Assembly: GCA_039028615.1 (NCBI GenBank)
Contig: JBCCHT010000037.1
Location: forward strand, 1-64,000
Source: Myxococcota bacterium
GTDB taxonomy: Bacteria; Myxococcota_A; Polyangia; Nannocystales; Nannocystaceae
Length of the DNA: 64,000 nt
Direction of reading: 5' to 3'
A program made the position numbers and the translations under genes. Shown here piece by piece: positions 1-64,000 of this stretch. Every line of letters begins with the position of its first letter. Position 1 is the first letter of the stretch. The notes under the pieces were generated by a model that ran no database searches, was not told the DNA's origin, and saw only the letters and a program-made list of their open reading frames with translations.

Positions 1-265
1 GCCCGGAAGCGCTCAATCCAGCCACCGGAGGAAACCCCTCACCGGTCCAGGCCATCGTGTACCAACCGGTGAGATCTTAAGCATATTATGGCTTCACGTC
101 ATCGCGATCTTTGGTGGGAAGCGGCGCGGTGCTGGCCCGCCAGCGCAACTTTCGTCCCGGGCGATCGGTACCATCATCTTTGGCATGCTCTGCAAAGCCC
201 CTACCAATCCGAAGCAACCGTCACTCGTTCCTGACAATCAAGCGTTGAATCACACCAAATAATGG

Positions 266-460
266 AAGAAGGCCGCGAAGAAGAAGGTGACCAAGAAGAA
301 GACGGCGCAGAAGAAGGCCGCGAAGAAGAAGGTGACCAAGAAGAAGACGGCGCAGAAGAAGGCCGCGAAGAAGAAGGTCGCCAAGAAGAAGACGGCGCAG
401 AAAAAGGCGGTGAAGAAGAAGGCCGCCAAGAAAAAAGCCGCGAAGAAGAAGACGGCTCAG
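266..460 (+). repeat. 45-bp tandem repeat (3 near-perfect copies plus a degenerate tail)
   Basis: AAGAAGGCCGCGAAGAAGAAGGTGACCAAGAAGAAGACGGCGCAG at 266-310 and 311-355 (identical) and at 356-400 (2 mismatches); degenerate copy 401-460. Confidence 0.9.
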
Positions 461-478
461 CGCAAGAGCAAGAAGTAA
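287..478 (+). CDS. Histone H1-like Lys/Ala-rich basic protein (start uncertain; frame is open from 263)
   Basis: Repeats of KKAAKKKVTKKKTAQ built from AAG/GCC/GCG codons; TAA at 476-478 followed by a terminator-like hairpin. The nearest ATG (262) is out of frame, so the GTG at 287 is used. Confidence 0.7.
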   Translation: MTKKKTAQKKAAKKKVTKKKTAQKKAAKKKVAKKKTAQKKAVKKKAAKKKAAKKKTAQRKSKK

Positions 479-522
479 GCCGCGCGGGTCGTAGGCGCCG
501 CGTCGCGGCGCCCGTTCCCAAG

Positions 523-569
523 ACCGCGACGGAGACGAGCCCGACTCGTTCCCGTCGCGGTTTTCGTTT
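523..569 (+). terminator. Rho-independent terminator-like hairpin
   Basis: ACCGCGACGG...ACGAG-CCCGA-CTCGT...CCGTCGCGGT followed by TTTCGTTT, between convergent genes. Confidence 0.65.
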
Positions 570-581
570 GTCGGACGGACG

Positions 582-2639
<2,058 letters not shown>

Positions 2640-2719
2640 GGGCTTGGACCCTCGAAGGTACCCTAATGCGAGCGCGGACGATCGACCGGAAGGACGGCTT
2701 GCGGTAGGCTGACCCTCGG

Positions 2720-4246
2720 ATGGATACCGTGCAGCTGCACCTCAATGGGGAAGCGCTCGAGGTCTCGGGGGTCAGCCCCACGATGACCTTGTTGGAGTAC
2801 CTGCGAGGCGAGCGAAGCCAATCCGGCACCAAGGAAGGCTGTGCCGAGGGCGATTGTGGGGCGTGCACGGTGGTGGTCATCGACCCCGAATCACCCGGCG
2901 GCCCACGTTTTCGCGCCGTGAACAGCTGTCTGCTGCTGTTGCCGCTGTTGCACGGGAAACACGTGTACACGGTCGAATCACTGCGTTCGGGCCCGCCCGC
3001 GCGACCTGGCGACGAGGGCTACCACCCGGTGCAAGAGGCCCTGGTGGCCAAGCTCGGTTCGCAATGCGGCTACTGCACGCCGGGGGTCATCATGTCGATG
3101 TTCGAGGCGTGTTATCGCGACGACCTCGACGCCCCGTGGAAGCTCGATGATCAGATGTGCGGCAACTTGTGTCGCTGCACGGGGTACCGACCGATTCGCG
3201 AGGCCACGGTGCAGATCGCCGGGAAGCGTCCCGACGACCGGTTCTCTGCCGCTCTCCAGGCGGCCGCCGATGGGCCACCCGCTCCCGCGCTCGCGTACCG
3301 CTACGAACCGCCCGCCGCCTCGGGGCATCGGCCACAGCGCTTTTGGATCCCGCGGACCTTCGACGAGTTGTTCGAGATTCGGGCCGAGCACCCTCAGGCG
3401 CGCCTGGTGGTGGGCGCGACCGATCTCGGGCTCGACGTGACCAAGCATGGCGAGCGCTTCGAGGCGATGATCTCGCTGCAGGGCATCGAGTCGCTGCGCA
3501 CGCTGACCCACGATGCGGGGCTCTGGAGCATCGGCGCGACGGTACGCCTGGCCGACCTCGAGGACGTCACCGATCACGCGCTGCCGCCCATCGCTCGCAT
3601 CTTGCGGTTCTTCGGTTCGCGACAGATCAAAAACGGCGCCACCGTGGGCGGCAACCTGTGCAACGCCTCGCCCATCGGTGACCTCGCGCCCGTGCTGCTG
3701 TCGCTCGGGGCCACCATGGTCATGCGCGGCTCCGCGGGGGAGCGCGAGGTGTCCATCGACGACTTCTTCGTCGGCTATCGCAAGACGGTGCTCACGGCCG
3801 ACGAGTTATTGGTTCGCGTCGAGCTTTCCGACCCTCCGCCCGAGGCCCGCATCGGCGCCTACAAGGTCTCCAAGCGCCGCGAGATGGACATCAGCGCGGT
3901 CGCGGCTGGGCTGCGCGTGGACGTGGTCGACGGCGTGGTGAAGGCGGCTCGCTTCGGCTTCGGGGGCATGGCCGCGACCCCGGCTCGGGCCTCGCAGGCC
4001 GAGGCGGCGGTGGTGGGGCAGGCGTGGTCGCAGCAGGCGTGCGAGGCGGCGGCGCGGGCCGTGGCGAACGACTTCACGCCCATGTCGGATCATCGCGGCT
4101 CGGCCTGGTACCGATCGACGGTCGCCGCGAATCTGTTGCGCGGGTTCTTTGCCGATACCGCGGAGCAACCGGTGCCCCGACTGCCCGACCGCCCCACGGG
4201 GACGTTGCTGGGGTCCACCACCCTCGCCACGGAGGCCCAGCCATGA
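2720..4246 (+). CDS. xdhA: Xanthine dehydrogenase small subunit (2x[2Fe-2S] + FAD)
   Basis: GTKEGCAEGDCGAC, SQCGYCTPG, GNLCRCTGYRPI, GGNLCNASPIGD, YKVSKRREMDIS. Confidence 0.93.
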   Translation: MDTVQLHLNGEALEVSGVSPTMTLLEYLRGERSQSGTKEGCAEGDCGACTVVVIDPESPGGPRFRAVNSCLLLLPLLHGKHVYTVESLRSGPPARPGDEGYHPVQEALVAKLGSQCGYCTPGVIMSMFEACYRDDLDAPWKLDDQMCGNLCRCTGYRPIREATVQIAGKRPDDRFSAALQAAADGPPAPALAYRYEPPAASGHRPQRFWIPRTFDELFEIRAEHPQARLVVGATDLGLDVTKHGERFEAMISLQGIESLRTLTHDAGLWSIGATVRLADLEDVTDHALPPIARILRFFGSRQIKNGATVGGNLCNASPIGDLAPVLLSLGATMVMRGSAGEREVSIDDFFVGYRKTVLTADELLVRVELSDPPPEARIGAYKVSKRREMDISAVAAGLRVDVVDGVVKAARFGFGGMAATPARASQAEAAVVGQAWSQQACEAAARAVANDFTPMSDHRGSAWYRSTVAANLLRGFFADTAEQPVPRLPDRPTGTLLGSTTLATEAQP

Positions 4247-6567
4247 AGAGCCCATCCGCGCCTCCGAGCCCGCTGCACCAGTCGACGATTCACGACAGCG
4301 GCCATCGACACACGTCGGGGCAGGCGCGCTACGTCGACGACTGGCCGCTGCCGCCGGGTACCGGTCACGGCTGGGTCGTCACCTCGCCGCATGCCCACGC
4401 AAAAATCCTGCGGCGCGACGCCACCGCGGCGCGGGCCCTGCCCGGCGTGCATGCGGTGCTGTTCGCCGATGCCGTCCCGGGCAACCCGCTCATCGGACCC
4501 ATCGTTCACGACGAGGAGCTGCTCGCCAGCGAACGGGTGCACTACGTCGGGCAGATCGTCGCGCTGGTGGTGGCCGAGGACCTGGCCACCGCTCGCGATG
4601 CGGCGGCGCAGCTGGTCATCGAGTACGAGCCGCTGCCCGCGGTGCACACCATCGACGAGGCGATCGAGCACGACCAGTACATCGGGCAGCCGCACGTCAT
4701 CGCCCGCGGGGATGTCGATGCGGCCCTGGCCGAGGCCACGATCCGCGTCACGGGCGAGGTCCGCTGCGGCGCCCAAGACCACTTCTATCTCGAGACGCAG
4801 GCCGGCCTGGCCTTCCCCGAGGAAGACGGCTGCTTCACCGTCCTGTCGTCGACCCAGCACCCCACCGAGGTGCAAAACGAAATCGCGGCGGTGCTGGGTG
4901 TCGGGGCCAACAAGGTGGTGTGCCAGGTGCCGCGCATGGGCGGTGGCTTCGGGGGCAAGGAGTCCCAGGCCACGCCCTTCGCCTGTCTCGCCGCGCTCGG
5001 GGCCCAGGTCACGGGGCGGCCGGTCAAGGTGTGGCTCAACCGCGAACGCGACATGCGGATCACGGGCAAGCGCCACCCCGTGCTCGGTCGCTACGACGCG
5101 GGCTTCGATGCCGAGGGCAACCTGCTGGCGCTGCGGGCCGAGGTGTTCAGCGACGGGGGCTTTTCGGCCGACCTGTCGCTGCCCGTGCTCGACCGGGCGC
5201 TGTTCCACCTCGACAACGCCTACTACGTGCCCGCGCTGCACTTCACCGGCCGAGCCTGTCGCACCAATCGCCCCTCGAATACCGCCTTCCGCGGCTTCGG
5301 TGGCCCGCAGGGCATGGTGGTGGTCGAAGAGGTCATGGCGCGCGCGGCCGAGCGCATGGGCGTGGACCCGGCACAGCTGCGGGCGCGCAACTACTATGGT
5401 GCCGCCCCGCGCGACCGGGCGCCCTACGGCCAAGAGGTCAAGGCCGAGCACAACCGCCTCGACCGCATCCACACCGAGCTGATGGCGAGCAGCGAGTACG
5501 CCGAGCGTCGGGCGTCCATCGAGGCGAGCCATGGCGACTCGCCGTGGATCAAGCGGGGCATCGGCTTCCAGCCGGTGAAGTTCGGCATCTCCTTCACCAA
5601 GAGCATCCTCAACCAGGCGGGGGCGCTGGTGTTGGTCTACGCCGACGGCACGGTGCAGCTGAACCACGGCGGCACCGAGATGGGGCAGGGGCTCCACACC
5701 AAGATGCTCACCGTGTGTGCCCACGAGCTCGGCGTGCCGACCTCGGCCATCCGGGTCATGGACACGGCCACCGACAAGGTGCCCAACACGTCGGCCACGG
5801 CGGCGAGCAGCGGCTCGGACCTCAACGGGCAGGCGGTCAAGGAGGCGTGCGAGATCCTCCGCGAGCGCCTGCGCGGGGTCGCGGCCGCGATGCTCGAGCT
5901 GTCGCAGGACGAGGCGACCGACCTTCGCTTCGCGGGCGGGGCGGTCACCCATCCCGCCAGTGCGCGCTCGCTGTCGTTTGCCGAGGTCGCCCAGCAGGCC
6001 TGGCTGACCCGCGTCTCGCTATCCTCGACCGGTTTTTATTGCACGCCGGGCGTCGGCTACGACCACGCCACCGGCTCGGGCACGCCCTTTTACTACTACG
6101 CGTACGGCGGGGTCGTGTGCGAGGTCGAGGTCAACGGGCTGACGGGAGAGCACCGCGTGTGCCGGGTCGACATCCTGCACGACGTGGGCACCTCGCTCGT
6201 CCCGAGCATCGATCGCGGCCAGGTCGAGGGTGGCTTCGTGCAGGGCATGGGCTGGCTGACCTGCGAAGAAGTGCTGACCACCGCCGACGGGCACCCGATC
6301 ACACTCGGTCCCTCGACCTACAAGATCCCGGCCATCGGTGACGTGCCGCTCGACTTTCGGGTCGAGCTGCTGCCTCGGGCGCCGCAGCCGGGGGTGATCC
6401 ACGGCAGCAAGGCGGTGGGCGAGCCTCCCTTCATGCTGTCGATCGGGGTGGTCACGGCGTTGCGTCACGCCATCGGAGGCTTCGGTCCGGGCGAAGTCGA
6501 GCTTGCCTTGCCGGCCACGCCCGAGGCGATCCTCCGCGCCGTCGAGGCCCAAAAAACCCCGACGTAG
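4243..6567 (+). CDS. xdhB: Xanthine dehydrogenase molybdopterin-binding subunit
   Basis: QDHFYLE, MGGGFGGKESQ, AFRGFGGPQG, GTEMGQGLHTK, SKAVGEPP (catalytic Glu). ATG at 4243 overlaps the xdhA stop (ATGA), with GGAGG upstream. Confidence 0.93.
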   Translation: MKSPSAPPSPLHQSTIHDSGHRHTSGQARYVDDWPLPPGTGHGWVVTSPHAHAKILRRDATAARALPGVHAVLFADAVPGNPLIGPIVHDEELLASERVHYVGQIVALVVAEDLATARDAAAQLVIEYEPLPAVHTIDEAIEHDQYIGQPHVIARGDVDAALAEATIRVTGEVRCGAQDHFYLETQAGLAFPEEDGCFTVLSSTQHPTEVQNEIAAVLGVGANKVVCQVPRMGGGFGGKESQATPFACLAALGAQVTGRPVKVWLNRERDMRITGKRHPVLGRYDAGFDAEGNLLALRAEVFSDGGFSADLSLPVLDRALFHLDNAYYVPALHFTGRACRTNRPSNTAFRGFGGPQGMVVVEEVMARAAERMGVDPAQLRARNYYGAAPRDRAPYGQEVKAEHNRLDRIHTELMASSEYAERRASIEASHGDSPWIKRGIGFQPVKFGISFTKSILNQAGALVLVYADGTVQLNHGGTEMGQGLHTKMLTVCAHELGVPTSAIRVMDTATDKVPNTSATAASSGSDLNGQAVKEACEILRERLRGVAAAMLELSQDEATDLRFAGGAVTHPASARSLSFAEVAQQAWLTRVSLSSTGFYCTPGVGYDHATGSGTPFYYYAYGGVVCEVEVNGLTGEHRVCRVDILHDVGTSLVPSIDRGQVEGGFVQGMGWLTCEEVLTTADGHPITLGPSTYKIPAIGDVPLDFRVELLPRAPQPGVIHGSKAVGEPPFMLSIGVVTALRHAIGGFGPGEVELALPATPEAILRAVEAQKTPT

Positions 6568-6853
6568 GCTGGTTGCTCACCCGCCGTGCGGGCGTCGTGG
6601 CGTCGGTCCAAACGGGCCGGGCCCGGCGCGACACCGGTGGGAGAGGGCAGGGCGGTGGCATCGGGCCACGGGGCGCCGGGACAGCGGGCCGAGACCCGGG
6701 GATCGCGAGCGGGCCTGCGCGGCATCCTGGCCGCGAATGGGGCCAAACGCGGCCTCAGCGTGCCCGGAGCGCCGAATCACGACGGCCGGCCGTTGTGACG
6801 GCGTGCATCGGATCGTGGAATCAAAACGGTGGGTGCTCTAGACTCCGTGCCCG

Positions 6854-8428
6854 ATGTCGCAGCCCCTGCTCGAACCGGTCACCGCCGGTCAGACGCGGTT
6901 TCGCATGCAGGGCCTGTCGCCGGATGCACGCGGGATCGCGGTCGGTCGCGAGGTCCTGGTGACCTTCCCGTCCATCGACTGGATGGTCGCCTTTTTGGGG
7001 GCCTACAGCGATGAGGCCAACCTCGACGACCTGCTGCCCACCATGACCCTCGAGCACGCGCGGCGCCACGAAGGCGGCCACGTGCTGTTGCTGCGATGCG
7101 CGGCGGGGGATGGCTATGCCGTCGATCGCCTGGGTCGTCTGGCGGGGGCCACCCGCGGTCAGATCTATACGGGCGGCGGCTCGGTGTTCGTGCGCTGGCG
7201 CCAGCGCGACGCACCCTTCGGCTACGACCTGGTCTCGCCGCAGGCCCCCGAGGGCGAAGAGGTGCAGGTCATCGACCGCGACTACGCCTCGGCCTACACC
7301 ACCGTCGACCGCATGGATCCGGTCGAGCTGATCCAGCGCTTGCAGCTGCGTCAGGTGCCGCTGCCCATGGCGGGCATCGCCGCCGATCCCGACCAGTGCG
7401 GCCTCAAGGACCTGGCCTTGGCCCTGGTGAGCCCGGGCATCGCCTCTCGCGTGCTGCGGCACCTTTGGCGGCTCGAGACCAACTTCGCCGGCTACTACGT
7501 GCAGCTCGACGACGACGATCGGGCGAGCCTGTTACTGCGCATTCGCCAGCCGCTGGGGCGCGTGCTCGACCTGCTGCACGGCACCCCGGGCGTGGAGCTG
7601 ATGGCCCCCGTGTCGTCGCGGGCGGCGGTCGAGGTCGGCTATCGCCACCCCATCGCGCTGGGGTCGGCCTCGGCCTGCCTGCCCGGCGAAGAGATGTTCC
7701 TGTTCCGCGGCAAGGTCGGCCGAGTCGAGCGACTGCCCGGCCCGCCGCGATTCGTCGACGGCCGCCACCTGGTCGAGGCCACGGGCTCGGCCAACCTGCG
7801 CGACCCCGGTCAGCTACGCGAGGCGGACCTCGTGCCCCTGCAGGTCGAGCTGCAGGTGCGACCCGCCTCGAATCCGCGGGAGCCTCGGGCCACGCTCATC
7901 GCCTGGGAGCAGGTCGGCCTGCTGCGGCACCTGGTGTACCTGGTGCCGCCCAGTGCTCTGGCCGCATCGCGCGTGGTACCGCTGGCGGAAGGCGTGGTGG
8001 TCATCACCGGGTCGTCCATCGGCGGGCGTGCTCGGGCGGCGGGGGCCGGCATCGGAGCCGGGGCCATCGTGCCGCTGGGGCGTCGCATGGGCGAGGTGGC
8101 TCCGGGCGTCCTGGTGCCCGATGGCTACGAGCTGTGGCCGCGCGTGCGCCCCACCTTGATGCGAGAGCTGCTGGGGCTCGGTTCCGAGGACCACGCCATC
8201 TTCTTGCGCGCCGACGCCGACCCCATCCGGGTGACCCCCGAGCAGCTGCAGCCGCTCGACGCGGCGCTCATCGGTCGGCTCCAGCTCGACGACGCGGTAC
8301 CGATCGATCCGCAGGTGCCCGCCCTCGAGCCCGGGCGCATTCAAAACCGCAAGCTCGGTCGCTTTGCGCTGTGGGGCTACGGGCGCGCGCCCAAACCTTC
8401 CGACGACGGTCCGGGGCCCGGTCAGTAG
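6854..8428 (+). CDS. Hypothetical protein (524 aa), first gene of the MoxR/vWA operon; tentatively resembles ternary-conflict-system accessory domains
   Basis: Long ORF with high-GC codon bias and globular composition (e.g. VELMAPVSSRAAVEVGYRHPI, VLVPDGYELWPRVRP); 7 bp from the next ATG. Confidence 0.75.
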   Translation: MSQPLLEPVTAGQTRFRMQGLSPDARGIAVGREVLVTFPSIDWMVAFLGAYSDEANLDDLLPTMTLEHARRHEGGHVLLLRCAAGDGYAVDRLGRLAGATRGQIYTGGGSVFVRWRQRDAPFGYDLVSPQAPEGEEVQVIDRDYASAYTTVDRMDPVELIQRLQLRQVPLPMAGIAADPDQCGLKDLALALVSPGIASRVLRHLWRLETNFAGYYVQLDDDDRASLLLRIRQPLGRVLDLLHGTPGVELMAPVSSRAAVEVGYRHPIALGSASACLPGEEMFLFRGKVGRVERLPGPPRFVDGRHLVEATGSANLRDPGQLREADLVPLQVELQVRPASNPREPRATLIAWEQVGLLRHLVYLVPPSALAASRVVPLAEGVVVITGSSIGGRARAAGAGIGAGAIVPLGRRMGEVAPGVLVPDGYELWPRVRPTLMRELLGLGSEDHAIFLRADADPIRVTPEQLQPLDAALIGRLQLDDAVPIDPQVPALEPGRIQNRKLGRFALWGYGRAPKPSDDGPGPGQ

Positions 8429-8435
8429 GCGCCCA

Positions 8436-9626
8436 ATGGCCCGCAGCCTCCCCGAATTCGTCGAGGAATTCGTCGAGCCCCTGCTCGGCGGAGGCCAGCT
8501 CACGGTGGGCCCGCCGTTTCGGCTGCGCGACAGGGCCATGATGAGCGAGCAGACGGGCACCTTGCTCGACGACTCGCTCCGCTTGCTTCGCCTGCGGCGG
8601 GCCCAGAGCCTGGTGGCCAACCCCAGCCTGCCCGACCCCGACGAAGACGAGCTCAGCCTGTGGATCGGCCTGCACAACACGCTGGTCTTCGACCATCCCG
8701 ATCGCGATCGGGTGTGGTCTCGGGCCGCGACCTGGCGCCGCGTCGAAGGGGCGACCCGCAGCATGTTGACCTTGCCCAGCCCCACCAAGGCCGACGACGC
8801 CATCGCGCGGCACGTGTCGGTGGGGGCCGCCATCGACCTGATGCGTCACGACCTGGTGGTGCGCACGGCGGCGGGTGAGCTGCGCTTGCCGGGACAAGAG
8901 CTGTCGCGTCGCGGCGCCCGAGCGGTGGTCCCCGGCGACGGCATCGTGCACGAGCACGTGGCGTGGATCGAACAGCCGCACGCCCCCGAGGCCGAGCGCC
9001 TGCTCGAAGATGCCCTGCGCGCGTCGCCGCTGACCTGCGTGCTGCAGCCGCTGCTGGCTCCCGCCGGGTGGTCTCCGCTCTCGGCCGCCGAGGCGTTCAC
9101 CGATCGGGCGTTGGTGCGCGCGATCTGCCACTGCTGGGCGCGGCAGCGCGACTGGGTGGCGGTGGGCGGGGCAGTCGCGGGGGCGCTGCTGCCTTCGGTG
9201 CCCGGCGCCGCGGGTGAGGATCCTGCCCCCGAGTCCGCCGAGGGCGCGCCGCTGGCCTTGCCCGGGGCCGTGCTCCCCACCGACCCCCGCGTGCTCAGCG
9301 GGGTCGTCGGCGCCCTGGTCCACCTGCACTTCCTCAAGGTCGTCGAACTCGATGCTCGACTCGGCGTGGCCGCGGTCAGCCGAGACCCGGGCGTGACGAC
9401 CTTCTTGGCCCTTCCGCTCCTGCTCCCCGAGCTCCAGGCGACGATGGGTGCTCCGCTGGGCGGGCTGGAATCGACCGAGGGCGGCCGGGCCGGACGTGAC
9501 CACGTCGATGCGCCCCTCGTGCGCCGCTGGACCGAATACCTCGATCACCTCCAAGAGCTCGTGCCCCGCAGCGCCGTCGACAAACTGCTGGCGAGCCTCA
9601 TACCCCGGATCGTACAAACACCGTGA
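8436..9626 (+). CDS. Hypothetical protein (396 aa), second gene of the MoxR/vWA operon
   Basis: ATG at 8436; helical, Leu/Ala-rich; stop overlaps the start of the AAA ATPase (GTGA). Confidence 0.75.
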   Translation: MARSLPEFVEEFVEPLLGGGQLTVGPPFRLRDRAMMSEQTGTLLDDSLRLLRLRRAQSLVANPSLPDPDEDELSLWIGLHNTLVFDHPDRDRVWSRAATWRRVEGATRSMLTLPSPTKADDAIARHVSVGAAIDLMRHDLVVRTAAGELRLPGQELSRRGARAVVPGDGIVHEHVAWIEQPHAPEAERLLEDALRASPLTCVLQPLLAPAGWSPLSAAEAFTDRALVRAICHCWARQRDWVAVGGAVAGALLPSVPGAAGEDPAPESAEGAPLALPGAVLPTDPRVLSGVVGALVHLHFLKVVELDARLGVAAVSRDPGVTTFLALPLLLPELQATMGAPLGGLESTEGGRAGRDHVDAPLVRRWTEYLDHLQELVPRSAVDKLLASLIPRIVQTP

Positions 9627-10831
9627 CCATGGCCGCTCCCGCCAACGCTCCCACACCCGACGCCGGTGTGGCCGACCTCTCCCGCCGCCTCCAGGAGGGC
9701 GCCCGCCAGCTCCAGGCCCAGTTCTTGGGCAAGGAAGAGATCATCCGGCTGCTGTTCATCAGCGCGGTGGCGGGCGAGCACCTGGTGATGGTGGGTCCGC
9801 CCGGCACCGCCAAGAGTGCCCTTTTGCGGGGCTTCGCCCAGATCATCGAGGCGCAGTACTTCGACTACCTGCTGACCCGCTTCACCGAGCCCAACGAGAT
9901 CTTCGGCCCGGTCGACATCCAGGCCTTCCGCGACGGCTCCTATCGCCGCCGCGTCGAGGGCATGCTGCCCGAGGCCGAGGTCATCTTCCTCGACGAGATC
10001 TTCAAGGCCAACAGCGCCATCCTCAACAGCCTGCTGACCCTGCTCAACTCGCGCCGCTACACCCACGGCAACGAGACCATGCGGGTGCCGCTCATCTCGA
10101 TGTTCGCGGCCAGCAACGAGGTCCCCAGCGACGACGCCCTGTCGGCGCTCTTCGACCGCTTCCTGCTGCGGGTACGCGTCGACTATCTCGACAGCTATCA
10201 CTTCCGCGGACTGCTGCAAAAAGGCATCGAGCTGGAGGCCTCGGGCATGAACCCCGACGCGGCCCCGCTGAAGCCGGTCATCACCGCGACCGAGCTGCGC
10301 GACCTGCAGCGCCGCTTCGCCACGCTGCTCGAGTTCGGCGAGGACTTCCTGGCCACCTTCAAGGGCTTGGTGTTCCAGATCCGCTCCGAGGGCATCGGCC
10401 TGTCCGACCGCCGGATCGTCAAAATGCTCAAGCTCTTCGCCGCCTCGGCCGTGTTCGACGGGCGCTCGCAGGTCAACGACTCCGACCTGTTCGTACTGCG
10501 CCACGTGTGGAACACCCCCGAGCAGCAGGAAATCCTGCAAGAGGTCGTCGGCCCCGTGCTCGACCAGTGGTACGAGCAACACCCCGACCAGGCCCGCATC
10601 GGCGCCACCCCGACCAACCTCAGCGACCTGCTCGAGGAACTCCGCATCATCCGCGAGACGCTCACCGGCTCCGAGGTGCTCTCCGACATGCAGCTGTTCA
10701 GCCAGCTGCGCAACTTGGGCGACATCAAGGCCGCGCTCATGCGCATGCCCGACAACGCCACCGCCCAGCGCATGGTGGGCGAGGTCGACAAGCTGCTGGA
10801 GACGATGTTCGCCTCGAGTCGCTTCGTATGA
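9623..10831 (+). CDS. MoxR-family AAA+ ATPase, RavA-like
   Basis: Walker A GPPGTAKS, RavA-type LLTRFTEPNEIFGP, Walker B IFLDEIFKANSAILNSLL, sensor ASNE, ALFDRFLLR, lid motif LSDRRIVK. Start is GTG 9623 or ATG 9629. Confidence 0.92.
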   Translation: MTMAAPANAPTPDAGVADLSRRLQEGARQLQAQFLGKEEIIRLLFISAVAGEHLVMVGPPGTAKSALLRGFAQIIEAQYFDYLLTRFTEPNEIFGPVDIQAFRDGSYRRRVEGMLPEAEVIFLDEIFKANSAILNSLLTLLNSRRYTHGNETMRVPLISMFAASNEVPSDDALSALFDRFLLRVRVDYLDSYHFRGLLQKGIELEASGMNPDAAPLKPVITATELRDLQRRFATLLEFGEDFLATFKGLVFQIRSEGIGLSDRRIVKMLKLFAASAVFDGRSQVNDSDLFVLRHVWNTPEQQEILQEVVGPVLDQWYEQHPDQARIGATPTNLSDLLEELRIIRETLTGSEVLSDMQLFSQLRNLGDIKAALMRMPDNATAQRMVGEVDKLLETMFASSRFV

Positions 10832-10843
10832 TGGGAGCACCCG

Positions 10844-12295
10844 GTGGCCGAGCGTAGCGAAGGCACCAGCTCCGCCCAGTTCGAGCGACAGGTGGGCACC
10901 ATGGCCCTGTCCCAGCTCGAGGGGGCAGGGGCGCTCGCCATGATGCGGGCGGTGGCCTGGCACAACGCCCTGGCGCGGCTGGGCTACGCGGTGCCGCTGG
11001 TGGTCGTGCACGACCTCGGGTGCCTCGTCGCCGGCCTCGGGCGCCCCGCCAATCAGCTCCGTGGGCTCGGGGATCCCGACATCGGCGAGGGCTGGCGGCG
11101 GCTGCTCGTCGAGCTGGCCGACGCCGAGCTCGTGCGCAGCCAGGCCGGCTGGAAGCACCGCGACCCCATGGTCGGCGTGGTGCTGGCTCGCATCATCTCG
11201 AGCATCGTGCCGCAGCTGCCCGAAGAGGTGCGGGTGCTTCGGCCGAGCATGCTGCCCGTCGACGTGGTGCAGTACACCCGGGTCGAGCCCAACTCCGCGT
11301 TCAACCGCTACGACCAGTCGGTGGCCACCGCGTGGCTGCGGGGCATGCAAGAGCACCGCTTGCTCGCCATCCTCGAGGTGGAGCAGATCGACCTCGATGC
11401 CCTGCGCTTGCTCGGCCTGTTCCGCGGCGGCGATGCGCTGCCCGGGGTCGACCTCGCCGACCTGTACAACGTCATCATCAGCCCCTCGCTGGCCGACGTC
11501 ATCGACTTCTCGATGGAGCTTCTGCCCTCCATCCTCGAGGCCAAGCGCGAGGCGGGGCAGCAGTCGTTTTCCATCGACGGCTACGCCTCCATCGAGCGGC
11601 GCGGCAACATCGACGACCTCGTCCTGACCCAGCTGGCCTACGACAACGACGTCTTCGAGCAGAAGCTCGTCGACCGCGAGCTGTTTTACTTCACCCACGA
11701 AAAGCAGCTCGAGAACGAGCGGCGCACCCACCAGGTGCTGGTCGACGGCAGCGCCTCCATGCGAGGCGTCCGCGAGGTCTTCGCTCGCGGCCTGGCCCTG
11801 GCCTTGTGCAAGCGCCTGGCCTTGCTGGGCGAAGACGTGGTCCTGCGTTTCTTCGACAGTCGGCTCTACGAGGGGGTCAAGGTCAGCGGTACGGGCAGCG
11901 CCGAGGTCCCCTATGCGCTGCAGTTTCGGGCCGAGCGGGGCCGCAACTACGCCCGGGTCATTCGCCAGCTCAACTCCGAGCTCAACCAGCCGCGCCGCCG
12001 TGAAGGCCAGTCGCTGGTGTATCTGCTGACGCACGGCGAGTGCCAGCTGCCGCCCGACGACGTGCAGCAGCTCGCCACGCGGGCGCCCATCTACGGGGTC
12101 TACATCCTGCCCAGCGGGCCGCTGGAGCTGCCCTATCTCGAGAGCCTGCACCGCATCCACGTCATCGATGCCGAGGCGATCAGCCACGGTCGCCGGGCCC
12201 ACAAGGCGCGTCAGATCCTCGACGAGGTGCAGGGCGACCTCCAGGGCCGGGGCACGCGTGAACGCAGCGGAGCCCGCTCGGGGAGGCGCTCGTGA
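10844..12295 (+). CDS. von Willebrand factor A domain protein (MoxR partner; helical N-terminus, C-terminal vWA)
   Basis: VLVDGSASM (DxSxS) at ~11744; vWA-like strands VVLRFFDS, VYLLTHGE, IYGVYI; GGGAG upstream of the GTG start. Confidence 0.85.
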   Translation: MAERSEGTSSAQFERQVGTMALSQLEGAGALAMMRAVAWHNALARLGYAVPLVVVHDLGCLVAGLGRPANQLRGLGDPDIGEGWRRLLVELADAELVRSQAGWKHRDPMVGVVLARIISSIVPQLPEEVRVLRPSMLPVDVVQYTRVEPNSAFNRYDQSVATAWLRGMQEHRLLAILEVEQIDLDALRLLGLFRGGDALPGVDLADLYNVIISPSLADVIDFSMELLPSILEAKREAGQQSFSIDGYASIERRGNIDDLVLTQLAYDNDVFEQKLVDRELFYFTHEKQLENERRTHQVLVDGSASMRGVREVFARGLALALCKRLALLGEDVVLRFFDSRLYEGVKVSGTGSAEVPYALQFRAERGRNYARVIRQLNSELNQPRRREGQSLVYLLTHGECQLPPDDVQQLATRAPIYGVYILPSGPLELPYLESLHRIHVIDAEAISHGRRAHKARQILDEVQGDLQGRGTRERSGARSGRRS

Positions 12296-14130
12296 TCGAT
12301 ACCGCCGTCTTGTGGGTGCGGGCCGAGGCCAACGTCCGGGCGGGGCGTCACGCCGACGCGCTCGTGCACCTGCGGCACCTGGTCGAGGTCGTCGACCGCA
12401 TCGACTTCGAGTACGAGGAGTGGCTGCGGGCGATGGTCGAGTGCCTGCGGGCGCTGGCCCTGTGGCGCGAGGGGGCGGCCTGCTCCGCGTACCTGGGGGC
12501 CACCGAAGTGCCGGGCCCCGGGTCGCTCGAAGCCCAGATCGAGCGGGTCAAGGCGGGAGACGCCAACGCTCGCCGCGGCATGCGTCTGATGGGCATCTAC
12601 CTGTCGCGGGCCAACGAACACGCCGACGCGGCGGAGTGGTTTCGGGCCTCGGGCATGGCCGTGCACCGGGCCATCGAGCTCGAGCGGGCGGGCCAAGACG
12701 CCGAGGCGGCCCAGCTGTGGCAGGAGATCATGAACGTCGACGAGCTGCGGGACCGCCCCTACGAGCTCGCGCTGGTCAAGATCAACTACGGCCTGTGCCT
12801 GCATCGGCTCGGGCACGAGCGCGCCCGCATGGCGCTGGCCGAGGCCACCACCGCCGTCGAGGAAGTCGCCGACCACTTCGAGACCGAGGGGCTACGCGAG
12901 CGCGCCTTCGACTGCTACCAGCTGCTCGCGCGCCTGGGCAGCGAGGCGGGGGCCTTCGAGAACATCGCCGAGGGCTACCTCAACAGCGTTCGAATTCTGC
13001 GCGACGACGGCCTCAAGCTCGACGCCCTGCGTCTGTACGAGGCCTTCGTGACGCTGGCCCGGCGCTCGAGCGAGTGGCACGCGGCGGCCAGCATCCTGCG
13101 CGAGGCGGCCGACTACTGCACCCGGGCCGCGCTGCCCTACGCCGACGACCTGCGCCTGCGCAGCGCCGAGGCGTGGCTGCGGGCGGGCAGCGAGGCCCAG
13201 GCGGCCGGCCACCCCCTGCAGATCGTCGAAAATGCTCTGCTGGCGGCAGCGGAGGCGTTTGCGTCGGTACGGGCCTTCGCTCAGGTCGTCGACGTCTACC
13301 AGCGCCTCGCCAACCTCGAGCTGCCGCTCAAGGCCCGCGAGCGCTACCGCCGGCTGGTCGATCGCCTGGGCAACGAGCAGGTCGACGCGCCGCGTCCCGT
13401 GCCCGTGCCCGAGTTCCTCAAGCAACTGCCCGAGTACGAAGAGGTCTGGTACGTCGACCTGGCCGAGTGGGAGCTCGACGGCGACCCGGGGCTCATCGCG
13501 GCCGGCATCATGGCCGACCGCCGCTTCCCCGACTTCGTGCGGCGCCATGCGCTGCTGCTGGTGCTCGCGCTCGAGCTCGACCGCAAGGGCGAGGAGCTCG
13601 ACCCCATCGAGGTGGTGCGGCGGCTCGAGGCCATTCGCGCCTACCCGGTCATCGCGGCGCTCGAGCGGCTCTTCGAACGCCCGGTCACCAAGGTCCGCGA
13701 GACGGTCGCCGCCGCCATGGGCAGCCTCCGCTTCAAGCGGAGCTTCACCCTGGTGGGCAAGGCCCTGCGCGACGATGCGGCCTCGGTGCGCGAGGCGGCG
13801 GCCAACGCCACGTCGCGGCTCATCTTCCCCCACGCCTTCGAGCCCCTGCGACGGATCTTCGAGGCTCGCGACTTGCCCGACCCCGAGCGGGCCCGGGCCG
13901 CGGCGTTGCGAGCGATTGGCAAGATCAACACTGTCGAGGCCCTCGAGGCCCTGTGCGACCGCCTGCGCGAGGGCAACAAGCAGCACATCGAGCTGGCCCT
14001 GCACGCGCTCGGCGACCTCACCAATCCCGAGCTGCTGCCCTACCTGCGGCATCAGATCGAGCTGGTGCCGCCGGCCTATCGCGCGGTGGTGGAAGACACG
14101 ACGCGCCGCCTCGAGCGACGCGCTCGCTGA
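12292..14130 (+). CDS. TPR/SNAP-like alpha-solenoid protein with C-terminal HEAT repeats
   Basis: Repeated helical pairs (AAEWFRASG, AAQLWQEI, AFDCYQLL, AASILREAADY); HEAT motifs VRETVAAAMGSL, VREAAANATSRL, ARAAALRAIGKI, ALHALGDL. GTGA overlap with the vWA gene. Confidence 0.82.
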   Translation: MIDTAVLWVRAEANVRAGRHADALVHLRHLVEVVDRIDFEYEEWLRAMVECLRALALWREGAACSAYLGATEVPGPGSLEAQIERVKAGDANARRGMRLMGIYLSRANEHADAAEWFRASGMAVHRAIELERAGQDAEAAQLWQEIMNVDELRDRPYELALVKINYGLCLHRLGHERARMALAEATTAVEEVADHFETEGLRERAFDCYQLLARLGSEAGAFENIAEGYLNSVRILRDDGLKLDALRLYEAFVTLARRSSEWHAAASILREAADYCTRAALPYADDLRLRSAEAWLRAGSEAQAAGHPLQIVENALLAAAEAFASVRAFAQVVDVYQRLANLELPLKARERYRRLVDRLGNEQVDAPRPVPVPEFLKQLPEYEEVWYVDLAEWELDGDPGLIAAGIMADRRFPDFVRRHALLLVLALELDRKGEELDPIEVVRRLEAIRAYPVIAALERLFERPVTKVRETVAAAMGSLRFKRSFTLVGKALRDDAASVREAAANATSRLIFPHAFEPLRRIFEARDLPDPERARAAALRAIGKINTVEALEALCDRLREGNKQHIELALHALGDLTNPELLPYLRHQIELVPPAYRAVVEDTTRRLERRAR

Positions 14131-14224
14131 GGTGGGCAGCGTCCGGGGCCGACTTGCGAGCACGAGGTGATCGGGGCACTGACCCCGGTCGCCTGCTAGG
14201 CTGCGCGACCCGAGGCGCCCGGCG

Positions 14225-15634
14225 ATGAGCGAGTCCCCACAAACCGACGAGCGGCAGTCCACGCTGTCGCTCGTGCTCGAGGCCGTCCGCGGCAGCGACC
14301 GCGACTTCGCCCGGCTCGACCTACGCCGTGCCATCCCGCTGCTGGCCATCCCCATGGTCTTCGAGATGGCGATGGAGGCCATCTTCGCCATCGTCGACGT
14401 GTTCTTCGTGTCGCGGCTGGGGCCGGCCGCCATCGCGACGGTGGGGCTGACCGAGTCGGTGATCACCATCGTCTATGCGCTCGGGGTCGGCGTCGCGATG
14501 TCGGTGACCGCCATGGTTTCCCGGCGCTGGGGCGAGGGCAAGCGCGACGAGGCGGCCATGGTCGGCGGCCAGGCGATGATGGTGGGCCTGGGCATCGGCC
14601 TGGTGCTCGGGGTGCCCGCGCCGTGGTTCGCCGCCGACATCCTCCGCATGATGGGGGCCGAGCCCGACGTGGTGGAGATGGGCAGCGGGTTCACGGCGGT
14701 CGCGTTGGCGGCCAACCCGGTCATCATGCTGCTGTTCATCCTCAACGCGATCTTTCGCGGGGGAGGGGACGCGGCCTCGGCCATGCGGGCGCTGTGGATC
14801 GCCAACGGCGTCAACCTCATCCTCGACCCGTGCCTCATCTTCGGTCTCGGGCCTTTTCCCGAGCTCGGCGTCATGGGGGCCGCGGTCGCCACCACCATCG
14901 GGCGCAGCCTGGGCGTGGTCTATCAGCTTCGCGTGCTGTGGACGGGCCCCCGCGTGCGCCTGACCGCGGCGTGCCTGCGCCCGCGACTGTCGGTCATCGT
15001 CGACATCCTGCGCGTGTCCGTGGGCGGGGTGGGGCAGTACCTCATCGGTACCGCCAGCTGGATCGCCTTGGTGCGCATCCTGGCCGAGTTCGGCTCCGAC
15101 GTGGTGGCTGGCTACACGGTCGCGATGCGCATCGTCATCTTCGCGTTGCTGCCCTCGTGGGGCTTCGCCAACGCCACCGCGACCTTGGTGGGACAGAGCC
15201 TCGGCGCGGACGATCCCCGGCGAGCCGAGCGAGCCGTGCTCTATAGCGGGCTGTACAACATGGTGTTCCTCGGGCTCATCTCGGCGATCTTCATCGCCAT
15301 TCCCGACGCCGTGACCGGGTTGCTCGCCGAGGAAGCCGAGGTCCAGCGCTGGGCCTCGCGGGCGCTGTTCATCATCAGCTTCGGCTACATGTTCTACGCG
15401 TGGGAGATGGTGCTGCTCAACGCCTTCAACGGCGCCGGCGACACCCGAACGCCCTCGCTCATCAACCTGGTGTGCTTCTGGGCGGTCGAGATCCCGCTGG
15501 GCTATTGGCTCGCCTACGAGGGCGGTTGGGGCCCCGACGGGGTGTTCGTCGCCGTGGCGTTCGCCTACTCCCTCGCCGCCGTCGTCGCCTTCGTGGCGTT
15601 CCGACGGGGCGGGTGGAAGAACGTGACGCTGTAG
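14225..15634 (+). CDS. MATE family efflux transporter
   Basis: About 12 TM segments; LAIPMVFEM, VDVFFVSRLG, AIFRGGGD, NLILDP, GVMGAAVAT, LVGQSLGA, NGAGDT. Confidence 0.92.
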   Translation: MSESPQTDERQSTLSLVLEAVRGSDRDFARLDLRRAIPLLAIPMVFEMAMEAIFAIVDVFFVSRLGPAAIATVGLTESVITIVYALGVGVAMSVTAMVSRRWGEGKRDEAAMVGGQAMMVGLGIGLVLGVPAPWFAADILRMMGAEPDVVEMGSGFTAVALAANPVIMLLFILNAIFRGGGDAASAMRALWIANGVNLILDPCLIFGLGPFPELGVMGAAVATTIGRSLGVVYQLRVLWTGPRVRLTAACLRPRLSVIVDILRVSVGGVGQYLIGTASWIALVRILAEFGSDVVAGYTVAMRIVIFALLPSWGFANATATLVGQSLGADDPRRAERAVLYSGLYNMVFLGLISAIFIAIPDAVTGLLAEEAEVQRWASRALFIISFGYMFYAWEMVLLNAFNGAGDTRTPSLINLVCFWAVEIPLGYWLAYEGGWGPDGVFVAVAFAYSLAAVVAFVAFRRGGWKNVTL

Positions 15635-15643
15635 CGAGCGGGC

Positions 15644-16711
15644 TCAGCCCATGTAGTAGCTGAAGCCCAGCATCAGCATGCTGGTGAAGGGCAGGTCGCC
15701 GCGGAAGCTGCCCACCAGCGCCTGGTAGCCCATGGACATGCCCAAGCCGTGGAAGTAGCGGTTGTTGCCCGAGCCCACCAGGCCCATGTCCAGGCGCAGT
15801 CGCGGACCATGGGGCAACAGGTTGTCGGTGAGCGCGGCGACCACCTGCGGGTCGTCGCCCTGCGGGGCCACGATGGGCGACGCATCGCTGCGGCGGTTGA
15901 CCACGCCGTAGTAGACGTCGTAGCCGACGCGGAGATCGAGGTAGCCGCGAGACAGCAGAGCCAAGCGCCCGAGGCCGAGGCTGAGGCCGCCGCCGAGCAT
16001 GCCGTTCATCTCGGCGCCCGTCTCTTCGGGGAGCACGAGCCGACCGCCCCAGCCGCTGAAGGTGGCCGCGACGCCGAAGTGATTCCACGCGGGGCCGACG
16101 TCGACGGTGGCCCCGCCCATGCGACCGCCCACGCTGTTCTGCCCGCCCATGTTGGCGAACAGAGCCCGCGCCGCGATGTTGAGGCGCACCGGGTTGTCGG
16201 CGGGTCGGTACTGAGCGGCGATGGCCGCTTCGATCGCGGCGTCGCGCTCCTCGGGCGACATGCTCGAGGGCGGCGCACCCACGGCCCGTGTCTTCACCGG
16301 GGCGGCAGGATCCGCATCGCCTTCACCGTCGAGCAAGCTCGGGTCGATGGCGGGCTCGCTGGCGGGAGGTTCGCCCGCAGCGCCTGCCTCGGCTTCGGTC
16401 GCCGGAGGTGACGAAGCCTCGGGTTCCGGCACTGCTCCTTCGGTGGGCTCGGGTACCGCGGCGTCGTTGCCCTCGGTCGGAGGAGCGGCCGCCGGATCGG
16501 TGACCGTTTCCTGGGGTGAAGGCGCGGGAACGCTTGGTTGAGCCGAGATCGTTTCGGTCGCGGCCGGGGGGGCAGCATCGGGAGTCGGTGCAGGCGATGC
16601 GTCCGCCTCTGGGCCGGCAGCAATGGCCGTTGAACTGAACGCAGGTCCCGTCACCAGAATCGCGACGGCAATGGTCCGCGGATCAGGAATGAAGCGCTGT
16701 AATGAGGCCAT
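15644..16711 (-). CDS. Exported protein with Pro/Ala/Glu-rich linker and probable C-terminal outer-membrane beta-barrel
   Basis: Signal-like N-terminus, long P/A/E/T low-complexity region, amphipathic beta strands ending MLGFSYYMG. Start uncertain (16711 or 16738). Confidence 0.65.
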   Translation of the reverse strand: MASLQRFIPDPRTIAVAILVTGPAFSSTAIAAGPEADASPAPTPDAAPPAATETISAQPSVPAPSPQETVTDPAAAPPTEGNDAAVPEPTEGAVPEPEASSPPATEAEAGAAGEPPASEPAIDPSLLDGEGDADPAAPVKTRAVGAPPSSMSPEERDAAIEAAIAAQYRPADNPVRLNIAARALFANMGGQNSVGGRMGGATVDVGPAWNHFGVAATFSGWGGRLVLPEETGAEMNGMLGGGLSLGLGRLALLSRGYLDLRVGYDVYYGVVNRRSDASPIVAPQGDDPQVVAALTDNLLPHGPRLRLDMGLVGSGNNRYFHGLGMSMGYQALVGSFRGDLPFTSMLMLGFSYYMG

Positions 16712-16932
16712 CGGCAACAGGCTAGCGCCCCATGACACGTTCGGCGAGTGTTTGGCCGCCAGGCCGGTACAGATTGCGTGAGATAGAAAGGATGTGCCGA
16801 ACGTCGTGTGTCCCTAGGCGGAGGCTTGACCTTTTCCCACGTCCGTCTACAGTTCGCGACTCAGCACCATGGTCGGGCGTGCGCAGGCATCGCTCGACAT
16901 TGCTCCCCACCCGATTCGCGACGAACACCGAA

Positions 16933-17559
16933 ATGCACGCACAACGTCTCCCTGGCCGCCGATACGTCGGACTGCTTTCGGCGGGTCTGTTGGTCACCAC
17001 CTTCGCGGTGGGTGGCTGTGGTCCCCGCATCTGGAGTGACAACGCTGGCCTTGCCATCGTTGGAACCGCCCCTGAGCCCGAGGCAGCACCCGCGCCCGAG
17101 CCCGAGCCCGAGCCCGAAAAGCGCGTCGAGGTTCGTGACAACAAGATTGTCATCAACGAGAAGGTCCAGTTCGAGTTCAACTCGGCGAAGATCCTCGCAA
17201 CCTCGCACAGCCTCCTCGACGAGGTCGCCAAGGTCATCAAAGACAACCCCCAGATCAAGAAGATCCAGGTCCAGGGGCACGCGAGCGCCGAGGGCAGCGA
17301 CTCGCACAACCTCAAGCTCTCCGATCGCCGCGCCAAGGCGGTCATGAAGTACCTGACCGGCAAGGGCGGCGTGTCCAAGGACTCGCTCTCCGCCAAGGGC
17401 TTCGGCGAGAAGCAACTCCTCGACAGCTCGAACCCCGAGTCCGAGCGCAACCGTCGCGTGGAGTTCATCATCACCGAGCAGGAAGTCGTCGAGACCAAGG
17501 TCGAGATCGACGACCAGGGCAACGAAAAGGTCATCGAGGAGAAGAAAGTCTCGGGCTGA
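16933..17559 (+). CDS. OmpA-family peptidoglycan-binding lipoprotein
   Basis: Lipobox-like VGGC; VQFEFNSAKI, IQVQGHAS, NLKLSDRRAKAVMKYL, GFGE, RNRRVEF. Confidence 0.9.
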   Translation: MHAQRLPGRRYVGLLSAGLLVTTFAVGGCGPRIWSDNAGLAIVGTAPEPEAAPAPEPEPEPEKRVEVRDNKIVINEKVQFEFNSAKILATSHSLLDEVAKVIKDNPQIKKIQVQGHASAEGSDSHNLKLSDRRAKAVMKYLTGKGGVSKDSLSAKGFGEKQLLDSSNPESERNRRVEFIITEQEVVETKVEIDDQGNEKVIEEKKVSG

Positions 17560-17598
17560 TCCTCAGCTTCGGACCTCTTCCATCAAGGGATTTCAATC

Positions 17599-17982
17599 AT
17601 GCGCAAGACCATTGCTCTTTTCGCCCTGGTTGCCTTCGGTGCCGGTTGCAGCTTCATCGCTCGCGACACCGAGACCTACAAGAAGGACAACCGCTCCCTG
17701 CTCGAGACCAAGTCCTCGGACATCAAGGCCTGCTACGACGCGGCCCTGGCCACCTCGCCCAACCTCAAGGGTGACGTCGTGGTCAGCTACACCATCGAGA
17801 AGAAGACCGGCAAGCTCGCCAACGTGACCGTGCTGGCCGACCAGACCACGGCCCCCGAGGGGCTTCAGAACTGCATCATGGCCTCGCTCGAGGGCCTCGT
17901 GATGCCGCGAGCCGACCGCCGCGACGGCCAGGTGGATTCCTTCACCTGGTCGTTCCAGGGGCAGGGCAAGCCCGCCAGCTGA
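17599..17982 (+). CDS. Small lipoprotein with AgmX/PglI C-terminal (TonB-C-like) domain
   Basis: Lipobox GAGC; IKACYDAALATSPNLKGDVVVSYTI...G...V...LQNCI pattern typical of this myxobacterial domain; AAGGGA upstream. Confidence 0.78.
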   Translation: MRKTIALFALVAFGAGCSFIARDTETYKKDNRSLLETKSSDIKACYDAALATSPNLKGDVVVSYTIEKKTGKLANVTVLADQTTAPEGLQNCIMASLEGLVMPRADRRDGQVDSFTWSFQGQGKPAS

Positions 17983-18018
17983 GGTCGCTTCGCGACTGGC
18001 CGTAGCACTACGGTCAGG

Positions 18019-18057
18019 GACCCGGGTCGCCCATGTGGCGGTCCGGGTTTCGTCTTT
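18019..18057 (+). terminator. Possible Rho-independent terminator
   Basis: GACCCGGGTCGCC-CATGT-GGCGGTCCGGGTT followed by TCGTCTTT. Confidence 0.5.
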
Positions 18058-18185
18058 GGTTGGCTCTCCGCGGCCGCGCATGCCGTCACCCGAGGACGGG
18101 TCGAACCCTTCCGGGGGGGCTTCGTCGTCCGCGACTTGCTCCGTGCCCACACCGTCGGCTAGCGTCCGCCCCGAGACACGAACCG

Positions 18186-18881
18186 ATGCACACTCTAAAC
18201 GGCAACTCCCGCTCCTCGCGTGCGCGCTCCTTCGGACGCGGCCTGACCCTCGCCCTGGCGCTCTGCACCGCCTTCGGCTGCGACTCCAAGGAGGGTGGCG
18301 ACGCGAAGAAGGGCGACGACAAGGCCGCCGATGCCAAGAAGGAAGCCGGCGCTTCGGAGAAGGGCAAGAAGGTCGAGGCCAAGGTCACCGAGCTCAAGGC
18401 CGAGCTCGAGAAGGGCGAGGACATCAAGTACGGCTGCGCCGGAAACCTGGCCCAGTACAAAGAGCTCGCCAGCTCCAGCAACGCCGACGACAAGAAGGCC
18501 TACGAGAGCCTCGTCGCGGTGTGCTTCGTCGAGGCCCCGCGCAAGATGATCGCCGGCCTCCAGGCCAAGATGGAAAAGGGCGAGCTGGGCACCTTCGACA
18601 CCGTCGACCTCCAGACCGTCATCGAGAGCGAGGACTTCCCCAAGGACGGCGAGCCCGCCAAGGTGGCCGCCGAGGCCAAGGCGTTCCTCGAGGTCCAGGT
18701 CCCGATGTACAACCTGGGCAAGGAGCTCGAGGTTGCGAAGAAGGAAAAGGCCGAGGGCAAGACCGTGTCCATGGGCTGCATCAAGGCCGGCCAGGTCGTC
18801 GAGAAGAGCGGCAAGGCCATCGAGGCCGATGAGAAGGGCAAGGCCATGATCGCGTCGTTCAAGGAGACCTGCCCCGAGTGA
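18186..18881 (+). CDS. Hypothetical Lys/Glu-rich lipoprotein
   Basis: Lipobox AFGC; strong G/C-ending codon bias; helical, with several Cys residues. Confidence 0.8.
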   Translation: MHTLNGNSRSSRARSFGRGLTLALALCTAFGCDSKEGGDAKKGDDKAADAKKEAGASEKGKKVEAKVTELKAELEKGEDIKYGCAGNLAQYKELASSSNADDKKAYESLVAVCFVEAPRKMIAGLQAKMEKGELGTFDTVDLQTVIESEDFPKDGEPAKVAAEAKAFLEVQVPMYNLGKELEVAKKEKAEGKTVSMGCIKAGQVVEKSGKAIEADEKGKAMIASFKETCPE

Positions 18882-18914
18882 GGGCAGCCTGAGCCCTCGT
18901 GGCTCGGTTGAACG

Positions 18915-18956
18915 AAAAAAGAGCCGGCCTCCCACGGGAAGCCGGCTCTTTTGTTT
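18915..18956. terminator. Bidirectional Rho-independent terminator
   Basis: AAAAAA-GAGCCGGC...GCCGGCTC-TTTTGTTT between convergent genes. Confidence 0.85.
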
Positions 18957-18976
18957 CGGTTGCGGCGGGGGCGGGT

Positions 18977-20155
18977 CTAGACCTTGGCCAGGGCGCGCTC
19001 GAGGTCGGCGAGCAGGTCGTCGACGTGCTCCACACCGACGCTCAGGCGTACGAAGCCGTCGTCGATGCCCAGCGCGGCTCGCTTGTCGGCGGGCACCGAG
19101 GCGTGGGTCATGATGGCCGGGTGCTCGACCAGGCTCTCGACCCCGCCGAGGCTCTCGGCCAGGGTGAAGACCTCGAAAGCCTCGAGCAGGCGCCGCGAGG
19201 CATCGAGGTCGCCGTCGACGTAAAACGAGATCATGCCGCCGAAGCCCTTCATCTGGCGCTTGGCCAGCTCGTGCTGCGGGTGGCTGGCGAGGCCGGGGTA
19301 CAGCACCGTGCGGACCTTGGCGTGGCCCTCGAGTTACTCGGCGATGCGCTGGGCGTTCTGACCGTGCCGCTCCATGCGTAGGTGCAGCGTCTTGAGCCCG
19401 CGCAGGGTCAGGTAGCAGTCCTGGGGCCCCGGCACCGCGCCGCACGAGTTCTGGATGAACGCGAGCTGGTCGGCGAGGCCCGAGTCGCGCACGACCACCG
19501 CTCCGCCCACCGAGTCGGAGTGACCGCCGACGTACTTGGTCGTGCTGTGCATGACCAGGTCGGCCCCCAGCTCGAGCGGGCGCTGGAGCACGGGCGACAG
19601 GAAGGTGTTGTCCACCGCCAGCAGCGCGCCGTGGTCCTTGCAGATCTTGGCGACCGCCGCGATGTCGGTGAGCTTGAGCAGCGGGTTGGTGGGCGTCTCG
19701 ATCCAGACGAGCTTGGTCTCGGGCCGAAGCGCATCGGCCACCCGCTGGGGGTCGGTGGGATCGACGTAGGTGAAGGTCTGGCCGCGCCGCGCCATCACCT
19801 GATCGAACAGCCGCACGGTGCCGCCGTAGAGGTCGTCGGCGGCCACGACGTGGTCGCCCGCGCTGAGCATCTGGATGACGGCGGTGGTGGCCGCGCAGCC
19901 CGAGCCGAAGCAGAACCCGTAGCGGCCACCCTCGGCCGCGGCCAGGCCTCGCTCGAGGGCGTAGCGGGTGGGGTTGTGCGAGCGGCTGTACTCGAAGCCG
20001 GTGTGCTCGCCGGGCGAGCGCTGCACGTAGGTCGAGGACTGGGAGATGGGAGGCATCACCGCGCCCGTGACCGGGTCGGGAGCCTGACCTCCGTGGATCA
20101 GCAGGGTCTCGAGGCGAAGCTCCGCCTCGGCCTTGTCGTTGTCGTATTCGGCCAT
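18977..20155 (-). pseudogene. Cystathionine gamma-lyase/synthase (PLP transsulfuration enzyme) interrupted by a single in-frame TAA
   Basis: YSRSHNPTR, DLYGGT, ETPTNP, VDNTF, HSTTKYVGGHSD upstream of the stop; YPGL, AESLGGVESL, VRLSVGVE downstream in the same frame. Stop at 19334-19336 (..ATC GCC GAG TAA CTC GAG GGC CAC..). Confidence 0.85.
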
Positions 20156-20165
20156 GGAATCCCCC

Positions 20166-21560
20166 CTAGGCGCCGTGCCGGTTCTGCGCGAGGTAGTCGA
20201 TGAGGTCGATCTTGGTCAGGATGCCGACCGCCTTGTCGTCCTCGACCACCAGCACCACCTTGGCGTCGTTGAAGATGTGCTTGAGCAGCTGCAGCCGCGT
20301 GTGCGGGGTGACGGTGGCGTAGTCCGAGGAGATGAGCTCCTCGAGCTTGGTCTCGGGGTCACCCTCGTTTTCGACCAGGTGGTTGAGCAGGTCGAGCTCG
20401 GAGACCACGCCGCAGTGGCGACCGGCGCTGTCGAGCACGGGGAGCTGGCTGACGCCGTGCTCCTTGAGGATGCCGACCGCCTCGCGGACGTTGGAGTTGG
20501 CGTCCACGGTGAGCAGGCGTCCGGGCTTGGACTTGAGCACGTGGGCCACGGTGCCCTCGGTGTCGTCCTCCTCGAGGAAGCCGTTGCTGCGCATCCACTC
20601 GTCGTTGAAGATCTTGCTCAGGTACTTCTGCGCGCTGTCGGGCAGGAGCACCAGGATCTTCTTGGGCTGCTTGAGCGTGCGGGCGTACTTGATGGCACCG
20701 ACCACCGCGGCGCCGCAGGAACCGCCGCAGAAGATGCCCTCGCGACGCACCAGCTCGCGCGTCATCAGGAAGCACTCCTTGTCGTCGACCTGGACCACGT
20801 CGTTGAGCATGTCGAGGTTCATGGTCGAGGGCAGGAAGTCCTCGCCGATGCCCTCCACGTAGTACGAGAAGGCCTTCGTGAGGCGCCCAGTCTTGACGTA
20901 CTCGTAGTAGAGCGAGCCGATGGGGTCGACGCCGACGATCTGCACGTCGGGGTTGCGCTCCTTGAAGTAGCGCCCGCACCCGGACAGCGTGCCGCCCGTG
21001 CCCATGCCTCCGACGAACACGTCGAAGTCACCGTCGGTCTGCTCCCAGATCTCGGGCGCGGTGCTGACGTAGTGCGCCTCGGGGTTGGCGGGGTTGTGAT
21101 ACTGGTTGGCGTAGAAGGCCCCGGGGGTCTCCTCCACGATGCGCCGCGCGGTCGAGTAGTAGCTGCGGGGGTCGGAAGGCTCGACCGCGGTCGGGCACAC
21201 GACGACGCGGGCACCGTAGGCTCGCAGCGCGTCGATCTTCTCGCTCGACATCTTGTCCGGCATCACGAAGATGCACTTGTAGCCGCGGATGGCCGCGACC
21301 ATCGCCAGGCCGGCGCCGGTATTGCCCGAGGTGGCCTCGATGATCGTACCGCCGGGGCCCAGCATGCCGCGCTCTTCGGCGTCACGGATGATGTTGAGGC
21401 CCACGCGGTCCTTCATCGAACCGGCCGGATTGACGTACTCGAGCTTGACGTAGATTTCCGACTCGATGCCTTCGGCAACCCGGTTCAGACGAACGATGGG
21501 GGTCTGGCCGATGGCCTCGGTAAGGTCGGCTACGGCACCTTTCATCAACGTATTGCTCAT
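20166..21560 (-). CDS. Cystathionine beta-synthase (PLP enzyme plus C-terminal CBS-domain pair)
   Basis: KLEYVNPAGSMKDR, EATSGNTG, NQYHNPANP, GMGTGGT, YYVEGIGEDF, KYLSKIFNDEWM, CBS motifs VSQLPV and GILTKIDLI. Confidence 0.9.
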   Translation of the reverse strand: MSNTLMKGAVADLTEAIGQTPIVRLNRVAEGIESEIYVKLEYVNPAGSMKDRVGLNIIRDAEERGMLGPGGTIIEATSGNTGAGLAMVAAIRGYKCIFVMPDKMSSEKIDALRAYGARVVVCPTAVEPSDPRSYYSTARRIVEETPGAFYANQYHNPANPEAHYVSTAPEIWEQTDGDFDVFVGGMGTGGTLSGCGRYFKERNPDVQIVGVDPIGSLYYEYVKTGRLTKAFSYYVEGIGEDFLPSTMNLDMLNDVVQVDDKECFLMTRELVRREGIFCGGSCGAAVVGAIKYARTLKQPKKILVLLPDSAQKYLSKIFNDEWMRSNGFLEEDDTEGTVAHVLKSKPGRLLTVDANSNVREAVGILKEHGVSQLPVLDSAGRHCGVVSELDLLNHLVENEGDPETKLEELISSDYATVTPHTRLQLLKHIFNDAKVVLVVEDDKAVGILTKIDLIDYLAQNRHGA

Positions 21561-21665
21561 GGGGCGACTCCGGGCGAAGGAGTACCACGCGGCTCGGTTT
21601 GGGCCGATGGCAGACTGGCCCCGGCACCAGGCCCAGCCGACGGGGAAACTCACCTGCGCGGAGGC

Positions 21666-22094
21666 TCACTCAGCGGGGGGTTCGTCGCCTGCGAACAGCC
21701 ATTCCTTGGCAGAGCTTTGCGCATCGAAGCGCCGCAGCACCCGGATGGCCCCGCTGCGCCGAGCGACCACCGCCATCTGGACCGCGAGGTGTCGGCTCCC
21801 AGTGATCTCGGCGAAGCGGACGACGCCGGTTTCGATCGCGAAGGTCTGCAATCGTTGGATCAGCTCGGCCACCGACGACGAGGTCGGCTTGAGCTCGCGC
21901 AGGTCGGCCAGGAGCTTGATGGGGCGGTCTTCGTAGCGCAGCAAGGCCCACCGCAGCTCGTCGACCAGGCGGGCCGTCTCGTCCACGTCCACGCTCCCTG
22001 TCAGCGAAAAGCTGACCAGGGCGTGCTCGTCCTCGGTGGATATCTCGAACAATCGACTGCGCCTGTTCCGCGATTGCGCCGGGGGCAGCGGCAA
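21666..22094 (-). CDS. Small STAS/SpoIIAA-like hypothetical protein
   Basis: LLADLRELKP...FDAQSSAKEWL pattern of SpoIIAA-like domains; start uncertain. Confidence 0.55.
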   Translation of the reverse strand: MPLPPAQSRNRRSRLFEISTEDEHALVSFSLTGSVDVDETARLVDELRWALLRYEDRPIKLLADLRELKPTSSSVAELIQRLQTFAIETGVVRFAEITGSRHLAVQMAVVARRSGAIRVLRRFDAQSSAKEWLFAGDEPPAE

Positions 22095-22251
22095 TCGCGT
22101 ACCTCACCATGGTACCCCTCGCGTCCGCTCGATCGGCAGCACGAGCGGCAAAACGTGACGCTACGACGGACTTCGGGCCGTGCGCTCCTCCGGGTGGCTC
22201 GCTTCGGGCCAGAGCGAAGGGGCCAAATCGCGCCACGCCGAGCGGCGTCGG

Positions 22252-23628
22252 TCAGTCCGCCGAGCAGGTGATGCGCCGAACGTTGAAGCCGTCACCGCCG
22301 AGCAGCAGATCGTCGTAGCCATCGCCGTCGAAGTCTGCCGCAACCACGTCTCGGCGCGGCATGTCGGTGTGGAGCCGCAAGGTCTGCGGGAAGTGGCCGG
22401 TGCCATCGTTGAGCGCGATTCGGACGCCGTCCCACAGGCTGGTCGCGATGTCCAAGTCGCCGTCTCCATCCGGGTCGAACACGGTCAACGTTTGGGCGTT
22501 GCCGTCGTTGGGGTACGTGGTGGGCGTTTCGAAGGTTCCGTCGCCGACCCCGAACGCGACGTACAGCAGCGACGTCCAGCCCAGGTTCCCGATCAGGTCC
22601 AGCACGCCGTCGTCATTGACGTCTGCGGCGATGGTGCCGATGGTGGAAAACTCGGGGAGCGTCAGCGACGGCTCGAACCACATCGGGGCGTTGCCCAAGT
22701 AGATGTCGGTGGCGCCGTCGTAGGAGCGGGTCACCACGAGATCGTCGGCGCCGTCCGCATTCAGATCGGCCAGGAGCAGGGTGGGGTTGTTGGTGTCGCC
22801 GAAGATCGGCTCGTCGACGAAGGCTCCGTTGTCGCTGCCGCGAAACAGCCGCAGACCGTGCGGACTGATCACGGTCACGATGTCCATGAACCCGTCGGAG
22901 TCGACATCGCCCGCGGCCAGGTCGGTCACCGCACCCGGTGCTTGGAACAGGGTCAGCTGCGGCAACGTTCCGTCGCCCGGGCTCGAGAGCACTGCCACGT
23001 CGACGCTGTGGGTGCTTCGCACGACATCGAGTGTTCCGTCCCCGTCCATGTCGTGGCTGATGACCTGCCCGTGGGGCCCAATCTCGAGCTCGTCCATCGT
23101 GAAGTTACCGCTGCCGTCGTTGAGCAGCAGCGTGCGCCCCCCGTCGTCGCCGTGTCCCACGTAGACGTCGGGCGCTCCGTCGGCGTCGATATCGATCACC
23201 GCCAGGTGTTGCGGGTTGTAGTCCGTCTCCAACAGCTCGCCTTCGGTGCACAACACCGTGCAAACGGCGGTACAGGCATCGTCGCCGTCGAGGTTGCCGT
23301 CGTCGCACTCTTCACCCGGATCCAGCACTCCGTTGCCACACAGGGTGGGCCGACAGTCGGATTCGCACCCGTCACCGTCGACGAGGTTGCCGTCGTCACA
23401 CTCCTCGCCGACTTCGAGGATGCCGTTGCCACACCCCATCGGTTCCTCGCCGACGGTCTCGTCGCCATCGCCCGAAGACTCGTCGACCGTAGGGGTCGAG
23501 GTCGAGGCGGTGGTGGTCGGGTCACCCGTGCCCTCCTCGGCGGCCGCTCCCGCCTCGTCGTCTCCACAGCCGAACGAGAGCAACGCCAGCGCCAATACTC
23601 CACGAAAACGCGCATCGCTCACGGGCAT
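22252..23628 (-). CDS. Lipoprotein with myxobacterial cysteine-rich repeats and FG-GAP/VCBS repeats
   Basis: Lipobox SFGC; two CGNG..GEECDDGN..DGD.C repeats; multiple DxDxDGxxD motifs (DIDADGAPD, DMDGDGTLD, DVDSDGFMD, DLNADGADD, DFDGDGYDD). Confidence 0.85.
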   Translation of the reverse strand: MPVSDARFRGVLALALLSFGCGDDEAGAAAEEGTGDPTTTASTSTPTVDESSGDGDETVGEEPMGCGNGILEVGEECDDGNLVDGDGCESDCRPTLCGNGVLDPGEECDDGNLDGDDACTAVCTVLCTEGELLETDYNPQHLAVIDIDADGAPDVYVGHGDDGGRTLLLNDGSGNFTMDELEIGPHGQVISHDMDGDGTLDVVRSTHSVDVAVLSSPGDGTLPQLTLFQAPGAVTDLAAGDVDSDGFMDIVTVISPHGLRLFRGSDNGAFVDEPIFGDTNNPTLLLADLNADGADDLVVTRSYDGATDIYLGNAPMWFEPSLTLPEFSTIGTIAADVNDDGVLDLIGNLGWTSLLYVAFGVGDGTFETPTTYPNDGNAQTLTVFDPDGDGDLDIATSLWDGVRIALNDGTGHFPQTLRLHTDMPRRDVVAADFDGDGYDDLLLGGDGFNVRRITCSAD

Positions 23629-23774
23629 TGCCCCCCGGGCGAAGTCCACTCGAGGGGTAGGTCTCCGAGCGCAGGCTCGACTCGCTTCGCAGGTTCCACA
23701 TCCACGAAGAACGCAGACGAATGGCCCTCGACGCTATTCACGGGCCCCGGCGGAGCCGTGCCTCACTGCACAGG

Positions 23775-24581
23775 TCAGGAATTCCGTCGACGTTCGCGAC
23801 GACGATCTTCGCGTTCGCGACGACGCTGCTCGGATTTGTGCCCGTCACCGAAGTACCAGCCGATGTTCACCCCGAACATGAAGCGCCAGCTCTTCTCGTC
23901 GAGCGCGTAGTGCTGGATGTGGCTCTTGACCCCGCCCAGGCGCATGGCGAACGCCAGCGCGCCGCGGTCCACCCGGGTGGTGTACTGAAGCTCGGCCCGC
24001 ACCACGTGGTTGTTGGTGATGATCGGCTGCCCGAGGCCCCCGCGCGTGTTGCTGATGAGGTCCTTGGTGGCGGGGAAGGGGTGGAACCAGCTGTAGCCCA
24101 GCGCGAGGCCGAAACCCTTGAAGTTCAGGCCGCCGTAGATCTGCGGGTGCACGATGGCGGGCATCGCCTCGACGGTATTGGCCGGGTTGGCCCCGATCGC
24201 GAGGCTGGGCCGAATCATCAGGACCTTGGCGAACTGAAGCTGGTAGCCGAAGTCGAGCTGCAGCGGCAGGTAGTGGAAGCGCTGCGTCTCGCCTTCTTCG
24301 CTCTGCGCGGCGGACAGCCGCACGTAGTCGATCTGCATGCCGAGCCGGAAGCGATGGCGCCGCGGCGGACGGCGACGGCGAGGGTCTCGGACGCCCGCGC
24401 CGAGGCCTTCGTCCTTGGCCTCTTTTTCGTCGTCCTCGTCGGCGGTGGCCTCGAAGGTGTCGGCCTCGGTGCTGGCACGCGCCGGGCCGGCCCAGGCGGT
24501 GAGGCCGAGCCCGAGGCCCAACACGATGGCGCCGATTCGACCGGCGCGGGAGCAAACGGGGTACGAGCTAGACCAGAGCAT
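23775..24581 (-). CDS. Probable outer-membrane beta-barrel protein
   Basis: Signal peptide ending ARA; alternating aromatic/hydrophobic beta strands ending FGVNIGWYF, then a charged tail. Confidence 0.65.
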   Translation of the reverse strand: MLWSSSYPVCSRAGRIGAIVLGLGLGLTAWAGPARASTEADTFEATADEDDEKEAKDEGLGAGVRDPRRRRPPRRHRFRLGMQIDYVRLSAAQSEEGETQRFHYLPLQLDFGYQLQFAKVLMIRPSLAIGANPANTVEAMPAIVHPQIYGGLNFKGFGLALGYSWFHPFPATKDLISNTRGGLGQPIITNNHVVRAELQYTTRVDRGALAFAMRLGGVKSHIQHYALDEKSWRFMFGVNIGWYFGDGHKSEQRRREREDRRRERRRNS

Positions 24582-24691
24582 GGGGGACGGCGTTGCCGCG
24601 CCCGCTCAGCATGGAAAGGGACGGCCCCGAAGTCAATGTGGGCGGGACGAACGAGGCCGCACGACCCGCGGGCGCGACCGGGGGGCGGCCG

Positions 24692-25621
24692 CTACGCCAG
24701 CACCAGGCGGTCGACCAGGGTGGCGACCAGGTAGGCGATGGCCACGTAGCCGTTGAGGTCGAAGAAGGCCTTGCCCAGGCGGCTGAGGTCGCTGGGACGC
24801 ACGATCCAGTGCTCGTAGACCAGGATGGCGGCGATGAGGCCCACGCCGGCCAGGTGTGCGACCCCGAGGCCCACCGACACGTGCAGGAAGACCAGGGCGC
24901 CGACGGTGGCGACGTGGAGCAAGGCGGAGATCCACAGGGCTCCGCGGATCCCGAAGCGCGCGGGAATGGAGTGAAGGCCGTTGGCCCGGTCGAAGTCGGC
25001 GTCGGCGAGGCTGTACAGCACGTCGAAGCCGGCCACCCAGGTGGCGACGGCGAACATCAGCGGCAGCGGGACCCACCAGTGGTCGAAGCCGCCGCTGACG
25101 GCCACGAACGCGCCGCCCGGGGCCAGGGCCAGGGCCACGCCCAGCGCGAGGTGACTGGTCCAGGAAAAGCGCTTGAACAGGCTGTAGCCCAGCAGCATGA
25201 CCAGGACGGGCACGGCGAGCATGGCGGGCACGGGGCCCAGGGCGACGGCCGAGCCCACGAACACCGCGGCCGACAACACGGTGAAGGCGGTGGCGATGGG
25301 GACCGAGATGGCGCCGCGGGGGATTTCTCGATCCGCGGTGCGGGGGTTGAGGGCATCGAAGCGTCGATCGACGATCCGGTTGAAGCCCATCGCGGAGGCC
25401 CGGGCCCCGGCGAAGGCGAGCACGATGAGCCCGAAGCGCGCCCAGGTGAGCCCCTCGTGGCCCTGGGCCGTGGCCAGGCCGTGGGCGAGCACGGCGGCCG
25501 CGAGGGCGAAGGGCAGGCCGAAGATGGTGTGGCCCAGCTTCACCAGCTGCGAGAAGTTCCGCGCGTTGCGGACGAGCCCCGAGCTGTGGCGGGCGGGGTG
25601 ATCGGGACTGGGCGTGGACAC
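24692..25621 (-). CDS. mqnP: UbiA-family polyprenyltransferase of the futalosine menaquinone pathway (MqnP-type)
   Basis: HTIFGLPFA, ARASAMGFNRIVDRRFDALNPRTADREIP, YSLFKRF, AGFDVLYSLADADFD, AFFDLNG; lies in the mqn operon. Confidence 0.85.
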   Translation of the reverse strand: MSTPSPDHPARHSSGLVRNARNFSQLVKLGHTIFGLPFALAAAVLAHGLATAQGHEGLTWARFGLIVLAFAGARASAMGFNRIVDRRFDALNPRTADREIPRGAISVPIATAFTVLSAAVFVGSAVALGPVPAMLAVPVLVMLLGYSLFKRFSWTSHLALGVALALAPGGAFVAVSGGFDHWWVPLPLMFAVATWVAGFDVLYSLADADFDRANGLHSIPARFGIRGALWISALLHVATVGALVFLHVSVGLGVAHLAGVGLIAAILVYEHWIVRPSDLSRLGKAFFDLNGYVAIAYLVATLVDRLVLA

Positions 25622-25625
25622 GGCT

Positions 25626-25985
25626 TCAGGCCTCGTCGCGGTGGACGGTGTCGGGCGAGAACGCGGGGCGGCACACCGCGATGTACTCGGCGCCATTGGG
25701 CGTGCTGTAGCGGACCCACTCGCCGGGGTGGGTGATGATCGACTGCCCCGCCTCGACCTCGATGACCCCGCCCTCGTGCTCGACGCGGAGCATGCCCGCG
25801 ATGACCACGGTGTACTCCTCGAAGTCGGGGCGCTGACCGGGCTCGACCCAGCCCGCGGGCGAGCGCATGTGGGCGACGCTGACCTCTTCGGTGCCGGTAT
25901 TGACCCGGCCGATGTGCTCGTCGATGAGCTTGGGCTTGGTGCCCGCGGCGGTGATCCGCGAGGGGGTTTTGACGTGGGTGGGCAT
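25626..25985 (-). CDS. Cupin domain protein (EutQ-like)
   Basis: SVAHMRSPAGWVEPGQRPDFEEYTVVIAGMLRV...VEAGQ...GEWVRYSTP; start overlaps the upstream stop (TGATG). Confidence 0.82.
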   Translation of the reverse strand: MPTHVKTPSRITAAGTKPKLIDEHIGRVNTGTEEVSVAHMRSPAGWVEPGQRPDFEEYTVVIAGMLRVEHEGGVIEVEAGQSIITHPGEWVRYSTPNGAEYIAVCRPAFSPDTVHRDEA

Positions 25986-27964
25986 CAGGCGGCGGCCTCC
26001 GGCAGCAGGTGGTACTGCATGTTGCGGCGCCGGGGCACGAAGCCGGCCTGGCGCACGTGGTGCTCGATGTCGTCGGCGCTGAGCATGAAGTGGGCGCCCG
26101 CCTGGGAGACCACGTTCTCTTCGATCATCACCGAGCCGAAGTCGTTGGCGCCGAAGCGCAGCGCGACCTCGCCGATCTCGGGGCCGAGCGTGGGCCACGA
26201 GACCTGGATGTTGGGGATGTTGTCGAGGTACAGGCGGGCCAGCGCCTGGGTCCGCAGGTACCGCCACGCGCTGGTGTCGTCGCGCAGTTTGAGGCGGGTG
26301 CCCTCGGCCTGGAACGGCCACACGATGAACGCGGTGAACATGCCGCCGTTGTCACGCGGCAGGGCCTCGTCTTGGACCGAGCGGAGTCGGTCGAGGTGCA
26401 CCAGCGTGTGCTCGGCCGTCTCCTGGAAGCCGTAGACCATGGTGCAGGTGCTCTTCATGCCCAGGGTGTGGGCCTGTCGCATGACGTCGAGCCACTCGTC
26501 GGTGGTGTTCTTGAACGGCGAGATGCGGTTGCGAATCTCGTCGTGCAGCATCTCCGCGCCGCCGCCCGGCAGCGAGTCCATCCCCGCCGCCCGCAGCCGG
26601 GTGAGCACCTCGGCGATGGACAGGTCCTCGAGGTGCGCGATGTGGATGATCTCGGTGGGCGACAGCGCGTGCATGTTGAGGCGGAAGTTCGCCTTGGCCC
26701 AGCGGAACAGGTCCTCGTACCAGTCGAGACCGAGCTCCGGGTTGAGGCCGCCCTGCAGCAGGATCTGGACGCCGCCCAGCTGCTCGGTCTCGCGGAATTT
26801 GGCGCCCAGCACCTCTTTGCTGTGCACGTAGCCCTCCTGGTCCTTGCGGGTGGGGGGCACGTAGAAGTTGCAGAACTTGCAGCGCGCGGTGCAGACGTTG
26901 GTGTAGTTGACGTTGCGGTCGATGATGTAGGTGACGATGCCCTCGGGATGCAGGGCCTTGCGGCGGCGGTCGGCCGCCTCGCCCAGCGCCAGGGTGCTCG
27001 CCTGCTCGTACAGCACGATGCCCTCGTGCAGCTCCAGTCGACCCCCGGTGGCGGCCCGCTCGAGCAGAGCATCGACATCGGCGACGCGACCGCGGGGCAG
27101 GGCCCGACGTGCCGCGGCCACGCCCTCGTGCTCGCGGGCGGCGAAGCGTACGTGCACGTCGCCGGCCTGGTGCAGTCCCAGCTCTTCGCTGCGGGCGATG
27201 TACTCCACCAGCCCCTCGCGCTCCCACGAGTCGAGCCGATAGCGGATCGTCTGCCGCAAGTAGTTGGCGTAGAAGTTGTCGTCTTGGGCGGGCAGGCCGG
27301 CGTCGAGGCGCTGCTGACGGTAGCGACCGGCCAGCTTCTCGGCCCACTTCAAGCCGCGGTCCCGCGCCTCGTGCAGCGCCTTGACGTGGGCCTCGGTGAT
27401 GCAGCCGGGGCGGGCGGCCCAGAACGCGAACACCATGGGCATGCCGGTCAGCGCGAGCCACTGCGCCCCCAGGTCGATGCGGTGCTCGAAGCCCTCGAGC
27501 CCAAACGCCGCGTCGCCGATGATGAGCGCGGCCTCGGTGCCCTCGACCCGGTCCACGCCCTCGCCGTGCGGCGCGTGCTCGAGCTTCGGGCTCAGCCCCT
27601 CGGTGGCCAGCAGGGTGCGCAGCAAGAGCACCGAGCTGCGCGAGGCGGAGTCGAGGTGAATGGTGGTGACCTCGGACAGCGGCACCTGCGAGACCACGAC
27701 CACCGTGTGCACCGCTCCGCGCCCGGCAATGGCGACCTCGGGCACGACCTCCCAGTCGGGATGATCGAGATACGAAGCCACGGGCACCAACGCGATGTCG
27801 CACTCGCCGTCGGCCAGGCGCCGCGCACACTCGGCCGGCAGGGCCTCCTGGACCTCGAACAGCGGCTGCCCGTCCTCGTCCTTGGGCGGCCGTTCCAGCA
27901 GGGACTGGTACAGCGGCCACGCGTTGAGAAAGGAGACGGCACAGATGCGAAGCGGAGCAGTCAT
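25985..27964 (-). CDS. Fusion of chorismate dehydratase MqnA (N-terminal) and cyclic dehypoxanthine futalosine synthase MqnC (radical SAM)
   Basis: MqnA motifs VSFLNAWPL, SRSSV.LL, LIIGDAA, DLGAQW..LTGMPMVFAFWA; MqnC motifs VTYIIDRNVNYTNVCTARCKFCNFY, QILLQGG, SLPGGGAE, AFIVWPFQ, GANDFGSVMIEENVVSQAG. One 659-aa ORF. Confidence 0.9.
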   Translation of the reverse strand: MTAPLRICAVSFLNAWPLYQSLLERPPKDEDGQPLFEVQEALPAECARRLADGECDIALVPVASYLDHPDWEVVPEVAIAGRGAVHTVVVVSQVPLSEVTTIHLDSASRSSVLLLRTLLATEGLSPKLEHAPHGEGVDRVEGTEAALIIGDAAFGLEGFEHRIDLGAQWLALTGMPMVFAFWAARPGCITEAHVKALHEARDRGLKWAEKLAGRYRQQRLDAGLPAQDDNFYANYLRQTIRYRLDSWEREGLVEYIARSEELGLHQAGDVHVRFAAREHEGVAAARRALPRGRVADVDALLERAATGGRLELHEGIVLYEQASTLALGEAADRRRKALHPEGIVTYIIDRNVNYTNVCTARCKFCNFYVPPTRKDQEGYVHSKEVLGAKFRETEQLGGVQILLQGGLNPELGLDWYEDLFRWAKANFRLNMHALSPTEIIHIAHLEDLSIAEVLTRLRAAGMDSLPGGGAEMLHDEIRNRISPFKNTTDEWLDVMRQAHTLGMKSTCTMVYGFQETAEHTLVHLDRLRSVQDEALPRDNGGMFTAFIVWPFQAEGTRLKLRDDTSAWRYLRTQALARLYLDNIPNIQVSWPTLGPEIGEVALRFGANDFGSVMIEENVVSQAGAHFMLSADDIEHHVRQAGFVPRRRNMQYHLLPEAAA

Positions 27965-27981
27965 GGCGACCTCGGGTTCCC

Positions 27982-29172
27982 TCACTGCACGACCGAAAGC
28001 TCGACGCGCTTGGTCTTGCGGTGGCGGGAGTAGGGCACGCTGGCTTCGACCCGGATGCCCGGCAGCGGGCTGCCGTCGTCTTCCCAGCGCACGTTGTAGA
28101 GGGTGTCTCGTTCCACCGCCTGGCGGCCGGCCTCGCGGATGAGCCGAATCAGCCCGGTGCGGGTCATGGCCTGCGGCGTGTCGGCCCCGGCCATGTGGTA
28201 AATCTTCTCCTCTTGGACGGTGCCGTCGAGGTCGTCCACGCCGAAGCTCTGGGCGATCTGGGCCGTCTTGAGCCCGATCATGATCCAGTACGCCTTGATG
28301 TGGTCGAAGTTGTGCATCATCAGGCGGCTGACCGCGTAGGTGCGCAGGTCGTCCATGCCCGTGGGGCCCGGGAGCTTGGCCAGGCGGTTGTTGTCCGGGT
28401 GGAAGGCCAGCGGGATGAAGGTCTGGAACCCGCCCGTCTCGTCTTGCAGCTCGCGTAGCCGCAGCATGTGATCCACCCGCTCCTCGAGCGTCTCGATGGT
28501 CCCGTAGAGCATGGTGCAGTTGCTGCGCAGCCCGAGCTTGTGGGCGGTGCGGTGCACCTCGAGCCACTGCTCCGCGTTGGCCTTGTCGCTGCAGATCTTG
28601 CGGCGCACTCGGTCGGCGAAGATCTCGGCGCCGCCGCCCGGCATGCTGTCGAGGCCGGCCTCCATCAGCTCGCGCAGGACCTGCTCGTAGCTCTTGCCGA
28701 ACTTCTCGGCGAAGTAGTGGATCTCGACCGCGGTGAACGCCTTGAGGTGGATGTCGGGGCGCTCATCCTTGAGCACGCGCAGGGTGTCCAGGTACCAGTC
28801 CCACGGCACGCCGCCGTGCAGGCCGCTGACGATGTGGATCTCGGTGACCGGCTGGTCCTTGCGCTCGATGAGCTTGCCCCGGATCTCGTCGAGGCTCATC
28901 GTGTACGCCTGCGGCATGCCGGGCTGGAGCCGGGCAAACGAGCAGAAGTGACAGTCCGCCTCGCAGACGTTGGTCGGGTTGATGTGGAAGTTGACGTTGA
29001 AGTAGGTGCGGTCGCCGTGCCGACGCTCGCGCTCGGCGTTGGCGAGGCTGCCCACCGCCAGCAGGTCGGGATAGCGGTACAGGAAGACGCCGTCTTCGAA
29101 GGTGAGGGGCTCGGCGGCGGTGACCTTGTCGGCGATGGTCGCGAAGCGGGCGGAGTCGGTGGGAGAGACCAT
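27982..29172 (-). CDS. mqnE: Aminofutalosine synthase (radical SAM)
   Basis: HINPTNVCEADCHFCSF, TEIHIVSGLH, HLKAFTAVEI, MPGGGAEIF, FIPLAFHPDN, HIKAYWIM, GTVQEEKIYHMAGA. Confidence 0.92.
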   Translation of the reverse strand: MVSPTDSARFATIADKVTAAEPLTFEDGVFLYRYPDLLAVGSLANAERERRHGDRTYFNVNFHINPTNVCEADCHFCSFARLQPGMPQAYTMSLDEIRGKLIERKDQPVTEIHIVSGLHGGVPWDWYLDTLRVLKDERPDIHLKAFTAVEIHYFAEKFGKSYEQVLRELMEAGLDSMPGGGAEIFADRVRRKICSDKANAEQWLEVHRTAHKLGLRSNCTMLYGTIETLEERVDHMLRLRELQDETGGFQTFIPLAFHPDNNRLAKLPGPTGMDDLRTYAVSRLMMHNFDHIKAYWIMIGLKTAQIAQSFGVDDLDGTVQEEKIYHMAGADTPQAMTRTGLIRLIREAGRQAVERDTLYNVRWEDDGSPLPGIRVEASVPYSRHRKTKRVELSVVQ

Positions 29173-29194
29173 GGGACTTTCCTTGGAATGGCGC

Positions 29195-29785
29195 TCAGGC
29201 GGCGTGGGGCGTGAGGCCCACTTGGCGGACCAGGGTGGCGAGGCCGGCTTGGGTGGCCTCGTTGGGGCGGGTGACCCCAGCCAGGGGAAGCTTGCGATCG
29301 GGCTCGACGGGACCGGCCAGGGTGTCGGCGCCGCAGCCCACCGCGAGCTGGGCGAGCCGGATGCCGACCAGGTCGTGTCGGGCCTCGACCCGGACGTGGG
29401 CGGGCAGCAGCACCCGGGCCGCCGCGATGCACCACAGCCGCTGCATGCCGCTGGGCGCCGGGGAGGTGGGGGCAACGGCGATGTCGCGGGGACAGTCGGC
29501 GGCCAGCGCTCGCAGCCAGGCGACGAAGCGGCGGCGTCCCTCGGCCGTGCCCTCGGCCTGCACCACGAGTCGGTCACCCGGGCGCAGCGCGTTGGCCTCG
29601 GGCCACGCTTGCAGGTCGACGACTTCGTCGTCCCGGATCAGCGCGGCCACGGCCGGAGCGGGGTGCGACGGCGCGGGGCGGATCCAGACCTCTTCACCGA
29701 ACATGCGCTCACGAGCCTGCGCGCCCAGCTTGCCCAGGCGGGCGGGGGTTTTGAACAGCTCGAGAGGGTCGATGCTTTGGGTCAT
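29195..29785 (-). CDS. 196-aa degenerate MqnE/CofH-like protein lacking the CxxxCxxC motif and the central barrel
   Basis: Aligns by eye with the N-terminal helix and C-terminal half of the adjacent MqnE; ATG overlaps the ubiX stop (ATGA). Confidence 0.75.
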   Translation of the reverse strand: MTQSIDPLELFKTPARLGKLGAQARERMFGEEVWIRPAPSHPAPAVAALIRDDEVVDLQAWPEANALRPGDRLVVQAEGTAEGRRRFVAWLRALAADCPRDIAVAPTSPAPSGMQRLWCIAAARVLLPAHVRVEARHDLVGIRLAQLAVGCGADTLAGPVEPDRKLPLAGVTRPNEATQAGLATLVRQVGLTPHAA

Positions 29786-30393
29786 GAGTCGTCTCCCCAG
29801 CGCTCCACGAGCGGAAGCGGCAGGCCGGCACGATCGAGGGCCCGGGCCACCACGGTGTCGACGGCCTGCTCGAGGGTGCGGACGTGGCCATAGAACGAAG
29901 GCACCGCGGGCAGCACGATGGCGCCGGCTTCCGTGGCCGAGACCATGTTGCGCAGGTGCACGAGCGAAAGCGGAGTCTCGCGCACCACCAGGATCAAGGG
30001 CTTGCGCTCCTTGAGCGCCACCTCGCAGGTGCGGGCGATGAGGTCGGAGCCGCCGCCGTTGGCCACGCGAGCCAGCGTGCTCATGGAGCAGGGCATCACC
30101 ACCACCGCGTCGGGGGCATTGCTGCCCGAGGCGAAGGGGGCCCTGAAGTCCATGCGGTCCCAGCGACGCAGGCCGGGATGACCGAGGTCCTCGGGCATCG
30201 GCTCGCCGAGCTCCTGCTCCCAGACCTGCGGGGCATTTTGCGAGGCGACGACGTCGATGCTCAGATCGGGGCGGGCCGCGGCGTTGGGGAGCGTGCCCTC
30301 CTTGGCGGCCGCGAGCACGCGCAGCATCCGGCGAGCGTAGGTCGAGCCGCTCGCTCCGGTGACGCACACCACCAGCCGTCGCGCTTCGCTCAC
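29782..30393 (-). CDS. ubiX: UbiX-family flavin prenyltransferase
   Basis: VTGASG, APFASGS, MPCSMSTL, RTCEVALKERKPLILVVRETPL, PAVPSFY. GTGA overlap with ubiE. Confidence 0.92.
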   Translation of the reverse strand: MSEARRLVVCVTGASGSTYARRMLRVLAAAKEGTLPNAAARPDLSIDVVASQNAPQVWEQELGEPMPEDLGHPGLRRWDRMDFRAPFASGSNAPDAVVVMPCSMSTLARVANGGGSDLIARTCEVALKERKPLILVVRETPLSLVHLRNMVSATEAGAIVLPAVPSFYGHVRTLEQAVDTVVARALDRAGLPLPLVERWGDDS

Positions 30394-31163
30394 CGAGCGC
30401 CTCCGTCTTCTCCGGGCCAAGTCGCTTCCACGCGCCACGCCATGCCCATGCTCAGGGCCTGGGTCTTCACGTCGCGGAAGCCGTGGGCGCGCAGTAGCTC
30501 TTCGTACTCGGCCACCGAGCGGAAGTCGCCGATGCTGCGCGGCAGGTACGTGTAGGCCTCCCAGTCGCGGGTGGCCAGCCAGCCCACGATGGGCAGCACC
30601 GTGCGGTTGTAGACCGAGTGCATCACCCGGGGGACGAGCGTGGTGGGGCGGAAGAACTCCAGGATCACCAGGCGCCCGCCGGGACGCAGGCAGCGGGCCT
30701 GCTCCGCGGTGGCGCGCGGCAGGTCGGAGACGTTGCGGATGCCGAAGGCGCAGAAGATGCCGTCGAGCGAGTCGTCGGCCTCGGGCAGGTCGTGCGCGTC
30801 CATGGTGCGCGGCGTGATCTGTCGGCCCGCGCTGCCCACCAGCTTGTCGGCCCCGCCCGCGAGCATCTCCGCCGAGAAGTCACCCGCGACGATTTCGGCG
30901 TTGGGGTACTGCTCGTGGATCTCGACGCTCGAGTCCATGGTGCCCGCGCACAGGTCGAGCATGCGGGGCGGCTCGTCGCGCTCGGCCGGCTGCAGGCGGG
31001 CCACCGCCTGTCGACGCCAGCGGATGTCGATGCCGAGGCTCATCCATCGGTTGGCGCGGTCGTAGCCGTGGGCGATGCGCCCGAACATGTGCTGGACCTT
31101 CTCCCCGTGGGGGTCGATGGCCTGCACCGGGGCGGACGATTGTTTGGCGAGCGAAGAACTCAT
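30390..31163 (-). CDS. ubiE: Demethylmenaquinone methyltransferase (UbiE/MenG)
   Basis: VQHMFGRIAHGYDRANRWMSLGIDIRWR, LDLCAGT, DFSAEML, FGIRNV, LRPGGRLVILEF, AYTYLPRSI. Confidence 0.9.
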   Translation of the reverse strand: MSSSLAKQSSAPVQAIDPHGEKVQHMFGRIAHGYDRANRWMSLGIDIRWRRQAVARLQPAERDEPPRMLDLCAGTMDSSVEIHEQYPNAEIVAGDFSAEMLAGGADKLVGSAGRQITPRTMDAHDLPEADDSLDGIFCAFGIRNVSDLPRATAEQARCLRPGGRLVILEFFRPTTLVPRVMHSVYNRTVLPIVGWLATRDWEAYTYLPRSIGDFRSVAEYEELLRAHGFRDVKTQALSMGMAWRVEATWPGEDGGAR

Positions 31164-31187
31164 GACGGTGACCTCGGGACAGTGGGC

Positions 31188-32270
31188 CTACAGGCTGCGC
31201 TGCACCACGTAGTGGGCGGCGTCGGCCAGGGCTTCACGGGCAGGGGAGGGCGGCAGGGCGCTCAGGGCATCGGTCGCGGCCCGCACATGGCCCTCGGCGG
31301 TGGCCAGGGCTTGCTCGGCGGCGTCGGTCTCGGCCAGGCGGGCGAGCAGCTCCCAGACGACGTCGTCGCTCATGGGCGGTCCCGACTCGAGCACGCCCTG
31401 GACTCGCTGACGGAGCTTCGCGTCGGCCTCGCAGGCGAGGATGATGGGCAGGGTCATCTTGCCCTCCCGCAGGTCCTGGCCGGGGTCTTTGCCGCTGTCG
31501 GCCGGCTGTTTGCAGCGCGAGCTGAGCATGCTGGGCGTGACGCACACGTCGAGCACGTCGTCGGCGATCTGGAAGGCGTAGCCGATCTCCTGGCCGTAGC
31601 GGCGCAGCGGCTCCACGTAGGCGGGCTCGACGAGGTCGGCCACCGACGAGCACCAAGCGATGAGCGCGGCCGTCTTGCGGTCGATGACCAGCTCGTAGCG
31701 CTCGCGGTCCAGCGAGAAGCGTCCCGCGGTGTCGAGCTGGGCGACCTCGCCCTCGGCCATGCGGGTCACGGTGTCGGCGAGGCTGCACACCGCGGCTTCG
31801 CGCCCGGTGTGGGCGACGGCCTGCAGCGCGCGGGCGAGGCAGTAGTCGCCCGCCAGCACGGCCATGCCGTTGCCGTAGCCCATGCGGGCGGCGGGGCGAC
31901 CCCGGCGGAACTCGCCCTCGTCGATCACGTCGTCGTGCAGCAGGGTCGCCGTGTGCAGCAGCTCGCCCACCGCGGCGACGGTGAGCCGCTCGGGGCCCTC
32001 GAACCCGGCCGCCTCGGCGGCGAGCAGGGTCAGCAGGGGCCGAAAGCGCTTGCCACCCGCGAACGCGATGTGTCCTCCCACCTTGGGGATGACCGCGATG
32101 TCGGAGTGCAGCAGCTCGGCGAAGCGACGCTCGCACAGCACGAGGTCGTCGGCGACCAGGGTGATCGCATGCTCGATGAGAGCGGCAGGATTGCCGCCGG
32201 GCGGGGGCGTGCGGCGGGTGGGGGCCGCGGGCGCGAACTGGCCGCGCAGGTCAGGAGCCGATTCTGACAT
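31188..32270 (-). CDS. Long-chain polyprenyl diphosphate synthase (IspB/HepT-like)
   Basis: GGKRFRP, HTATLLHDDVID, RRG, GEVAQL, KTA, FQIADDVLD, DLREGKMTLP. Confidence 0.9.
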   Translation of the reverse strand: MSESAPDLRGQFAPAAPTRRTPPPGGNPAALIEHAITLVADDLVLCERRFAELLHSDIAVIPKVGGHIAFAGGKRFRPLLTLLAAEAAGFEGPERLTVAAVGELLHTATLLHDDVIDEGEFRRGRPAARMGYGNGMAVLAGDYCLARALQAVAHTGREAAVCSLADTVTRMAEGEVAQLDTAGRFSLDRERYELVIDRKTAALIAWCSSVADLVEPAYVEPLRRYGQEIGYAFQIADDVLDVCVTPSMLSSRCKQPADSGKDPGQDLREGKMTLPIILACEADAKLRQRVQGVLESGPPMSDDVVWELLARLAETDAAEQALATAEGHVRAATDALSALPPSPAREALADAAHYVVQRSL

Positions 32271-32910
32271 TCTGATCCCAGTTGTGGAGCATCGCCGGGA
32301 ACCGAGCGGTACGCCGGGCGATGCGGGTGATGAGCCCGTGCACAGGGCGACGGGCGACGAAAGCGTCGAGGAAGCTGCGACCGAGCTTGAAGAACCCGAG
32401 CAGTTGCTCGACGCGATCCAAGGCGAAGCGAATTCGAGGGGAACCCAGGGGAGCGCCGGCGAGCAGCTCGACCACTTGGGTCACGCGGGAGATGGCGTCG
32501 TTGACCTGGGCGCGCTCCCGACGTCGCATGACGTCGGTGATCAGCTTCCACATGTCGGTCTCGGCCGAGTACAGCCGCCCGCGCCGATGGACTACGCCCC
32601 AGTCGATCAGCGAATTGAGCGTCATGCTGGTCGAGCCCGCGCTGATGCCGAGGCGATCGCGGATGGTGGTGTGCCCCAGCGGCTCCGGGCTCAGGAAGAG
32701 CAATCCGAAGATCCGGCCCTGGGTCCGGGTGAAGCCCCAGAAGGCGGCGATGTTGCCGAACACATGCGAGAGTTCGTCTTGCGCTATGCGCAAACGACGC
32801 TCCGTGTCCGTCTCCGCCTCGGCGTCAACCTCGCCGGACTTGATCGCAGCCAGCTCGCGGCGGTATCGCTCATGCGGGCTCGGCGACGCTTTGGGGGCTG
32901 GGGGGCTCAT
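32251..32910 (-). CDS. GbsR/MarR-family transcriptional regulator heading the menaquinone operon
   Basis: FWGFTRTQGRIFGLLFLSPEPL...I...LGISAGSTSMTLNSLIDWGVV...YSAETDMW winged-helix pattern; overlaps the next gene. Confidence 0.82.
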   Translation of the reverse strand: MSPPAPKASPSPHERYRRELAAIKSGEVDAEAETDTERRLRIAQDELSHVFGNIAAFWGFTRTQGRIFGLLFLSPEPLGHTTIRDRLGISAGSTSMTLNSLIDWGVVHRRGRLYSAETDMWKLITDVMRRRERAQVNDAISRVTQVVELLAGAPLGSPRIRFALDRVEQLLGFFKLGRSFLDAFVARRPVHGLITRIARRTARFPAMLHNWDQNVRIGS

Positions 32911-32917
32911 CGCGCAG

Positions 32918-32947
32918 AAGTTCTTTTCAAATTGAAATGAAGAACTT
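32918..32947. promoter_or_regulatory. AT-rich nested palindrome, candidate operator
   Basis: AAGTTCTT(32918-25)...AAGAACTT(32940-47) enclosing TTTCAA-A-TTGAAA (32925-37), 8-37 bp upstream of the regulator ATG. Confidence 0.7.
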
Positions 32948-32955
32948 GCTCTGAG

Positions 32956-32984
32956 GCTGTACCCCCCCGATCGGCAGCTGTCAA
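32956..32984 (-). promoter_or_regulatory. Candidate sigma70-type promoter for the menaquinone operon
   Basis: Minus-strand TTGACA (32984-32979), 17-nt spacer, TACAGC (32961-32956); the -10 element is imperfect. Confidence 0.5.
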
Positions 32985-33097
32985 ACGCAAACGCGCGGGT
33001 CGATTTCGCGGGAACAACACTGTCCGGCCGGTTGTTCGGCCTTTCTGTCGCCCGTCTCAATCGGCCGGGCGGCCCTTGCTACGATCGGCACCACTCG

Positions 33098-34567
33098 ATG
33101 CAACGTCGCACGGACCACCGGGTCAGCCCGGCTTGGCTCGCCGCTGGAACCGGGCTGGTCGGGGTCAGTCTGGGAGCCGCCGCCGTCATGTTCGGGGCGC
33201 AGTCGGGGCGCCAAGCCCGCGTCGCCCCCACCACCGAAGTCCTCGCTCCGGCCCCGGCCGTGGCACCGCAGCCCGCCGTCGCGCCGGGCACCACCGTCCC
33301 CGCGCCGACACCTTCGCTCGCCGATGCCGTCGAGAGCACCCGTGACGCGGTGGTCAACATCGGCACCGAGCGCAGCCTGGGCGCGGGGGTCATCGTGCAC
33401 TCTCGCGGGATCGTGGTGACCAACTACCACGTCATCGCCGACGCTCTCGAGATGCCCAGCGAGCGTTGGTCGGGCGCGGCCGAAGAGACGCCCACCGTGA
33501 CCGCGCGGTTCGAAAACGGGCGCGAGCTGCCGGCCACCGTGTTGGTCGCCGACGGCATCGAAGACCTCGCCATCTTACGGTTGGTGTCCGACCGGCCCTC
33601 CGAGCGTTTCGCCGCCGTCTCGCTCGGCAACTCGTCCGCGCTGCGCGTGGGCCAGGACGTGTTCGCCATCGGCAATCCCTTCGGGCTCAACCACAGCGTC
33701 TCGCGAGGCATCATCGCCGCCCGCGATCGCACCGACGTCATGCGGGACCGCCCCGTGCCGCTGCTGCAGCTCGACGCGGCCATCAACCTCGGCAACTCGG
33801 GGGGTCCGCTCTTCGACTTCGATGGGGCGCTGGTCGGCATCGTGACCTCGCGTCAGCGCAACGCGGAGGGCATTGCCTTTGCCGTGCCCGTCGACCACGT
33901 GCGGGCGTTCCTCGATGCCGTCAGCGATCCCAAGACCCCGCGCAGCTCGGGCGCCATCGGCTTGATGGTGCGGGGTGAGACGGCCGGCCCCGATGGCGCG
34001 CGGCTTGGGCATCGCGCGTGGCTCGACGTCTCCAAGGTCATGCCGGACAGCACCGCCGCCGCGGCCGGGTTGCAGCCGGGCGATGCCATCGTCGCGTTGC
34101 GAGGCAAGCGGCTCGATGGGCTGTCCAAGGCCGACGACGGCTATGCACTCGCGGAACACCTGGTGATGACGGTGCGCAGCTCGATCCCGGGCGAGCGCCT
34201 GCCGCTGACGCTCATCCGCGGCGGACAGCTGGAGGAAGTCTCCGTGGAGATCGGCTCCGTGCCGCCCGATCAGCAGGTGTCGATCGACTCCGAAGAGCTG
34301 CTGGGGCTCGAGCTGCGGCCCGGTCAGCCCATTCCCGTCGTGGGAGCCGTCAAGCCGCACGAGCGCTCGCGGCTGCGTCACGATCCTCGCGGCTACCAGA
34401 TCGTGCGCTTGGTCGATGAGCCAATCCGATCCACCGAGGCGCTGGGGGCCGAGCTGACGCGGCTGCGGGAGCTGTTGCGCCAGAGCCAGGGCTCGTTCTC
34501 GGTGTTGGTGGGCCTGCGAGACCCTCGCACCTCGCAGGTGCACCACCATTTCGTGCTGGTACAGTGA
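33098..34567 (+). CDS. HtrA/DegP-like trypsin serine protease with PDZ domain
   Basis: Catalytic triad TNYHV / EDLAIL / GNSGGP; AIGNPFGL; PDZ-like AAAAGLQPGDAIV; N-terminal TM segment. Confidence 0.9.
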   Translation: MQRRTDHRVSPAWLAAGTGLVGVSLGAAAVMFGAQSGRQARVAPTTEVLAPAPAVAPQPAVAPGTTVPAPTPSLADAVESTRDAVVNIGTERSLGAGVIVHSRGIVVTNYHVIADALEMPSERWSGAAEETPTVTARFENGRELPATVLVADGIEDLAILRLVSDRPSERFAAVSLGNSSALRVGQDVFAIGNPFGLNHSVSRGIIAARDRTDVMRDRPVPLLQLDAAINLGNSGGPLFDFDGALVGIVTSRQRNAEGIAFAVPVDHVRAFLDAVSDPKTPRSSGAIGLMVRGETAGPDGARLGHRAWLDVSKVMPDSTAAAAGLQPGDAIVALRGKRLDGLSKADDGYALAEHLVMTVRSSIPGERLPLTLIRGGQLEEVSVEIGSVPPDQQVSIDSEELLGLELRPGQPIPVVGAVKPHERSRLRHDPRGYQIVRLVDEPIRSTEALGAELTRLRELLRQSQGSFSVLVGLRDPRTSQVHHHFVLVQ

Positions 34568-34574
34568 CGCGCGC

Positions 34575-35342
34575 ATGGTCCCCGCACGTGCCGGCTCGAT
34601 CCTCGGAGTGCTGATGTTCGTGGCCTGTGGCGGGGCGTCGGAGGGGGCGTCGCCTACGGCCGAGGCCAAGCCCGCCGCCTCGAGTACGGCCGAGGCGACG
34701 GCGAAGGTCGCGGGCGACCCATTGCTGACCCGTGCCCGGGAGGGCGTGCGGGAGGGCGCGCTGCCCTCCGACATCGAAGCGGAGCTGCTCGCCTCCACCG
34801 CGCCCGAGCATGCCCGGGCACGTCGGGTGCTGCTGGCCATGACGCAGCCGGCCGATGTCTCCGAGGCGGACCCGCCCGCGGACGCCGAGATAGCGCCGCC
34901 GCCGATCGTTCCGACGTCTTCCCAGGACACCACCGCGCCCGTGCCTGCGCCGCGGACCTCCACGTCGGGCACCTCGGGCACGTCGAGCAAATCCTCGCCC
35001 ACACCCCGCCCGGTGCCGAGCGCCGGTCCGAGCACCGTGGGCAAGCTCGCGTTCAAGCGCAGCACCAAGGGCGCCACCCTGACCATCGCCGGGACCTCCT
35101 CGCTGGTGGTCGGGGTCGCCAATCAGCCTTCGAGCGGCATCGTGCGGCTGGTGGTGGAGAAGGCCAAGGCCAAGACCTCGGTGCTCACGGCGCGGCCGAA
35201 GATCGAAGGCGCTCGCATCACCGGAGTCCGGCAAGGGCAAGGGACGATTCAGATCACCCTGAAGCTCGAGCCCGGCTGGACGCTCGGCTCGGTGTCGCCG
35301 TTCTCGGGCGGGGCGCGGGTCAAGCTGCGTGCCCCCGGCTGA
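34575..35342 (+). CDS. Lipoprotein with Pro/Ser/Thr linker and C-terminal beta domain (AMIN-like)
   Basis: Lipobox FVAC; low-complexity linker; beta-rich C-terminus (IVRLVV, ITGVRQG, IQITLKL). Confidence 0.65.
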   Translation: MVPARAGSILGVLMFVACGGASEGASPTAEAKPAASSTAEATAKVAGDPLLTRAREGVREGALPSDIEAELLASTAPEHARARRVLLAMTQPADVSEADPPADAEIAPPPIVPTSSQDTTAPVPAPRTSTSGTSGTSSKSSPTPRPVPSAGPSTVGKLAFKRSTKGATLTIAGTSSLVVGVANQPSSGIVRLVVEKAKAKTSVLTARPKIEGARITGVRQGQGTIQITLKLEPGWTLGSVSPFSGGARVKLRAPG

Positions 35343-35482
35343 CCGATCTCGTCGCGATGCGGTGATTCTTCGATCCGGGCGCACGGCGGCGGCGACCGTC
35401 GTCTGGCGCCAGTCCTGCCGACTCCTCCGAGGGCATCGTCGCTGGCCGCATCCGAGCTTCGTGGTATAGGCGCGACAGACCC

Positions 35483-37318
35483 ATGGCCTACCGCAGCCTC
35501 CGGCAGTGCGTGGACGACCTCGAGCGCCACGGTCACCTGGTTCGAGTCTCCGCCGAAGTCGATCCCGAGCTCCAGCTCGCCGCGATCCAACGCCGACTCT
35601 ACGCCGCCCAAGGGCCCGCGGTGCTGTTCGAGCGGGTCGCGGGCAGCCCGTTTCCCGCGGTTGCCAACCTGTTCGGCACGATGGAGCGCGGGCGCTTCAT
35701 CTTTCGGCACACGCTGCGACGGGTCCAACAAGCGGTCGAGCTCAAGGCCGATCCGCTGGCGGCGCTGCGGCGGCCGTGGCAGTTCCTCAGCGCGCCGCTG
35801 ACCGGTCTGCGCAGCCTGCCGATGCGCTCGCGCGGGGGACCGACGCTGCAGCACCAGACCCAGATCTCGAAGCTGCCCGCAGTGCGCTCGTGGCCCAAGG
35901 ACGGCGGCCCCTTCATCACGCTGCCGCAGGTCTTCTCGCAGACGCCGGGCGGGCGGAGGATCATGGACTCGAACCTCGGCATGTACCGGGTGCAGCTTTC
36001 GGGCAACGACTACGCACCGGACGAAGAGGTCGGGCTGCACTACCAGATCCATCGCGGGATCGGGGCTCATCATGCGGCCGCCCGCGACCGAGGCGAGTCG
36101 CTGCCGGTCAGCATCTTCGTGGGAGGGCCGCCCGCCCACACCTTCGCGGCGGTGATGCCCATGCCCGAGGGCATGAGCGAGCTGGTCATGGCGGGGATGT
36201 TGGCGGGGCGTCGCTTTCGCTACGCGCAGGTCGGCCCGCACATCGTCTCGACCGAGGCCGACTTCTGCATCGTGGGACACATCGATCCCACGCGGACCAA
36301 GCCGGAGGGACCCTTCGGTGACCACCTGGGCTACTACAGCCTGGCGCACGATTTCCCGGTGATGAAGGTCGATGCCGTCTACCACCGGCCCGATGCGATC
36401 TGGCCGTTCACGGTGGTGGGCCGGCCTCCGCAGGAGGACACGACCTTCGGCGGCCTGATCCACGAGATCACCGCGCCGATGGTCCCGGTCGAGATTCCGG
36501 GGCTCAAGGCGATGCATGCCGTCGACGTGGCGGGGGTGCACCCGCTGATGCTCGCGCTGGGCAGCGAGCGCTATGTGCCGTACCGGCCGCGCCAGCCCCA
36601 GGAGCTGCTGACCCTGGCCAATGCGATCTTGGGCTTCAATCAAGCGTCGTTGGCGAAGTTCCTGCTCATCGCGGCGCACGAGGACGCGCCCGAGCTGACG
36701 CTGCACGACGAGACCGAGTTCCTCGCCCACGTGCTGCGTCGCTTCGACCCCACCCGCGACCTGCACTTCCAGACTCGCACCACCATGGACACCCTCGACT
36801 ACTCGGGCACGGGCCTGAACGCGGGGTCCAAGCTGGTCATCGCGGCGGCGGGAGAGCCCGTGCGCGAGCTGGGGACGCAGGTGCCAGAGTCGTTGTCGCT
36901 GCCCGACGGGTTTGGTCCGGCTCGGCTGGCGATGCCCGGGGTCCTGGTGGTGCAGGCGCCCGCGTGGGACGAGCGCGGCGAAGCGGTGGCGGCTGCGTTC
37001 GGCGACGCAATGGTCGGGAGCGCGCTGGCGGGCACGGACACGCGGTGGCCCCTGGTGGTGTTGGCCGATGACGCGGAGATGACCGCTCGTACCGCGGCGA
37101 ACCTGCTGTGGGTGACGTTCACGCGCGCGAACCCATCGCACGACGTACACGGCGTCGATGCCTTCGTGGAGCACAAGCACTGGGGCTGTCGGGGGTCGTT
37201 GATCGTCGATGCGCGGATCAAGGCTCACCACGCGCCGCCGCTCGAAGAGGACCCCGCGGTCACGCGCGCGGTCGAGGCCATGGCCGCATCGGGCGGCCCG
37301 CTTCACGGACTCATCTAA
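35483..37318 (+). CDS. ubiD: UbiD-family prFMN-dependent decarboxylase (likely the menaquinone-pathway MqnL)
   Basis: WPKDGGPFITLP, NLGMYRVQ, EGPFGDHLGYYS, TVVGRPPQED, DTLDYSG; ubiX and mqn genes nearby. Confidence 0.88.
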   Translation: MAYRSLRQCVDDLERHGHLVRVSAEVDPELQLAAIQRRLYAAQGPAVLFERVAGSPFPAVANLFGTMERGRFIFRHTLRRVQQAVELKADPLAALRRPWQFLSAPLTGLRSLPMRSRGGPTLQHQTQISKLPAVRSWPKDGGPFITLPQVFSQTPGGRRIMDSNLGMYRVQLSGNDYAPDEEVGLHYQIHRGIGAHHAAARDRGESLPVSIFVGGPPAHTFAAVMPMPEGMSELVMAGMLAGRRFRYAQVGPHIVSTEADFCIVGHIDPTRTKPEGPFGDHLGYYSLAHDFPVMKVDAVYHRPDAIWPFTVVGRPPQEDTTFGGLIHEITAPMVPVEIPGLKAMHAVDVAGVHPLMLALGSERYVPYRPRQPQELLTLANAILGFNQASLAKFLLIAAHEDAPELTLHDETEFLAHVLRRFDPTRDLHFQTRTTMDTLDYSGTGLNAGSKLVIAAAGEPVRELGTQVPESLSLPDGFGPARLAMPGVLVVQAPAWDERGEAVAAAFGDAMVGSALAGTDTRWPLVVLADDAEMTARTAANLLWVTFTRANPSHDVHGVDAFVEHKHWGCRGSLIVDARIKAHHAPPLEEDPAVTRAVEAMAASGGPLHGLI

Positions 37319-37450
37319 AAGCTCCATCCCCCGACATGTGAAGTTCGCCACCTTCTTCGATCCGAGGACCTCGCCCGCACCGAGGCCTGAGGCCGCCACC
37401 TCGCGCGTCGCATGTGGCACCATCCGGCTCTGCAAGCGGATGGAGGAGCT

Positions 37451-37819
37451 GTGAATGTCGGTGAAGCGTGCCTCGCGGTCGAGGCGTTCATGCACGCGTT
37501 CTTGAAGGAGCGCTCGCACTACTTCCTCGAGGCGTCGGACGTGCTCGAGGAGGACTGGGCCGGGCCGGGTGAGGCCGTCGAGATGGCCTTGGTGGCCTAT
37601 TCTGCGGAGTTCAACCAGATCCTGGTGATGATCTCCGTGGGGGACCCGCTGGAGCCAGACTCCATGGGCCCCACGATGTCGGCGGACGAGTGCACGCGGA
37701 TGGCCCGGACGCAATTGTCCGAGATTGCCGCGCAGTACACGATCCAGGTCGGGGCCACCGGGCGCTGGGGGGCCTGGGAGACCTACCGTCGGGACTGGGA
37801 GGGAGCGCCGCCGTTGTGA
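37451..37819 (+). CDS. Small acidic hypothetical protein (122 aa)
   Basis: GGAGGAG ribosome-binding site before the GTG at 37451; GTGA overlap with the next ORF. Confidence 0.6.
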   Translation: MNVGEACLAVEAFMHAFLKERSHYFLEASDVLEEDWAGPGEAVEMALVAYSAEFNQILVMISVGDPLEPDSMGPTMSADECTRMARTQLSEIAAQYTIQVGATGRWGAWETYRRDWEGAPPL

Positions 37820-38541
37820 GGGCGCTCGACGTCGTGCGACCGGAACTGGTCGCCCCGGAGCGGGACTGGCGGGCGGCCGTGGTCATGCAGGCGCCCCACA
37901 GCCCCGAGCCTCACGGGATCGACCGGATCGCGGCGACCTACGTCGATGGTCTGCGCGACGCGGTCGGACCCCCGATCGAGCAGCTGCACAGCATGCGCTG
38001 GCTCAGTCCCTGGGTCGCCGTGATCGACCGCTCGCCGAGCGAACTGCCCAGCCGGCCCCTGATGCTGGAGGCTCTGCAGAACGTCGATGGTGCCTTTCGC
38101 ATTCGGCAGGTGGTCGTGTTCGGAGAGGGCCCGGATGCGCTCCCGGACTTCCATTGGTGGAGCCCGGCCCTGGCCGACGCGATCCGGGCCTTTCCCTGGT
38201 CCGGCGAGCTCCTGGGGCGGATGATCGGAGCGTGCGACGTTCACGGTCGAGCGGGCGGCGAGCTGGCCAGCGCCGCGCACGTGCAGGGCGTCGTCGCATG
38301 GTCCCTGCACGCCTCGGTCCAGCGCGCTTGGCCCCAGTTCCGCACGGGCACCTGGGAAGCGGTCACCGACAGTGAGCGCTTGACCCTGACCTTCGACGCG
38401 GGTCGAGTCGTCGGGGGAAGCGGTGCAGGCTCGGCCCCGGACTCGGCCCGGGCCGTGTTGGCCGCATCCCGCGGACAGCTTTGGTGGCACAAGGAGCCGC
38501 GGGACGAAGCGGTGGGGGTCTGGCAGTTCGGCGAACTCTGA
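37816..38541 (+). CDS. Hypothetical protein (241 aa)
   Basis: Translationally coupled to the previous ORF; Trp-rich, globular-looking sequence. Confidence 0.55.
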   Translation: MRALDVVRPELVAPERDWRAAVVMQAPHSPEPHGIDRIAATYVDGLRDAVGPPIEQLHSMRWLSPWVAVIDRSPSELPSRPLMLEALQNVDGAFRIRQVVVFGEGPDALPDFHWWSPALADAIRAFPWSGELLGRMIGACDVHGRAGGELASAAHVQGVVAWSLHASVQRAWPQFRTGTWEAVTDSERLTLTFDAGRVVGGSGAGSAPDSARAVLAASRGQLWWHKEPRDEAVGVWQFGEL

Positions 38542-38625
38542 CGCGTGCACCCTCGGTCTGCGTCCGTGGGGAGAGGGCGCGGCGGTCACGCTGCCCTCGA
38601 CCACCGGGCTCGGCTCGTTCACGCT

Positions 38626-39483
38626 TCAGTTCTGAATGAGGTGCGACTCGGTGGCGCGACCAGTCGCGGGGTCCAGGCGCACCAATCGGTGCTCGACCTC
38701 GTAGTAGTCTTGCTGATCCCGACGCGTCGTCCGTGACGCGCGGGTCACCAACCACACGGACTCCCCCAGTCGAGCCGTTCCCACGAGCGAGACCTTGGCC
38801 TCGTCGATTCCCACCGGTGCAGCGAGCTCGGTGACGGCGGTGGTCCATGCCGTCGTTCCGTTGGCGTCCTCGCGACTCAAGGTCTCGACCGGCGCGCCGC
38901 CCTGGAAGTCGGACCCGAACACCAACACGCTCGGAGGGTCGGTGCCCAATACCGTCTCATCGCGCGCCGGAACCCGCTTCGAAGGCTTCGGCCGCACCTC
39001 CGCATCTCCAGCGAGCGGCGCAATGGCACCCGAGCGATCCACCGAGTAGCGCTTGCCGTCCGGTCCATCGAGGACGGCACGACCGTCCTGAATGCCGATC
39101 ACGTCGTAGGTTGCCGCGAGCGCATCGTGCCCCTTCAGCGCATCGGCGATCCCGGGTTGGGGCGCGAGAGTATCCAACGCCCGCGCTTCCAGGCCTGGCG
39201 GAGCGGTGCCTCGGGACAGCCACACCACGTCCGAGGTCACCCCGGCGACATGAAAGGCGTTGCGTTCGTCCACCGACTTGCGAACCGCACCATCGGTGCC
39301 AACCAACGCGATGCGATTGAGTTCGCGGTAGCCCGTGAGCTCATCGGGGACGGAACCGACCAGCAGCAACTGGTCCCCGGCCGCAAACAGCTGCGAGTAC
39401 GCGATGTGCACCGCCTCGGCTTTCTTGCAGCCGGGCACGACTGCGAGCAAGGCCACCAATGCGAGGGCGAACGCGCGAATCAT
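38626..39483 (-). CDS. Hypothetical lipoprotein, possibly beta-propeller-like
   Basis: MIRAFALALVALLAVVPGC lipobox; beta-rich, ends LVRLDPATGR. Confidence 0.68.
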   Translation of the reverse strand: MIRAFALALVALLAVVPGCKKAEAVHIAYSQLFAAGDQLLLVGSVPDELTGYRELNRIALVGTDGAVRKSVDERNAFHVAGVTSDVVWLSRGTAPPGLEARALDTLAPQPGIADALKGHDALAATYDVIGIQDGRAVLDGPDGKRYSVDRSGAIAPLAGDAEVRPKPSKRVPARDETVLGTDPPSVLVFGSDFQGGAPVETLSREDANGTTAWTTAVTELAAPVGIDEAKVSLVGTARLGESVWLVTRASRTTRRDQQDYYEVEHRLVRLDPATGRATESHLIQN

Positions 39484-39512
39484 GACCCCCACCATACAGC
39501 AGCACTCCGTCG

Positions 39513-40202
39513 GTGCCGGGCCCCATCTCGTGGAGCTCGGCCAGCGCCCGACCCCGGCGTCGGGAGACCGCTGACTCGGGCTCCGTGGTAGCGTGGTGCT
39601 CAGTGGGCGAGAGCGACTGGGACGAGCTTCGGCGCGCCCACGACCGGGGCGACGTACGAGAGGACCCTCCTGGCCGTTGGGTCTTCCCCGACGGAACACT
39701 CTGGTTCCAGGACGGACTCGAGAATCGGGAGGGAGGCGTCGCCGGGATTGCCGTCTTTGGCGTCGCCACCGTGGGCTGTTTGTTCGCCACGGTGCTCGCT
39801 CTACACGATGGGTTTTCGTGGTGGCCGTGGACTCTCGGTGCGGCTGCCCTCTGCGCCCTTGGGGTCGGGCGGTTCGCGACTCGGCACGGGCGGCATCTCG
39901 ACGAGCTGAAGAAGACGCTCGATCTCGGCGTGTTCTTCTGTCCAACCGAGGTCGTGCTCTGCAAGGGCCCCAAGCAGCACATCCCGCGCTCTCGCGTCAC
40001 TGGCTTTTGCTACCGATTCCACGGGGGTGATGGCGGGTCAGGGGTCCGCTACGTCCATCTCGAATTGGGGGAGGGACAGGAAGTGGCGACCGACATTCGG
40101 GAGTCACCTCAGGTGGTGGCGATGCTTCGCGCCTGGCACGAGGCGGAGCTCAAAGACCGAACGTCGACAGGGGCCGCGCTATCGCCTCGCGAGGGTTTTT
40201 GA
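39513..40202 (+). CDS. Hypothetical membrane protein (2 TM); start uncertain
   Basis: Two hydrophobic segments (VAGIAVFGVATVGCLFATVL; WWPWTLGAAALCALGV) followed by a beta-rich domain. Confidence 0.5.
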   Translation: MPGPISWSSASARPRRRETADSGSVVAWCSVGESDWDELRRAHDRGDVREDPPGRWVFPDGTLWFQDGLENREGGVAGIAVFGVATVGCLFATVLALHDGFSWWPWTLGAAALCALGVGRFATRHGRHLDELKKTLDLGVFFCPTEVVLCKGPKQHIPRSRVTGFCYRFHGGDGGSGVRYVHLELGEGQEVATDIRESPQVVAMLRAWHEAELKDRTSTGAALSPREGF

Positions 40203-40249
40203 GATGAGCCTTAGTTTCTCGGCGGCTCGCGGCGATATGCTGGGGGTGC

Positions 40250-42787
40250 ATGGTCGAGGCTTCCCTGGCGCGCACCCGGATCGACGACGCCCGAGCGCGC
40301 CTGCGCGAGCGACTCGCCACCGAGCGTGACGGCACGGCGCTGCTGGCCGACTACTCGTCGGCGGTCGAGCGCACGGTGGCGGAGCTGGCGGGCGAAGCGT
40401 TGACCGACGTGTCACCCCAGGCGGGCCGGCTAGTGCTGCTGGCGGTGGGAGCGTTGGCCCGGGCCGAGCTCGGACCCCATAGCGACCTCGACCTGGTGCT
40501 GCTGACCGCGCGCGAGGACGACCCCGAGTCGGTGATCGACGAGGTGGTGCGCCGAGTCTCCCATCCGCTGTGGGACGCGGGGCTGCGGGCGAACGTCCTG
40601 GTGCACACGCCGGACGCTTGGTTGGCGGGCGCGGCCGACGACCTGACCTTGTGTACCGAGCTGCTCGACGCCCGCCCGGTGGCGGGGGCGGAGGCGCTGT
40701 CGAGCGAGCTGCGCGAGCAGGCGCAGCGGCGCTTTTTCGGCGATGCGCGGGCGACCTTCCTGCAGCGCATCGAAGAAGAGAACCGAGAACGTCACGCGCG
40801 CTACGGCAGCACGGTCCACCTCGTGGAGCCCGATCTCAAGCAAGGTCCGGGTGGGTTTCGCGATTGGTCGGCGACCCGCTGGTGCCTACTGGCGACCCAC
40901 GGCACGGCCGACTTCGCTGTGCTGCAAGAGCAGGGGCATGTGGGACCGCGCCTGGCCGCGCTGCTGGAGGCGGCCTTGCGCTCGCTTTTGTGGCTGCGGG
41001 CGGCGCTGCAGCTGTCCGCCAAGCGAGGCCAAGACCGCCTGGTGTTCCAGTATCAGGAACTCATCCCGCCGCTCGTGGGGCTCTTGCCCGCCGAGCCCGT
41101 CGAGGATGCACAGCTGGTCTCGGCCATCGAGGAGGCCATGCAGATCTACTTCCGGGCGGCGCACGACATGCATCGCTACGGGGCGCGGGTGCGGGCGCGG
41201 TGCCAGCCCGCTCGCTTGGCTCCGCTGGCCGAGCCGCGGCGCCTCGACGAACGCTTTGCCGTGTCCGACGGGCAGCTGGTGCTCACCGACCCCGACGCCT
41301 TCCTCGAGTCGCCCGTGCTCGCTCTCGAGGCGCTGGCGTTGTCGCGCAGCCACGATGTCGAGCTTTCGGGGGAGACCTTCGACGCCATCGCCGAGGCGGC
41401 GGGCACCCCGGCCAGCACGCGGCTCGAGCACGAACCCGAAGCCCAGCGGCGCCTGCTCGATCTATTGGTCGAGCCCGAGGACATGGGGCGCCCGTCGGCG
41501 CTGGACCTGTGCAACGAGCTGCGGCTGATCGAGCGCTGCGTGCCGGAGTGGGGGCCGATTCGCGGCCGCATGCAGCACGACACCTATCACGTGTACACGG
41601 TCGATCGGCACACGCTCAACGCGGTGGGCATGCTCAAGCGCATCGCTCGGGGCGAGCACAACAAGGACTACCCGCTGGCCACCGCGCTGCACCTGGGTAT
41701 CGACGACCCGACGGTGCTCTACCTTTCGACGCTGGTGCACGACGCGGGCAAGGCCGAGGAGGGGGACCAGTGCGAGACGGGTGGGGTCATCGCCCGACGC
41801 GTGGCCGAGCGAGCCGGCTTCGGCCCGGCCGAGGTCGACCGCTGCGCGATGCTGGTGGCCGAGCACCTGTCGATGCCGCTGCTGAGCCAGAAACGGGACC
41901 TGAGCGACCCGCTGCTCATCGCGGAGTTCGGCGATCGCATCGCCGACCGTCGCACCCTGGCCGAGCTGTACCTGTTGTCGTTGGTCGACATGGCGAGCGT
42001 GCGCCCCGGCAATCTCAACTCGTGGAAGCTGACCCTGCTCGACGAGCTGTACCTGCTCACCTGTGCGTACTTGCGGCGCGGCAATCGGCGGCAGAGCGTC
42101 ACCCGCATCGCGCGGCCCGACGAGCCCGAGGGCATGCCCGATCGCTACTACAGCCTCTACGAGCGGGAGCTGCGGACGGGGCACTTCGCGCTGGCCGAGC
42201 GGCTGCACAGCGAGCAGCGACGAGTCTTGCTCGAGCTGACCCCGGCCTCGGGCAGCCTCCGCCTGACCATGGTGGCGCGCGATCGGCCGGGACTGCTGGC
42301 CCATGCCGCCGCCGTGTTCGACGAGTTCGGCGTGGAGGTCCTGGCGGCCGATGTCTTTACCCAGCCGACCGCGCCCGCGGTGGCCATCGACATTTTCCGC
42401 GTCGCGCCGCGGGACCCCTCGGGCATGGGCCTTCGCCCCGACACGGTGGCCGACATGGAGCGCGCGCTCGAGCAAGAACCGGACTCGGCCGCCGACGATA
42501 CGCCCGCTCGTGCCCGACGGCCCTGGGACAGCGGCCCGCGGGTGCCCACCACCATCGCGTTCGGGCGCGACCCCTCGGGAGAGCGCTGCATCGTCGACGT
42601 GCAGGCAGCTGAAGGGGCGGGCGTGCTGCGCAAGATCACCCGGGCCTTTGCCGAAGAGGGCCACGAGATCCTGCTGGCCCGTTGCGATACCGAGGCGGAT
42701 CGAGTGAGCGATGTGTTCTATGTAGGGCCCATGGACGAAGCGGCGCAGGCTCGGCTCCGCGAGCGGCTCGAGCACGACCTGCGCTAG
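40250..42787 (+). CDS. glnD: [Protein-PII] uridylyltransferase / uridylyl-removing enzyme
   Basis: NT domain ELGPHSDLDL, LWDAGL, EPDLKQGPGGFRD, HD domain YHVYTVDRH...LVHDAGK, ACT domains DRPGLL and RVSDVFYV. Confidence 0.88.
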   Translation: MVEASLARTRIDDARARLRERLATERDGTALLADYSSAVERTVAELAGEALTDVSPQAGRLVLLAVGALARAELGPHSDLDLVLLTAREDDPESVIDEVVRRVSHPLWDAGLRANVLVHTPDAWLAGAADDLTLCTELLDARPVAGAEALSSELREQAQRRFFGDARATFLQRIEEENRERHARYGSTVHLVEPDLKQGPGGFRDWSATRWCLLATHGTADFAVLQEQGHVGPRLAALLEAALRSLLWLRAALQLSAKRGQDRLVFQYQELIPPLVGLLPAEPVEDAQLVSAIEEAMQIYFRAAHDMHRYGARVRARCQPARLAPLAEPRRLDERFAVSDGQLVLTDPDAFLESPVLALEALALSRSHDVELSGETFDAIAEAAGTPASTRLEHEPEAQRRLLDLLVEPEDMGRPSALDLCNELRLIERCVPEWGPIRGRMQHDTYHVYTVDRHTLNAVGMLKRIARGEHNKDYPLATALHLGIDDPTVLYLSTLVHDAGKAEEGDQCETGGVIARRVAERAGFGPAEVDRCAMLVAEHLSMPLLSQKRDLSDPLLIAEFGDRIADRRTLAELYLLSLVDMASVRPGNLNSWKLTLLDELYLLTCAYLRRGNRRQSVTRIARPDEPEGMPDRYYSLYERELRTGHFALAERLHSEQRRVLLELTPASGSLRLTMVARDRPGLLAHAAAVFDEFGVEVLAADVFTQPTAPAVAIDIFRVAPRDPSGMGLRPDTVADMERALEQEPDSAADDTPARARRPWDSGPRVPTTIAFGRDPSGERCIVDVQAAEGAGVLRKITRAFAEEGHEILLARCDTEADRVSDVFYVGPMDEAAQARLRERLEHDLR

Positions 42788-42842
42788 TGGAAACCCGCTT
42801 CGGGTGTGGCATCCGGTCCACAGCCGCTCTAGCATCAACGCC

Positions 42843-43904
42843 GTGAAGCCCGTGCGCGCACTCGTGGTTCTGACGCTGGCCCTGGCCGGAGCGTGTGGCC
42901 CCCAGCAGCCATCCAACCCACCGGGTGAAGAGAGCGCGGCGCCGGCCGATCCCATCGATCGCGCCCATCAGCTGATGGAGGAGGGCAAGCCGGCCGAGGC
43001 TCAGGCGGTCGTCGAAGAGGCGCTGGCGGAAAGCCCCGACGACGCCGAGCTGTGGTTCAGCAAGGGCGTCGCCCAGCGGGCGCAAGATCAACCGGATGCC
43101 GCGGTGGAGTCGTGGGAAAAGGCCATCGAGCTCAATCCCGAGCTGGTGGCGCCGCGCCATGGCCTCGCGGCGCTGCGGCTCGAGGCGGGCGACTTCGCGG
43201 CCGCGGTGGATGCCTACGCTGAGATTCTCCAGATCGAGCCCGACTTCAAGGACGCGCACTACAACCTGGGGCTCGCGTTGCTGGGCATGGGCGAGACCGA
43301 CAAGGCCCGGGGCGCGCTGCAAAACGCCCTGCGCCTCGACCCCGAGGATCCCGATGTGGCGGCGGAGCTCGGTCGCATCTATGCGCTCGAAGGCAAGCTG
43401 AAGGAGGCGGTCGAGCTCATCGGCCCGGCCGCGGCCAAGGCCACCGACGACGCGGCGATCCAGGCGACCTACGGGTGGCTGCTCGAGCGGCTCAAGCGCT
43501 TCGAGGAAGCGGCCACGCACTTCGAGCGTGCGGTCCAGCTGATGCCCGAAGACGACGACGCACGGCAGGGCCTCGCCCGCTCGTGGATGCGCATGGGCAA
43601 GGTCGAGGAAGCGGCGGCGGAGCTCGAGGGCGTCGCCCAGCGTCGGCCCGATGATCCCAGCGTGTGGCTGGCGTTGGGCAGCGCGTGGGGGAAATTGGGG
43701 CGCAACGACGATGCGGTCACCGCCTTCGACAAGGCGATCGAGCTGGCCCCCACCATGCAGTCGGCCCACGTGCAGAAGATCGGGGCGCTGGTGCTGGCCG
43801 ATCGCTGCAAGGAGGCCAAGCAGGCCCACAAGAAGCTGAAGAAGCAGGGGCCGAGCGACCGCGCCAAGCGGGCGGTCAAAAATGCGATGAAGCCCTGCGG
43901 GTGA
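42843..43904 (+). CDS. TPR-repeat lipoprotein
   Basis: Lipobox AGAC; about 8 TPR units (e.g. AHYNLGLALLGMGETDKARGALQNALRLDP). Confidence 0.85.
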   Translation: MKPVRALVVLTLALAGACGPQQPSNPPGEESAAPADPIDRAHQLMEEGKPAEAQAVVEEALAESPDDAELWFSKGVAQRAQDQPDAAVESWEKAIELNPELVAPRHGLAALRLEAGDFAAAVDAYAEILQIEPDFKDAHYNLGLALLGMGETDKARGALQNALRLDPEDPDVAAELGRIYALEGKLKEAVELIGPAAAKATDDAAIQATYGWLLERLKRFEEAATHFERAVQLMPEDDDARQGLARSWMRMGKVEEAAAELEGVAQRRPDDPSVWLALGSAWGKLGRNDDAVTAFDKAIELAPTMQSAHVQKIGALVLADRCKEAKQAHKKLKKQGPSDRAKRAVKNAMKPCG

Positions 43905-43922
43905 CCGAGGGCCGAGTGCTCG

Positions 43923-45395
43923 TCAGGGCAGGGTGAGCCCGCCCCCGACCAGCAAGGCCAGCGCGACCCACAGTGCCAGCGTCACCACCCCGGCAAGAAC
44001 CAGCGGCACGACCCGCGGGGCGGGCCGAGGCGCGGGCGAGCGCATGACGGCCGAACCCGCGGCCGCGATGGGCTGCGACGCGGACTCACTGGCGGCGTAG
44101 GACGACGCGACGGGGACGCGCGGATCGACCTCCAGCGCGGGGGAGGGGAGCACGTCCGGCAGGATGATCTCGCCGCTCGCCTGCGTGGGGACCGGGGTCG
44201 GTATGGCCGCCGATTCGGGGGAGGCCTCGGGCACGGCCACGGGCACTGGTTCGGTACCCACCGACGAGGGAGACGCGGGCGGAGGGTCGGTGTCCGCCAG
44301 CGAGGGGGACGACTCGCCCGCAGGCCGTAGCGCGTCCGTCAGGGCTCGCCGAGCCTCGCTCGCGTCGGTGTAGCGGTCTTCGGGGGCGTGCGCGGTCAAT
44401 CCTGCGACCACGGCGGCGAGGGCCGGGGGCACGTGGTCGTCCATGGGAGGCACGGACGCGGTGATTCGCCGATGCACGAGGGCGAGCACGTCGTCGCCGT
44501 CGAAGGCCGGCGTACCCATGAGCATCTCGTAGAGGATGAGCCCGGTGGAGTACAGGTCGGAGCGCAGCGTGGCGTCGTCGCCCCGTGCTTGCTCCGGGCT
44601 CATGTACTGCGGGGTCCCGAAGATCGTACCCACCGTGGTGAGGCGCTTTTTGTCGTTGGGCATCCGGGCCTTGGCGATGCCGAAGTCGAGCAGCTTCACG
44701 ACCCAGGGCTCGCCGTCGCCGCGCACGACCAGGACGTTCTCCGGCTTCACGTCGCGATGCACGATGCCCCAGCTGTGCGCGTGGTGGAGAGCATCGAGCA
44801 GCTGATCGGCGATGGAGACCGCGACCTCGGGGGTGAGGCGGTTGCCCAGGGCGCTGCACAGCTCGACGCCCTCGACCAGCGGCATGACGAAGTAGCTGAG
44901 CTCCTCGTCCTCGTCGACGTCGGTGATGGCGACACAGCCGATGTGCTCGAGCTTGGAGGCCATGAGAGCCTCGCGTTCGAAGCGGCTGCGGATGTTGGGG
45001 TTGCAGCCGAGCTCCTCGTGCAGGATTTTGATGGCGACCGCCTTGTTCAGGGCGATGCGGGTGCCTCGGAACACGCCCCCGGTCATGCCGAAGCCCAGCG
45101 GCTTCTCCACCCGATAGCGACCGTTGAGCACGCGACCTTCGAGCTCGGCCGCCCACTCGTCGAGGGCCCCCTGGTCGTGCGCGGCCAAGACCGTGCGATT
45201 GGGCTTGCTCGGGGTCCGCTTCATCGGCTCGGCCGCACGAGCGCGCACCATGGGCCCCGAGGGCGGCCGGGATGTGCGGGCAGGCGGGCGTCGCGGGGCG
45301 GCCCGTAGCTCCTTCGAGGTGCTTCGCAGGGCCCCAGAGCCCACGGGAAGGGTCTGCAGGCGAGGAGGGCGGTCGGTGAGTGGAGCCATGGTCAT
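43923..45395 (-). CDS. Eukaryote-like Ser/Thr protein kinase with Pro-rich linker and C-terminal TM; start uncertain
   Basis: VAIK, RFEREA, HRDVKPEN, DFG, GTPQYMSPE, DLYSTG; hydrophobic C-terminus. Confidence 0.88.
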   Translation of the reverse strand: MTMAPLTDRPPRLQTLPVGSGALRSTSKELRAAPRRPPARTSRPPSGPMVRARAAEPMKRTPSKPNRTVLAAHDQGALDEWAAELEGRVLNGRYRVEKPLGFGMTGGVFRGTRIALNKAVAIKILHEELGCNPNIRSRFEREALMASKLEHIGCVAITDVDEDEELSYFVMPLVEGVELCSALGNRLTPEVAVSIADQLLDALHHAHSWGIVHRDVKPENVLVVRGDGEPWVVKLLDFGIAKARMPNDKKRLTTVGTIFGTPQYMSPEQARGDDATLRSDLYSTGLILYEMLMGTPAFDGDDVLALVHRRITASVPPMDDHVPPALAAVVAGLTAHAPEDRYTDASEARRALTDALRPAGESSPSLADTDPPPASPSSVGTEPVPVAVPEASPESAAIPTPVPTQASGEIILPDVLPSPALEVDPRVPVASSYAASESASQPIAAAGSAVMRSPAPRPAPRVVPLVLAGVVTLALWVALALLVGGGLTLP

Positions 45396-45889
45396 TGCCG
45401 TGGTGGCCGGGAAAAGAGGGAGACCCGGGCTGCAGTCGGGTACGGACTGTGGGAACGAACTGCAGCCACGGGTCTCCAAAGAGAACCGGCTTGGGTCTCG
45501 ATAAGCCAGGCCAAGGAGCGCACCACGCCTCGGGAGGGAGTGCGGATCTCCATGTTTGGTTGGAAATTAGCCTCGGTTCGAGGGGAGGCCGGGAAGCGAA
45601 TTTTCGATCCCTCGAACCTCGACGTCATGCGTGGTGCTGAAAAATGTGTACGTTGGTGCTCCCAAGTATGTCAAGCATGTGGGGTTGGTTGCATGAATTC
45701 TATAATTTTCGAGAGCGCGATTCGTAGGACTCGAAGCGGCCCATACAGGGGCTCGGGCTGCCTCGGAGGCGGGGCTGACCTGGACTCAGTAGCCCGCGGG
45801 TAGTCCTTGAATACGGTGTTATTTCGAGAATCCTCCGTCCGGTTGGGGTCCTCGCTCGTCCTTTCCCCTACGGGCTGTTTCGACCGGAG

Positions 45890-45929
45890 TTCAATTGTTG
45901 AATTGTGCAGTTGTTCAATTCTTCAATTG
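45890..45929. repeat. Five tandem 8-bp direct repeats, consensus TTCAATTG
   Basis: TTCAATTG TTGAATTG TGCAGTTG TTCAATTC TTCAATTG, contiguous, in an AT-rich patch. Confidence 0.85.
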
Positions 45930-46415
45930 GCGATCGGATTGTGTCGACTTTTGTCGCTGTCAGAGTGTGATTTCCGTCGCGGTGGCATGCGCCCCGTGCC
46001 CGGTGATCTGCGGCCCCGCGGGTGGGTCCGATCGGGAGTGAGCCCGTCGTCGGGGGCGAGGGTCGACGCGATGTGCCAGCGGTTCGATTGACCGCTCGAT
46101 CGAACGCGTCGCCATCCGCCCCGAGGTCGCCTCGCGTGGTCCGGGGTCGGAGCGTCGGCCCCCGGTGTGCCGAGCGCCGGAGGGGTCGTCGCGGGGCCGG
46201 GCTTCACGCGACACGTCTGGACCTGCGCGAGTCCCGACCCGGGAGATCGCGCCCGGAGGGTGGCGCACCCACCGCAACCGCCGAAACCGCGCCGCAGGCC
46301 CAAGAGCGTTGCGAGCGCCATTTGGCGACCACAGGCCCTACGAGGACCGTCGGCGGACGCACGTCGACGGGGGTTCTCGCGCGCGCCGTCGCCCCTATAC
46401 TTCCGCAAATTCACG

Positions 46416-47894
<1,479 letters not shown>

Positions 47895-47896
47895 AC

Positions 47897-49447
47897 GTGA
47901 CCGCCGCGCACGAGACCCTCATCGTCATCGACTTCGGATCCCAAGTCACCCAGCTCATCGCCCGCCGAGTGCGTGAGCAGGGGGTCTACGCCGAGATTCT
48001 GCCCTGCGACGCCCCGCTGTCGCGCATCGCCGACAAAAAGCCCAAGGGCATCATCCTCAGCGGCGGGCCTTCGTCCATCTTCGACGAGGGGGCACCGCGG
48101 GTCGACGAGGGCGTGTTCGAGCTGGGCGTGCCCGTGCTCGGGATTTGTTACGGCCTGTACATGCTGGTCGACGCGCTGGGCGGCAACGTCGAGCCTTCGG
48201 ACTCGCACGAGTACGGGGCGGCCGACGTCGAGGTGCTGAAGGCCGTGGGCCCCTTGGCGCCGCTGGCCGCGGGCAGCTCCGAGCGGGTGTGGATGTCGCA
48301 CGGCGACCAGGTCACCGCGCTACCGGGTGGGTTCGAGACGGTGGGGCGGTCGAAGAACTGCCCCCACGCGGCGATCGTGAACGCGGAGCGCCGCTTTTGG
48401 GGCGTGCAGTTCCATCCCGAGGTCGTCCACACCCCGCGCGGGGCCGAGATCCTCGGGGCCTTCGTCGACCAGTGTGGCTTCGCCCGCGACTGGAGCATGT
48501 CCCGCTTCGTCGAGGAGGCGGTCGCTCGCATTCGCGAGCAGGTCGGCGACACGGGCAACGTGCTGTGCGGGCTGTCCGGGGGGGTCGACTCCTCGGTGGC
48601 GGCGATGCTCGTGGAGAAGGCGGTCGGAGACCGGCTGCGCTGCGTGTTCGTCGACAACGGCCTGTGCCGCAAGGACGAGCGGGCCGAGGTCGAGCGCATG
48701 TTCGAGGGACGCCTGGCCAACCCGCTGGTGGCGGCCGACGGCAGCCAGCGCTTCCTGGATGCCCTGGCGGGCGTCTCCGACCCCGAGGTCAAGCGCAAGC
48801 GCATCGGCGCCACCTTCATCGACGTGTTCGACGAGGAGGCCAAGAAGCTGGGCGGGGCCGACTTCCTCGTGCAGGGCACCCTGTATCCCGACGTCATCGA
48901 GAGCGTGTCGTTCAAGGGCCCGTCGGCGACCATCAAGACCCATCACAACGTGGGCGGCCTGCCCGAGCGCATGAAGATGGACGTGGTCGAGCCGCTGCGC
49001 GAGCTGTTCAAGGACGAGGTGCGGCGCCTGGGGCTGTCGCTCGGCCTGCCCGAGGACATGATCTGGCGTCATCCCTTCCCGGGGCCCGGCCTGGCCGTGC
49101 GCGTGCTGGGCGAGGTGACCAAGGAGCGCTGCGACCTGCTGCGCGAGGCGGACGCGATCATCATCGAGGAGATCCGCGAGGCCGGCCTCTACCGTCAGCT
49201 GTGGCAGGTCTTCGGCGTGCTGCTGCCCGTCAAGAGCGTGGGGGTCATGGGCGACGGCCGGACCTACGAAAACGCCCTGGCCGTGCGCGCGGTGGAGAGC
49301 ACCGATGCCATGACCGCCGACTGGGCGCGGCTGCCCTACGACGTGCTCGGCAAGATTTCCAACCGGATCATCAACGAGGTCCGGGGCATCAACCGCGTCT
49401 GCTACGACATCAGCAGCAAGCCGCCGGCCACCATCGAGTGGGAGTAG
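47897..49447 (+). CDS. guaA: GMP synthase (glutamine-hydrolysing)
   Basis: [50 protein letters not shown]. Confidence 0.97.
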
Positions 49448-49451
49448 CGCG

Positions 49452-50540
49452 ATGGCCCGGGTTCGTCACGACGATGCCGAGCCCGGCGGCGGCAGCAACA
49501 AGGCGGCCGCCGAGCGCCAGCTCGTCGACGGTCAGGCGGCGCCCGGCGACGTCGAGTCGGCGCCCGGTATTCGCCCGCAGCGCTTCTCCGAGTACATCGG
49601 CCAGACCGAGCTGAAGAAGAAGCTCGAGGTCTTCGTGGCCGCCGCCAAGCAGCGTGGCGAGCCGCTGGACCACACGCTGCTGCACGGGCCGCCCGGGCTC
49701 GGCAAGACCACGATGGCGCAGATCCTGGCCACCGAGCTCGGGGTCCAGATCCACATCAGCTCGGGGCCCGCCATCGAGCACAAGGGCGTGCTCGCCGGGC
49801 ACCTCACCGCGCTCGGTGAGGGCGACGTGCTGTTCATCGACGAGATCCATCGCCTCACCCCCGCGGTCGAGGAGAGCATGTACTCGGCGATGGAGGACGG
49901 GCGCATCGACCTGCCCGTGGGGGAGGGCAGCCGCGCGCGGACCATGCCCTTCAACCTCGCGCCCTTCACCCTGGTGGGGGCGACGACGCGAACCGGCCTG
50001 CTCTCGGCGCCGCTGCGTGAGCGCTTCCAGATCATCGAGGGCATCGAGTTCTACTCCGACGCCGAGCTGGCGCAGATCGTCCAGCGCACCGCGAAGCTCC
50101 TGGGCATGCCGGCCACGTCTGCGGGCGCCAAGGAGATCGGCCGGCGCAGCCGCGGCACGCCCCGTATCGCCAACCGCATCACGCGACGGGTCCGGGACTT
50201 CGCCCAGGTGCGCGGCCGCGAGGGCATCGACGCCGAGGACGCCGAGTATGCGCTCCAGCAGCTCGGCATCGACCGGGCGGGGCTCGACTCCATCGACCGG
50301 CGCATCCTCGGCGCCATCATGGGGCAGTTCGACGGCGGCCCGGTGGGTATCGACGCCCTGGCCGCCACGCTGAGCGAGCCTCGCGACACCCTCGAGGACG
50401 TCTACGAGCCCTTCCTGCTCCAGCGCGGGTTCCTGGTGCGGACGCCTCGGGGCCGCATGGTCACGAGGAAGGCCCGCAATCACATCGGGCGCGACGCCAA
50501 AGACCCCGAGGACGACTCCCAGGGCTCGCTCGACCTCTGA
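49452..50540 (+). CDS. ruvB: Holliday junction branch migration helicase RuvB
   Basis: IRP..F.EYIGQ, GPPGLGKTT, FIDEIHRL, FTLVGATTR, RGTPRIANR, GGPVG, YEPFL, RTPRGR. Confidence 0.96.
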   Translation: MARVRHDDAEPGGGSNKAAAERQLVDGQAAPGDVESAPGIRPQRFSEYIGQTELKKKLEVFVAAAKQRGEPLDHTLLHGPPGLGKTTMAQILATELGVQIHISSGPAIEHKGVLAGHLTALGEGDVLFIDEIHRLTPAVEESMYSAMEDGRIDLPVGEGSRARTMPFNLAPFTLVGATTRTGLLSAPLRERFQIIEGIEFYSDAELAQIVQRTAKLLGMPATSAGAKEIGRRSRGTPRIANRITRRVRDFAQVRGREGIDAEDAEYALQQLGIDRAGLDSIDRRILGAIMGQFDGGPVGIDALAATLSEPRDTLEDVYEPFLLQRGFLVRTPRGRMVTRKARNHIGRDAKDPEDDSQGSLDL

Positions 50541-50581
50541 GTCCCGCGGGCAGCCACGGCGCGATCGGGTAGGATCGATCG

Positions 50582-51568
50582 ATGGTCCGCGCGGGACGGT
50601 GGGTGCTCTCGGTCTCGATGGTCTGGATGACCTCGAACGCCGCGCACGCGACGGAGGCGTGCTCGCCCGTGCGTGCTCGTCCCGCGCCTTCGGAGCCGGC
50701 CCTCCTGCAGGTGCCCCCCGATCTCGCGGTCTTGTGCCTGCCGGACCCGGTCGAGCTCGCGCCCGTGCTCGGAGTCGGCGAGCCGCTGCCGTTTTCGTGC
50801 GAGGGGCGGTGTCGCCTGAACGACGAGCCCGCGGAGGGCATCTACCGCATCGAAGCGGATGGCCAGCTGCGCCGTGTCGTGCGGCGGGAGCAGCTGTGGC
50901 ACACGATCGAGCCGGGAGACTCCGCTGTCCGCAAGCTGGCGCTCGGGCCCGCGGTGCCCATGGTCGCCCGGGCGGAGGCCGGGGAGTGTGTTGCGCTGCC
51001 CGAGGGCATGTCGCTGTCGGTCGGCGAGACCCATGTGGCCGTGTCGCAGGCCCACGCCGCGGTGCTGGAGGTCGTCGAGGGACGCACGGATGCGCCCGCC
51101 GCCCCGAAGCTCCGGCCGCAGCAGCCACGGTTCGAAGGCATCGCGTGCCGGGACCACGGGGTCTACCTGTGGGAGGGGCGGCCGAAGACCGGCCTGCTGC
51201 GTTGGCGGGTGCTCGCGTCCGACGGAACGACGGAAATCGTGGCCCCGTGGATCTCGCACGGACTGCAGCTCGCCGGGTTCGAGGAGGACGAGGCCAAGGC
51301 GGGCGAGCTCGTGATCGGGCGTCACTACGTGGTCGAAGCCCAGGCGATCACGCGCGACGGCCGAATCTCACCGCCGACCCGCATCGAGTTCGACCTACGG
51401 CAGACGGGCGAGGGCGACCCGGCCCCGGGTCAGTGGTCCTTCATCGTGTGGGCCGCGATGATGCTCGGCATTGCCTTGCTCGCACTGTTGGGGCTGGTCG
51501 GGGCGATCGCCCTGGTAGTGCTCGTCGTGATCCGATTGCGTGGCCGTCGATCGCGGACCCCTGGCTGA
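50582..51568 (+). CDS. Exported hypothetical protein with C-terminal membrane anchor
   Basis: Signal-like N-terminus; beta-rich (FN3-like YVVEAQAI..DGRIS); long C-terminal hydrophobic stretch followed by Arg residues. Confidence 0.6.
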   Translation: MVRAGRWVLSVSMVWMTSNAAHATEACSPVRARPAPSEPALLQVPPDLAVLCLPDPVELAPVLGVGEPLPFSCEGRCRLNDEPAEGIYRIEADGQLRRVVRREQLWHTIEPGDSAVRKLALGPAVPMVARAEAGECVALPEGMSLSVGETHVAVSQAHAAVLEVVEGRTDAPAAPKLRPQQPRFEGIACRDHGVYLWEGRPKTGLLRWRVLASDGTTEIVAPWISHGLQLAGFEEDEAKAGELVIGRHYVVEAQAITRDGRISPPTRIEFDLRQTGEGDPAPGQWSFIVWAAMMLGIALLALLGLVGAIALVVLVVIRLRGRRSRTPG

Positions 51569-51596
51569 AGCCGCGACCGTCGGGCCTTCGAAACGG

Positions 51597-51633
51597 AAAA
51601 CGGCCGCCTCGGTTGTCCGAGGGCGGCCGCTTT
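51597..51633. terminator. Probable bidirectional terminator
   Basis: AAAA-CGGCCGCCTCGG-TTGT-CCGAGGGCGGCCG-CTTT between convergent genes. Confidence 0.65.
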
Positions 51634-51685
51634 GCCGTGGGCCGGGGTGGTGGTGTCGGCCCGAAGGGTGAAAAAGTGAGAGGGT

Positions 51686-52102
51686 TTATTCGCCGTCGAC
51701 GAGCTTGGTGAAGTCGTCGGTCAACGCTTCGAGCTTGGTCTCGAGATCCTTGTCCTTCGCAGCTTCCATCATCAGCTCGATCTGCAGTCCGGCAACCTTG
51801 ATGCCGGCCTCGGTGCGGACCTTGTTGACGTTGGCGGCGGTCTCCTCGGAAACCTGGAAGCCACGAAGCTCCATGATCTCCTTCATCTTGGGCGCGAGGT
51901 CGCCACGCTTGCTCTTGAGCATCTCGTGAGCAGCCTCGACGCTCTTGGTGTCCTTGCCTTCCTTGACCTTGGCGACGATGTCGTCGGCGAGCTTGTTGAG
52001 CTCATTGACGGTCTCGTTGGCGAAGTCGTCCTTCTTGCAGGCCCCGAGGGCGAGCACGATGGTGAGCAAGAAGGTGTACAGCGTGAGGGTGCGTGCAGCC
52101 AT
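51686..52102 (-). CDS. Small helical lipoprotein
   Basis: Lipobox LGAC-KK; strongly biased codons. Confidence 0.8.
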   Translation of the reverse strand: MAARTLTLYTFLLTIVLALGACKKDDFANETVNELNKLADDIVAKVKEGKDTKSVEAAHEMLKSKRGDLAPKMKEIMELRGFQVSEETAANVNKVRTEAGIKVAGLQIELMMEAAKDKDLETKLEALTDDFTKLVDGE

Positions 52103-52318
52103 GACGCCAGCCTAGACGCGGTCGTTGCAGTTCGGTTGCACGCAACCGCAATCAAATCGACATCCTTGCCTCGAAGACCCATGCGTCAGCTCACGAGATC
52201 GCCCGGGGCGGCATGGTTTGGCCCGCTATTTCGCCGAATGTGCCAACAAAACGACCCGTGACGGCCCACGGAAGGTCCGTGGGGGATCGGCTCCGAAGTA
52301 GGGGATGAGCCTACGTTT

Positions 52319-54556
52319 TCAGCTCGGACAGGTGCCGCAGCTGTTGGTGCCGATGGCTTCGACGCACATCTCGTCCCACAGCGTGTCGCAGCAGAAGGCA
52401 TCGGCCGCGCACACGCAGCTCTCGACCGAGTTCACCTCGCAGCCGGGCGTGCCGTTGGCGGAACAACACGGTCCGTCGGCGTCGTCGGGCATGCACGACT
52501 CGCCGCACAGGTCCGAGCCCACTCGGCCCACGCAGGTCGAGTCCCACTGGGTCGAGCAGCAGTAGGCATCGTTGGCGCAGACGCAGGCTTCGATGCCGGC
52601 ATCGGTGCACCCGGGCGTGCCCTGCACGGTGCAGCAGTCCTCGTTCATCTCGCCCGTGCTGCCGCCGCCACACGCGTCGCAGTCGTCGGCCGCGATGCCG
52701 GCACACAGGTCGTCCCACTCCGTCTCGCAGCAGTAGTTGTCCTGGGCGCAGACGCAGGTCTCGACATCGGGCTCTTCGCAGCCGGGGCTGTCGTTGTCCT
52801 CGCAGCAGTCGCCCACGCCGCCCATGGGGCCCGCACAGGTCTCGGTGTCGAGGTTCAGGGTGATGCCGTAGCTGCCGATGGGGTCGGAGTCGATGCTGTG
52901 CACCCGCAGCAGGTAGGTGCCCGCGTCGAGGCAGGCGCTGGTCAGCGACTCGCTGGAGGTGAGGCTGTCGGAGCTGACGATCAGCACGCCCGCGTCGTCG
53001 GTGAGCGCCAGGTCGATGTCGGGCGGGTTGTCGCCCTCGAGCGTCGCCCCGATCTGCGTGGAGGCGGTCAGCTCCACCCGGTACCAGTCGTCGTCGTCCT
53101 GGCACAGCACACGCCCGTCGATGCCTCCCTCGAGGGCGGCGGTGGCCAGGCCCTCGGCCGGGGTGCTGTCGGGCTCGTGGTCGTCGTCTTCGCAGTTGCC
53201 CCCCGTGCCGCCGCAGCTGCCCGCGTTGGGGATGCACTGCTGGGCGGTCTGGCCCTCGATGGACTCGACGGGCTCGGGCGAGCACACGTAGTCGTCGGGG
53301 CAATCGTCGGTGCTGGTGCAGCTTTGGCCGCAGTGGCCCCCTTCGCCGCCGGTCGCGGGCAGGCACAGGTCGTCTGCGTCGCCGCACTGCACGTCGAAGG
53401 AGCAGGTCTCGCACAGGCCCGCGCTCTCGTCTCCGCCGAGGGTGACGGACACGCGGTGCATGCCGCTGGCCGGGTCGTCGCTGCGGTGGTCGCAGTCACC
53501 CTCGGCGTCGTCGTCGTCGGTGGCCGACAGCAGGTAGTAAAGCGGCGCGGTGGTGCCGTCGGGCTCGTTGGCCAGGAAGTTCGGCACCGTTGCCCGCCAC
53601 GTGCCGTTTTGCATGTCCCCCTCCACGAGGTTCATGTTGGCCAGCGTGGTCTTGGAAAAATCGATCGGGTCGCCCGGGTCTTCGGTGGCGTAGACCACGT
53701 AAGGCGTGGAGCCGAGCCCCAGGTCGTCCTCGATGTTCGCGGTGATGTCGAGGTCGAGCTTGGTGGTGAAGTCGGTCGGATCGTGCAGGATGAGCGGAGC
53801 CTTGCCCGGGCAGTCGTCGCCGCTGCGACGGCGCAGCACGATGGCAAAGTCCTTGATGACCGGCGGATTGTCGCCGTCGTCGGCCGACAGCGTGAGGTAG
53901 TAGCGGTCGTCACCCTCGACCTGGGCCCGCGAGGGACACCAGCTCCACGTGGCGCTGAGGCCGTTGGACTCGGTGGTGAGCGTGGCACCTTCGATGATCG
54001 GGGCCTGCTGCTCCAGGGTGATCGAGGCCGAGTCCGGGTCGGCCACCTCGATGGCCAGGTCCATGCAGTCGGCCTGCTCGAGGTCGAGCACGGTGCCGGC
54101 CCCCAGCGGTCGTCGAAACACGGGCATGCTGCCGCTGCCCACCGCGCCGCGCACATCGATGGAGATGGTCAGGGTGTGTCGGAAGCGGCCGTCGAACGCG
54201 CTGAAGTCGAACAGCTGGAGGCCGATCTGGCTGGCCAACGGGGTGAACGTGAAGATGCCCTGTCCGGCCGGGGTCTTGGTGATCGCGGTGGTCGTCTCGA
54301 GATCGGGAGCGGTGGAGGCCACCTCGAAGTACAGCTCGTCGCCATCGGGATCGTTGGCCACCAGCTGCACGACCAGCTGCTGACCCACCACCGCGACTTG
54401 GTCGCCCACATCGAGCAGCGTGGGCGGGTTGCCCTTCTTGCACCCGACGTTCGGTGCCACCGCCACGGTGCCGAGCAGCGCGCCAGTAACGCAGCTTCGA
54501 AGGAAAGAGCCTCGCAGCGAAGGACGGGTCACGAATCGAGCGAAGGCACGGCGCAT
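52319..54556 (-). CDS. Large surface lipoprotein: Ig/cadherin-like domains, PPC-like domain, three Cys-rich C-terminal repeats
   Basis: NVGC lipobox; NPP.L/ANDPDGD.L cadherin-like motif; DDDWYRV...DIDLAL...GTYLLRV PPC-like motif; repeats CC....PGC....E.CVCA.D.YCC...WD..C. Confidence 0.8.
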   Translation of the reverse strand: MRRAFARFVTRPSLRGSFLRSCVTGALLGTVAVAPNVGCKKGNPPTLLDVGDQVAVVGQQLVVQLVANDPDGDELYFEVASTAPDLETTTAITKTPAGQGIFTFTPLASQIGLQLFDFSAFDGRFRHTLTISIDVRGAVGSGSMPVFRRPLGAGTVLDLEQADCMDLAIEVADPDSASITLEQQAPIIEGATLTTESNGLSATWSWCPSRAQVEGDDRYYLTLSADDGDNPPVIKDFAIVLRRRSGDDCPGKAPLILHDPTDFTTKLDLDITANIEDDLGLGSTPYVVYATEDPGDPIDFSKTTLANMNLVEGDMQNGTWRATVPNFLANEPDGTTAPLYYLLSATDDDDAEGDCDHRSDDPASGMHRVSVTLGGDESAGLCETCSFDVQCGDADDLCLPATGGEGGHCGQSCTSTDDCPDDYVCSPEPVESIEGQTAQQCIPNAGSCGGTGGNCEDDDHEPDSTPAEGLATAALEGGIDGRVLCQDDDDWYRVELTASTQIGATLEGDNPPDIDLALTDDAGVLIVSSDSLTSSESLTSACLDAGTYLLRVHSIDSDPIGSYGITLNLDTETCAGPMGGVGDCCEDNDSPGCEEPDVETCVCAQDNYCCETEWDDLCAGIAADDCDACGGGSTGEMNEDCCTVQGTPGCTDAGIEACVCANDAYCCSTQWDSTCVGRVGSDLCGESCMPDDADGPCCSANGTPGCEVNSVESCVCAADAFCCDTLWDEMCVEAIGTNSCGTCPS

Positions 54557-54646
54557 GGGCAGGGCCGCAATTATCCGTGGCCCGCCGCAGCACCGCAAGG
54601 CGACTCGAGTTCCTCCGCCGTCGCGGGCACTGGCATGATGTGAGGG

Positions 54647-57610
54647 ATGGGGGGCACGGGCGACGGTACGACGCGAACCATCGTCCGCATGCCGCCAGAG
54701 CCGATCCCGCGGTCGGAGGCGGGGTCGAGCGCGTTCGCGAACTCGAGCGAGCTGCACCCGGGGCATCGGATCGGTCGCTACGTGTTGCGTCAACGACTAG
54801 GTCAAGGCGGCATGGGCGTCGTGTATGCGGCGCACGACGAGCAGCTCGATCGCACGGTCGCGCTCAAGCTGCTGCGCCCCGATGGCGGACGAGGCGAGGC
54901 CGGGGAGGAGCGACGCCAGCGGCTGCTTCGCGAGGCCCAGGCCATGGCCCAGCTGTCGCATCCGAACGTGGTCGAGGTCTACGACGTGGGGACGGATGCC
55001 GACGCGCTGTACATCGCGATGGCGCTGGTGCAGGGCCAGACCCTACGTACGTGGATGCACGCGGCCGATGATCGGCCGTGGCAGGAGACGGCGGCGATGT
55101 TCGAGCAGGCGGGGAGGGGGCTCGCCGCCGCGCACGAAGTGGAGCTGGTCCATCGCGACTTCAAGCCGGCCAATGTGCTGGTCGACGAGCAGGGCCGCGC
55201 GCAGGTGCTCGACTTCGGCCTGGCGCTGCCGACCCTGGCGCGGCGCAGTGCGGTGGGGCTGTCGACGGGCGGGGCCTCGGCCTCGGACAGCCTCATCATC
55301 GAGCGCTCGTCGACGGCCACCGATCGCTTGGCGTCACCGCTGACGGAGTTCGGGGTGGTGATGGGAACCCCGGCCTATATGGCGCCCGAGCAGCACGTGG
55401 GCGACGAAGTGGGCCCGCCCGCCGACCAGTACGCGTTTTGTGTGGCGCTGTGGGAAGCGTTGCACGGCGAGCGACCGTTCCGTGCCCGCAACGAGAAGGC
55501 GATGCTGCATGCCAAGAGCAAGGGACCGCCCGCCAGCCCGCCGGGGATCGGCGTGCCGCGGGCGGTGCTGAGCGTGCTCGCGCGGGGCATGGCGGTCGAC
55601 GCCAGTCAGCGCTGGCCGAGCATGGTCGACCTGCTCGATGCCCTGTCGCCGCGGGTCCGAAGCACACGACGACGACGCCGCGCGGCGGCCCGGGTCGCCT
55701 TGGGCGGAGCCGCCGCGCTGGCGTTCGCGATCGCATCGCGCCGGTCGGAGCCGACGGTCGAGGGCCCTTGCCGGGAACTCGCCGAGCTTTCGTCGCAGTG
55801 GGACGGCGACACCAAGGCCGAGGTGTCGCGCGTCCTCGCCCGCGGCGGAGAGAGCTACGCGGCCGACACGGCGAAGCGCGTCGAGCAGGGCATCGACGAC
55901 TACGTGAGTCGCTGGTCGGTGGTTCGAGCCGAGGCCTGCGCGGAGCTGCCGACCACCGAGGATGCCCGCGCGCTGCAACGCCGCCGCCTGGCGTGCCTCG
56001 AGCGACGTCGACGTCGGGCGGTGGCGATGGTCGAAGTCTTGGCCGATCCACAGACCGACGCGGTGTCGCGGGCGGTGCCCTTGGTGCACGGCCTGCCGTC
56101 GCTCGAGGTCTGTGCCTCTGAGGATCCCGAAGACGACCGCTTGATGGTGCCCGACGACCCCGCGCTGGCGCAGCGTGTGCGCGAGGCCCAGGCTGAGCTC
56201 GAGGTGGTGCGGGCGTGGCTGGCCGGCGGGCGCTACGACGACGCCCACACTCGGGCGCAGCAGATCCTCGAGGGCGCGCGCGCGCTGAAGCATGCCCCGT
56301 TGATCGACCTGGCGGAGATGTGGCTCGGGGAGACGTTGATGTATCTCGGCCAGTTCGAGGCGGCGAAGGACCACATGGTCGAGGTGTTGCACCGAGCCGA
56401 GGCCGCGGACCAAGACGCCATGGTGGTGGAGCTGTCGACCCGGCTGGTGTTCATCGAAGGCACGAAGCTGGGGCGCCCCGAGGCCGGCCTGCGCTGGGGG
56501 CGACACGGGGAGGCCCGCCTGTCGCGGGGGGCCGACGACGGGTTCGCCGAGGCCCACCTGCGCACGGCCATCGGCTCGGCGCTGACCGACGCCGGCCGGG
56601 TGAAGGAGGCCCAAAAAGAACTCGAGCGGGCGGTCGAGCTGTGGACGGCGTTGGAGGGGGCCGATGACATTCAGACCGCGGCCGCCCGCAACAACCTCGG
56701 GATCGCGTTCTACGGCCAGGGACGCTACGAGCGGGCGATCGTCGAGTACGAGGAGGTCGCCCGCATCCGCCGGCTGACGCTGGGCCCCGAGCACCCGGAC
56801 ATCGCCGCCGTGCTCAACAACCTGGCCAACGCCCGCTTCGAGCTGGGGGAGTACGACCGAGCGTTGAAGGAGCAGCGCGAGGTGCATCGGATCTGGCGGG
56901 CTGCCCTCGGCCCCGACCACCCCAACGTCGGGGCGATCCTGAACAACCTGGGCAACTCGGCCAGCACCCTGGGGCGCTACGAGGAGGCGCTCGACTACTA
57001 CGACCAGGCCAAGCAGCTGCGGGAGCGTGTTCTGGGGCCCGACCATCCCGAGCTCGCGGTCACCCTGCTCAACCTGGGTGGGGTGTTGGGCGACATGAAG
57101 CGCTACGATCCGGCCGTCACCGCGTTGCGGCAGGCCCGAGAGATCCTCGAGCAGCGGTTGGGGGAGCACACATGGACCGCCACCGCGATCGCGGCGCTGG
57201 GGATGGTGCAGCTGGCTCGAGGCGACCACGAAGCGGCCCTGGCCGCGTGTGAACGGGCGCTGAACATGGAACGACAGTTCAGCGGGCCCCAGCATCCGCA
57301 GGTGGCGATGAAGCGGGTCTTGGTGGGAGAGGCTCTGCTGGCGCTCGACCGACCTGAACAGGCGCGCCCGCACTTGGAACGAGCGCTCGAGGTGCTACAG
57401 GCGGGTGAGGTGTCGCCCGACGAACTGGCCAAGGCCCGCTTTGCCCTCGCTCGGGCGTTGGCGGGGCAGGGCGAGCAGACCGAACGGGTGGTGCAACTCG
57501 TCGCACAGGCGCGCGAGGTGTGGGAGGGCGCACCCCTACGACATGCACAACGGCTCGAGGAGCTCGAGGCCTGGCACGCCCGGACCCGGGGAAAGCATGA
57601 TGACCCGTGA
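54647..57610 (+). CDS. Ser/Thr protein kinase with C-terminal TPR repeats
   Basis: GQGGMGVVY, VALK, HRDFKPANV, DFG, GTPAYMAPE; kinesin-light-chain-type TPRs (LGPEHPD.A..LNNL). Confidence 0.92.
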   Translation: MGGTGDGTTRTIVRMPPEPIPRSEAGSSAFANSSELHPGHRIGRYVLRQRLGQGGMGVVYAAHDEQLDRTVALKLLRPDGGRGEAGEERRQRLLREAQAMAQLSHPNVVEVYDVGTDADALYIAMALVQGQTLRTWMHAADDRPWQETAAMFEQAGRGLAAAHEVELVHRDFKPANVLVDEQGRAQVLDFGLALPTLARRSAVGLSTGGASASDSLIIERSSTATDRLASPLTEFGVVMGTPAYMAPEQHVGDEVGPPADQYAFCVALWEALHGERPFRARNEKAMLHAKSKGPPASPPGIGVPRAVLSVLARGMAVDASQRWPSMVDLLDALSPRVRSTRRRRRAAARVALGGAAALAFAIASRRSEPTVEGPCRELAELSSQWDGDTKAEVSRVLARGGESYAADTAKRVEQGIDDYVSRWSVVRAEACAELPTTEDARALQRRRLACLERRRRRAVAMVEVLADPQTDAVSRAVPLVHGLPSLEVCASEDPEDDRLMVPDDPALAQRVREAQAELEVVRAWLAGGRYDDAHTRAQQILEGARALKHAPLIDLAEMWLGETLMYLGQFEAAKDHMVEVLHRAEAADQDAMVVELSTRLVFIEGTKLGRPEAGLRWGRHGEARLSRGADDGFAEAHLRTAIGSALTDAGRVKEAQKELERAVELWTALEGADDIQTAAARNNLGIAFYGQGRYERAIVEYEEVARIRRLTLGPEHPDIAAVLNNLANARFELGEYDRALKEQREVHRIWRAALGPDHPNVGAILNNLGNSASTLGRYEEALDYYDQAKQLRERVLGPDHPELAVTLLNLGGVLGDMKRYDPAVTALRQAREILEQRLGEHTWTATAIAALGMVQLARGDHEAALAACERALNMERQFSGPQHPQVAMKRVLVGEALLALDRPEQARPHLERALEVLQAGEVSPDELAKARFALARALAGQGEQTERVVQLVAQAREVWEGAPLRHAQRLEELEAWHARTRGKHDDP

Positions 57611-57715
57611 GGGAATTGGCGCGTTGTCGCGCCCGCCCCGATCGCGTCGGGCGGGATGGGTCACGGGGTCCGAGCGCGGGCTTGTGTTAGATTCGCCGGG
57701 CAAAGCCGCTGCCTC

Positions 57716-59056
57716 ATGGCGAATCGACTCGACAAGACGGTGATCGACGAACAGCTCGAAGAGCTGGGGTCTCAAGACGCGCCGAGGGAGGTGCGTCACG
57801 AGGATACCGACCGTTTCGAGTCCCAGAAGACGGTGGCGCGCGGCGGCATGGGTTCGATCGTCGACGTCTACGATCACCGCATGCAGCGGCGGGTGGCCAT
57901 GAAGGTCCTGCACCCGGAGCTGACCGATCGTCCCGGCGAGCTCGAGACCTTCGTGCGCGAGGCCCAGATCACCGGGCAGCTCGATCACCCCAACATCGTG
58001 CCCGTGCACGACATGGGCGAGGACCGCTCCTTGCCCTGGTTCGTGATGAAGCTGGTGCAGGGCAAGAGCCTCGCCCAGATGTTCCGCACGCTCGGGGCAG
58101 GCCCGCTGCCGGGCCAAGAGATCGAGTCGTTCATCAAGGTGATGATCAAGGTCTGCGACGCGGTGGCCTTTGCCCACAGCCGCGCGGTCTTGCACCTCGA
58201 CCTCAAGCCCCACAACGTCATGGTGGGCAGCCACGGTCAGGTCTACGTCATGGACTGGGGCATCGCGGTGCGCTGCTACCGGGACCCCGACGGCCACCTG
58301 CACCCCGTGGACAGCAAGAAGGGGCTGCGCGGCACCGTGGCCTATATGTCCCCCGAGCAGGCGAAGACCGGCATGACCGGCGTCGACGAGCGCGCCGACG
58401 TCTACGGGCTGGGGGCCATCCTCTACGAGTTTCTCACTGGGCGTCCGCCCTTCGAGCCCCGCGGGGTCCTCGAGGACTTGGTGCGCGCGGGCGACAACAT
58501 CGTGCTCGATCCGCTCGAGAGCCCCACGCTGCGGCAACCTCCGCCCGGGCTCGCGGCCATCGCCATGCGGGCCTTGGCCGCCGATCGGGAGCAACGCTAC
58601 CCCGACGTCGTCACCATGCAGTCCGAGCTCGAGGCTCTGATCCGCGGTGGTGGCTGGTTCCGGCTCAAAGAGTTCGGCCCCGGCGATGTCATCGTCGAAG
58701 AAGGCGAGCCGGGCGATACCGCATACATCATCAAGCGGGGGCACTGCGACGTCTTCAAGCGCGCGGGCGAGCGCAAGGTGCACTTGCGGCGCATCGGTCC
58801 CAACGAGGTCTTCGGCGAGACCGCCATCCTCACCTCGGGGCGACGTACGGCCTCGGTGGTGGCGGTCGACGAGGTCGCCGCGCTGGTGGTGACCTCCGAC
58901 GCGCTCGAGCGCGAGATCGAGTCGCGAGGCTGGCTCGGTCCGTTGGTCAAGGCGCTGGCCGGGCGCTTCATCGAGGCCGACGAAGAGCGGGTGAAGCTGC
59001 GGGCCGAGGCCGAGGCGCGAGCCGAGGCCAAGGCGGCCAACGAAAAATCGGGCTGA
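57716..59056 (+). CDS. Ser/Thr protein kinase with C-terminal cyclic-nucleotide-binding domain
   Basis: RGGMG, VAMK, HLDLKPHN, DWG, GTVAYMSPE; cNMP motifs IVEEGEPGDTAYII, FGE, RRTASVVA. Confidence 0.9.
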   Translation: MANRLDKTVIDEQLEELGSQDAPREVRHEDTDRFESQKTVARGGMGSIVDVYDHRMQRRVAMKVLHPELTDRPGELETFVREAQITGQLDHPNIVPVHDMGEDRSLPWFVMKLVQGKSLAQMFRTLGAGPLPGQEIESFIKVMIKVCDAVAFAHSRAVLHLDLKPHNVMVGSHGQVYVMDWGIAVRCYRDPDGHLHPVDSKKGLRGTVAYMSPEQAKTGMTGVDERADVYGLGAILYEFLTGRPPFEPRGVLEDLVRAGDNIVLDPLESPTLRQPPPGLAAIAMRALAADREQRYPDVVTMQSELEALIRGGGWFRLKEFGPGDVIVEEGEPGDTAYIIKRGHCDVFKRAGERKVHLRRIGPNEVFGETAILTSGRRTASVVAVDEVAALVVTSDALEREIESRGWLGPLVKALAGRFIEADEERVKLRAEAEARAEAKAANEKSG

Positions 59057-59135
59057 CGCGTCGCGCGTTCGGCTCTGGCTCCAGGCGGCGGCTCCGACCG
59101 GAGAAAACGCGCGCGAGGCGGTCATCGGGGCCCAA

Positions 59136-61148
59136 ATGGCGCTACGCTCGGACTCGATGCGATCGCACGACCGCCGTCTCCGCCTGGCCCGCGTCGCCAC
59201 CGTGGCCCTGCTCGCGGCTCCGCTGGCGCTCGTCGGCTGCAGCGAGGAGCCCCAGGGGCGGCAGGAGACCGGTCTCGAGGCGCTGACCCTCGATGACGTC
59301 AACCCCAAGATCATCGTGCCGGGTTCACGGCTGAGCATCGACGGCAGCTCGTTCCTCGACCGGCCGCTGGGGGTCTCGTGGCTACGATTGCAGGGCGGCT
59401 ACGGCGGGGCCCCCATCGACGCCTACCTTCCGGCGGAGTTCGTCGACTTCGATCGGATGCGGATCAACGCGACCCCCGACATCCTGCGCCTCATCGGGCC
59501 CTCCACCGGGACCTTCGTCGGCCAGGTGCAGGTGGAGGTCGACTTCGTCCCCGATGGCACTCGCCAGGTGTCCATCGCCCGCACCATGGAGCTTCAGATC
59601 CTCGACCACCTCGAGCCGCAGCTCGACGAGGTCGCGGCCGCCTCGGTCATCTTCGCCAACGAGCCCATCGAGGTGCGGGGCTCCGGTTTGCTGCTCGGCG
59701 GGGACGAGGGCACGACCTACGCCATCGTCGAAGGCTGCGTGCGGTCGCTGGGCAGCGACGCCTGCGAGCCGATCACCCCGGTCGAGATTCCCGTGGTGCC
59801 GGCCGACTCGGGCCTGCGCGATCTCGGCGTCTTTCCGTTCTCTCCGCGCATCGCGGGCATCACCGCCGGCAACTTCGAAGGCACGGTCACGCTGCGCAAC
59901 GAGCATGCCGACGGCGAAATCCGCGAGAGCACGGCCCAACAGGTCGCCTACGAGCTCACCGAGACGGTGGTGACCGCCGTCGGCGATGGCGAAGCGGCGA
60001 CCTTGGGCCGCTACGTGACCGTGGACGGCGGAGGCTTCGTGAGCCGCGACGACGGCGGCCTCACCTCGCTCGTGCTGGACGGCACCTACTTCCCCGACAG
60101 CGGCGGCGAGGCCCCGGTCAGCCTGCAGGTCATCCCCGACTTCGTCGACGGCCGCCAGGTTCGCTACGTCATCAACGAAGAGGACACCTTGGCCCAGGCG
60201 ATCGACATTCGTCAGGCGCGCGGCACCTTCGTCGGCCAGATTCAGCCCGTCGTCGAGTTCGAAGATCAGCAGGTCGAGGGCGCGCCCGCGGAGCTGACCT
60301 TCCGCCTCGAGCCGGTCAAGCAGGTCGTGGTGGTGCAGTTCAATGCCTCGTATACCGAGAGCCTGCGGCTATTCGGGCTCCGGGCGCTCGACCAGCAGAT
60401 TCGCGAGCGGGTGCTGACCGTGCTCGCGCGAGACTACGAGGCGATCAACGTCGAGTTCGTCACCGAGACGCCCACCGACTACAAGCTGTACTCGGTGGTC
60501 GAGATCGCCGGGCCCGATCCCAACGGCCTGGGCTTGCTCGGCTACGACAACACGCCCGGCAAGGATCGCGACAACGTCCGGCTCGACGATCGGATCGGGG
60601 GCGTGAACGCCCAGACCCTCGAGAGCGGGCTGCCCGGCTTCGGCGGCGTGTTCATGGAGTCGCTGTTCTCGTTCTCGTTCCATCCCCCCGCGGGCACGGT
60701 GGGCAGCGCCGACGTGGCGACCGAGAGCTTCGACCAGATCTTCGACCCCCTGCGCCCCGATCGCGGCGGGCAGGCGGTGACCTCGGCCGACTTCGCGGGC
60801 GGAGCCGTGCCTGTGCTCAGCTCTGGCGCCACCTGCCCGGCCACCGCCCGCGCCGACCGGATCGCCTGTGCGGTGTTCGTGCTCGGCTCGGTGGTGGGCT
60901 CCACCGTCAGTCACGAGGTCGGCCACTCGCTGGGCTTGGCCGAGCCGCTCGGCTCCCTCGAGGAGTTCCACAACAAGGGCGACCTCGCCGGGCGCCTGAT
61001 GGACGCGGGCAGTGCTCGCAGCTTCGAAGAGCGCGCCGAGCTGATGGGGGAGGGGCCCTCGCGCTTCTGCGTCGAGTCCTACGAGTATCTGCGGGGCATC
61101 CTGCCCACGACGGATCTGGATCCCCCGGTGTCGCGACCGCCTTGCTGA
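59136..61148 (+). CDS. Lipoprotein with Ig-like domains and C-terminal zinc metallopeptidase-like domain
   Basis: LVGC lipobox; HEVGHSLGL at ~60912, followed by LMD (Met-turn-like). Start 59136 or 59157. Confidence 0.75.
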   Translation: MALRSDSMRSHDRRLRLARVATVALLAAPLALVGCSEEPQGRQETGLEALTLDDVNPKIIVPGSRLSIDGSSFLDRPLGVSWLRLQGGYGGAPIDAYLPAEFVDFDRMRINATPDILRLIGPSTGTFVGQVQVEVDFVPDGTRQVSIARTMELQILDHLEPQLDEVAAASVIFANEPIEVRGSGLLLGGDEGTTYAIVEGCVRSLGSDACEPITPVEIPVVPADSGLRDLGVFPFSPRIAGITAGNFEGTVTLRNEHADGEIRESTAQQVAYELTETVVTAVGDGEAATLGRYVTVDGGGFVSRDDGGLTSLVLDGTYFPDSGGEAPVSLQVIPDFVDGRQVRYVINEEDTLAQAIDIRQARGTFVGQIQPVVEFEDQQVEGAPAELTFRLEPVKQVVVVQFNASYTESLRLFGLRALDQQIRERVLTVLARDYEAINVEFVTETPTDYKLYSVVEIAGPDPNGLGLLGYDNTPGKDRDNVRLDDRIGGVNAQTLESGLPGFGGVFMESLFSFSFHPPAGTVGSADVATESFDQIFDPLRPDRGGQAVTSADFAGGAVPVLSSGATCPATARADRIACAVFVLGSVVGSTVSHEVGHSLGLAEPLGSLEEFHNKGDLAGRLMDAGSARSFEERAELMGEGPSRFCVESYEYLRGILPTTDLDPPVSRPPC

Positions 61149-61167
61149 ACGCGGGCGGGCGCGGACC

Positions 61168-62001
<834 letters not shown>

Positions 62002-62012
62002 GGGCGCGGAGA

Positions 62013-62660
62013 TTAGGCGCCCTTGTCGCCGTCGACGGTGGTGGGCTCGGGCTCGGCGGTCGGCGCCTCGGCGTCGGTGGCCGGAACCTTGGCCTCGGGC
62101 TTTGCGTCGCCCGCGGGCTTCGCGTCGTCGGTCGGGGCGGCCTCGTCAGCCGGGGCCGCGTCGTCGGCCGGAGCCGTCTCGCTGCCTGCGGGGGCAGCGC
62201 CCTCGGCCGGGGCGGGAGCCTCGGCGTCGGTCTCCTCGGCGGGCTTCACCTCGATGCTCGGGGTGAGGGCCGGGGCCGGGGCAGCCGCCTCGACGTCCTT
62301 GGCCTTGGTTCCAGCCTCGGGGAGATTGAGCGGCGTGCCTTCACCGATGCGCTCGTAGTCGATCTCCTCGTCCTCGCCGAAGACCTCTTTTTTGGTGTCG
62401 TCGCTCGCGTCCTTCAGCCGGTCGGACCCGGTGTGGGCCGAGGCGTAGGCGAGGTACACCGCGCACAACATGAAGGCCGCGGCGAGGCCCTGGGTGAGCT
62501 TGGCCAAAAAGTCGGCTCCACCACCGCCGCCGAACACGCCCTGGCTGGCGCCGCCGCCCAGGGCGGTCCCGAGGCCACCGCCCTTGCCGGCCTGGAGGAG
62601 GACCACCAGGATCAGGACGAAGGTGACGAAGACGTAGACGATCTCGATAAAGAGGTCCAT
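62013..62660 (-). CDS. secG: Preprotein translocase subunit SecG with long acidic tail
   Basis: LILVVLLQAGKGGGLG..GGGASQGVFG...FLAKLT; typical position downstream of tpiA. Confidence 0.9.
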   Translation of the reverse strand: MDLFIEIVYVFVTFVLILVVLLQAGKGGGLGTALGGGASQGVFGGGGGADFLAKLTQGLAAAFMLCAVYLAYASAHTGSDRLKDASDDTKKEVFGEDEEIDYERIGEGTPLNLPEAGTKAKDVEAAAPAPALTPSIEVKPAEETDAEAPAPAEGAAPAGSETAPADDAAPADEAAPTDDAKPAGDAKPEAKVPATDAEAPTAEPEPTTVDGDKGA

Positions 62661-62666
62661 GACGGC

Positions 62667-63470
62667 TCAGCTGGGTCGGGGAGTGGTCGCGCCCGCGCGG
62701 ACGATGGCGAGGAACGAGGTGGGGTCCAACGATGCACCACCCACCAGGTACCCGTCGAGGTCTCCGGCGGCGATGAGGTCCGCTGCGTTACCGGGCTTGA
62801 CGCTACCACCGTAGAGGATGGATCTGTCGGCGCCCGCCGAACCGTAGCGCTCCTTCATCCATCCGCGGATGGTGCGGTGCATCTCGGCCGCCTGCTCGGG
62901 GCTCGCGGTGCGGCCGGTACCGATGGCCCAGACCGGCTCGTAGGCGATGACCAAACGCTCGTTCACCTGCTCGGGCGTCACTTTAGCGAGTGAGCCCGAA
63001 AGCTGCGAAATCACAGTGGCTTCGTGAGTGCCGGTGTCGCGGGCCTCGAGCTTCTCGCCGACGCACAGGACACAGACCAGACCGCCGGCCAGCGCGGCCG
63101 CGACCTTGTCGGCGACCACCTCGTCGGTCTCACCGTAGTAGGCCCGTCGCTCGGAGTGCCCCACGACTGCGCCTTCCACGCCCGCGTCTTGGAGCATGAG
63201 CGGGCCAACTTCGCCGGTAAACGCGCCCTGATCTTGTGCGCTCACGTCCTGGGCGAGCAGCCACGTCCCGTGGTCCGGGCGGGTGAAGGGGCGGGCCGAG
63301 GCGATCGAGAGATAGGGCGGCGCGATTCCCACGCGAACGTCACCCGCGCTCGGATCGAGCGTGCTCAGCGCATCCGGCAGGCCTTCGGCGAGGCCTTTGG
63401 CACAGGCCTCGGCCTCGGCGGGCCGATGGTTCTGCTTCCAGTTTCCAAGGATCCAGGTGGTACGGGCCAT
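62667..63470 (-). CDS. tpiA: Triosephosphate isomerase
   Basis: GNWK, GAFTGEV, GHSERR, AYEPVWAIGTG, LYGGSVKP, LVGGASL. Confidence 0.96.
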   Translation of the reverse strand: MARTTWILGNWKQNHRPAEAEACAKGLAEGLPDALSTLDPSAGDVRVGIAPPYLSIASARPFTRPDHGTWLLAQDVSAQDQGAFTGEVGPLMLQDAGVEGAVVGHSERRAYYGETDEVVADKVAAALAGGLVCVLCVGEKLEARDTGTHEATVISQLSGSLAKVTPEQVNERLVIAYEPVWAIGTGRTASPEQAAEMHRTIRGWMKERYGSAGADRSILYGGSVKPGNAADLIAAGDLDGYLVGGASLDPTSFLAIVRAGATTPRPS

Positions 63471-63476
63471 GGTGGA

Positions 63477-64000
63477 TCAGTCTTCCTTCTTCTGAAGAGC
63501 GGCGACGCCGGGGAGGGTCTTGCCCTCCAAGAATTCGAGGGACGCGCCCCCGCCGGTCGACACGTGGTCGATCTTGTCGGCGAGGCCCGACTGCTGGACC
63601 GCGGCCACGCTGTCGCCGCCACCGACGACGCAGAAGCCGGGGCTGGCCGCGACCGCCTTGGCGACCTCCAGCGTGCCTTGCGCGAATGCCGGGTTCTCGA
63701 ACAGCCCCATCGGTCCGTTCCAGACGAGCATCTTGGCGTTGGCGATGACGCTGGCGCAGCGGGCTGCGGTGGTCGGTCCCACGTCGAGGGCCATCTCGTT
63801 GTGGGCCAGGGGCCCGTCGGCGACCTGGTGCACGCGGGCCTCGGTGGTATCGAGGCCGGTGCCGACGCGCAGGTCGGTGGGCAGCACCACGTGGATGTCT
63901 CGAGCCGCGGCCTTGGTGATGACCGTCTGGGCATCCTTGACGCGGTCCGTCTCCATCAGCGATGCGCCGAGATCACGGTCCTGCGCGAGCAGGAAGGTGT
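63477..64000 (-). CDS. pgk: Phosphoglycerate kinase (3' part; 5' end outside the window)
   Basis: LDVGP, WNGPMGLFE, GGGDS, HVSTGGGASLEFLEGKTLPG. Confidence 0.95.
   Translation of the reverse strand, partial: TFLLAQDRDLGASLMETDRVKDAQTVITKAAARDIHVVLPTDLRVGTGLDTTEARVHQVADGPLAHNEMALDVGPTTAARCASVIANAKMLVWNGPMGLFENPAFAQGTLEVAKAVAASPGFCVVGGGDSVAAVQQSGLADKIDHVSTGGGASLEFLEGKTLPGVAALQKKED

Follow-up and report, generated by a model that had tools for sequence, protein, structure and literature searches.

A putative propeller-less and FtsH-less variant of the MoxR-vWA ternary systems with a recurrent five-gene order in Polyangia

The established pairs of a MoxR ATPase and a vWA protein include RavA-ViaA, CoxD-CoxE, Mg-chelatase and midasin (Kaur et al. 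2020, eLife 9:e52696). In addition, computational predictions assign the MoxR-vWA ternary systems of multicellular bacteria a role as conflict systems (Kaur, Burroughs, Iyer and Aravind 2020, eLife 9:e52696). A GxxxTAKS P-loop is given for both the propeller and the FtsH systems of this kind, and the former "show no conventional effector modules" (Kaur et al., PMC7159879). Esr, a MoxR-vWA-propeller pathway of Actinomycetales, is reported in a preprint to sense an epibiont threat and to be needed for the response to the epibiont (bioRxiv 10.64898/2026.09.08.750141).

The locus analyzed here extends from position 6854 to 14130 of the window, i.e. the whole analyzed stretch of 64,000 nt from a Myxococcota bacterium of the Nannocystaceae (assembly GCA_039028615.1, contig JBCCHT010000037.1). 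It contains five genes on the forward strand: g1 (6854..8428; 524 aa, ATG start), g2 (8436..9626; 396 aa from the ATG at 8436), g3 (9623..10831; 402 aa, GTG start), g4 (10844..12295; 483 aa, GTG start) and g5 (12292..14130; 612 aa, GTG start). Read directly from the junctions, g1 and g2 are separated by 7 bp and g3 and g4 by 12 bp, while g2/g3 and g4/g5 each share a GTGA overlap. The ORF list and the junction sequence thus agree with the co-oriented arrangement described in the sequence-only reading. The ORF of g2 is listed as 8364-9626, and its alternative start, a TTG at 8364, would make it run into g1. All five frames are coding, as their GC3 of 0.88-0.94 indicates. An 885-aa antisense ORF at 9545-12202 (GC3 of 0.70) was rejected as a high-GC artefact. 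No membrane segment was predicted in any of the five proteins, which are probably soluble since the mean Kyte-Doolittle value did not exceed 1.74 in any 19-residue window (maximum for g5, 1.47). The flanking genes were those named earlier: a xanthine-dehydrogenase-type enzyme is encoded upstream of g1 by genes for its FAD/2Fe-2S (2720-4246) and molybdopterin (4024-6567) subunits, and MatE (14225-15634) lies downstream of g5.

The product of g3 is a bpMoxR-type AAA+ ATPase of the MoxR class and contains a RavA-like AAA+ module, as had been suspected from the translation. It matched the Pfam family bpMoxR (PF20030) with E = 1.8e-78 (262.7 bits versus a cut-off of 27), followed by AAA_5 (5e-28) and AAA_lid_8 (5e-14), and residues 21-329 were alignable to the PDB sequence of RavA (3nbx, E = 3.6e-49). 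Walker A (GPPGTAKS, 58-65), Walker B (LDE, 123-125), the sensor-1 residue N165 and the arginine R179 were read from the translation. RavA-ViaA of Escherichia coli also resembles the locus in that the ATPase gene precedes the gene of the vWA partner. However, the score of g3 against the NCBIfam RavA model NF010054 was 195.7 bits, well under the cut-off of 681, and this match ended at residue 324 of 402. The LARA domain, present in the approximately 500-aa RavA, is absent from g3. Moreover, the ViaA model NF008230 matched g4 only at E = 0.078 (12.1 bits versus a cut-off of 500), and the locus adds three further conserved partners. An identity with RavA-ViaA was rejected.

The partner encoded by g4 is most probably a divergent vWA protein of the ivWA type known from the FtsH ternary systems. 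A conserved N-terminal region of approximately 290 aa is followed by the divergent vWA domain, whose conserved core extends to about residue 455. The invariant columns of the family place its MIDAS at D301-x-S303-x-S305, with T396-H397-G where the second aspartate is expected, i.e. a histidine in place of aspartate. The Pfam family ivWA was matched by 14 of 18 members of the g4 family (best E = 2.8e-6), VWA_2 by four and ivWA-helical_N by three (best E = 0.024). The window's own g4 matched ivWA weakly (13.1 bits versus a cut-off of 35), so that the earlier designation as a vWA protein is clear at the family level and weak for this individual protein. The nearest named Atlas clusters were VWA_2/VWA_CoxE (0.95-0.96), and the g4 profile had no match among PDB sequences.

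The adjoining g5 likely encodes an all-helical scaffold. The protein matched HEAT_2 in Pfam (E = 2.2e-10) and NblB in NCBIfam (4.8e-7), and its C-terminal part (residues ~423-590) consists of PBS-lyase-type HEAT repeats, with a profile match to alphaRep proteins in the PDB over positions 423-562 (E = 1.2e-43). HEAT repeats were found in all 17 family members, SNAP in 7/17 and TPR families in one to three members each (TPR_2 in 3/17). Of the TPR/HEAT architecture proposed previously, the HEAT part was thus confirmed. No Pfam TPR family matched the window's own g5, and the matches in its relatives are weak evidence for a TPR/SNAP-like N-terminal region of about 420 aa. The identity of g5 across the Nannocystaceae was 62-88%.

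Both g1 and g2 had been regarded as proteins of unknown type that may be fvmX-like, and this proposal was supported for g1 only. Pfam searches with the g1 family matched bpX2 in 20 of 29 members (best E = 4.3e-8) and fvmX7 in 8 of 29 (best E = 2.3e-11), and three distant homologues exceeded the curated fvmX7 cut-off. These matches suggest that g1 belongs to the bpX2/fvmX7 family. The window's own g1 matched bpX2 weakly (E = 0.041), and a search of its genome with the fvmX7 model gave no match. The predicted structure (AlphaFold2 pLDDT 83.8) is alpha+beta with tandem ferredoxin-like modules and a C-terminal disordered linker that leads to a conserved N-x-x-LGRFALWG motif. Structure searches returned only generic ferredoxin-like matches (Foldseek best E = 8e-3; VIA best Z = 7.6). 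Invariant positions of the family include Q13, D91, G123-Y124-D125 and H265.

The product of g2 belongs to an orphan family, which comprised 632 representative clusters at E <= 1e-3. It had no match in Pfam, NCBIfam, PADLOC or the PDB sequences. Its confidently modeled fold (AlphaFold2 pLDDT 87.7, pTM 0.86) is helical with a small beta-sheet and had no recognized relatives in the structure searches (Foldseek best E = 0.16; VIA best Z = 5.4). The conserved motifs are PL..GG, ARH, R.D and SPLT, and g2 is nearly always the neighbor of g1; a search with the g2 profile detected it beside g1 in 17 of 20 distant loci. No tie to any fvmX or bpX family was found: fvmX1 was matched below threshold by 1 of 15 and 2 of 44 g2 relatives, and hhalign aligned g2 to fvmX1 with E = 0.011 and a probability of 3.7% (0.7% against a single sequence).

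With its bpMoxR-type g3, ivWA-like g4 and bpX2/fvmX7-family g1, the locus is related to the MoxR-vWA ternary systems, as had been supposed. A Pfam search of the five proteins revealed no FtsH, beta-propeller or obvious effector, in line with the earlier description, and because these are lacking we classify the locus as a distinct, putatively propeller-less and FtsH-less variant of these systems. Features in common with the propeller systems (subsystem 4; bpMoxR, bpX0-6) are the bpMoxR type of the ATPase, its GxxxTAKS P-loop, a divergent vWA domain in which one MIDAS aspartate is missing, a bpX2-family accessory protein, a helical-repeat third component and the lack of a conventional effector. 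The third component of the propeller systems has a variable N-terminus, a membrane span and a C-terminal TPR and propeller part, whereas g5 is helical with neither a membrane span nor a propeller match. There was also no propeller family among the Pfam matches of g4 or its family, and the g4/g5 junction directly follows the vWA core. The simpler type of FtsH ternary systems (subsystem 3; ivWA, ivWA-helical_N, fvmX1-7) has the same ATPase P-loop variant as g3 and contains fvmX7, the family matched by g1 relatives. Its highly divergent ivWA domain is fused to a large helical domain at the N-terminus. The third component of the FtsH systems carries a pair of FtsH-type AAA+ domains, of which the first is inactive, and the operon encodes no such protein. 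The modules linked to these systems (the effectors NEFF1 and radical SAM with peptide, or Ubl conjugation) were absent from the five genes and their flanks. Bona fide fvmX1 was seldom found among Myxococcota, occurring in 1 of 151 genomes of one sample and in 2 of 401 of another, whereas the five-gene operon was common.

A separate and more canonical locus of the same genome (bpMoxR, a 682-aa protein and a bpX6 protein) is located on another contig, C11, and has only the MoxR type in common with the five genes. No double-FtsH protein was found in the genome with the one query used, a bona fide example from G568, which matched only through its active AAA module (39% identity, residues 479-666). 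Against the models of known or candidate defence proteins in PADLOC-DB 2.0, g1, g2 and g4 had no match, and those of g3 and g5 were at chance level only (E >= 0.01).

Two other multi-gene systems invite comparison. The Bat operon (Bacteroides aerotolerance) consists of MoxR, DUF58, vWA and TPR proteins. Its proteins are membrane-associated and belong to different MoxR and vWA subfamilies. Like the five-gene locus, it is a chromosomal operon in which a MoxR ATPase stands beside vWA and TPR proteins, but it includes no bpX2/fvmX7 or g2-like protein. In Esr, a multi-protein pathway of the ternary kind, a MoxR-vWA pair likewise forms the conserved core. The surface filamentous propeller sensors, kinase/phosphatase pair, FHA proteins and Esx-secretion link described for Esr are all lacking from the locus.

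The arrangement of the five genes is far beyond chance, since the same order recurred in 48 of 60 related loci from the Nannocystaceae. Of the rest, eleven are truncated at a contig end, and in L020 there is no g4-g5 within 7.5 kb. Eight more distantly related loci of the class, belonging to six families, show the order as well. The 4-bp overlaps were retained at g2/g3 in 30 of 50 loci and at g4/g5 in 38 of 42. The g3-g4 gap was variable, with a median of 96 bp and more than 300 bp in 10 of 48 loci (up to 5.8 kb), with unrelated genes inserted. Translational coupling occurs in two blocks, g1-g2-g3 and g4-g5, and this split together with the insertions shows that the five genes need not be tightly co-transcribed. 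The upstream neighbors were shared by just 3 of 60 loci and by none of 20 distant loci.

Each of the 17 genera of the order had g1, which was present in 68 of 73 genomes (41 of the 42 of high quality), nearly always in one copy. Among 151 sampled genomes of the Polyangia, g1 occurred in 76 and g4 in 77, i.e. in approximately half of the class sample. A comparison of the two lists showed that 75 genomes had both genes, one had only g1, two had only g4 and 73 had neither, and the tallies were identical in 29 of the 30 families listed (the exception being 0/2 versus 1/2). The refuting condition of the sequence-only reading, a lack of conservation as a unit, had a mixed outcome: most lineages keep the genes together, whereas in family f2 they have come apart without the loss of any. 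In genome G438, a single contig of 9.9 Mb, the orthologues are located at 9.23 Mb (g1-g2), 2.57 Mb (g3, 58% identity), 8.30 Mb (g4) and 3.84 Mb (g5). The genes are scattered similarly in G212, G301 and G344, with g4-g5 adjacent in the latter two but away from g3 and g1-g2. In the MoxR tree, the dispersed g3 genes form a clade (support 99/98) within a clade shared with the operon-linked g3 genes (98/92), while the genome's other bpMoxR is placed on a branch of length 4.16. All five genes are under purifying selection (omega 0.10-0.31 in four pairwise comparisons). The fastest-evolving is g2, at two to three times the rate of g3 (dN 0.20-0.25 vs 0.05-0.07), and no hypervariable part was seen among the five at the whole-gene level. 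Neither the 72,556 plasmids nor the 50,697 phages searched contained a match to g1, which is weak evidence because these collections contain few myxobacterial plasmids and phages.

Such a distribution is easier to reconcile with a standing cellular remodelling complex than with mobile conflict genes. Because approximately half of the sampled genomes of the class retain it as one chromosomal copy, the operon is more likely to be a built-in protein-remodelling machine than a mobile defence system. We give an even chance to the reading that the five proteins form one ATP-driven remodelling complex, which would be a vertically inherited standing component of Polyangia and not a mobile defence island. 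A core distribution may nevertheless be compatible with a fixed, vertically inherited immune sensor, and the families resembled by g1, g3 and g4 (bpX2/fvmX7, bpMoxR and ivWA) were defined from systems predicted to be conflict systems. A fixed threat-sensing system of the ternary kind of Kaur and coworkers is therefore a possible, though rather doubtful, alternative. Here the MoxR-vWA pair would set an ATP-dependent threshold, with g5 and/or g2 as the sensors of an invader-derived signal and g1-g2 as the output, for example by dominant-negative action or by containment, neither of which would involve a classical toxin domain. The g3 match to bpMoxR, the GxxxTAKS P-loop and the family matches of g1 and g4 agree with this alternative, as do the lack of conventional effectors in the propeller systems, the reported epibiont response of Esr, the fast evolution of g2 and the occurrence in social myxobacteria with large genomes. 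It fits poorly with the near-universal single copy in the order, the retention of all genes where they are scattered, the purifying selection acting on the five genes, the metabolic or transport flanks and the lack of any PADLOC match to the five genes beyond chance level. Furthermore, neither a kinase nor an FHA, peptidase, nuclease or membrane component is encoded by the five genes. The candidate conflict role envisaged in the sequence-only reading is accordingly disfavored.

The variable g3-g4 gap with its insertions, the g4-g5 pairs apart from the other genes in G301 and G344, and the g1-g2-g3 of L020 without g4-g5 in the 7.5 kb around it would be expected if g1-g2-g3 and g4-g5 were two independent neighboring modules, the latter working with another ATPase. 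We consider this improbable given the near-identical presence of g1 and g4 over the 151 genomes and the covariation of the identities of g1 to the window with those of g3, g4 and g5 over 42 loci (Spearman 0.73-0.86, inflated by genome relatedness). It would also be atypical of the class for a MoxR to lack a vWA partner, or for such a vWA protein to lack a MoxR (Kaur et al. 2020). Least probable is a maturation system for the upstream molybdenum enzyme, which was suggested by the genes at 2720-6567. CoxD-CoxE, a MoxR and a vWA protein, serve the maturation of a Mo-Cu enzyme of the xanthine dehydrogenase family. However, the rarity of these upstream genes among the related loci, the scattered genes of family f2 and the bpMoxR/RavA type of g3 all speak against such a role.

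For the remodelling complex, the established MoxR-vWA pairs suggest how the parts may work together. The g3 ATPase would assemble into a hexameric ring, on which g4 would dock and hold a client peptide at its modified MIDAS (Asp-Ser-Ser-Thr, with His for the second Asp). ATP hydrolysis would then drive a conformational change or the release of the bound protein. The g5 protein, presumably always produced with g4, could be a platform for the client or for assembly, and the g1-g2 pair may be the client or a substrate-selecting adaptor, with the g1 C-terminal motif behind the disordered linker as a candidate docking peptide. As the end-point, a lineage-specific complex may be assembled or activated, or a signalling pathway may be switched.

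A conflict role of the MoxR-vWA ternary systems was predicted in 2020, and experimental work on them is almost nil. The compact operon described here, without an effector, propeller or FtsH protein, behaves as a core component, with one copy, vertical descent, purifying selection and parts that are kept after break-up. Because of this evolutionary behavior, it offers a clean test case for the function of the MoxR-vWA core. The analysis also highlights g1 and g2, two families with confident models and without a solved fold, as probable clients or adaptors. Bench testing is possible since several carriers (Nannocystis, Enhygromyxa, Plesiocystis and Paraliomyxa) are cultivable. We tentatively propose, as a speculative extension, that the locus may be a domesticated housekeeping descendant of ternary conflict systems: a five-protein cytoplasmic assembly machine indispensable to the social, large-genome Polyangia, with the g1-g2 pair as its client. 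If this is true, at least the propeller/FtsH branch of the MoxR-vWA systems would represent cell-biological remodelling devices and not immune weapons.

The five forward-strand genes that the sequence-only reading had placed at 6854..14130 were present exactly as described in the ORF listing and the translations: g1 (6854-8428, a bpX2/fvmX7-family protein), g2 (8436-9626, an orphan helical protein), g3 (9623-10831, a MoxR ATPase), g4 (10844-12295, its vWA partner), and g5 (12292-14130, a HEAT-repeat protein). The junctions read from the sequence agreed with that description as well: 7 bp separate g1 from g2 and 12 bp separate g3 from g4, and stop and start overlap in GTGA at both g2/g3 and g4/g5. 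The GC content is 70%, and third-position GC was 0.88-0.94 across the five frames. None of the five proteins contains a membrane-strength hydrophobic stretch. A naive gene caller favours an 885-aa antisense ORF (9545-12202, −) lying over g3 and g4; because its third-position GC is only 0.70, versus 0.92-0.94 in the real genes, we regard it as an artefact of high GC. Scans of the interval 6300-14600 returned no promoter-like sites and five terminator-like sites (1.9 ± 1.7 expected), none of them at a gene end. A search for RNA evidence listed DNA runs of marine and biofilm metagenomes and no RNA run. The flanks were likewise as reported, with xanthine-dehydrogenase-type FAD/2Fe-2S and molybdopterin subunits upstream and a MatE transporter downstream. 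The two xanthine-dehydrogenase-type ORFs (2720-4246 and 4024-6567, +) overlap by 223 bp as listed, and the molybdopterin subunit probably starts further downstream than 4024.

The proposal had been made to depend on the five genes forming a unit in other genomes, and this was found to hold in most lineages, with the unit broken up in one family. Scanning a single genome of each species yielded 60 loci from Nannocystaceae or unnamed myxobacterial MAGs, of which 48 contained all five genes in the window's order (tblastn) and 11 were truncated by a contig end. One Nannocystaceae MAG contains two copies of g1-g2-g3 on two contigs (L020 and L013), of which the second (L020) is followed by 7.5 kb without g4 or g5. 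The upstream xanthine-dehydrogenase-type genes were common to 3 of the 60 loci, as was MatE; on this synteny we rejected a CoxD/E-like link to the upstream molybdoenzyme. A gene for a 364-aa protein without a Pfam match (15644-16738, −; signal-like N-terminus, Pro/Ala-rich linker, and beta-rich C-terminal part) is the convergent neighbour directly after g5 in 20 of the 60 loci (tblastn). In the window MatE separates it from g5, and it was not found in 20 distant loci. With start codons picked by a simple rule, 4-bp overlaps were counted between g2 and g3 in 30/50 loci and between g4 and g5 in 38/42. Between g3 and g4 the distance varies, with more than 300 bp in 10 of 48 loci; the spacer ORFs with Pfam matches were unrelated (an AAA_16 protein, methyltransferases, and a Ser/Thr kinase on the opposite strand), and several others had no Pfam match. 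The overlaps and the variable spacer therefore indicate that the operon falls into two coupled blocks, one of g1-g2-g3 and one of g4-g5.

Within the order Nannocystales, g1 was detected in 68 of 73 genomes and all 17 genera, nearly always as one copy, and in 41 of the 42 genomes of at least 90% completeness. In a sample of the phylum, 48 of 401 genomes matched g1, 43 of them in the same class (the window's genome included) and five beyond it, one merely at E 0.005; no matches were obtained in families f20 (0/34) and f26 (0/12). Among 151 genomes of the class, g1 was present in 76 and g4 in 77. Comparison of the two lists placed both genes in 75 genomes, g1 alone in G515, and g4 alone in G491 and G494, and the tallies were identical in 29 of 30 listed families (exception f84, 0/2 vs 1/2); as the genomes are related and not independent, this co-occurrence should be read as descriptive, not as a test. 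Eight distant loci, belonging to families f7, f8, f11, f12, f14, and f15, also showed the five genes in the window's order, and at a locus from another class (L091) the order was g1-g5-g2-g3-g4. A g2 profile placed g2 next to g1 at 17 of the 20 distant loci, and six of them had no part in building the profile. Searches against plasmids and phages gave no match for g1 and a single match for g4, with 16% coverage, on a Hymenobacter plasmid.

Family f2 no longer keeps the unit together, yet it retains every gene. The single-contig genome G438 (9.9 Mb) carries g1-g2 at 9.23 Mb, g4 at 8.30 Mb, g5 at 3.84 Mb, and g3 at 2.57 Mb (58% identity over residues 19-401); g4 and g5 are still adjacent in G301 and G344, and all genes lie apart in G212. 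In a maximum likelihood tree of MoxR proteins (34 rows; L006 absent, as it gave no match), the four dispersed g3 genes formed one clade (99/98 support), nested in a clade (98/92) with operon-linked g3 of five other families. Whole-gene averages of omega between the window and four close relatives (Nei-Gojobori) were 0.13-0.20 for g1, 0.22-0.31 for g2, 0.11-0.17 for g3, 0.10-0.15 for g4, and 0.13-0.15 for g5.

The window's own g1 matched the Pfam family bpX2 at E 0.041. Across 29 members of the g1 family, bpX2 was matched by 20 (best E 4.3e-8) and fvmX7 by eight (best E 2.3e-11), three distant homologues exceeding the curated fvmX7 cut-off; judged from these profile matches, the family link of g1 to bpX2/fvmX7 appears solid. 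The fvmX7 model gave no match on the window's own genome, where the control was likewise silent everywhere. The AlphaFold model of g1 (pLDDT 83.8, pTM 0.58) consists of tandem beta-alpha-beta-beta modules, and its fold matches were all generic, being ferredoxin-like, ACT, or PII (Foldseek best E 8e-3; VIA best Z 7.6, for one ferredoxin-like module at residues 180-250). Rows for the MecA/YpbH C-domain (Z 5.9 and 5.2) serve only as leads, and the g1 profile had no match among PDB sequences. The protein ends in a low-confidence linker (479-500) followed by a conserved motif, N-x-x-LGRFALWG.

Both g1 and g2 had been suggested to be fvmX-like, which was supported for g1 through fvmX7 and not supported for g2. 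The sole repeated family hint for g2 was fvmX1, always sub-threshold (1/15 and 2/44 members). Aligned with three bona fide fvmX1 proteins by hhalign, g2 reached E 0.011 and a probability of 3.7% on an SPLT motif (control profiles of g1, g4, and g5, E 0.5-0.83), which gives no support for an assignment to fvmX1; a search for further fvmX1 sequences returned the query alone. No matches to g2 were obtained in Pfam, NCBIfam, PADLOC, or, with the profile, PDB sequences. Its structure model is confident (pLDDT 87.7, pTM 0.86) and had no fold relatives (Foldseek best E 0.16, VIA best Z 5.4), and an Atlas search yielded nothing usable, the Atlas's own g2 model being poor (pTM 0.22). The g2 family is nevertheless real and moderately large; it comprises 632 representative clusters at E ≤ 1e-3, a number that falls to 340 at E ≤ 1e-30.

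The ATPase g3 matched the Pfam family bpMoxR (E 1.8e-78), and its P-loop, GPPGTAKS, is the GxxxTAKS variant typically found in the propeller-type and FtsH-type ternary systems among the MoxR-vWA conflict systems predicted by Kaur et al. (2020, eLife 9:e52696, PMC7159879 section 22). Its AAA+ module (residues 21-329) aligned with E. coli RavA (PDB 3nbx) at E 3.6e-49, but the score was far under the NCBIfam RavA cut-off and the length is insufficient for a LARA domain. Walker B, sensor 1, and the arginine finger were identified by eye in the translation. The vWA signals of g4 alone in Pfam were merely faint; 14 of 18 members of its family matched ivWA (best E 2.8e-6) and three matched ivWA-helical_N, its Atlas neighbours were VWA_2/VWA_CoxE clusters, and its profile had no match among PDB sequences. 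D301, S305, T396, and H397 are invariant in the 18 g4 orthologues, with Ser or Thr at position 303. Classical vWA domains carry T-D-G at the second MIDAS segment; in g4 the first half of the MIDAS is kept and T-H-G stands in place of T-D-G. This agrees with the observation that one or both aspartates are missing from some vWA domains of FtsH and propeller systems (Kaur et al., PMC7159879 section 8).

For g5, described in the sequence-only reading as a TPR/HEAT protein, the HEAT part was confirmed by PBS-lyase-type repeats at approximately residues 423 to 590. The TPR part is weakly supported, because no TPR family match was reported for the window's own protein; over the first 420 residues its relatives gave weak matches to SNAP (7 of 17 members) and to TPR families (1-3 of 17 each). 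The best alpha-SNAP match among the 17 orthologues was likewise weak (E 8.3e-4). SNAP, a TPR-like adaptor, links the AAA+ ATPase NSF with the substrate of that ATPase; the likeness of g5 to SNAP is an analogy worth testing, not evidence.

The locus resembles the propeller systems of Kaur et al. in its MoxR type, bpX2 domain, helical-repeat partner, and lack of a classical effector, but it has neither the fusion of vWA to propeller that defines them nor their membrane-anchored propeller component (PMC7159879 section 22). With the FtsH systems it appears to share an ivWA-type vWA with an N-terminal region and an fvmX7-like protein, whereas it contains no double FtsH ATPase, NEFF1, radical-SAM, or Ubl modules (PMC7159879 section 21). 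The two subsystems are likely of common ancestry (Kaur et al., PMC7159879), and the g1-g5 operon appears to be a minimal third branch of this group. Another contig of the same genome (C11, 6674-17905) carries a second MoxR locus, more canonical and of the propeller type, which encodes a bpMoxR (E 3.9e-84), a 682-aa protein without a Pfam match, a 680-aa protein, and a 915-aa protein with an N-terminal bpX6 domain (E 9e-23), with a 990-aa Ser/Thr kinase-TPR protein encoded upstream. It has only MoxR in common with g1-g5 (40% identity), and in the tree this MoxR sits on a branch of length 4.16, a long-branch placement flagged by the tool as uncertain. The sole clear FtsH-ternary fragment among the 151 genomes of the class (G568:C13, 13773-16825) consists of a bona fide fvmX1 (E 1.4e-47) followed by a 699-aa FtsH-type AAA protein; the same genome carries g1 and g4 orthologues elsewhere. 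PADLOC returned nothing usable on g1-g5. A preprint (bioRxiv 10.64898/2026.09.08.750141) reports that a MoxR-vWA-propeller pathway in Actinobacteria senses an epibiont via a kinase/FHA relay; the propeller and kinase/FHA parts described there have no counterpart in g1-g5. Our literature search found no experimental study of the operon, and its architecture may already stand in the catalogue of Kaur et al. We conclude that the g1-g5 operon is a real feature and a variant of a computationally predicted kind of system.

A mechanism can be modelled on the common denominator of studied MoxR-vWA pairs (Kaur et al., PMC7159879 section 8). By this analogy, g3 would form a ring, g4 would hold a peptide at its modified MIDAS site, and the bound protein would be remodelled or released on ATP hydrolysis. 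Co-translated with g4, g5 could serve as the platform, and g1-g2, almost always adjacent, may be client or adaptor, with the tail motif of g1 as a candidate docking peptide.

Such a machine could act as a vertically fixed immune sensor of threats, a reading that we consider less likely: it is opposed by the occurrence of the system as a single-copy core component, by the fact that no part was lost when the genes scattered, by the purifying selection, and by the non-defence context. Because of these same four observations we rank above it a standing cellular remodelling or assembly function, to which we give an even chance of being the role of the operon.
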